A stretch of DNA of 39,644 nt from contig NC_068991.1 in assembly GCF_001194135.2 (NCBI RefSeq), positions 61,482,463 through 61,522,106 of the forward strand, given 5' to 3'. The notes below the pieces were generated by a model. That model made no database searches and was not told where the DNA came from. It saw only the letters and a list, made by a program, of their open reading frames with translations. A program made the translations under genes and the position numbers. The DNA is from Octopus bimaculoides (taxonomy: Eukaryota). Of the stretch, positions 1 through 39,644 are shown in pieces (the first letter of the stretch is position 1; each line of letters opens with the position of its first letter).

Positions 1-179
1 GTTGGACAAGAGAAGATGGCGGTAAAGATGTGTCTGGGCATACCCTCAAATTACAGGAAGGTGAACATAAGAGAAGTGGTAGAGAGGACTGGGCAGGGTG
101 AGTGGGTTGGTAAGTTGATAACAGTGTAGAAGGTGAGTGGCAGATGTGGGTAGAGATGTGGGCAGAAGGTATAATAAGA

Positions 180-620
180 TTTGAAACTGTGTCTCTACAT
201 TATGGAGTTTAAGCCATGACATTACCTAACCCTGTTCATATGAAAGGCTTTGTTATTAGCCAATCAGCAGCCAGTTTTCAAATGATGAATCATTCTAGAT
301 CCTTCAAGAATGTTCTTGATATGATGGTTGTAAATAGATGTTTGAGCATCAACTTCTAGTGCATGCCAAACTGGTCTGCTTCACACACTCCTTTGTTTTT
401 AACATAGTCATTTCTAATGTTTCCATGCTCAACCTGGATATCTGGTAGATATGAACTGATGTGTACAGCTTCTAATGTTTAATCAAGCATTTGTATCCAG
501 CTTAGCATGTACATTACAATCTATTTCTTACAGTTGCATCGACTTGATGTGAAGATTGTTATAAATCTTGACCAACTGGAAATATGGCTTATGTGGCATA
601 AATAAGATCATAATTGGCAT
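180..620 (-). pseudogene. Decayed coding remnant, probably the 3' end of an old retroelement ORF
   Basis: Minus frame YLCHISHISSW...EAVHISSYLPDIQVEHGNIRNDYVKNKGVCEADQFGMH*KLMLKHL..KDLE*FII*KLAADWLITKPFI*TGLGNVMA*. The stops are mostly TGA/TAG, as expected from CGA/CAG decay. Family not identified. Confidence 0.3.
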
Positions 621-802
621 TATCTCACACACACACCATCAGCAGCAGCAACACGTATACAACAGAACCAAGCAACCACCACAGCAACAAAGAGAATGCA
701 GTAAGTGGTGAACGTAGGTGAAGTGGTCGGTCGTGATAACCAGGTAAATAATTTATACCAGAAAAAATTTAAAATACAGATTTTACTTTTTTATTCTTCC
801 AG

Positions 803-1288
803 ATGATTCTAAATGTAACGAGACTACTACCTGGAAACCTCATTTGCAAAATTTAACAACTGCAAAGAGAATTTCAACACTTGTACGTTCAACACCTGTA
901 ATTTCAACACCTGTAAGTTCAACATCTGTAATTTCAACACCTGTAATTTCAACACCTGTAAGTTCAACACCTGTAAGTTCAACACCTGTAAGTTCAACAC
1001 CTGTAAGTTCAACACCTGCAATTTCAACACCTGCAATTTCAACACCTGCAATTTCAACACCTGCAATTTCAACACCTATAAGTTTAACACCTGTAATTTC
1101 AACACTTGTAAGTTCAACATCTGTAAACTATTCATCCTCTGCAAATAATTCAATATTTCAAACGAGCTCCACAACTACGAGGGATGAAACCAAAAACAAA
1201 AATGAAATTATTTTGTGGGCTGTTATTGGCAGTTTAGCTGCTATAATTACGGCTTTCAGTTTCATTTGTTTCATACATTTAGCAAAAA
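803..1288 (+). CDS. Internal coding exon: mucin-like S/T/P stalk + transmembrane helix of a type I membrane receptor (probably IL-17R-like)
   Basis: Polypyrimidine tract + AG acceptor (ttttactttttt attcttccAG, 801-802) and GTAAGT donor (1289-1294). The 486-nt exon is open and phase 1 at both ends. It reads DSKCNETTTW..(ISTPV/SSTPV/ISTPA)n..KNKNE-IILWAVIGSLAAIITAFSFICFIHLA-K, with N-glycosylation sequons NET, NLT, NYS and NNS before the hydrophobic helix (~1207-1284). Confidence 0.85.
871..1125 (+). repeat. Coding minisatellite, 17 x 15 bp (aatttcaacacctgt / aagttcaacacctgt), encoding pentapeptides [I/S]STP[V/A]
   Basis: Counted directly: 17 in-frame units from ISTLV to SSTSV, with variants in homogeneous blocks. 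Confidence 0.95.
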
Positions 1289-1469
1289 GTAAGTTGATAT
1301 TTTTACACCTGCTAATTCCATTGTATTGCTTCACAAAAACTGTGGGTTGTATAGATCTGCAAATTCAAATGATTTAGCCTTAGTTTATTGTAACACTGCA
1401 CTTTAAAAAATCAATTGCACATATAGGAGCTAACTCAGACAAAGTATAAATATGTAAGTTAACAAAGGA

Positions 1470-1650
1470 TTTATATGTGGTCACTTGACCTGCTCGAAAA
1501 TGTTGCCAGATTTCTCTCACATCACATCTCATAGTTTTAAGTAACAAAGGCTGAAATGGGCAGCGACACGCAAAAGGATAGGATGGTAATGGTTTGGAAT
1601 GCTTTAATCATTAGTCTGCTCAATTAGAGTTTAGTTGGGGGTGTTTATAC
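1470..1650 (+). mobile_element. Degenerate SINE 3' fragment
   Basis: gtggtcacttgacctgctcgaaaat..gccagatttctctcacatcaca..aaaaggataggatgg..ggaatgctttaatcat resembles a repeat tail also seen degenerate on - near 32880-32930. Confidence 0.4.
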
Positions 1651-1944
1651 ATCATCAATGCACACACACATATCAAAAGTACCTTCTGCATGAGGAACGT
1701 ACAATTAAATGTAATTTACCACATATGACATGGCAAGCTGAATATAATTTCGATCAATAGACNNNNNNNNNNNNNNNNNNNNNNNNNNNNNNNNNNNNNN
1801 NNNNNNNNNNNNNNNNNNNNNNNNNNNNNNNNNNNNNNNNNNNNNNNNNNNNNNNNNNNNNNNNNNNNCATAACATGGCCTTTTACGTAGCATTGGCACA
1901 GGGTTCTTGCTGGCCAATCCTCTTCATTGGTGGTCAGTGGGATG

Positions 1945-2620
1945 AAGGTAGCCTGCAGAAGAATATCATAAAAGTGATCCTTCTGTTCACTTAGTAGGCC
2001 CGCTTGTAGAGCATAGGCAGAGATAATTGTAGCTATACCATTCTGCAAGTCTTACCTGAGTTTAAGAACTCCATCGCACACCCTCACTACTTCTATGACC
2101 TTATCCATCCATTCCTCTGCAAGAAGTATGCCCACACCCCCTATTCCATCACTATTACCTTCCCAGAAGAGTTTATACCTATGTACTTTGCCTGTGAGGA
2201 CTCTGACTGAAGCTCCTCTCCACCTTACCTCTTGTATGCAACATACATCGACACGTTTCCATTCAAGCATCTCTACAATCTCACAAACTTACCTTTCATT
2301 GTGCATACATTTACAGTGCCAACTCTGAAAACTGGGAAAGAGATATGGGAGGTAACACAGGAAGGAGAGATATTATTCAACACCTGAAAAGGAGGTCCCC
2401 GCGATCGTTTGGTATCAGACGTCATAATAGTTGTTCTTACTTGTAACCTACCTTCATTCGAACATGTTAGAATTGTTAAGGTTGTTGTCTCTACTGGGGG
2501 GTGGGGGAGTAAGAAAGCATTGTATATGAAGTGTTTGGGGCATTGTAAATATAAGCATTATGAGCATTGTGGATGTAAGCATTACTGATGCTGCAGATAT
2601 TAATGTAGAAGAAAGTAAGA
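1945..2620 (-). mobile_element. RTE-clade LINE 5' fragment (5'UTR + AP-endonuclease N-half, frameshifted)
   Basis: VDVCCIQEVRWRG..YKLFWEGNSDGIGGVGILL..VRVCDGVLKLR and IATIISAYALQAGL..EQKDHFYDILLQAT are RTE APE motifs. The upstream 2330-2610 is homologous to 8200-8488. Confidence 0.88.
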
Positions 2621-2910
2621 TATAATATAACCAACATAAGTTTCAAAGTAAGGCTAAATAAATAGGTGTGACTAAGATGTTTGATTATGGAGTTATGTGT
2701 TACTTTAATTGGCTGTTTTAGAATTTTTCGTTTTCACTGTTTAGTGAACAGACATTGATTTGTTTGTTTTGTTTTTGTGTTGCCCCATGTTAATTTATTT
2801 TCCTTTTCATTTTTTTTTTATTTTGTTAAATATTTTTTTTAATATGTTACATCAAATCAATTTCACTTTTTATTGGAGAGCAAAGTTATGTTGAGAATGA
2901 ATTTTTTGAG

Positions 2911-2911
<1 letters not shown>

Positions 2912-2984
<73 letters not shown>

Positions 2985-3026
2985 TACATATACACACACA
3001 CACACATATATGTATATATATATATA
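2912..3026. repeat. (TA)n/(CA)n microsatellite
   Basis: Direct reading. Confidence 0.95.
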
Positions 3027-3230
3027 AGTTCAAAAAAGGAAAACGGCAAAAAAACAACAAAAAAACAACAACGTGAGGAGGTGATACAGATTGTGTTACT
3101 AGATGCTTGGGAAAGGAAAGAAAGAGAATATGACGTTTCGAGCGGAGCTCTTCGTCGGACACTTAGGAAAGTCCAAAGAAGAGAAAGACAGAGGAAGAAA
3201 AAATCGCCAACGATATCCACGAGGTTACAT
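3027..3230 (-). mobile_element. Penelope-like terminal-repeat (pLTR) fragment
   Basis: Contains a minimal hammerhead motif. Same layout as the degenerate terminus at 25850-25990 (gacgttt.gagc..gctc.tt). Confidence 0.5.
3127..3163 (-). ncRNA. Minimal type I hammerhead ribozyme motif (one core substitution)
   Basis: Minus strand: agtgt CcGACGA a GAGC-tcc-GCTC GAAAC GTC atatt. Core CUGANGA has U4->C. Stem II is 4 bp, stem III is the palindrome ACGT, the cleavage triplet is GUC, and stem I has 5 bp with 2 G.U pairs. Confidence 0.55.
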
Positions 3231-3275
3231 ATACATACATACATACATACATATATGTATATATGTATATATATA

Positions 3276-3590
3276 TGACAAGTAACTGAGACCTTTGGCA
3301 ATATGCTCTGCTTGAGAAGACTCGTTAAGCCAAGTGAAATCGTAGTCATCGCCAGTGTCATGTAAATGGCACCTGTGCTGTTGGCACGTTGAAAACACCC
3401 ATTGCACTCTTGGAGTGGTTGGCGTTAGGAAGGACATTATGAAGGTCATTGCTGTAGAAGCCATGTCAAAATCAGACTGAAACCTGGTGCAGCCCTCTGG
3501 CTCACCAGTTCCAGTCAAACTGTCTAACCCATGCCAGCATGGAAAGCGGAAAATAAATGATGATGATGATGGTGATGATGATGGTAGTGA
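3276..3590 (+). mobile_element. RTE LINE 3' end (last codons + 3'UTR + (GAT)n tail)
   Basis: gagacctttggcaatatgctctgcttgagaagactcg (end of RTE ORF), then ggagtggttggcgttaggaagg..cccatgccagcatggaaagcgg..gatgatgat. Confidence 0.85.
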
Positions 3591-3655
3591 CTGGGGACAA
3601 CATGTGATGGTGCATTCCGTCTGAAACACCAAACACGAACTTTATACCTCAACAG

Positions 3656-3753
3656 TAAATGATGACTACGACTACAATGTCCATGCTATCCAATGCTCTC
3701 GCTCTCACAGTGGGTCATTTGATCCATTTCAGCACCAGCTGCGGTCAATCATC
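3656..3753 (+). CDS. Probable 5' part of the terminal cytoplasmic exon of the same receptor, running into the N gap
   Basis: Acceptor ctttatacctcaacAG (3654-3655) is phase 1, compatible with the phase 1 donor at 1289. Open frame NDDYDYNVHAIQCSRSHSGSFDPFQHQLRSII is in the same coordinate frame as the ORF after the gap. An extra small exon in between cannot be excluded. Confidence 0.55.
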
Positions 3754-4425
3754 NNNNNNNNNNNNNNNNNNNNNNNNNNNNNNNNNNNNNNNNNNNNNNN
3801 NNNNNNNNNNNNNNNNNNNNNNNNNNNNNNNNNNNNNNNNNNNNNNNNNNNNNNNNNNNNNNNNNNNNNNNNNNNNNNNNNNNNNNNNNNNNNNNNNNNN
3901 NNNNNNNNNNNNNNNNNNNNNNNNNNNNNNNNNNNNNNNNNNNNNNNNNNNNNNNNNNNNNNNNNNNNNNNNNNNNNNNNNNNNNNNNNNNNNNNNNNNN
4001 NNNNNNNNNNNNNNNNNNNNNNNNNNNNNNNNNNNNNNNNNNNNNNNNNNNNNNNNNNNNNNNNNNNNNNNNNNNNNNNNNNNNNNNNNNNNNNNNNNNN
4101 NNNNNNNNNNNNNNNNNNNNNNNNNNNNNNNNNNNNNNNNNNNNNNNNNNNNNNNNNNNNNNNNNNNNNNNNNNNNNNNNNNNNNNNNNNNNNNNNNNNN
4201 NNNNNNNNNNNNNNNNNNNNNNNNNNNNNNNNNNNNNNNNNNNNNNNNNNNNNNNNNNNNNNNNNNNNNNNNNNNNNNNNNNNNNNNNNNNNNNNNNNNN
4301 NNNNNNNNNNNNNNNNNNNNNNNNNNNNNNNNNNNNNNNNNNNNNNNNNNNNNNNNNNNNNNNNNNNNNNNNNNNNNNNNNNNNNNNNNNNNNNNNNNNN
4401 NNNNNNNNNNNNNNNNNNNNNNNNT

Positions 4426-5154
4426 GAAGCATGGGCTAATGGTTTAGAATATCCACAGTTACGAGACAACCAAAATGAAAATGTCCTAATGTCAATTCTT
4501 ACTATGATTAGAGAATGTCCTCTCTTGCAGTTATATCATTCAAAATACATCTCGTGCCGCTTGGAACACTTGTCCGAGAGTTATGTTCTCACTGAATTTC
4601 CTTCGGTTCAAAATTTCGTTCTGACCAGAGACCTGAAGAAGTTGGTTTACTATATCCATCATATTTCACCTAACAGTGTTCTCAAATCATTAACGTTGAG
4701 ATCTTCTGATAGCTTGAATTCAGCAATGGCACTACAGCAAGCAGCTCAAAAAGCTGTTGAATTTGAAAAAAATGAAATGTGGTTTACTCAGAAGTACAGT
4801 TACTTGGTGCCACGTTGTGGCATATTAAACAACAAATGCTATTGCCGTTCTGCATTAAATGAAGAATCCGACGGCACTGTTAGTATTCCCAAATTACCAC
4901 AGAACACCTTTCATGATGTGAATTTCGATGATTCCATATCCACTCAGTGCTATTATTCCAATGATATATACTCCATTTCGGAAACGTCACAGATCAGTTC
5001 TGAACTAGCAATGCTAAATGATCGCAATGACCAGCAATATAAGAACAGACACAGCCTCTTGCCTTCATTGTCTGAAGGTGTCACAGACTGTGTGAGCAAC
5101 TGGACAGATATAACATATGCCTCTAGTCGTGGTTCAAATCCAGTGTGTGTTTGA
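4426..5154 (+). CDS. C-terminal half of a SEFIR domain plus SEFIR extension and cytoplasmic tail; IL-17 receptor-like protein (IL17RA/IL17RD type)
   Basis: 243-codon open frame from the gap edge to TGA 5152-5154, in non-repetitive sequence. By eye, NVLMSILTMIREC..SKYISCRLEH.SESYVLTEFPSVQNFVLTRDLKKLVYYIH and ALQQAAQKAVEFEKNEMWFTQKY align with the IL17RD sequence as I recall it ([51 protein letters not shown] and [24 protein letters not shown]). No HMM search was run. Confidence 0.72.
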   Translation, partial: EAWANGLEYPQLRDNQNENVLMSILTMIRECPLLQLYHSKYISCRLEHLSESYVLTEFPSVQNFVLTRDLKKLVYYIHHISPNSVLKSLTLRSSDSLNSAMALQQAAQKAVEFEKNEMWFTQKYSYLVPRCGILNNKCYCRSALNEESDGTVSIPKLPQNTFHDVNFDDSISTQCYYSNDIYSISETSQISSELAMLNDRNDQQYKNRHSLLPSLSEGVTDCVSNWTDITYASSRGSNPVCV

Positions 5155-5188
5155 AAGAACCAAGGCAGGTGGGTTCATATCTGTGTGT

Positions 5189-8100
5189 ATCATCATCATC
5201 GTTTAACATCCGTTTTCCATGCTGGCATGGGTCGGACGGTTTAACTGGGGTCTGGCAAGCCAGGAAGCTGCATCAGGGTCCAATCTGATCTGGCAGTTTC
5301 TGCAGTGTGATGCCCTTCCAAATGCCAACCACTCCAAGAGTGTAGTGGGTGCTTTTTACATGCCACAGGCACAGGAGCCAGACAGGGCAAAGGGGCTGGC
5401 ATGGACCACATTCAGATGGTGCTTTTTACGTGCCACCGGCACAGGAGCCAGTCAGGACAAAGGGGTTGACATTGACCACGTTTGGATGGTACATTTTACG
5501 TGCCATTGACATGAGAAGCCAGTCAGGTGGCATTGGCAACAACCGATGCATGAATGGTGCTTATTACATGCCACCAGCATAGGAGCCAGTCAAACAGCAA
5601 TGGCATCAACCACTTAACCACAACTACAATTTCCATTTGATTGTGGTTTGATTTAATTTTGATTTTGATTCTGATGTACTTGACTCAACAGGTCTCCTCA
5701 AGCACGGCATGTTGCCCGACAATCCAAAGGAACTTTTCCAAGTGGGCTGGTTATGCAACACTGGTGTAGGCTACAGCTGTGATCTCACTTTATTTGCCGG
5801 GTCTTCTCAGTCACTGCATATCTCCAGAGGTCTCGGTCTTTCGTCATTGCCTCTGTGAGGCCCAACGTTCGAAGGTCATGCTTCACCACCTCATCCCATG
5901 TCTTCCAGGGTCTCCCTCTATCATGGCTTCCTTCCACTGTTTGGGAGTGACACTTCTGCACACAGCTCTCCACATCCATCCATACCATGACCATACCAGC
6001 ACAGTCATCTCTCTTGCATGCCACATCCGATGCTTCTTATGTCCAACATTTCTCTCAAAGTGCTTAAACTTTGTCGTATGTGCACACTGACATTACNNNN
6101 NNNNNNCATTTCTCTCAAAGTGCTTAAACTTTGTCGTATGTGCACACTGACATTACACATCCAGCGGATCATACTAGCTTCATTTCTTTCGAGCCTACAC
6201 ATGTCTTCAGCAGTCATGGACCATGTTTCATTGTCGTGAAGCATGGCAGTTCTCACACATGCATTGTACAATCTACCTTTCACTCTGAGCAAGAAGCCCT
6301 TTGTCACCAGTAGAGGTAGGAGCTGTCTGAACTTTGCCCAGGCTATTCTTATTCTAGTGGTAACGCTCTCTGGGCATCCACCCCCACTACAGACTTGGTC
6401 ACCTAGGTAGCGGAAGCTATCAACTATTTCTAGTTTCTTCCCCTAGCATGTGATGGAATCTGTTTTCTGAGCATCTGTGGTGTTTATTGCCCCTGTGCAT
6501 CTGTCACACACGAAAGCTACCTTCCTGGTTAACCTTCCTTTGATGTTGCTGCACCTCTTATGCATCCATAGTTTACATTGGGTACATCTTATGGGATTTC
6601 TACCTACACCTTTTCTACAGATCGCCCCTGGACTGGCTCTTGTGCGGGTGGCACATAAAATACACCATTTTGAGCATGGCCGTTGCCAGTACCGCTTGAC
6701 TGGCCTTCATGCGGGTGACATGTAAAAGCACCCACTACACTCTCGGAGTGGTTGGCGTTAGGAAGGGCATCCAGCTGTAGAAACTCTGCCAAATCAGATT
6801 GGAGCCTGGTGTTGCCATCCGGTTTCACCAGTCCTCAGTCAAATCGTCCAACCCATGCTAGCATGGAAAGCGGACGTTAAACGATGATGATGATGATGAT
6901 GATGAGCAGGGCCATCTGCCTGAAGGGATTTGTTATGTGTTCACCTTCCTCCTTATTAGGACTTTGGTCTTTGCAACATTGACTCTAAGGCCCTTCAATT
7001 CTAAACCTTGCTTCCACACCTGAAATTTCTTCTCTAGTTCTGGTAGTGATTCTCCTATGAGAGCCAGATCATCAGCAAAGAGGAGCTCCCAGGAGCAACC
7101 TGTCTTCAGTTCCTCTGTTATTGCCTGGAAGACTATGATGAATAAGAAGGGACTGAGAGCTGGTCCTTGGTGGACCCCTACTTCTACCTGGAATTGGATT
7201 CTTCACTATATTCATTGCCAACCCTAACCTTACTAACAGCATCCCTGTAGAGGGCCTGTACAACCATTATTAACTATTCGTCAATCCCTAGTTTCTGCAT
7301 CGCCCACCAGATAAGGGATCAGGGGACCCTATCAAAGGCTTTCTCCAAGTCCCCAAAAGCCAAGTATAGGAGTTTATCTATGGCTAGGTATTTCTCCTGC
7401 AGTTGCTGTACCAGAAATATAGCATCAGTGGTGCAAAACCAAATTGCATCTCATCTAAACAGACTCTGTCCCTAATTAGTTGGGCTATGACCTTCTCTGT
7501 AACCTTCATCACCTGATCCAGCAGTTTGATACCCCTGTAGTTATTTCTATCTAAAGTATCACCTTTACCCTTGTAACAGTTGACTATGGTGCTGTTATGC
7601 CAGTCTTTGGTTATGCTTCCTTTGTGAACTACCTGGTTTATAATATGGGTGACTAGGCCATAACCCACACCACCAGATATTTTAAGCATCTCAGCAGTGA
7701 TTCCTGATGGGCCAGGAGCTTTCTCTGTCTTCATACCCTTAATTGCTTTATCTACCAGGGTGCTGTCTATTCGGATAGCTGGTCCCTCTACTGGGTCAAC
7801 ATTTAGCAGACTCTCTTCCTCCCATCCATTCTCCACATTCAGCTGCCTTTCATAATGGCTTCTCCAAGCCTCTTTCTTTGCAGAATCATTAAAAGCAAGT
7901 GCACCATCATCCATGCGGACACATCTCTCTCTTGTGACATCACAATTTTCTCTCACACATTGTCTTACAATCTGAAATACTTCAGTTCTTTGGTCCTCAT
8001 GTTGCTGAACATTGGCAAGCTTCTTCTTTCTGCTTCTCCCTTGGCTATGTATACCTGTCGCCCAGCCTCCCTTCTGGCTATCTAGTACAGTTCCCTGGCT

Positions 8101-8488
8101 GAAGCTCCTCTCCATCTTACCGCTTGTATGCAGCATACATCAGCATGTCTCCATTCAAACATCTCTATAATCTCACTAGACCTACCTTTCAGTGTGCCTA
8201 CATTTACAGTGCCAACTTTGAAAACTGGGAAAGGAATGTGGGGTGAGGCATGGGGAGGGGAGATGTTGTTCGGCGTCTGAAAAGAAGAAGGTTTTTGTGT
8301 TCATTTGTGAGACATGCTTCACCTGTTCTCACTTCCGACCTGTCATCATTCAAACATTGAATCTTGTTAAGATTGTTGCCCCTACTAGGGGTAGGAGTAG
8401 GTGTTAGCAGCATTGTAAGTATAAGCATTATGGATATCGTAAAATCGTAAATCTAAGCATTACTGGTGTTGCAGATATACCTGTAGAA
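5189..8488 (-). mobile_element. Near full-length, internally deleted, pseudogenised RTE-clade LINE
   Basis: On -: 5'UTR (8200-8488); APE start (VCCIQAVRWRGASAR) fused to the linker; RT (NCYKGKGD.LDRNNYRGIKLLDQVMKV, DEMQFGF, WELLFADDL at ~7065-7090); Cys-rich CTQCKLWMHKRC; DSFRYLGD; C-terminus GRPWKTWDEVVKHDLRTLGL..DRDLWRYAV (5785-6024); 3'UTR and (ATC)n tail at 5189. Confidence 0.93.
6625..6905 (+). mobile_element. 5'-truncated RTE 3'UTR copy nested in the minus-strand RTE
   Basis: Splits the host motif GRWPCS|ICRKGVG (ctacagatcg | insert | gagcagggccatc) and ends in aaacgatgatgatga. Confidence 0.88.
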
Positions 8489-9090
8489 GAGGTAGACTCA
8501 GGAAGACCTGGGATGAGGTGGTGAAGTGCGACCTTTAAATGTTGGGCCTCACCGAGGGAATGACAAGTGACAGAGACCTTTGGAAATATGCTGTGCTTGA
8601 GAAGACTTGGCAAGCCAAGTGAGACCATAACCCATGGTTATACCAGTGCAGCATAACTAGCCCATTTAAGAGTACCCTTCAATCATTGGGCAATAAACTG
8701 CACTTGCAAAGACGTGTTGAAGCAAGTGAAGTCATTGTTGGGGCCGATGACAGTACCATCTGGTTGCCACCCATACCAGTGGCACGTAAAAAGCACCATT
8801 TGAGCATGGTCGATGCCAGTGCCGCCTCACTGGTCCTGTGCCGGTGGCACGTAAAAAGCACCATTTGAGCGTGGTCGTTGCCAGTACTGCTTGACTGGCC
8901 TTCGTGCCAGTGGAATGTAAAAAGCACCTACAGCAATATCAGAGTGGTTGGCGTTAGAAAGGGCATTCAGATGTAGGAGCTTTGCCAGATAGGATTGGAC
9001 CTGGGTGCAGCCTCCTGGCTTGCCAGCCCTCAATCAAACCGTCCAACCCATGCCAGCATGGAAACGGACGTTAAACGACGACGATGACAT
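8482..9090 (+). mobile_element. 5'-truncated RTE LINE 3' end
   Basis: GRLRKTWDEVVKCDL*MLGLTEGMTSDRDLWKYAVLEKTWQAK*, then a 3'UTR with ~60-bp subrepeats (ggcacgtaaaaagcaccat) and an aaacgacgacgatgac tail. Confidence 0.9.
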
Positions 9091-9270
9091 ACATACATCA
9101 TCATCCATCCATCCATCCATACATACATACATACATCCATCCATCCATCCATACATACATCCATACATGCATACATACATCATACATCATACGTACATAC
9201 ATACATTCATACATCCATACATAAATCCATCCATACATTCATACATCCATCCATCCATACATACATACAT
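9090..9270. repeat. (CATA)n/(CCAT)n microsatellite
   Basis: Direct reading. Confidence 0.9.
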
Positions 9271-9271
9271 T

Positions 9272-10091
9272 GACTGAGGAAAGAAAACCCCAAATGACCC
9301 GTCCTTGTTTTTTATTGTCCCTTTTTTGTCATCTAACTGTCTGTATGTTTTGTTGTTGCCTGTTGCATTTTTGTCCCATTTTTTTTGTATTCTTTTTTTT
9401 TATATATATACACATTCTTTCTTTCTTTCAGCCCCTTCATACTTACTTTGTTCTTTCCACTCTTCTTTCTTTCACCCCACTCCCTCACATTTCTTGCCCT
9501 TCCCTTCATTCTCACCTTCCTTCCTCTTTCATTTCACTCTGTCCCTTTTCTTTTTTCTTTCTTTCTTATCCCCCCTCCCTAATTCTTCTATCGCTCTGCC
9601 TCTACTTCTCTCTTCTCCTTCCACATGACCGGTGTTTGGCCAAGCCTGACCTCTCTTTCTTGGTTCGACTACCATCCGTGCAACATCTCTATTCCTTCTC
9701 ATGCCTGTCATCTCTTATGTCCCTGTCATAAGGCTTCTCTTCCACACACGCCAGCTTAATTTAATTCATCCTTAGTCGAAAGACACCTGTTGTTAATGTC
9801 CCATTATATTTGCGTACCATTTCTCTGTCATTCTTGCTGTCCTTGTTTTCATATACATTTGGTGCTTTCTTCCAAGGAATCTAATGCTCTTAGCTTAGAT
9901 TTTCCTTGAGGCTGGCCAGATCAGAGCAGTCTCAAGTATAACTAGCCAAAACTGCAAAGATAATCTGGAACTCGACTGAAGAAAGAAAACTCCGAATGAC
10001 TCATCCTTGTTTTTTCTTGTCCCATTTTTTGTCTTCTTTTTTTTGTATACTTATAGCAGCATACGTACACTTTGGTCTCTTATATGTGAGT

Positions 10092-10125
<34 letters not shown>

Positions 10126-10420
10126 GTATAAATTTTGTACGACTCTTATTCTTTCATTCTTTCTTTCAACCCCTTCACACTTCATTCCTTTCACTCTTCT
10201 TTCTTTCTCATCCCTCCCTAATTCTTCTATCCCTCTGCCTCTACTTCTCTCTTCTCTCTCCACATGACCGGTGTTCTGCCAAGCCTGACTTTTCTTTCTT
10301 GGTTCGACTACCATCCGTGCAACATCTATATTCCTTTCCATGCCTGTCATCTCTTATGTCCCTGCCGCAAGGCTTCTCTTCCACACACGCCAGCTTAATT
10401 CAATTCATCCTTAGTCTGTT
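9272..10420 (+). repeat. Partial tandem duplication of a ~705-bp pyrimidine-rich unit (about 1.6 copies)
   Basis: Both units start gactgaRgaaagaaaacYccRaatgac (9272, 9976) and share ccacatgaccggtgtt..ggttcgactaccatccgtgcaacatc..ccacacacgccagcttaatt..catccttagtc. Confidence 0.85.
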
Positions 10421-10961
10421 GTTAATATCCTGTTGTTTGCATTTCTATTTGTGTACCCACTGTGTTTCCATCACTGCCATTCCTAAATTGTAACTGTTTC
10501 TCTTTAAGTTTATTCTGCCACATTAGTAGCAGCAGGGAATTCTTTCCTTTTCAAGCTCTGATGAAATATTTGCTAAAAATTGTAATAGAATATCCTGACA
10601 GTTGTAAATTTGTATTTTACAACTGAGGATGGCGCTGTATTTCAAATTGATGCAATGCTTGCATTGTTCGATTAAATGGAGTCACCTGAAACACTTGTAT
10701 TGCATTAATACCTTGACATCTTTGTTACTTATTTGATTTTTATTCACCATACTTTGGGCTTCGCGGATAATACCGGACTGGCTTGGTGCATCAACTTAAG
10801 TGCCTTATTCAAATGAATCTTAATTATTTCTTATATATACTTTTGTATGTATATATACATACTTATATATATACATACATTTCTTATACAAACTTTTATA
10901 TGTATGTACACACACACACACACACACGCATGTGCGCGCGCACGCACACACACACACACAC

Positions 10962-11003
<42 letters not shown>

Positions 11004-11626
11004 NNNNNNNNNNNNNNNNNNNNNNNNNNNNNNNNNNNNNNNNNNNNNNNNNNNNNNNNNNNNNNNNNNNNNNNNNNNNNNNNNNNNNNNNNNNNNNNNN
11101 NNNNNNNNNNNNNNNNNNNNNNNNNNNNNNNNNNNNNNNNNNNNNNNNNNNNNNNNNNNNNNNNNNNNNNNNNNNNNNNNNNNNNNNNNNNNNNNNNNNN
11201 NNNNNNNNNNNNNNNNNNNNNNNNNNNNNNNNNNNNNNNNNNNNNNNNNNNNNNNNNNNNNNNNNNNNNNNNNNNNNNNNNNNNNNNNNNNNNNNNNNNN
11301 NNNNNNNNNNNNNNNNNNNNNNNNNNNNNNNNNNNNNNNNNNNNNNNNNNNNNNNNNNNNNNNNNNNNNNNNNNNNNNNNNNNNNNNNNNNNNNNNNNNN
11401 NNNNNNNNNNNNNNNNNNNNNNNNNNNNNNNNNNNNNNNNNNNNNNNNNNNNNNNNNNNNNNNNNNNNNNNNNNNNNNNNNNNNNNNNNNNNNNNNNNNN
11501 NNNNNNNNNNNNNNNNNNNNNNNNNNNNNNNNNNNNNNNNNNNNNNNNNNNNNNNNNNNNNNNNNNNNNNNNNNNNNNNNNNNNNNNNNNNNNNNNNNNN
11601 NNNNNNNNNNNNNNNNNNNNNNNNNN

Positions 11627-11958
11627 GGTGGTAACAATTCAAAGTGAATTACTACTTTGCAATCCCACCAGACAGAGAGAACCTTTTTCCCATGAAGTTC
11701 CCGTCTCGGTTGTGGTTGAGCTTTTTCCCTTTTATCAAGCCACTGTTTATGATGATAGAAGATCCATTTTTCGTCACCAGTCACATGTCTATCCAAAAAG
11801 GGTGAAATGTGTTCGTGAGAATGGAGAGAAGAGCAGATGCCAGCTTGGGATTTGCGGTTGCTTTCGGACAATTCACGAGGCACCCATTTTCCAAGTTTAG
11901 GAACCTTTCCAAGTTGTTGAAGATGACGATGAACAGTTGTATGGTTTGAACTAAGCTC
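11627..11958 (-). mobile_element. Mariner transposase fragment (Hsmar1/SETMAR-like)
   Basis: NHTTVHRHLQQLGKVPKLGKWVPRELS..FLDRHVTGDEKWIFY..ELHGKKVLSVWWDCKVVIHFELLP: WVP.EL motif and first catalytic Asp. Continues into the gap. Confidence 0.92.
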
Positions 11959-12674
11959 TTGTGCGGACGTTAAACGATGGTGATGATGATGATTTCATTT
12001 TGGATATGTACTTGCCTGATAAATAGTTTGATTTTAAACTCTGTTTTGAAACTAAGGCAATTGCAGCATGAAAGACATACATTAGCCACTCAAAAACACT
12101 AAAAAAACTGTTAACTTCTCTTTAAACATTTATTATTTGCTCTCAGAACTTTCATCACACCAACTGCGACCTGGTCACTAAAACTGATTTTGATTGTGAT
12201 TTTAATCTATGTCATTCATATAGCATTTTTGCAAAAAGAATAAAAAAACAAACAGAAATAAAAAAAAAACGTTAAATTTTTTTTATTTTTCTCTAGAGTT
12301 TAAATTATTTATATTTCTAGGTTAAAATGTAAAAGTACTTTTTTTCCTTTTCATTTTTAATATTAATTCATTTNNNNNNNNNNNNNNNNNNNNNNNNNNN
12401 NNNNNNNNNNNNNNNNNNNNNNNNNNNNNNNNNNNNNNNNNNNNNNNNNNNNNNNNNNNNNNNNNNNNNNNNNNNNNNNNNNNNNNNNNNNNNNNNNNNN
12501 NNNNNNNNNNNNNNNNNNNNNNNNNNNNNNNNNNNNNNNNNNNNNNNNNNNNNNNNNNNNNNNNNNNNNNNNNNNNNNNNNNNNNNNNNNNNNNNNNNNN
12601 NNNNNNNNNNNNNNNNNNATTATTATGAAGGCAGGAAACAGATGCAATATTACCGTTTTTATTTGAAAACCGTT

Positions 12675-12810
12675 TCAGTCATTGGACTGCGGCCATGCAT
12701 GGGGAGCCCTTTCAAGGGTTTTAGGTGAGCCTAGTGATCTCAGTACTTTATTTTGTTTTTTAAGCTTGGTTCTTATTCTATCAGTTTCCTTGGTCGAATC
12801 GCTATGCTTC
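12675..12810 (-). mobile_element. SINE family B 3' fragment, inverted relative to the adjacent full copy
   Basis: tttcagtcattggactgcggccatgc is the reverse complement of the family B tail. Confidence 0.7.
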
Positions 12811-12840
12811 GAGGACATAGAGAATCCGACACTGGTTGTC

Positions 12841-13240
12841 GGTGCAGGAGTGGCTGTGTGATAAGTAGCTTGCTTACGAACCACATAGTTCCGGGTTCAA
12901 TCCCACTGCATGGCACCTTGGGCTAGTGTCTTCTAGTATAGCCTTGGGCCGACCAAAACCTTCTGAGTGAATTTGGTAGATGGAAACTGAAAGAAGCCCG
13001 TCGTATATATGTATATGTATATATATATATGTGTTTGTATGTGTGCGTTTGTCCCCCCAACATCGCTTGACAACCGATGCTGGTGTGTTTACATACCCGT
13101 AACTTAGCAGTTCGGCAAAAGAGACCGATAGAATAAGTACTAGGCTTACAAAGAATAAGCTGTGGGGTCGATTTGCTCAACTAAAGGCAGTGCTCCAGCA
13201 TGGCCACAGTCAAATGACTGAAACAAGTATAAAAAATAAT
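12841..13240 (+). mobile_element. tRNA-headed SINE family B, full length
   Basis: ggtgcaggagtggctgtgtgataagtagcttgct..ccgggttcaatccc (Pol III A/B boxes), central (TA/TG)n, tail gctccagcatggccacagtcaaatgactgaaacaag. Homologous to 37185-37605. Confidence 0.9.
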
Positions 13241-13314
13241 AAAAAGCATTAAGCGAACAAACACAGGCACACCCACACACACACACCTCCAGTTTTAATA
13301 CCATTATTGTTGAT

Positions 13315-13990
13315 AAGGCTAGTAAGCTGACAGAGTTGTTACCATACCGGGAAAAATGCTTAGCGGTATTCCGTCTGTCTTTGGGTTCTGAGTTCAAATT
13401 CCGTCGAGGTCAACTTACCCTTTCATTCTTTCAAGATCGATAAGTTAAGTACTAGTGAGACACTGGGATTGATGAAATCGACTAGCCCCCTCCCACCAAA
13501 TTTCAGGTCCTGTGCCTTTAGTAGAAAGGATTATTGTTGTTGTTGTTCGTGTTTTTGTTAAGGGGGCATGCAGGCAGAATCGGTAACACTCCAAGCAAAA
13601 CGATTAGCGAGTTTTGTCCGTCTTTATGTTTTGAGTTCAGAATCCGCCGAGGCTGCCATCGCTTTTTGTGCTTTTGGGTTCGATAAAATACGTAGAAATC
13701 AAAGCACCCTGATCGATGTAATAGACTAGCCCCGTTCCCAACCCACTGAATAGTGCTGACCTTGTAGCAAACTTGGAAACATTATTTGAGGTGGTGAGCT
13801 GGCAGAATCGTTCAAAGACCGGACAGCATTTTACTTGTAATTACTTTATGAATTCAATATCTGCCGAGGTCAACTTTGCCTTTCATCTTGATGGAATCGA
13901 TAAAATATGTATCACTTGATCACTGGGGTCGATGTAATCGACTTAGCCACTTCCCCGAAATCGCTGGCACTGTGCCGAAAATAGAAACCA
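13315..13990 (+). mobile_element. Three head-to-tail SINE family A copies (~13315-13535, ~13560-13785, ~13788-13990)
   Basis: Each has gagctggcagaatcg..gagttcaaattccgccgaggtc.actttgcctttcat..gatgtaatcgact..aaa.t.gaaac.att. Confidence 0.85.
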
Positions 13991-14514
13991 ATCATTTATT
14001 TTTTTAGAAAAACAGACTTAAAAATAAAACTTCGTGAGAAATCTTACAAGATGCTCTTCTTTTATTGAAAGAAATTCTTATTTTTCTCTCAATCGTAGGA
14101 GTTGTTACTCATTTTCTGCCACAGTTCTCAACTCTTTTTGCCATCAAATCCTCGTTCTTTTCCATTTTTTTCTTAATTACACTAATTGTCTGAGTTGAAA
14201 CATTTAGTGTCTTTGAAATTTCGCTGTTTTAATGAAGTTTCCTTCAAATACACTTCTATTTGTCCAATTTTAAGGGGACTAAGATCCCTTTGTTTACCCA
14301 TCTCGGCCTGGAATTGAAATAACATGCCTTTTTTTACACTTTAAGTGCAACTTATTACATGAATTTATAACTAATATAACACAAAGTAACTAAAAAGTTA
14401 GAAACCAAACAAGCACCCTACACTGACCACTGCTCGACTAAAACTGAAGGAAACGTGGGCTGCAGCAGCTGAGTTTCATAATGCAATTTAGTGTTGTCAC
14501 ACAACAGAAGCTCA

Positions 14515-14997
14515 GAAACGTTAGCATACTGGGCGAAATGCTTAGCGGTATTTCGTCTGCCGTTACGTTCTGAGTTCAAATTCCGCCGAGGTCGACTTTN
14601 NNNNNNNNNNNNNNNNNNNNNNNNNNNNNNNNNNNNNNNNNNNNNNNNNNNNNNNNNNNNNNNNNNNNNNNNNNNNNNNNNNNNNNNNNNNNNNNNNNNN
14701 NNNNNNNNNNNNNNNNNNNNNNGGGCTGCAGCAGCTGAGTTTCATAATGCAATTTAGTGTTGTCACACAACAGAAGCTCAGAAACGTTAGCATACTGGGC
14801 GAAATGCTTAGCGGTATTTCGTCTGCCGTTACGTTCTGAGTTCAAATTCCGCCGAGGTTAACTTTGCTTTTCATCCTTTCGGGGTCGATAAATTAAGTAC
14901 CAGTTACTCACTGGGGTCGATGTAATCGACTTAATCCGTTTGTCTGTCCTTGTTTGTCCCCTCTATGTTTAGCCCCTTGTGGGCAGTAAAGAAATAA
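14515..14997 (+). mobile_element. Young SINE family A copy; its 5' part appears twice across an N gap
   Basis: cgttagcatactgggcgaaatgcttagcggtatttcg..gtgggcagtaaagaaata with CpGs intact. Confidence 0.88.
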
Positions 14998-15269
14998 GAA
15001 ATAAGAAGCTCATTATTGCCAGATGTCACTGGAAATCCGTATAAGCCAAGGCTGAAATCAAAGTCAGAGAATGTGTAGTCGTAATTGTGTGAAAATTAAT
15101 ATGATTTAAACTCATTTGTTTCATTTAAATAACCAAACAAGCAAAATATATAGTATTTTCTAAAAATCCATTATAATGTTTCCAGTACTGTATATATATA
15201 AAGAGAGAGAAAGGCAATTATGCAGATAAGCACGTTAAATATAACATCTTGGGTTTGACATGCAATATA

Positions 15270-15304
<35 letters not shown>

Positions 15305-15459
15305 GTGTCTGCTCACCTGGATTCCTTGTATAGCCACTCTTTACCCCACGGAATTGGTCCCTCGAATCATTTGAGTACTACTGGATCTCATGTGTTGACT
15401 ATTTATAGATCGATCGATAGATAGATAGAGAGAGAGAGAGAGAGGTAGATAAATAGATA

Positions 15460-16130
15460 ACTTTCTTTATTAGCCACGCAGGGCTGAACACAGATGGGAC
15501 AAATACAATGTAGAGTTTTTCTTTTCGATGGGGGCAAAAGAAGAAAAGAAAAAAAAAATGTAGGGACAACGATCAAAAGGAATCGAAAACGTTTGGGGTA
15601 TGTACAAGAAAGATAAATATATACAGAAAGTTTCCCAAGAAATGGGGAGGTTTATCCGTGGAAAGAAAAACCTACGAAATGACCACGGTAACCTCGGGCA
15701 ATAATGTTACATGTTAATAGATTTAATCACACAAGGTAAGTAACTCTCTGCTTTAAAATTTTTCCCCGTTTCATAGGATCATGCTCAAGGTGGCTTCGTC
15801 ATTTATACGTGCCATCCTCGCTACATTCACCCATCTTTTTTGGAAACATTCATTAGACAACACTTGCCTCTCGACTCTCACCTTCCTTTTCAAGTGATAC
15901 TTGAAACAGTTGATGAGAGATTGACCAGAGGGCAAAGTGTTTGTCTCTAATCCTTTCAGACGCGTCCACCAGATACATTCTTTCGCCATAGCCACAAGTA
16001 CGATAAAAACAGCTCTTCCTTCCCGTTTAAAGGAAGGAGGCGTGACGATGCTGACGATAGACTCAGTTGATAGACCGACTCGTCCCACACGTGACAGCAG
16101 TCGTTCGAAATAAGCCCACAGGTTGGAAAT
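15460..16130 (-). mobile_element. 5'-truncated Tx1-like (L1 clade) LINE: ORF2 C-terminus + 3'UTR
   Basis: NLWAYFERLLSRVGRV..VFIVLVAMAKECIWWTR..CFKYHLKRKVRVERQ..CFQKRWVNVA resembles Tx1 ORF2 ends (AK.AIW.TR..F..RW). The 3' end is AATAAAgaaag followed by a (TATC)n-like tail. Confidence 0.7.
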
Positions 16131-16136
16131 GGTTAA

Positions 16137-16169
<33 letters not shown>

Positions 16170-16189
16170 AGGAGAGAGAGAGAGAGGTA

Positions 16190-16335
16190 CATATACGACG
16201 CGTTTCTATACTGTTTTCATCTTCCGCATTCAGTCAAAAGACATTGTTTGCCCCAGGTCTATAGAAAAAGACACTTGCACGTTGAGCCGCGCTTTGTGAC
16301 TGAACCCGAAATCACATGGTTGCAAAAAACGTTTC
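16190..16335 (-). mobile_element. Degenerate SINE family B head
   Basis: tatagaaaaagacacttgc..gactgaacccgaaatcacatggttgcaa. Confidence 0.65.
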
Positions 16336-16672
16336 TTAACCATTCATCTAAATCCTCCTTCTATATCCAAAATTTTTGTCAGTTTTAAATTCTGGAATAT
16401 TTGACTGCAATTTCTAGCAATTCGAACGACAACATATAGGTACATTCATTAAAAAATGTACTTTAGTGTGTAAAACTACTTCAAGAGTTATTTCCCTTGT
16501 TAAGGGCCACCAATCAAAACAGAATTTCAAGGGAGATAATAGGAGGTATAAACATTCCAGTTATCTACCGTGAAACAAAGATCGAGCATTTTGACATATT
16601 GGATAGAGTGCGGCCATACTGGAGCATTGCTTGGAAAGCAATTTCGACGCTATATCGTCACAATACATATGT

Positions 16673-16992
16673 GACGCAATGGCCTAGTGGTTACGGCAGC
16701 GGACTCGCGGTCATAAGATCGCGGTTTCGATTCCCAGACCGGGCGTTGTAAGTGTTTATTGAGCAAAAACACCTGAAGCTCCAGGGGATGATGGTGAACG
16801 CTACTGTACTCTTTCACCACAACTTTCTCTCGCTCTTTCTTCCTGTTTCTGCTGTACCTGTATTTCAAAGGGTCAGCCTTGTCACACTGTGTGTCACGCT
16901 GAATCTCCCCGAGGATTACGTTAAGGGTACACGTGTCTGTGGAGTGCTCAGCCACTTGCATGTTAATTTCACGAGCAGGCTGTTCCGTTGAT
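16673..16992 (+). mobile_element. tRNA-headed SINE family C (3' end in gap)
   Basis: gacgcaatggcctagtggtta..gcggtttcgattccc (A/B boxes), followed by a long non-tRNA body (gttaagggtacacgtgtctgtggagtgctcagccac). Confidence 0.85.
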
Positions 16993-17929
16993 NNNNNNNN
17001 NNNNNNNNNNNNNNNNNNNNNNNNNNNNNNNNNNNNNNNNNNNNNNNNNNNNNNNNNNNNNNNNNNNNNNNNNNNNNNNNNNNNNNNNNNNNNNNNNNNN
17101 NNNNNNNNNNNNNNNNNNNNNNNNNNNNNNNNNNNNNNNNNNNNNNNNNNNNNNNNNNNNNNNNNNNNNNNNNNNNNNNNNNNNNNNNNNNNNNNNNNNN
17201 NNNNNNNNNNNNNNNNNNNNNNNNNNNNNNNNNNNNNNNNNNNNNNNNNNNNNNNNNNNNNNNNNNNNNNNNNNGCGTATGTGTGCGTGTACTTATGTGA
17301 GAGCATTTGTGTGCACGTTGTGTTAGTGTATGCGTGCGCGCGTGTATTTGTATGAGTATATTTGTATGTGTGTGTGTGTGTCCGTATGCTTATGAGTGTT
17401 TTATGTGTGTGTGTGTGTGTGTAGGTTTGTGTGCGCATGTCTGTTCTTGTAAGTGTTTAAGTTTGTCTGAGTGAGTGTGTATCCATGGTTACGCGTGTGT
17501 ATCCCTCATTTCTCAGACACTTTGTGTCTGAGTTTTAATTTACAAGGGAGGTAACTGTCATCTACAATAACTAGAATTTTAAAATCAGGACTTTTACATC
17601 AAAACATTTTTATTCCTAATGAATATGTTACTATTTTTAGAATCTAACAGATACGTCGACCATAAGATTGTAGCAACATCCATATTTTTGCGACAGAATG
17701 TATTACACGTTGCATTATTATTAAACAGAAATGGCAGCGTTTTAGATTAAAATTTTTGGAGTTTGTAGTTATTTCCCTTTACCTAAAGTTCAGATACTGT
17801 CACACTCTAACTTGGATTAAACATAAATTATCAATGGATATATTTGAATCGAGATAATCGATTACATAAGATTGGTTGATTGAGATTATAAATGGGGATT
17901 ATAAAGCAAAAACTCCTTTCTCTGGAAGT

Positions 17930-18290
17930 CTTTTATTTGTTTGAGTCTTGAACTGCGGCCACGCTATAGCACCGGCTTGGAAGGTTTTAGTCAAACAAAT
18001 CGAGGACTTATATTTTTTTAAGCCTAGTACTCATTCTATCGGTCACTTTTGCCGAACCGCTTTGTTATGGAGACGTAACACACCGTCACCATTTGTCAAG
18101 TTGTGATAGGGGAACAAACACACAGACACACACACACACATATACGACGGGCTTCAAGGCTTTGGTCAGCCCGAGGCTATAGCAGAAGAAACTTGCCCAA
18201 GGTGCCACACAGTAGGAACCATGTGGTTGGGCAGCAAGCTTTTCACCACACACAGCCATGCCTGCGCCTATTCTGTTGGTCTTTTTTTTT
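17930..18290 (-). mobile_element. SINE family B
   Basis: Reverse-complement match to 12841-13240 (aagcctagtactcattctatcggtc, gcccaaggtgccacacagt). Confidence 0.85.
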
Positions 18291-18809
18291 TAGTGGAGCC
18301 GCTTATTTACAAGGATGTAAACAAACCAGCAATGGTTGTAAAACCGTAAGAGGACAGATACTAAACGCACACACACACACATATATGTGAGTGTCTTTTT
18401 GAATGCATGTATATATGTAATATTATTCGTATTAATTTTAATAATTAATTATAATATTATTCGTATTAATTTTAACTTCTATGAAATGATATTCACGTGT
18501 ATTGTATTATACCTTTAACCCAAATGTTTTTCATTTGTATGTCATCGGTTGAAACAATATATTCGTGTATAAAATTTTATACTATATGTTCTATTTCTTG
18601 CATCTTACTTCTTTTATATTTCTTATTCTTTTATTTATTATTTCTTCTAACGTTATTTTTCTTGCGTTATATCTTCTTATTCCTTATGTTTGACGGATTA
18701 TGTTGTATATCTTATATATGTTCGTTGAGGGGGTGTGATATGTTGAGTCGTTAACCCAGCGTTTTTATTCTATAACTAATATTTTATGAATGCATGTATA
18801 TATGCGAAC

Positions 18810-18925
18810 CAAGGGTTTGGGCGGCAAGGCTATAATCGAAGACTCTTGCCCGAGGTGCCATGCCGTGGGGCTGAACTCAAAGCCATGTGGTTGGGAAGCA
18901 AATTCCTTACCGCACGGCCATACCT
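18810..18925 (-). mobile_element. SINE family B head fragment
   Basis: ggctataatcgaagactcttgcccgaggtgccatgccgtggggctgaactc..catgtggttgggaagc. Confidence 0.75.
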
Positions 18926-19379
18926 CAACCTGTATGCTATAAATCTAGTAGTAGTAGTAGAAGCAACAGCAGTGGCAGCAGGGACAGTAGTAGTAGTAGT
19001 AGTAGTAGACAGTGGTGATGATGATGTGGAGGCGAAGGTGGTGGAGATGGNNNNNNNNNNAGGACTTCTTCCTTCCTCTTACCTCTCTATGTCTTTTCTT
19101 TACTCCCACCCCTACATCTTCCTTCTTGTTTTCTTTCTCTTTTTTTACCCATTCTCCAGTCGGGTTTCCTGATTAATTAATCAACATGAAAGAGAGAAAA
19201 CGAGAAATGCAGGGGATGATTAAATTTAATAAAATCAGACATAATTTAATCATGATTAAATAATGAATTAAGGTGCTAACTAAACCTTCTGTATACATAC
19301 AAACAAACACTCATACAGCCATGCATACACACACTCACATGTGTGTGTGTGCGTGTGTGTGTGTGTGTGTGTGTGCACA

Positions 19380-19580
19380 TGTGTTTAGTATCTGTTCTCT
19401 TACCACTTGACAATTGCTGGTTCGTTTACATCCTTATAAATAAGCAGTTCTGAAAAAAAAAATGACAAACAAAATACATGCCAGATTTAAAAAAAAAGAG
19501 TACTAGGGCCGATTTGTTTGATTAAAACCTTCCAAACTGGTGCTCCAGCATGGTCGCAGTCCAATGAGTGAAACAATTAA
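19380..19580 (+). mobile_element. SINE family B 3' half
   Basis: cttgacaattgctgg..gtactagggccgatttgtttgattaaaaccttcc..gctccagcatggtcgcagtccaatga. Confidence 0.7.
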
Positions 19581-19699
19581 ATGGCCTCAAGGAGAAGGAG
19601 CTTTTTGTTTTACAATTTTCCATTTATAATCTCAATCAACCAATCCTATGTAATCGATTATATCGATTCAAATATATCCATTGATAATTTAAGTTAATC

Positions 19700-19850
19700 A
19701 AAGTTGGCAGAACCATTAGCACATTGGTCAAAGTATTTATCAGAATTTCTTCTGGTTCTTTACATTCTGAGTTCAAATCTTGCCAAGGTCAACTTTGCCT
19801 TCTATCTTTTCAGGGTCAATAAAATAAGTACCAGTCAAGTACTGTTGATG
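19700..19850 (+). mobile_element. SINE family A (degenerate)
   Basis: ttggcagaaccattagc..ctgagttcaaatcttgccaaggtcaactttgcc. Confidence 0.8.
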
Positions 19851-20324
19851 AAGATGTAAACAAACCAACACTAGTTGTCAAGCAATGGTGGAAATAAACA
19901 CATATGCCTATGATGAAGGCTATTGAATAAGAAACACATGTCCACGATAGTCCTCTCATATCCAAACAATAATTCTGTCCTTTATTTTTTCTTTGACTTG
20001 TTACCAATGTTTCTCAATAATTTTACCATTGATGGGAATCAGTAAGGAAGAGAATTTGAACCCAGAATTTAAAGAACTAATGCAGACAACATGGGGCATC
20101 TATGCCAAGGCTGTCACGGTTTTGCTAATCCACTGATCAAGACCAGGACATCATATATCCAGAGCTGTCACAATTTTGCTGATCTACTGATCAAGATGTA
20201 AGGTACAAGTGATTTCAACAGCATTTGAACCTAGATTGCAGAGAACTGCAATAAATACTGCAAAGACACTTAAACGAATCTGCCAAGTCTGTGCCTATCA
20301 TTATTTTAGGATTTTTAATGTAGT

Positions 20325-20530
20325 GGAGCTGGCAGGAGCGTTAGCATGCTGATCAAAATGCTTAACAGCATTTCCTCCGAATGTGTTCAAATTCCACTGA
20401 GGTCAACTTTGCCTTCCATCCTCTCAGGGTTGGTAAAATAAGAACTAGTCAAGTAGTTTGGGGCCAATGTAATCAACTTACCCCTCCCCTCAAAAATGCT
20501 GGCTCTTCTTCAAAATTTGAAGCCATTATT
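20325..20530 (+). mobile_element. SINE family A
   Basis: gagctggcaggagcgttagc..gttcaaattccactgaggtcaactttgcc..aaaatttgaagccattatt. Confidence 0.8.
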
Positions 20531-20544
20531 GTTTCCACATCGGG

Positions 20545-20850
20545 ATCAAAATCATGAGGTAGTTACTTTGATTCCTGGACCAGGCTGTGTGTTGTGTTCT
20601 TGAGCAAGACACTTTATTTCACATTGCTCCAATTCACTCAGCTGTAGGAATGAACTGCAACATCACTGATTCTAAGCTGTATTGACCTATCTTTTCCCCT
20701 TGGATAACATCAGTAGCATAGAGAGGGAAGGCTGGTATGCATGGGCGACTGCTGGTTTTCCATAAACAACTTTGCCTGGAATTGTGCCTCAGAGAAGAAC
20801 TCTCTAGGTGCATCCCATGGTCATTCATGACCAAAGAGGGTCTTTACCTT
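20545..20850 (+). mobile_element. SINE family D (5'-truncated)
   Basis: Homologous to 22910-23265 (ttcttgagcaagacactttatttc..cactcagctgtag..catggtcattcatgacc). Confidence 0.85.
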
Positions 20851-21277
20851 TTATTCCCTTCTTATTTTTATCATATCACATAATGGAGTAGATCCAATGC
20901 TCTCGAAGTCAATACCTTTAGGTTAAAATAAAGTGTTTTGGCACATAACAGAATCCCATTTCCAAGATTCCCTAAAAGACAAGAGTTTTGTTTTGTTTTT
21001 GTATTTGGTTTGCAAGATTCTTGATGTAAAATCATGTTTAAAGACAGCCTGTTGTATGTTGGGAAGACTGTTGTGCCAATAATAAACACACACACTGATT
21101 CTATTTTACTTCTTTATTTTTATTTATCAATTAATTAACCATTTCACCAGGTAACTAATTGATTGTTTGATCAATCATCCAAATAAATCAATCAAACTCC
21201 CACAAGCAGCCTTGGAGTTCCCCATTCCAAAAGCTATTATGACACATTCTACATGCTATTAATTATAGATATAACTA

Positions 21278-22195
21278 AGGCAGGCAGTTGGCAGTGCCAT
21301 TAGTATGCCTGACTAAATGCTTGGTGGTATTCCATCTGTCTTTATGTTCTGAGTTCAAATACTGCTGAGGTCGACTTTGCCTTTCATACTTTCAAGCTTT
21401 ATAAATTAAGTACCAGTTGCATACTTAACCTGCTCTTTGAAATTTCTGGACTTGTGCCAAAATTTGAAATCATTATTTACAGCTCTAACTAAGGTGGTGA
21501 ACTGGCAGAGCCATTAGTATGCTGAGCAAATTGCTTAGAGGCATTTTGTCTGTCTTTACGCTCTGCAGTCAAAATTTCACCAAGGTCAACTTTGCCGTTC
21601 CTCCTTTTCAGGGTCGATAAAAGAAGTACCAGTTGTGTACTGGGTTGAAGTAATTGACTTATTCCCTCCCTGAAAATTGCTGGTTTTCTGCCAAAATTTG
21701 AAACCTATTATCTATAGGTTAAATTCAAATTACGACAAACGTAAACAAACAAACAAAGTTTGCTTTTAGAAGCATTGAGATGTCTTAGAAAGTTAAAGAA
21801 GTGATTTTAAATTCTCAATCGCAGGATAATGCTAATAATATAGCCTGAACAGGATAAACTGCCCCTATTTTGCAGAAAAAAGCTTTAACTAAGGCTGTGA
21901 ATGGGTCAGTTCATTAGTACACTGGACAAAAAGCTTGGAAGCATTTCCTCTGTTTTTATGTTCTCAATTCAAAATTCTGCCATGGTCAACTTAGCCTTTC
22001 ATCCTTTCGGAGTCGACAAAATAACGACCAGTAGAGCACTTAACTTAATCCCTCCCTCAAAATTGCTGGCTTTGTGCCAAAATTTGAAACCCATAATTTA
22101 TAGCTCTAAGGCTGTGAGCGGGCAGGTTCGTCAGCTTACTGGACAAAATGCTGAGCCTTTAATCCCTTTTGGGATGAAATTTGAAACCCATTTTT
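21278..22195 (+). mobile_element. Four head-to-tail SINE family A copies (~21278-21470, ~21490-21710, ~21890-22100, internally deleted ~22105-22195)
   Basis: Repeated (ct)aaggY(g)gtga.ctggcag head and gtgccaaaatttgaaac tail. Confidence 0.82.
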
Positions 22196-22200
22196 TATAA

Positions 22201-22592
22201 CGTGAAGTATATTTGCCACTTAAATGTGGCTAAACCCTAAGGGTGAATGTTACTGTTGCTTTTAACCCTAGGAGAACATCTCCTCCAGCTGGCTATTGAC
22301 ACACATCTGTGTCCTGTCTGTATTTGGAAAAAGTATATAATGTATTTGCATTGGGACGTCTTCGCATCGAAGATCAGTGATTGTCGTACACTGACGAAGG
22401 ATAAATACCCAGAAACTCGAGTCCGTGCGTATCGCAGATCAAGATGGGAAGGATGACTTCCCTTTGCAAATACAGACAGGACACAGATGTGTGTCAATAG
22501 CCAGCTGGAGGAGATGTTCTCCTGGGGTTACAAGCAACAGTAACGTTTACCCTTAGGGTTTAGCCACATTTAAGTGGCAAATATACTTTACG
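22201..22592. repeat. Hairpin element: 130-bp inverted arms (22201-22330 / 22463-22592) around a 132-bp spacer
   Basis: cgtgaagtatatttgccacttaaatgtggctaaaccctaaggg..gtcctgtctgtatttggaaa is the near-perfect reverse complement of tttgcaaatacagacaggac..cccttagggtttagccacatttaagtggcaaatatactttacg. Confidence 0.95.
22385..22429 (+). ncRNA. Minimal type I hammerhead ribozyme motif (degenerate stems)
   Basis: cgtaca CTGACGA aggataaataccca GAAA C tcga G TC cgtgcg. The catalytic core is complete, stem III has a palindromic TCGA loop and the triplet is GUC. Stem I pairs at 5 of 6 positions. Stem II is imperfect (restorable to agggt-aaat-accct by two changes). Confidence 0.62.
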
Positions 22593-22909
22593 CGTTCAGA
22601 GATTTAACATTCCATTTTTTGTAGTTTTTACCAAATCAAGTTCAACTGTTAAAAACATTTTATTTCATTTCTCTCAACATTTCTTAATTCTTTTCACATA
22701 AACAATGTTTCAACACTAGAGAGATTCAAAGAATTGCTTTGGCCCAATGAAAGAACATCTGTTATGTTTACTGAAGAAGTGAAATCAAGTTCCACAGACA
22801 GCTTTTTCTATCAAAAAGAGTTCCTTTTTTTTTACATAATATTTATATGCTATTCTTTATAGCATTATCTACTTCAAGTTCCACCATTAAAAACAAATTA
22901 TATACAGGA

Positions 22910-23265
22910 GTGAAGGCACATGGCTCAGTGGTTAGAGTGTCAGGCTCACAGTTATGAGGTAGTGAGTTCAATGCCTGGCCCAGGCTATGTGTTGCATTCT
23001 TGAGCAAGATACTTTATTTCATATTATTCTAGTTCACTCAGTTGTAGAAATGAGTTGTGACATCACTGGTGCCAAACTGAATCAGCCTTTACCTTTCAAT
23101 TGGATAGAATCGGTGGCGTGAAAAAGAGAGAGAGGCTGATATGTATGGGTGGGTGACTGCTGGTCTTCCATGAACAACCTTGCCCGGACTTGTGCCTCGG
23201 AGGGGAACTTTCTAGGTGCAATCTCATGGTCATTCATGACCAAAGGAAGTCTTTACCTTTTACTC
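22910..23265 (+). mobile_element. tRNA-headed SINE family D, full length
   Basis: ggcacatggctcagtggttagagtgtcagg..gagttcaatgcc (A/B boxes), core ttcttgagcaagatac, tail catgaccaaaggaagtcttta. Confidence 0.88.
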
Positions 23266-23514
23266 TTTCACCTGTAGACAGGAACAAAAAAATATTGACT
23301 TAAACAAAAGAAAAAAAAAAAGACAAGAGATGAATAAGAAAAAAGAAACACCAATTTAATATTATGATTTTTATTAATATCATTATCATTACATTAACAA
23401 ATTGGGGTGTGTGTTGCATTCAATGTGTGTATAAAGTATGTAGTTTGTTTTAATTTTTCTTGTCCAGATGCTATCAAATGTTCCGGTTAAATTCCCATTG
23501 TTTAAAGTATTTTG

Positions 23515-23590
23515 TTGGGCTGTTGGTCATAGCCATAGTCATAGTAATAATCATAATTATAGTCATAGTCATAATCATAATTATAGTCAA
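23515..23590. repeat. (CATAGT)/(CATAAT) hexamer repeat
   Basis: Direct reading. Confidence 0.85.
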
Positions 23591-23764
23591 ACTCATACAC
23601 ACATATACACAACACTCACAGGTGCACACATGCATATGGGCATCCACACACACACACACAAACTCCTTGAAGATTTACAGATATATTTGATACAAACCTG
23701 CTCTTACCAAACTGCGAAACTACAGTTTATTTTGCAATGCCTGCACAGATGCATATATTGCTTT

Positions 23765-23776
23765 ATACATATAGAT

Positions 23777-23815
<39 letters not shown>

Positions 23816-24089
23816 TACATACATACATGTATATATATATATATACATATATACATACATACATGTATATATATATATATACNNNNNNNNNNNNNNNNNN
23901 NNNNNNNNNNNNNNNNNNNNNNNNNNNNNNNNNNNNNNNNNNNNNNNNNNNNNNNNNNNNNNNNNNNNNNNNNNNNNNNNNNNNNNNNNNNNNNNNNNNN
24001 NNNNNNNNNNNNNNNNNNNNNNNNNNNNNNNNNNNNNNNNNNNNNNNNNNNNNNNNNNNNNNNNNNNNNNNNNNNNNNNNNNNNNNNNN

Positions 24090-24131
<42 letters not shown>

Positions 24132-24490
24132 CATGTATATATATATATGTGTATATATATATATATACGCATACATATATATATATACACATACGTACAT
24201 ATATATACATACATATATATATATATACACACACATACATATATACATGTATACATACATACATATATATATATATATACACAAATACATATATACATGT
24301 ATACATACATATATATATGTAAGTATATACATATATATAAATATACTCATTTGCATGTATAAGCATGCATATATATGTGTGAGTGCACATGTATAGAAAC
24401 ATATACATCTAAACGTTTATACATATACACCTGTATAGATGTGTGTGCATATGTATATATATATACACACAGATACATATACACACCTCT
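23765..24490. repeat. Compound (TA)/(CATA)/(TG) microsatellite field with gap
   Basis: Direct reading; it accounts for all the long Y/I/H/T ORFs here. Confidence 0.95.
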
Positions 24491-24727
24491 TAATTTCATT
24501 CCTCCATGTCTTTTTTTTTGTCTTTTTCCATTTCTTTTCTGTTTGAGTTAATTCAAATTGCCCTCCTATTTGTCCATAGTCTTAAGTATGAGAGAATGAA
24601 AGAAAACCTCACACACACACAGATGCACGCACGCACACACACACATGGACACTCGTGCACACACTCATACACAAACACACCCTTGCATCTACACAATTTT
24701 GAATACAGAACAAATCAACGTGGACCA

Positions 24728-24923
24728 TTAACCTTTAACATTCAAACTGGCCCTATCTGGCCCATATATTCTAAGTTTTTTGGCTCAAATCACCCAGCCT
24801 CTCATGCCTACCTTACAATCACATCATCAAAATCTCGAAGTTATGAGATAATGCGTGATTGATTTAAAACAATGCGAATAAATAAACAAATTTGACAGAG
24901 TGATCAGAACGCTAAAGAGTTAA
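24728..24923. mobile_element. piggyBac-like MITE
   Basis: TTAA at both ends (24728-31, 24920-23) with terminal inverted repeats TTAAcc-tttaacattc / gaacgctaaagagTTAA. Confidence 0.7.
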
Positions 24924-25369
24924 ACCAAGAAATATATGTACATTATATTGAAGCATGAATACATGTGCATATACATACATATATATACATGTATAGATAT
25001 GTAAATATATATGCACATACTTACAAAAAACCCTGCAGACATACATACACGTAATCACCTAATTAAAGAAATACAGCATAAAGAGATATTTCACAATAAG
25101 TGTTTTCCACGTACACATACGCATACTTGCTTATATCTATAGACATTCAGTAACAAACACACAAATGTATGCACACACATACACCTACTTACATACATGC
25201 ATACATACATACGTACGTACATACATACATACATGCATACATACATACATACATACAAACATGCATACATACATACGTACATACATACATACATAGAAAT
25301 AAATCAACGTAAAATTGTAAGACACATGTTAATAATTTCAAGGTTGTTAAAAGACATTATCAACTAAAT

Positions 25370-25406
<37 letters not shown>

Positions 25407-25844
25407 TTGTGGGTATGTACATATATATTTCTCATATGTGTGTGTGTATACATGTATGAAAAAATATATATATATATATATATATGAATATACCTATGTA
25501 CNNNNNNNNNNNNNNNNNNNNNNNNNNNNNNNNNNNNNNNNNNNNNNNNNNNNNNNNNNNNNNNNNNNNNNNNNNNNNNNNNNNNNNNNNNNNNNNNNNN
25601 NNNNNNNNNNNNNNNNNNNNNNNNNNNNNNNNNNNNNNNNNNNNNNNNNNNNNNNNNNNNNNNNNNNNNNNNNNNNNNNNNNNNNNNNNNNNNNNNNNNN
25701 NNNNNNNNNNNNNNNNNNNNNNNNNNNNNNNNNNNNNATGCCACCATGAAAAGCAGATATTAAATGATGATGATGATGATTGATATATATATATGTATAT
25801 ATATATATTTATGTATATATATATATATATACATATGTAAAGTT

Positions 25845-27338
25845 ATGGTTCAAATTTACAGAAAACAAATGATTAAGACAGGTGAGGGAACAACAAGCAG
25901 GTGTATTAGTTTGATGCTCAGGAAGAATGGAAAAGTCTTTGACGTTTAGAGCCTATGCTCTTTGATAGAAAGAACAAAGAGGAAAAAAACGGATAGAGGA
26001 GAAAATGTGGACAGATTAACAGTTCAACACAATGAAATGACCAGAAGAAAGAGGTAGTGGAAGGGAGATAATAATGATGACCTGGCTGAACTAGAGAGCA
26101 CAAGCATGTGTGTGGATGTAAGTATGGTGGGTGTGAGTGAAGATGTGTGAATGGGGATGAGTGCATATAACTGTATGTGTGGGTGAGCTTAAAATTATGT
26201 GGGCCTGTGTGTATGTATGAAATCGTGTGTGTGTGTGTGCATGTGTATAAGTAACCTAGTGCAAACATTGTGTAGAGTGAAGTGCATTTGTGTGTGTGTT
26301 TGTGTGTGTGTGCATATGGATATGTGTATACATGTGTGAGGCTGTGTGTAGTACATGTATGAGAGGTGTGTGTGCATGTGTATAAGTAACCTAGTGCAAA
26401 CATTGTATAGAGTGAGGTGCATTTGCGTGTGTGCATATGGATATGTGTATACATGCATAAGGCTGCATGTAGTACGTGTGTGTGCATGTGCAAACACTTG
26501 TGTGTGCTTGTTCAAGTGGTGTGTGCATGTGTGTGTATGTGTTAGTGCTTGAAGTGTTTGTGTGTGAGTGATTGTATAGTGCGCATGTATTTTGTGTATG
26601 TTTATGCGCAGAAGTTGTATGTATTTATGCGTATTGTGTGCATGTGTATATTGTCTGTGCTCAGGTGTGTTGTGTGCAGATGCATTGTGTATTTTCTTAG
26701 GAGTGAATACTGTGTGTTGTGGGGGGAATGTATGGAGGTGTGAGGTGGGATGAGGTGACAAGAGTTAAGGGTTGGGAGGTATTGGGTGCAAGTGTGTGTG
26801 GAGTAGGAAGGTGTGTGTAAATGCATGTGCATGTGAGTGTGTGTAGGAGTGTCCATGATGGTGTGTGCGGCGGGTACTGGGAGATGTTGGGTGCTAGTGT
26901 ATGTTCATGTGAGTGTGTTTGTAATGGTGTGTGATGTGAGTACTGAGTTGAACAGTGTGTATAGGTGTTTGTATAATGGTGGTGTGGTGAGAGTACTGAG
27001 TTAGCTGGTGTACAGATATGGGGTGGAAAGGAAGTTAAAGGTGGGAGGTGTGTGGGAATATGTGTGGGTTGGTTTTAGATGAAGAGAGATGGTGAATTAA
27101 GGCCATAAGGAGCAAAGAAACGAAGGGAGAAGATTAATTCTTGTTTACGGCAGAGGCAGGGGTGGTTGTGGCCTCTGTGCAAAAACAGTTAAACAGTCCG
27201 AATGCAGACAGATGTTGTAGTGAATGACTGGTTGAGCAGAAGTAGCATGAGACTGAGGTGTCATTGCCAAGTCTGATGTCTCAGAGGTGCTCAGTGAAAC
27301 TGTTGGCTAAGCAGCATCCCATTTGACCAATGTACAAG

Positions 27339-27376
<38 letters not shown>

Positions 27377-27702
27377 AGGAGATGCAGTGACATTGTTAGA
27401 AGTGCAGGTAAAAGTGTTGGTGATGTGATAGGAGATGGGGGGGTACCAGTGAGGATAGGGGTGTTGGAGAGGAAAAGGCAGATGCAACAGCATATGCAAG
27501 AGCAGGGGAAGGAACCAGGTTGGGTGGCAAGGGCAGTTTGGATAAAGATGAGGAGATATCCATATACAGTGAAATGGCAAGCCATGTGTTGAGACTGGGT
27601 CTCAAAGACATGGTCATCACTTCACTGCAGATGCGGCACAGATGGAGGAACTGGGAGTAGGGGATGGACAGTTTAGTGTGGGTAGGGTGGGAGGAAGAGG
27701 TA
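25845..27702 (-). mobile_element. 5'-truncated Penelope-like retroelement (RT thumb, Cys linker, GIY-YIG endonuclease, long TG-rich 3' region, terminal repeat)
   Basis: On -: SHPTHTKLSIPYSQFLHLCRICS (thumb, cf. IPYSQFLRLRRICS), GSFPCSCICCCIC, HITNTFTCTSNNV, YIGQMGCCLANSFTEHL*DIRLGNDTSV..STSHSL, and a degenerate QELIFSL..APYGLN end at ~27075. Degenerate hammerhead-like terminus at ~25933-25972. Confidence 0.85.
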
Positions 27703-27748
27703 AATATATTTATGTATAAATAAACATATATGAATATATATGCATATA

Positions 27749-27798
<50 letters not shown>

Positions 27799-27928
27799 CT
27801 CCTAATTAATAAATAACTCGGACAAAATAAATTGGTTAATAGATACCAGGGTAGCAAAGATCACAAAATGACTGTGGTGTAACTCCTGTTTATGAGGTAG
27901 AAACTCCTTGTTATTTTGGGTACTTGAG

Positions 27929-28020
27929 TATATATAAATTTAGTGGAGTAAAATGCATATGTTAACTGCATATGCAGTTAACATATGCGTTTTACTCCAT
28001 TCACTAAATTTATATATATA
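27929..28020. repeat. Loopless palindrome: perfect 34 bp (27955-27988) inside a ~92-bp near-perfect hairpin
   Basis: gcatatgttaactgcat|atgcagttaacatatgc, extended by ggagtaaaa/ttttactcc and tatataaatttagtg/cactaaatttatata (one 4-nt bulge). Confidence 0.95.
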
Positions 28021-28508
28021 TATATGTATATGTATGTATAACCTATTTCCCTGCCAATCAATCTTTGAGACTTATGGCTATGACCTCCATTCTTCAGAAG
28101 CTGCTAACCACAATCCTGTATAAACCAGCCACATTCAAAAGTACCCTTGGCAACATCATCCTCTTGACTTCCGTCTCTTCACCACACTTTGGAGCGTTTT
28201 ATACTAAATTAACACATTATCAAATCTTTCGACCCATCCTACCACACACTTCATCTCCTTCAAGAAACTGTGTCGCTCCGCAGGACTTCCTGAAGATCAT
28301 TTGCTCACCATTCCTTCTTCTCCACCTCAACCACTGGCTTTCAAGAGTTCAAACTGGACCATTTTTAATAATTGCACCAGCTTCACCTTGTTAAGGCTAC
28401 ACCTTATTCATAGTTCTAGAACACACACACACACACACATGCATATCTATCTATCTATCTATATTAATGCACATATGCATACATACACAAACACACACAT
28501 ATATATAA

Positions 28509-28743
28509 AAGGCGTCGAGCTGGCAGAAACATTAGCACGCCGGGCGAAATGCTTAGCAGTATTTCATCTGCCGCTACAATCTGAGTTCGAATTCCGAAGA
28601 GGTCGACTTTGCCTTTCATCCTTTCGGGGTCGATTAAATAAGTACCAGTTACGCACTGGGGTCGATATAATCGACTTAATCCGTTTGTCTGTCCTTGTTT
28701 GTCCCCTCTGTGTGTAGCCCCTTGTGGGTAGTAAAGAAATAAT
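28509..28743 (+). mobile_element. Young full-length SINE family A
   Basis: ggcgtcgagctggcagaaacattagcacgccgggcgaaatgc..gggtagtaaagaaata; nearly identical to 14785-14997. Confidence 0.92.
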
Positions 28744-29136
28744 ACATATATATATATATAAAAACATATACATAGTGTTTTTTCGTCATTAGTAAGATTA
28801 TCCTCTGAATCAGGTACTGAATGTATGTAGGTTTTTATCATGATTATTTTAATCTAAACATCTTTTAGTTCTGTTTGTCATAGCAGAAACTTCCTCCTTA
28901 TAACACACACAAACACAAGTAGAAAATTGGATTCAGAGAATCAAGTAGAACTCACAGAAAGCACTCTTCCAAGGAATCAGCTATCAGTTAATAATGATTC
29001 TACTATGATGTGGTTTAACTTGTTCATGCAACCCAATATCTAAGATACCCATGTAGTAAATAATATTCATAATCTCTCATACTTCCTGATTTTGTGATTG
29101 TATATGTATACAGACAGATAGATAGATAGTAGATAG

Positions 29137-29173
<37 letters not shown>

Positions 29174-29465
29174 NNNNNNNNNNNNNNNNNNNNNNNNNNN
29201 NNNNNNNNNNNNNNNNNNNNNNNNNNNNNNNNNNNNNNNNNNNNNNNNNNNNNNNNNNNNNNNNNNNNNNNNNNNNNNNNNNNNNNNNNNNNNNNNNNNN
29301 NNNNNNNNNNNNNNNNNNNNNNNNNNNNNNNNNNNNNNNNNNNNNNNNNNNNNNNNNNNNNNNNNNNNNNNNNNNNNNNNNNNNNNNNNNNNNNNNNNNN
29401 NNNNNNNNNNNNNNNNNNNNNNNNNNNNNNNNNNNNNNNNNNNNNNNNNNNNNNNNNNNNNNNNN

Positions 29466-29496
<31 letters not shown>

Positions 29497-29988
29497 ACAC
29501 ATGTATTTTGGGAGTTTTTTTTTTTACATCCCTTTCACTAAGGTTTTCATGTAGTTGAATGGTACATTGGATGGAACAAGTGTTTTTATGGTTGGACGGT
29601 TGTGCCTTTTTCCCAAGGACCACTCAACTGTAACAATGTAAGGAGCAGAATATGTTGTCATTTCATTATATTTTCGTCAACCAGGCAAACTGGAGCAAGC
29701 AAAGTTATGTCCCTTGCTGAAGGATACAATTCACACAGACTAGCTGTATTGGCAAAGTCTGAACTCATAACCGGGGCCACTTTAACAGCAATATAGTCCC
29801 CACTACCAGCACCAACTTCCTGTTATGGACCCCATAACATACATAGATCAGAAATGCATCTCTAGACACATGAAGCCACATGGACAAATCAATTCACTTG
29901 ACCCTATAGCATTCATATACTGACAGAAAATCACAAGATAGGTACATTAGAATTGGGCCGCTAAGCAAATTAATGTACTGGACTCTAA

Positions 29989-30220
29989 GTACAAGGTGTG
30001 CCCCCAAAATTGATAACATTTGAAAAGTGAATATCTGCGTAACTACATGTCCTAGGCAAATGGAGTTCAATAAGCTTCATGTTGAATTAAAAGATTTATT
30101 TATTAACATTCAAACAAGATGCAGAAAGATGTAGATTTTATAACTGATTTCACAAAGATTCAAAAGTGATCAATATGCACATCGCCTGTGACATGACACA
30201 TGTCGAGTCAGCCTGGGGTT
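29989..30220. mobile_element. Possible Tc1/mariner terminal fragment
   Basis: Begins TAcaaggtgtgcccccaaaatt, a Tc1/mariner-like TIR after TA. No second TIR found. Confidence 0.4.
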
Positions 30221-30224
30221 ATAG

Positions 30225-30310
30225 TAGAAAACACTTGCCAAAGGTGCTACACAGTGGGACTGAACCTAAAACCATGTGGTTGCAAAGTAAGCTTCATTAA
30301 CCACACAGAC
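30225..30310 (-). mobile_element. SINE family B head
   Basis: ttatagtagaaaacacttgccaaaggtgctacacagtgggactgaacc..catgtggttgc. Confidence 0.75.
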
Positions 30311-30398
30311 ATTTTGGTAATTTTGCTGTAAATCTTTTTACAATTGCTTTCCAGAAAGAGGACTTCATTACTCATGTCTAAATTGACATTTAATAAAG

Positions 30399-30445
<47 letters not shown>

Positions 30446-31004
30446 TCCAGCTTGGCCAGCCTCGGGTAAGATGACCTAGTGAATAAAAAAGTGGGTTAAA
30501 TGACAGGTTCATATCAGCTTACCAATTTATACCCTCTAGACAAAAACAGGTACCAATGGGAGATGCACTTAACAATAATAAGCAGGAAGTAGTGTTTGGG
30601 TAATGGTGGGAGCACTAAGTAATTTACAAGTGCCTCATCACTTTGTAATACCAAGTTAATAGTTTCTTTTTGTTTTTCTTTATATTCAGAGGTAAGGAGA
30701 AAGAGAGTCAGAGAGAGAGCGAGAGAGACAGACAGACAGAGAGGCAGGCAGACAGGCAGATAACAGACCTATCAGTCACTTAGTACTACAAAGAGTGTGT
30801 TATGTAATGGTCTTTGATCTATATAGATATATAGATAATGAAACATTAAACAAATTGATAGGACATAGATCAATAACATCAGTTATTTATTAAAACTATA
30901 AATTAAGCCATGAAAGACATAACTTAATAAATAAAACCTATATCATCATTATCATCATCATCATCATCATTATTATTATTATTATTATTATAGTTAAGAT
31001 GATG

Positions 31005-31195
31005 AGCTGGTAGAATAGTCAGTATGCCAGACAAAATGCTTAGCAGCATTTCTTCTGAGCTCAACTTTACATTTTTCATCCCTTCAAGATTGATGGAATA
31101 TGTACCATTTGAGTACTTGGGGGTCAAATGTAATCAATTAACCGTCTCCCACTAAAATTGCTGGCCTTGTGCCAAAATTTGCAAGTTATTAATGT
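31005..31195 (+). mobile_element. SINE family A (degenerate)
   Basis: gagctggtagaatagtcagtatgccagacaaaatgcttagc..aaaattgctggccttgtgccaaaatttg. Confidence 0.75.
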
Positions 31196-31203
31196 TATTA
31201 TTA

Positions 31204-31741
31204 TTGAGTGAGAGAGCATCAAAGTGACACTGGGGTACAAATATATGAAACCCAATACACCCATCATGACTACTTGTCTGATAAGCGTACACCAGGTACA
31301 TGAATCACAACCATATGTGTGCGCCATGGTGATCTCATATCAAGATAAGCAGTGCATGACCTTGCAGGTGGGGCCCAGTCAGAATTTTCTTCAGGTCGAG
31401 TAGCCCATCCCATTCAAAATAAGTGTTGTTTAAAGATGTTGAACGAAATACTCGTGTTTCCAAAGGTGAATTATCCAAACCCCAAAGAATTCCTGTCAAT
31501 ACATGGCTATGATGTTCCCCCACTACTTCTGCTCATGATCAGAGATGCACATATCGTCAGCCACCAAGGGACATGCTCAACTGGTTAAGGTCGAATAACT
31601 GACAAGCAAATCTGTGGCATTGAGCAGAATATTTGCCGTAGCCCATTTTTTTATACCAAGACAAAACAATGTACATGATAACACTTCCAATCAGGTAAGA
31701 TCAGAACCCCTGAGAGCCACTGCCCGGTACTGCATCAGGGC

Positions 31742-31742
<1 letters not shown>
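31204..31742. mobile_element. Non-coding interspersed element embedded in an (ATT)n tract
   Basis: Complex ~540-bp block (gagtgagagagc..catcagggcat) with ATT repeats on both sides. It resembles a recurrent octopus repeat from memory; family not established. Confidence 0.5.
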
Positions 31743-31780
<38 letters not shown>

Positions 31781-31799
31781 TACTATCATCATCAGGGTG

Positions 31800-32045
31800 G
31801 TAGTTTGGCAGGTTTGTCAAAGTGTTGGGACAAATTGCTGCAAGGTATTTTCTCAGGCTCTTTCCATTCTGGAGTTCAAAACCCACCGAGGTCAACTTTG
31901 CCTTTTATTCCCCTGATCTTAGTCATGATGGCTAAAACAAACTTACTCATGTGCCCTAGGTGCCACAAAGTGGGACGGAACCCAGAGCCATGTGGTTGGG
32001 AAGCAAGTGTTTTTACAACACAGCCATGCCTGTGCCTATGCAGGA
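31800..32045. mobile_element. SINE A head (+, ~31800-31925) followed by SINE B head (-, ~31935-32045)
   Basis: tttggcagg..gagttcaaaacccaccgaggtcaactttgcc, then tgccctaggtgccacaaagtgggacggaaccc..catgtggttgggaagc. Confidence 0.7.
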
Positions 32046-32254
32046 AAAAAAAAAATTTATCTGACAATAGGGGTCATTTAACATTGACCACTATTGAAAT
32101 TTTTTGTATAGTAACAGCATGTGATTGGACGGTCTGAAAATAGTATTGTGTAAAGAAAGAAATTTTGAGGGACAGTGGTGGTGGTGGTGGTGGTGGTGAG
32201 TAGGAGATACAACAGGAGATAAAATAGAAGGGAGCTATCATATTGTATGAAATC

Positions 32255-32600
32255 AACATTAAAATAAAACAAAATAAAATACCATATTTTCAGGGATATC
32301 AGTTGAATTATCAGACCGAAATTTACAGCCAAATAAATGGTAGGTTGACTTATATAACTAAATCACTTTGGAGAAGCAAAATTCCATGTAGATTCCAAGC
32401 AGATAAAATTGAAGGGAGCTGCCTGCCACATTATATGAAATAAAAATAAATAAAATAAAATACCATATTTTCCGGAATATCAGTTGAATTTTTCAGACTA
32501 AAAATTTACAGCAAAACAAAGTTAGGTTGACTTATACACCTAGACGACTTCGTAGGAGCAAAATTCTATGTGAAAAGCAGCAGGATATGGAAAGATAGTA
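32255..32600 (+). repeat. Old tandem duplication, period ~181 bp, 2 copies
   Basis: accatattttc..atatcagttgaatt..aatttacagc..taggttgacttata..agcaaaattc.atgt occurs at 32281 and at 32462. Confidence 0.85.
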
Positions 32601-33561
32601 ATAATGTTTGAATGTTTGCACAACAGGTTTGGGAAATACAGTTTTATAAAAGCCCTAAACAAAAAAATAAACCCCAAGTCTTGCCCTGTTTAATCACACC
32701 ATCATTTGTTGGCCCTTTGGTGTCTTTTGTAGAGTTCACTTTGTCCATTCTGTTGTATACATTCAGACTAGGTCTCTGGTCAGAGAATAACTTCATATCT
32801 TTCTCTGCTGCCATCAATCTTGGATGCCTTGACAAGGGGTATGTCAGCTGTCTTAGCCATTAGAAAAAAAATAAATGAGGGAGATTTAGAGGCTATTTCA
32901 ATCCAGTCAGGTGATCACAAAGACATTTTCTTATTGGCTCATTGTGAGTCAAGTGTATTCATCAAATGTTCAGGGTTGTGCAGATGACAAATTATGAACT
33001 ATCAACCTTTTGCTAGACAATGTGGCACCTTTCACCAACAGCAACTTTCAAATTGTTTGAAATAAAATTAGAAATTTTAATCCCAGTTTGGTGTTAATAA
33101 TATAATTATTACAACTTAAAATTTGCTTAACAGAAAATGAGAAAAAAAGTTTTTTAAAGTATTAACAATGTAAAATACGAAAAAACATCTAAACTATATC
33201 TGCTTATTAAATTATATCCAATGAACTAGATGAGCCACTAAATTAATTAAGCGTAACTGATATTCATTCAGTATAAAAAAAACAAAAAACAAGTTCAAAG
33301 CAGAATATCAAATAAACAATTCTACTTATTCTTTCAATCAATCCTATATTGATTCTAAATATTATCTTTGTTCTTTTTCTATATATTTAAAGTAATGAAT
33401 ACAAAGCAAAATAGTGTACAGCACTTGTGACTCTAAAAGTAACCTTAAATATATAACAAGAGTTTAAAACAAAGCTGTAACAGAATATGCACAAAAGAAA
33501 TAAATGGATGATGCAAGCTAGGTGAAATAGAGGGCCAAGCCATTATGATAGATGTAAGCTA

Positions 33562-34509
33562 TTAGGTTGTTTGGAAAATATTGACTGATTTTTCGAAAAC
33601 ATTTTTTTCAAATTCGCTTAAGATGTTATTTTTGTAGTGTTTTGGATGAAATCAATAACTGATGTGTACTCTTTGATAAATTTTTATTGATTTCTTTCAG
33701 AATATAATTTTGAAGCATAGAAATCCTTAATTTCAAACATGAAAAAAGAAGATATGCGTTTACATTTTTTGCATGAATTCAAGCTTGGACATAATGCTTC
33801 CCAAACGGCCACAAACATCAACACAGCATGGGGTGAAGGGTCCACTAGTGATTGGATAGTATGACAGTGGTTTGAGAAATTCTGTAGTGGGGAAGAGAGC
33901 CTTGAAGATCAAGAAAGTAGAAGACATCCATCCATCCTTGATGATCAGCATTTGAAAACAAGTGAAACAAAACTCATGACAAAGTGTCAGAGAAATGTCT
34001 ATGTTTGGTGCCAGCTTCTGGAACCTAACCAGAGCATAACATTGAAAATCTTCTGTAAGGAACTGAAAAAAAATGCACATTCACTGGAGCAAAATATGAC
34101 CTACACTTGTTAATAGACGTGGTCCAATTTTGCTTCAAGACAATGCTTAACTGCACATTTCCAGGATGATACTGCAGAAGCTCACTGGCTTGAAATACGA
34201 GACTTCACCACATCCTCCTTATTCTCCTAACCTTTCACCCACTGATTACTACTTTTTCAAGCATCTAGACGCTTTTTCTAAAGCAAAAACCTTGTTCCAA
34301 AACCAAGGTTGAAACTGAATTCGAGGATTTCTTGGTATCAAAACCTTTGGATTTTTATTGAAGAGGTACAAATGACCTTATTAATTGATTGGAGAAATGT
34401 GTAGCTGTTCAAGGATCATATTTTGAATAATTAAACCTTTGTATAAGTTCAGTTTTTCAATAATATAGGCTTTTTTTTTTTAATTGACCATTTATTCCAA
34501 ACAACCTAA
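33562..34509 (+). mobile_element. Internally deleted mariner (Hsmar1-like) with TIRs and TA target duplication
   Basis: TA-ttaggttgtttggaa..ttccaaacaacctaa-TA. ATG at 33739: MKKEDMRLHFLHEFKLGHNASQT..WFEKFCSGEESLEDQE, later GPILLQDNA..HPPYSPNLSPTDYYFFKHL. The middle of the transposase is missing, and there are stops and frameshifts. Confidence 0.93.
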
Positions 34510-34656
34510 TAGAAAAGAAGTTGGCCCGAGAACTTATAAAACAGATAAAAAGACTAACACAAGATTAGGCATCAAAATACAAATGTAAATGTATGCATTT
34601 GTGTGCAAGTGTTTGTGGATACATATCTGCATTGAAAAACTTATGGACAATATATA

Positions 34657-35553
34657 CAAAGTGGTATTAAAAGTTCCCGGACTAGTTACGTTTAATGAAA
34701 AATAACTCATTTACCTAAGTTTTAACGTCGTCTCCTTTGAAATACTCACCTTGCACAGCAATACACTGGTCCCAATGTTCCTGCAACTTTTGGAATTTGG
34801 CCTGGAAAGTCATTTGCTGTGAGTCGAGGACATTCTGTGATTCATTCTTGGTCTCCAGTGTTAAAATGGTAACCTTTCAACAGCAATTTCATCTTGGGGA
34901 AGAGATGGAAGTCTGCAGAGGCTAAATCTGGTGAACAGGGTGAGTACAGAAGTGATACTATGTTGTTTTTGGTAAGAAACTCATGAGTGAGGAGAGAGCT
35001 CGGTGACTGACAGGGTGCATTGTCATTGTGAAGAATCTATTTCTTCACACTCCACAAATCCATTCACTTTTACCAAATATTCTCCCTCAAATTCTTCAAA
35101 ATATTACAGTAGAACTCGATTGATGGTCTGGCCCTGGGGGAATGAATTCTTGATGCACAATACTGCAGATGTCGAAACAATGATGAGCATGCACTTGATT
35201 GAGCTTCAACCCTATCATGCCTCTTGAAGCACCCGTACCACTTGAAGCATTGTGTACAACCCATTGCCTTGTTGAAGCATGTGCAATGTCTCTGTAGCAG
35301 ACTTCCCAAGTTCAATGCAAAATTTCACATTAGCTCTTTGTTCCAATTTCCTGTTCACAACAAAAATCGCAGTCTCTAGCATACACGTGATCACAAAAAC
35401 ACAAATTTCACAACTTGCAAAGTAAACACAATGACGTCATTTGGGACACTGCCTGATGAAGGTCACTGCTAACTCTCACTGCACACACATTTGTGTGCTG
35501 CCATCTGTTGGCATACCATAGAACTAAACTGGGAACTTTTTGATACCACCTTG
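34657..35553 (-). mobile_element. Internally deleted mariner of a second subfamily with TIRs and TA target duplication
   Basis: TA-caaagtggtattaaaagttccc..gggaactttttgataccaccttg-TA. On -: EQRANVKFCIELGKSATETL..CFKWY..; IVHQEFIPPGQTIN..ILHNDNAP..SPDLASADFHLFPKMK. Confidence 0.92.
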
Positions 35554-35844
35554 TATGCATATGTGTGTGTGTGTGTGTGTGTGCTTCATTCTTTTGAAAG
35601 CCAAAACAATGTGAGTTATAAGATATAATTCAATGATTCGTATATTTATCTTGTATTTCGATATTTCGGGGTTATGACACTTTTTTCATGAAATTATCAG
35701 AGATTTGATATTACAAGCTAAACTTTCATTGATGAGTACACTACACTAATATTTATCACATAAAACCTTTAGGTATGAAGAAATAATCGAATTATATATA
35801 CATATGTGTATGTATGTATGTATGAATGCATGCATACATTTATA

Positions 35845-36128
35845 TCATCATCATCACCGTTTAATGTCCTCCTTCCGTGCTGGAATGGGTTGGACGGTTT
35901 GACAGGAGCTGGTCAGGAAGAAGACTGTACCAGACTTCTGTGTCTGTTTTGGCACAGTTTTTACGGCTGGATGCCCTTCCTAACACCAACCACCCTGCAG
36001 AGTGGACTGAGTGGTTTTTACATGGCATGAGCACAGGCGAGGTCAGGGTTGGCATGGTTTGTGCAGCTGGATGCCTTTCCAAGCTGCCAACCACTTTACA
36101 GTGCGGACTGGATGCTTTTTACATGGCA
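35845..36128 (-). mobile_element. RTE-type 3' tail with an internal tandem duplication
   Basis: catcatcatcaccgtttaatgtcc..gggttggacggtttgac; the unit gctggatgcc.ttcc..ccaaccac..ttttacatggca occurs twice. Confidence 0.8.
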
Positions 36129-36371
36129 AATCATGTATATAAACTGTTTTCCTTTCTCCAAGATAATCTGTGGGGATAGGAAAAAAAGGACATTAAACTG
36201 ATACATTAACAATAATGATTGTGATTGTAACGATGATGATGATAATGATTATAAGAGAGCATATACCTAGCACTTCCCCTCTAGCTTTTCAATGAAATGG
36301 ACCAATCACAACCCATTTTCCTTTTCTTGGTTGGTGGAATTTAGACATTAAGAAGTTAAGCAACCATCTTT

Positions 36372-36432
36372 TCATCATCATCATCGTCGTTTAACGTCCG
36401 CTTTCCATGCTAGCATGGGTTGGACGATTTGA
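36372..36432 (-). mobile_element. Extreme 3' tip of RTE tail
   Basis: catcatcatcatcgtcgtttaacgtccgctttccatgctagcatgggttggacgatttgac. Confidence 0.85.
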
Positions 36433-37184
36433 CTTTACACAAACCACCAAGACTGAGCGATATAAAGAAACCATACTTTTTGTCAAACAAACTCACTCTC
36501 AAAGTATTAGTCAGGCCAGGGTCATTGTACAAGACAATCACCCAAGGTACTGCGCAGTGGGATTGAACCAGAAACCACATTGTTATGAAGCAGAATTCTT
36601 AGCCACATAATTGTATTGGCACCTATGATGATAGATGGTTCAATGGTCCAAGGCAATTTGGCTGGTATGTTTAGTAACCAGAGTAACTAAACAAAGATTT
36701 CATCAGTGGTTCATAGCTGGCTGGNNNNNNNNNNNNNNNNNNNNNNNNNNNNNNNNNNNNNNNNNNNNNNNNNNNNNNNNNNNNNNNNNNNNNNNNNNNN
36801 NNNNNNNNNNNNNNNNNNNNNNNNNNNNNNNNNNNNNNNNNNNNNNNNNNNNNNNNNNNNNNNNNNNNNNNNNNNNNNNNNNNNNNNNNNNNNNNNNNNN
36901 NNNNNNNNNNNNNNNNNNNNNNNNNNNNNNNNNNNNNNNNNNNNNNNNNNNNNNNNNNNNNNNNNNNNNNNNNNNNNNNNNNNNNNNNNNNNNNNNNNNN
37001 NNNNNNNNNNNNNNNNNNNNNNNNNNNNNNNNNNNNNNNNNNNNNNNNNNNNNNNNNNNNNNNNNNNNNNNNNNNNNNNNNNNNNNNNNNNNNNNNNNNN
37101 NNNNNNNNNNNNNNNNNNNNNNNNNNNNNNNNNCGTTACTATCACCATCATCACCAATTTTTTCCCCCCCTTCCATAGGTGCAA

Positions 37185-37342
37185 AAGTGGCTGTGTGGTA
37201 AGAAGCTTGCTTCCTGACCACATGGTTCTGAGTTCAGTCCCAATGCGCGTCATCTTGGGCAAGTGTCTTCTACTATAGCATTGGGCTGACCAAAGCCTTG
37301 TGAGTGGATTTGGTAGATGGAAACTAAAAGAAGCCAATTGTA

Positions 37343-37396
<54 letters not shown>

Positions 37397-37605
37397 CATG
37401 TATTTGTGTGTCTGTGTTTGTCCCATCACCATCCCCTTACACTGATGTTGGTGTGTTTATGTCCCCGTAACTTAGTGGTTCGGCAAAGGAGACTGATAGA
37501 ATAAGTACTAGGCTCACAAAGAATAAGTCCTCGGGTTGATTTGGTCAACTAAAGGTGGTGCTCCAGCATGGCCGCAGTCAAATGACTGAAACAAGTAAAA
37601 GAATA
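37185..37605 (+). mobile_element. tRNA-headed SINE family B, full length
   Basis: gtggctgtgtggtaagaagcttgct..gagttcagtccc..gctccagcatggccgcagtcaaatgactgaaacaagtaaaaga. Confidence 0.9.
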
Positions 37606-37749
37606 ACAGAAAATGGATGAATTCAATAGAAGAAAAATACACACACACACACATACCATCATCATGATCACCACTACCACCACCATCACCATCCTCAACC
37701 TCATTATCATCATCATCGTCGTCATCATCATGTCACCACCACCACTACC

Positions 37750-37890
37750 ACAGTCATTTAATATCCATTTTCCCATTCTGGCATGCTTTCGACAGTTTGG
37801 ACAAGATTCTTCGGTAAGCAGCAAGGGTTGAGTCGAGCTCTATTGCCAACTTTGGTATGATTTCTACAGCTGGATGCTATTCCTAATGCC
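37750..37890 (-). mobile_element. Degenerate RTE 3' tail
   Basis: tttaatatccattttcccattctggcatg..ttctacagctggatgctattcctaatgcc, next to a CAT/CAC tract. Confidence 0.65.
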
Positions 37891-38027
37891 TTTCCTAATC
37901 AAAAAACAATATATACAGAAAACAAAAATTCATTCCCAAAATGAAAAAAGAAAAACAACCTCTCTTGCCCACACATGCACACAAAATTACACATCTGCAT
38001 ACATATAAACACACTCATATATATATA

Positions 38028-38272
38028 CTGTTGTGTCTGGGGAGAGTCATTTTCTTGTTGTGCCTTGAAATTTAACACACTCACCATTAAAATTTCCACT
38101 TATTTCTTATTCTTATTTTCCTAAAATTTTCGTTGCGTTTTGCAACCTTATCAATAGTCTTGACTCAACAAAATTTTAGGAAAATAAAAATAAGAAATAA
38201 GTGGAAATTTTACCGGTGAGTGTGTTAAATTTCAAGGCACAATAAGAAAATGACTCTCCCCAAACACAACAG
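38028..38272. repeat. Fold-back element: 103-bp inverted arms (38028-38130 / 38170-38272), 39-bp spacer
   Basis: ctgttgtgtctggggagagtcattttc..ttcctaaaatttt vs aaaattttaggaa..gaaaatgactctccccaaacacaacag, with about 5 mismatches. Confidence 0.93.
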
Positions 38273-39557
38273 AATATGCTTCAACACNNNNNNNNNNNNN
38301 NNNNNNNNNNNNNNNNNNNNNNNNNNNNNNNNNNNNNNNNNNNNNNNNNNNNNNNNNNNNNNNNNNNNNNNNNNNNNNNNNNNNNNNNNNNNNNNNNNNN
38401 NNNNNNNNNNNNNNNNNNNNNNNNNNNNNNNNNNNNNNNNNNNNNNNNNNNNNNNNNNNNNNNNNNNNNNNNNNNNNNNNNNNNNNNNNNNNNNNNNNNN
38501 NNNNNNNNNNNNNNNNNNNNNNNNNNNNNNNNNNNNNNNNNNNNNNNNNNNNNNNNNNNNNNNNNNNNNNNNNNNNNNNNNNNNNNNNNNNNNNNNNNNN
38601 NNNNNNNNNNNNNNNNNNNNNNNNNNNNNNNNNNTATATATATATATATATATATATGTATATCTATATATGTATGTATATCTATATATATATATGGTCA
38701 AACACATACATACACAAATACATACCCAGTCACACTGAAGATATTTACAAAAATAATTTTGTTCCAAACGTTTTTTTATCAAAGTGATCCATCAGTGGCC
38801 AGACATGTTATAAGTATCGACACAGAATAAAACAGACATTGCTCCCCCACCCTGGGGTGGGAGTGAGTATGATAAGTAATTATTATGCGTAGAGAGAAGT
38901 GGTGGTGGTGGGGGAGCAGATTCCTTTACATTCTTTCTCATTTTTATTTTTCTTACATTTTTTTTTCTTATGTATTTCCAATCGTCACCATCTTTTTTCA
39001 AAGCACAGACGTCTGATTAGTACTTTGCCTCTTTTAATATATTTTGATATTTATGAAGAATATCATTGTTATTATAATTACTATTATTATTATTGCTGTT
39101 GTATTTCGGGATGGTTATCTTATTTATTATTATGATTATTTTTATTATTATAATTTTTACCAAATAAAAACAAAGACCAGTGCATGTATTTATTTGGCAA
39201 AAAATAAATAAATAAAATAAAAAAATAAATAAAATGACTATCCCAAAATACAACAACATCAGTTTCAACACACGATTTCACATCAGGAATCTTGCAAAAC
39301 AAATTGATATTATTATTATTATCATTATTATTATCCTCTTCTTTCAGTTTTGTTTCCATTTCTCCGAGTGTCTTCCCGACACCTAGTGCAAAGAAATTCA
39401 CTGTATACATTGGTAGGCCCATTAAAATGAACACCAGATTGCTCATTTACAAAGTCATGTGATAGAAAAAAAAAGTGGAAGAAAGAAAGAAAAAGAAAAG
39501 AAAAAATAATAAAATAAATTGTTATTACTATTATTGTTGTTGTTGTTGTTGTTGCTG

Positions 39558-39644
39558 TAAGGCAGTGAGCTGGCAGAATGATTAGCACATGGGTCAAATG
39601 ATTAGCAATATTTTGTCTGTCTTTATGTTCAAATTCCACGGTCA
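39558..39644 (+). mobile_element. SINE family A head (runs off window)
   Basis: aaggcagtgagctggcagaatgattagcac..gttcaaattccacggtca. Confidence 0.8.

What the first reader, a model, noticed from the sequence alone, without database searches (positions are those of the whole stretch)
803..5154. IL-17-receptor-like (SEFIR) gene with a long mucin-type stalk directly above the membrane
Seen in sequence: a clean exon with a 17-unit S/T/P repeat + TM, and a downstream ORF whose motifs align by eye to the SEFIR C-half and the post-SEFIR W-F extension of IL17RA/RD. Established: vertebrate IL-17Rs have FnIII ectodomains without a long tandem mucin stalk, and octopus genomes are reported to have a large IL-17 ligand expansion while their receptors are poorly characterised. 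Inference: a lineage-specific IL-17R architecture in which an O-glycosylated spacer raises the ligand-binding domain (encoded upstream of the window). The tail ends in V-C-V, a possible class II PDZ ligand.
Basis: partly seen in the sequence, partly recalled or inferred. Interest (0 to 1): 0.78.

Follow-up and report, generated by a model that had tools for sequence, protein, structure and literature searches.

The report
Octopus IL-17-receptor-like gene with mucin stalk
The window holds the last two coding exons of an octopus membrane receptor of the IL-17-receptor (SEFIR) family, in which a tandem-repeat, mucin-like stalk sits just above the membrane; the gene is real and unstudied, but its counterpart is already in public octopus annotations.

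Summary
Exon 803-1288 encodes 17 five-residue S/T/P units (15-nt repeat, 874-1128) followed by a transmembrane helix (1207-1275). ORF 4426-5154 is the C-terminal half of a SEFIR domain, an IL-17RA-like helical extension and a tail ending in VCV. The ORF alone matches nothing in Pfam or PDB. It is 82-90% identical to Octopus proteins that pass Pfam SEFIR and Ig_ILCR1. The family profile aligns to human IL-17RA SEFIR plus extension (hhalign E 3e-6). A predicted structure hits IL-17RA first. The window is collinear with the O. vulgaris gene for CAI9729818.1. That gene has the same splice sites and a 20-unit version of the same repeat, so both pieces belong to one gene.

- The proposed junction 1288->3656 is not supported. 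The last exon starts inside gap 3754-4424, which hides about 224 nt, including the SEFIR N-half.
- The stalk is shared with O. vulgaris.
- The ectodomain, seen only in relatives, is a single FN3-like domain, not the canonical pair.

dN/dS of 0.37 argues for a functional gene. O-glycosylation, IL-17 binding and PDZ binding remain inferences.

The parts
787..802 (+). Polypyrimidine tract and 3' splice acceptor (AG at 801-802) of the stalk/TM exon
   Evidence: Sequence read. The same CTTCCAG|ATGATTCT junction is present in the O. vulgaris ortholog locus L001.
803..1288 (+). Penultimate coding exon: the end of the ectodomain (DDSKCNETT), the mucin-like stalk, the TM helix and the juxtamembrane HLAK. 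It enters and leaves in phase 1.
   Evidence: The only stop-free frame of six. 58% identical, with gaps, to CAI9729819.1 residues 70-245 (E 5e-43). Collinear with L001 39574-40101.
874..1128 (+). Tandem array of 17 x 15 nt encoding S-T-P-V/A-I/S units (VNTR-like mucin repeat)
   Evidence: TRF: period 15, 16.9 copies, 91% matches. Units listed. The orthologous array in O. vulgaris has 20.2 copies.
1207..1275 (+). Transmembrane helix IILWAVIGSLAAIITAFSFICFI
   Evidence: Aligns to the TM segment of all family members.
1289..1294 (+). 5' splice donor GTAAGT
   Evidence: The context AGCAAAAAGTAAGTTGATAT is identical in L001.
1289..3753 (+). Readable part of the last intron.
   Evidence: Self-BLAST, TRF. 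No family protein matches here by tblastn at E<=10. 3586-3753 has no match in L001.
3754..4424 (.). Assembly gap that hides the acceptor and about 224 nt (about 75 codons) of the last exon: the juxtamembrane RESPTDKK and the SEFIR N-half (strands A-C, helices A-B)
   Evidence: In L001 the last exon starts at 44438 (TTTCAG|GAGAAAGCCCA), and window 4425 matches L001 44662.
4426..5154 (+). Readable part of the last coding exon (242 codons plus TGA)
   Evidence: 87% identical to CAI9729820.1 residues 287-528 (E 3e-149). 89.6% nt identity to L001 44662-45691. dN/dS 0.37 against the ortholog.
4426..4647 (+). C-terminal half of the SEFIR domain (helix NENVLMSILTMIRE, strand YISC, strand FVL, helix LKKLVYYI)
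   Evidence: Pfam SEFIR on relatives, the AF2 model, hhalign to IL-17RA. dN/dS 0.22.
4717..4797 (+). Helical post-SEFIR extension, including the invariant A..FE.N..WF motif (MWF at 4777-4785)
   Evidence: Invariant columns A106, E114, N116, W119, F120. AF2 helices 171-187 and 191-197 with pLDDT 80-86. Aligned to IL-17RA LRAALDRFRDWQVRCPDWFE.
4960..5031 (+). Conserved tail motif NDI.S.S..S..S.EL..LN.RND
   Evidence: Conserved across cephalopod members. Predicted as a helix but with low confidence.
5083..5151 (+). Distal tail TDCVSNWTDITY...SNPVCV with a hydrophobic-x-hydrophobic C-terminus (VCV at 5143-5151); stop codon at 5152-5154
   Evidence: C-termini are VCV (Octopus), VSL (Argonauta), LSM (decapodiform transcripts) and LSV (P0020). 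The tail was lost by a 7-nt deletion in the O. vulgaris ortholog.

Best explanation
Coordinates 803-5154 hold the last two coding exons of a type I membrane receptor of the IL-17-receptor (SEFIR) family. The genome is an Octopus, most probably O. bimaculoides. The gene is the positional ortholog of O. vulgaris CAI9729818.1 (UniProt A0AA36FCJ9) and O. sinensis LOC115217223.

Shown:
- The first exon encodes a 130-residue stalk that is 55% Ser/Thr/Pro, built around 17 tandem STPVx units, followed by one transmembrane helix.
- The second exon encodes a SEFIR domain, an IL-17RA-like helical extension that carries an invariant W-F motif, and a roughly 120-residue tail. The start of this exon and the SEFIR N-half are lost in an assembly gap.
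- The upstream exons, known only from relatives, encode a signal peptide and a single FN3-like Ig_ILCR1 domain.

Inferred mechanism:
- The repeat is densely O-glycosylated and forms a stiff spacer of roughly 20-30 nm that holds the small ectodomain above the glycocalyx.
- Its length changes by repeat slippage or unequal exchange (17 units here, 20 in O. vulgaris).
- Binding of an IL-17-like cystine-knot ligand, possibly together with a partner receptor, brings SEFIR domains together.
- These recruit a CIKS/Act1-type adaptor through SEFIR-SEFIR contacts and signal towards TRAF6, NF-kB and MAPK.
- The hydrophobic-x-hydrophobic C-terminus may anchor the receptor to a PDZ scaffold.
For: - Repeat, frame, TM helix and splice sites.
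- Homologs: exhaustive phmmer found 5 relatives. The best is O. vulgaris CAI9729820.1 at 87% identity, E 4e-139.
- Pfam on relatives: Ig_ILCR1 (E 1e-16 to 6e-15) and SEFIR (44-46 bits, cut-off 23).
- Orthology of the stalk exon, including the STPVx array.
- Collinearity with L001 (OX597824.1) and identical splice junctions.
- hhalign of the family profile against the verified IL-17RA 4NUX sequence: prob 88%, E 3e-6, through the WF motif.
- AF2 model: pLDDT 70-90 over residues 1-200. Foldseek top hits are 9ot1, 4nux (TM 0.65 on the target) and 5y8e.
- Ectodomain model of the ortholog: pLDDT 84, an FN3-like sandwich.
- Purifying selection: dN/dS 0.37 overall and 0.22 in the SEFIR part.
- Background: SEFIR-mediated Act1 recruitment and the IL-17RA C-extension are described in PMC4014126. 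The canonical IL-17R definition and the frequent degeneration of its ectodomain are in PMC11087794.
Against: - The window ORF alone has no Pfam hit at E<=10 and no PDB SEFIR hit. The family profile also finds nothing in PDB by sequence. SEFIR assignment therefore rests on close relatives, on profile-profile comparison and on a predicted structure.
- The SEFIR N-half and the ectodomain of this particular gene are unread.
- No transcript or protein model for this gene was found in the protein collections searched, so expression and splicing are unproven.
- Eight repeat units contain CCTGTAAGT, a good donor consensus, so cryptic splicing inside the array is possible.
- Relatives have only one FN3-like domain, whereas canonical IL-17Rs bind ligand with a double FN3. 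IL-17 binding is therefore uncertain.
- The ectodomain model matches generic FN3 domains, with no solved IL-17R ectodomain among the 50 matches listed.
- Repeat number in a short-read assembly may be inaccurate.
Confidence: 0.72

Rival explanations
1. It is a SEFIR receptor that does not bind IL-17 in the canonical way. It acts instead as a co-receptor, decoy or negative regulator (comparable to what is reported for IL-17RD), or as a sensor for another ligand, with the mucin stalk serving adhesion or anti-adhesion.
For: All coleoid relatives have a mature ectodomain of only about 125 residues with one FN3-like Ig_ILCR1 domain. More distant molluscan relatives (P0020, Patella P0005) have about 190 extra N-terminal residues and a weak IL17R_fnIII_D1 signal. 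Canonical IL-17Rs use a double FN3 to bind ligand (PMC11087794). The ectodomain model finds only generic FN3 folds.
Against: Ig_ILCR1 is the domain named after the C. elegans IL-17 receptor ILCR-1, and it scores well (E 1e-16). The SEFIR domain and its IL-17RA-like extension are under purifying selection. Octopus has a large IL-17 ligand repertoire that needs receptors (PMC8353272).
Confidence: 0.2
2. It is a decaying duplicate, a young pseudogene or non-expressed copy of the neighbouring SEFIR receptor gene.
For: About 14 of the 21 differences from the same-species paralog A0A0L8G137 are unique to the window copy. The O. vulgaris and O. sinensis orthologs carry a 7-nt deletion that truncates the tail. 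No protein model or transcript for this copy was found in the protein collections searched. Coding nucleotide identity to O. vulgaris (585/651, 89.9%) is no higher than in the flanking non-coding DNA (88-94%).
Against: Both exons are open over 162 and 242 codons. Splice sites are identical to the ortholog. dN/dS is 0.37 overall and 0.22 in SEFIR. The repeat array keeps its frame in both species.
Confidence: 0.06
3. The repeat is a non-coding minisatellite or an assembly artefact, or it is removed by splicing, so the mature protein has only a short stalk.
For: The unit contains GTAAGT. The O. sinensis RefSeq model for the ortholog (XP_036362960.1) starts after the repeat. Short-read assemblies mis-size such arrays.
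Against: An independent assembly of O. vulgaris holds the same array in the same frame (20 units), and its annotation translates through it. The array is an exact multiple of 3 and is open in only one sense frame. Other family members also have S/T/P-rich stalks of 33-113 residues.
Confidence: 0.05

Closest known systems
Octopus vulgaris CAI9729818.1 / CAI9729819.1 (UniProt A0AA36FCJ9, 'SEFIR domain-containing protein') and O. sinensis LOC115217223
   Same: Positional ortholog. The DNA is collinear, the splice junctions are identical, and it has the same DDSKCNETT start, STPVx tandem stalk, TM helix, SEFIR, WF extension and tail motifs.
   Different: It has 20 repeat units against 17. A 7-nt deletion makes its protein end at ...SLSEDTV, whereas the window keeps the full tail ending in VCV. 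The readable part of the last exon is 82% identical in protein.
Sister paralog: O. vulgaris CAI9729820.1, O. sinensis LOC115217418, O. bimaculoides A0A0L8G137
   Same: Same architecture and an almost identical cytoplasmic domain (87-90% identity to the window ORF), with the same VCV end.
   Different: Its stalk lacks the STPVx array. It is 33-113 residues long depending on the model and carries a short PVKTV repeat in O. sinensis.
Human IL-17RA (SEFIR plus helical C-extension; PDB 4NUX, 9OT1)
   Same: The SEFIR fold is followed by a flexible linker and helices that pack back on the domain. The W-F motif aligns. IL-17RA is the best structural and profile match (PMC4014126).
   Different: Only about 15% sequence identity. 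IL-17RA has a double-FN3 ectodomain with a short linker to the membrane and no mucin repeat. Its long CC' insertion and distal SEFEX/CBAD regions are not evident here.
C. elegans ILCR-1 and molluscan IL-17Rs (Mytilus IL17R-A to -F)
   Same: Invertebrate type I SEFIR receptors. The Pfam Ig_ILCR1 domain, named after ILCR-1, is the ectodomain of the octopus relatives (PMC7190641, PMC8353272).
   Different: Those receptors have longer ectodomains. No tandem-repeat mucin stalk is reported for them in the papers read.
Mucin-stalk type I membrane proteins (for example CX3CL1/fractalkine, TIM family, CD8)
   Same: An S/T/P-rich segment, often made of tandem repeats, lies between a small binding domain and the TM helix. 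In those proteins it acts as an O-glycosylated spacer (PMC4265755 for CX3CL1; the rest is established knowledge).
   Different: The binding and signalling domains are unrelated. Glycosylation of the octopus stalk is untested.

Membership tests
IL-17 receptor family (type I SEFIR receptors) | Cytoplasmic SEFIR domain (Pfam PF08357) | tested here: met
   The window holds only the C-half, and alone it gives no Pfam hit. Relatives that are 82-90% identical score 44-46 bits against a cut-off of 23, with window residues 1-74 on profile positions of about 70-147. hhalign to IL-17RA gives E 3e-6. Foldseek top hits are IL-17RA and SEFIR structures. The N-half is hidden in gap 3754-4424.
IL-17 receptor family (type I SEFIR receptors) | Single-pass type I topology, with the TM helix between the ectodomain and SEFIR | tested here: met
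   A 23-residue hydrophobic helix at 1207-1275 is followed by basic residues (HLAK-R). Relatives have N-terminal signal peptides.
IL-17 receptor family (type I SEFIR receptors) | Double-FN3 ligand-binding ectodomain (definition in PMC11087794) | tested here: not met
   These exons lie outside the window. In the positional ortholog and all coleoid relatives only one FN3-like domain (Ig_ILCR1, E 1e-16) fits in the roughly 125-residue mature ectodomain. Two-domain forms exist in more distant molluscan relatives. PMC11087794 notes that degenerate ectodomains are common in IL-17Rs.
IL-17 receptor family (type I SEFIR receptors) | Binds an IL-17 cystine-knot ligand and recruits CIKS/Act1 | not testable with these tools
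   This needs binding and signalling assays.
IL-17RA-type SEFIR with helical C-extension | Helices after a flexible linker that pack onto the SEFIR core | tested here: met
   In the AF2 model a low-confidence linker (158-169) is followed by helices 171-187 and 191-197 with pLDDT 80-86. hhalign aligns them, including WF, to IL-17RA residues of the alphaE'-alphaG region (PMC4014126). This rests on a prediction, not a solved structure.
Mucin-like domain | Tandem repeats rich in Ser/Thr/Pro | tested here: met
   17 x 5 residues. The stalk is 55% S+T+P with 58 S/T in 130 residues.
Mucin-like domain | Dense O-glycosylation | not testable with these tools
   This needs glycoproteomics or lectin blots.
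Class II PDZ-binding C-terminus | Hydrophobic-x-hydrophobic at the carboxyl end | tested here: met
   V-C-V here. Argonauta has V-S-L, decapodiform transcripts have L-S-M and P0020 has L-S-V. The motif is absent in Patella and was lost by frameshift in the O. vulgaris ortholog. Actual PDZ binding was not tested.

The most novel reading that the evidence does not exclude
Coleoid cephalopods carry a distinct subclass of IL-17R-like receptors. The membrane-distal FN3 domain has been lost and the remaining domain sits on a stalk of variable length. In Octopus one tandem paralog turned that stalk into a VNTR mucin whose repeat number differs between species, and possibly between individuals. The repeat number would tune the reach, clustering or pathogen exposure of the receptor within the expanded octopus IL-17 system.
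Probability: 0.2. Interest if true: 0.6.

Novelty: new variant of a known kind. Interest (0 to 1): 0.4.

Why it matters
Octopus has one of the largest IL-17 ligand repertoires among invertebrates (31 genes reported; PMC8353272), but the papers searched and read here describe no characterised cephalopod receptor. This locus gives a concrete receptor candidate with three testable peculiarities:
- a single FN3-like ectodomain;
- a tandem-repeat mucin stalk that differs in length between species;
- an IL-17RA-type SEFIR extension conserved at about 15% identity to human.

That conservation suggests the helical extension, described as specific to IL-17RA among human receptors, is ancient.

On the practical side, the gene is broken by an assembly gap in this genome and no protein model for it turned up in the collections searched. 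Repertoire counts of IL-17Rs made from this assembly would probably miss it.

Tried and rejected
- Pfam scan of the 242-aa ORF alone found nothing at E<=10.
- phmmer of the ORF against PDB gave only weak Tctex-type dynein light-chain hits (E about 0.009, residues 95-185). I treat these as chance, because no Pfam Tctex hit exists and the region is a poorly conserved tail.
- The word-indexed protein search with the ORF found nothing. This was a limit of the index. The exhaustive search found the homologs.
- The family profile against PDB sequences found nothing at E<=1, so profile-profile comparison and fold comparison were needed.
- A megablast against phages was irrelevant and wasted.
It has no tblastn match to any family member, no counterpart in the orthologous locus, and the ortholog's TM exon joins the SEFIR exon directly.
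- A minus-strand reading of the repeat (3 stops) is rejected on splice sites and orthology.
- A look-up of the contigs encoding CAI9729819.1 and XP_036362959.1 found no record. The CAI9729820.1 gene range (135 kb) was too long to fetch.
- A literature search for the locus names found nothing.

Full report
**What is in the sequence**

The window is repeat-rich animal DNA with 13 runs of N.

At 873-1126 Tandem Repeats Finder reports a 15-nt unit in 16.9 copies with 91% matches. In register this gives 17 five-residue units (STPVI, STPVS, STPAI and variants) at 874-1128.

Of the six frames across 803-1288 only one has no stop; the others have 3-22. That frame is bounded by a pyrimidine tract and AG at 801-802, and by GTAAGT at 1289-1294. 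It reads DDSKCNETT, then the repeat, then a Ser/Thr-rich segment, then the 23-residue hydrophobic helix IILWAVIGSLAAIITAFSFICFI (1207-1275), then HLAK. The stalk between the last ectodomain cysteine and the helix is 130 residues, 55% S+T+P, with 58 S/T and four N-X-S/T sequons.

Downstream, the frame starting at 4426, the first base after the gap, is open for 242 codons to TGA at 5152-5154. The protein ends in VCV.

**Is the downstream ORF a SEFIR domain?**

Taken alone it is not detectable:
- Pfam gave nothing at E<=10.
- PDB sequences gave only weak Tctex-type hits that I regard as chance.
- A word-indexed protein search gave nothing.

An exhaustive phmmer search of 1.84 billion representatives found five relatives:
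- Octopus vulgaris CAI9729820.1 (87% identity over all 242 residues, E 4e-139);
- an Argonauta hians protein (62%);
- a cluster of decapodiform cephalopod transcripts (43%);
- a further transcript cluster of unknown source (30%);
- a Patella vulgata protein (34% over about 90 residues).

The full-length relatives pass Pfam's curated thresholds for SEFIR (44-51 bits, cut-off 23) and for Ig_ILCR1, the Ig-like domain named after the C. elegans IL-17 receptor ILCR-1 (E 5e-11 to 1e-16). Window residues 1-74 align to the C-terminal half of the SEFIR match.

An eight-sequence profile of the cytoplasmic region still finds nothing in PDB by sequence. Profile-profile comparison does work. I first verified my recalled human IL-17RA fragment as identical to 4NUX chain A residues 3-215. 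Against that sequence hhalign gives probability 88%, E 3e-6, over 195 columns. The alignment runs through the post-SEFIR segment, where the family's invariant A..FE.N..WF lines up with IL-17RA's LRAALDRFRDWQVRCPDWFE.

An AlphaFold2 model of the cytoplasmic domain of the O. vulgaris sister-paralog protein CAI9729820.1 has pLDDT 70-90 over residues 1-200 and is disordered beyond. It shows the alternating strand-helix pattern, a low-confidence linker, and then two helices carrying the WF motif. Its best Foldseek matches in PDB are the IL-17RA/RB/ACT1 assembly (9ot1, E 4e-7), IL-17RA SEFIR (4nux, E 5e-6, TM 0.65 on the target) and a prokaryotic SEFIR (5y8e). Everything below these is generic flavodoxin-like folds at E>3e-3.

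The 4NUX paper describes exactly this layout: the SEFIR core, a disordered 14-residue linker, then helices alphaE', alphaF and alphaG packing on the core. It calls the layout specific to IL-17RA among human receptors (PMC4014126).

**Do the two pieces belong to one gene, and what does the gap hide?**

Searching with the O. vulgaris protein brought in two more proteins: O. sinensis LOC115217418 and a second O. vulgaris protein, CAI9729819.1. Cluster look-up added the 647-residue form CAI9729818.1 (O. vulgaris), O. sinensis LOC115217223, and an O. bimaculoides protein, A0A0L8G137.

CAI9729818/19 carry DDSKCNETT, 20 STPVx units, a very similar TM helix and LAK|RESPTDKKILFLYSHDH. The window's first exon aligns to them at 58% identity, with gaps in the repeat, at E 5e-43.

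I fetched the O. vulgaris locus (L001, OX597824.1:22487420-22542744). The window is collinear with it:

| Window | L001 |
|---|---|
| 1-605 | 37675-38547 |
| 643-1405 | 39412-40221 |
| 4425-5456 | 44662-45691 (89.6% identity) |
| 5348-7427 | 45859-47571 |

The acceptor (CTTCCAG|ATGATTCT) and the donor (AGCAAAA A|GTAAGTTGATAT) of the stalk/TM exon are the same in both species.

In O. vulgaris this exon is joined directly to a last exon that starts at L001 44438 (TTTCAG|GAGAAAGCC). The split codon A|GA gives Arg, which matches the phase of the window exon ending at 1288. That start lies 224 nt upstream of the base matching window 4425. So the acceptor and about 75 codons, the juxtamembrane segment and the SEFIR N-half, lie inside the 671-N gap.

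The gap at 1763-1868 is intronic. I reject it.

The exons for the signal peptide and the Ig_ILCR1 domain lie at L001 10001-35803, which is upstream of the window. No second family member is present in the remaining 34 kb.

**Family context**

All coleoid members have the same plan:
- a signal peptide;
- one FN3-like domain (AF2 pLDDT 84, with generic FN3 folds by Foldseek);
- an S/T/P-rich stalk;
- a TM helix;
- SEFIR with the WF extension;
- an NDI.S.S..S..EL..LN.RND motif;
- mostly a hydrophobic-S/C-hydrophobic C-terminus: VCV, VSL, LSM or LSV.

Stalk length ranges from 33 to 145 residues. Only the window gene and its O. vulgaris ortholog have the STPVx array. The O. sinensis sister paralog has a short PVKTV repeat.

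Two more distant relatives, a 722-residue transcript product and the Patella protein, have about 190 extra N-terminal residues. Patella also shows a weak IL17R_fnIII_D1 signal. The coleoid proteins therefore appear to have lost the membrane-distal domain. Canonical IL-17Rs are defined by a double FN3 plus SEFIR, although degenerate ectodomains are common (PMC11087794). On that definition this is an atypical member.

**Is it functional?**

Against the positional ortholog, the readable last exon has dS 0.22, dN 0.08 and dN/dS 0.37. By segment dN/dS is 0.22 in the SEFIR part, 0.38 in the extension and 0.41 in the tail. Both exons are open and the splice sites are conserved. This argues for a functional gene under moderate constraint.

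There are caveats:
- The window copy has about 14 substitutions unique among six Octopus sequences.
- The O. vulgaris and O. sinensis orthologs have a 7-nt deletion that ends the protein at SLSEDTV, with the old tail still recognisable out of frame.
- No transcript or protein model of this exact gene was found in the protein collections searched.

**Mechanism**

Shown here: the architecture, its family, and its conservation.

Inferred from established knowledge of mucin domains and IL-17R signalling:
- The STPVx array is O-glycosylated and acts as an extended spacer. Its length drifts by slippage or unequal exchange: runs of four identical units occur within the array, and the count is 17 against 20 units between species.
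- Ligand-driven association of SEFIR domains recruits a CIKS/Act1-type adaptor.
- The WF helices stabilise the SEFIR core as in IL-17RA.
- The C-terminal V-C-V may bind a PDZ scaffold.

The main rival is that, with a single FN3-like domain, the protein is a co-receptor or regulator rather than a primary IL-17 receptor.

**Novelty and verdict**

The gene family is already present in public annotation as 'SEFIR domain-containing' or 'uncharacterized' proteins, including the mucin-stalk ortholog. I found no paper that describes it.

It is a new variant of a known kind: an IL-17R-like receptor with a single FN3-like ectodomain and a tandem-repeat mucin stalk. Interest is moderate (0.4). It is useful for anyone studying cephalopod IL-17 biology, and it shows that the IL-17RA-type extension is ancient. 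It is not a new principle.

The species is most probably O. bimaculoides. The ORF is 90% identical to A0A0L8G137 and shares residues with it that differ in O. vulgaris and O. sinensis. This is an inference.

Noticed in passing
window 4426-5076 compared with P0027, P0001 and P0028: In the last exon, paralogs within a species are more alike than positional orthologs are between species. Window against O. bimaculoides A0A0L8G137 is 196/217, and the two O. vulgaris paralogs are 204/217, but window against its O. vulgaris ortholog is only 179/217. This suggests gene conversion between the tandem paralogs, or faster change in the mucin-stalk copy.
   Followed up: partly
L001 45290-45330 against window 5075-5095: The O. 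vulgaris ortholog has a 7-nt deletion that shifts the frame and stops the protein at SLSEDTV. O. sinensis LOC115217223 has the same ending. The ancestral tail, including the VCV-like end, is still readable out of frame. The window copy is intact.
   Followed up: yes
O. sinensis LOC115217418 isoforms X1/X2 (P0026, P0024) against O. vulgaris CAI9729818 and CAI9729820: The RefSeq models join N-terminal exons almost identical to those of the mucin-stalk gene to the distal exons of the neighbouring paralog. The O. vulgaris CAI9729820 model spans 135 kb. These are either read-through or chimeric gene models, or the 5' exons are shared across the tandem pair. Isoforms X1 and X2 also differ in the number of PVKTV stalk units.
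   Followed up: no
window 6047-6096 and 6107-6156: Two 50-bp stretches that are 100% identical flank the 10-N gap at 6097-6106. This is most likely an unmerged contig overlap, an assembly artefact.
   Followed up: partly
window 3367-3585 (-), 5184-5611 (+), 6627-6905 (-), 8776-9093 (-), 35847-36128, 36363-36434: There are many copies of one interspersed SINE-like element, which begins CATCATCATCGTTTAACATCCGTTTTCCATGCTGGCATGGGT. The copy right after the stop codon contains a 70-nt internal tandem repeat (5348-5527, 2.6 copies). The same element is abundant in the O. vulgaris locus.
   Followed up: partly
window 10831-11883 (-) and 7384-8136 (-): A mariner/Tc1-type transposase fragment (Pfam Transposase_1, E 7e-11) is interrupted by gap 11004-11626. 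A 250-aa ORF at 7384-8136 looks like part of a retrotransposon by eye but has no Pfam hit.
   Followed up: partly
window 1869-3753: The contig between the two gaps has no counterpart in the orthologous O. vulgaris intron apart from repeats. It is either a lineage-specific insertion or a misplaced scaffold piece.
   Followed up: partly
window 9000-11000 and 26000-28000: Strong strand-asymmetric composition (GC skew -0.46 and +0.64) coincides with long low-complexity CA/TC-rich tracts that create spurious long ORFs.
   Followed up: no
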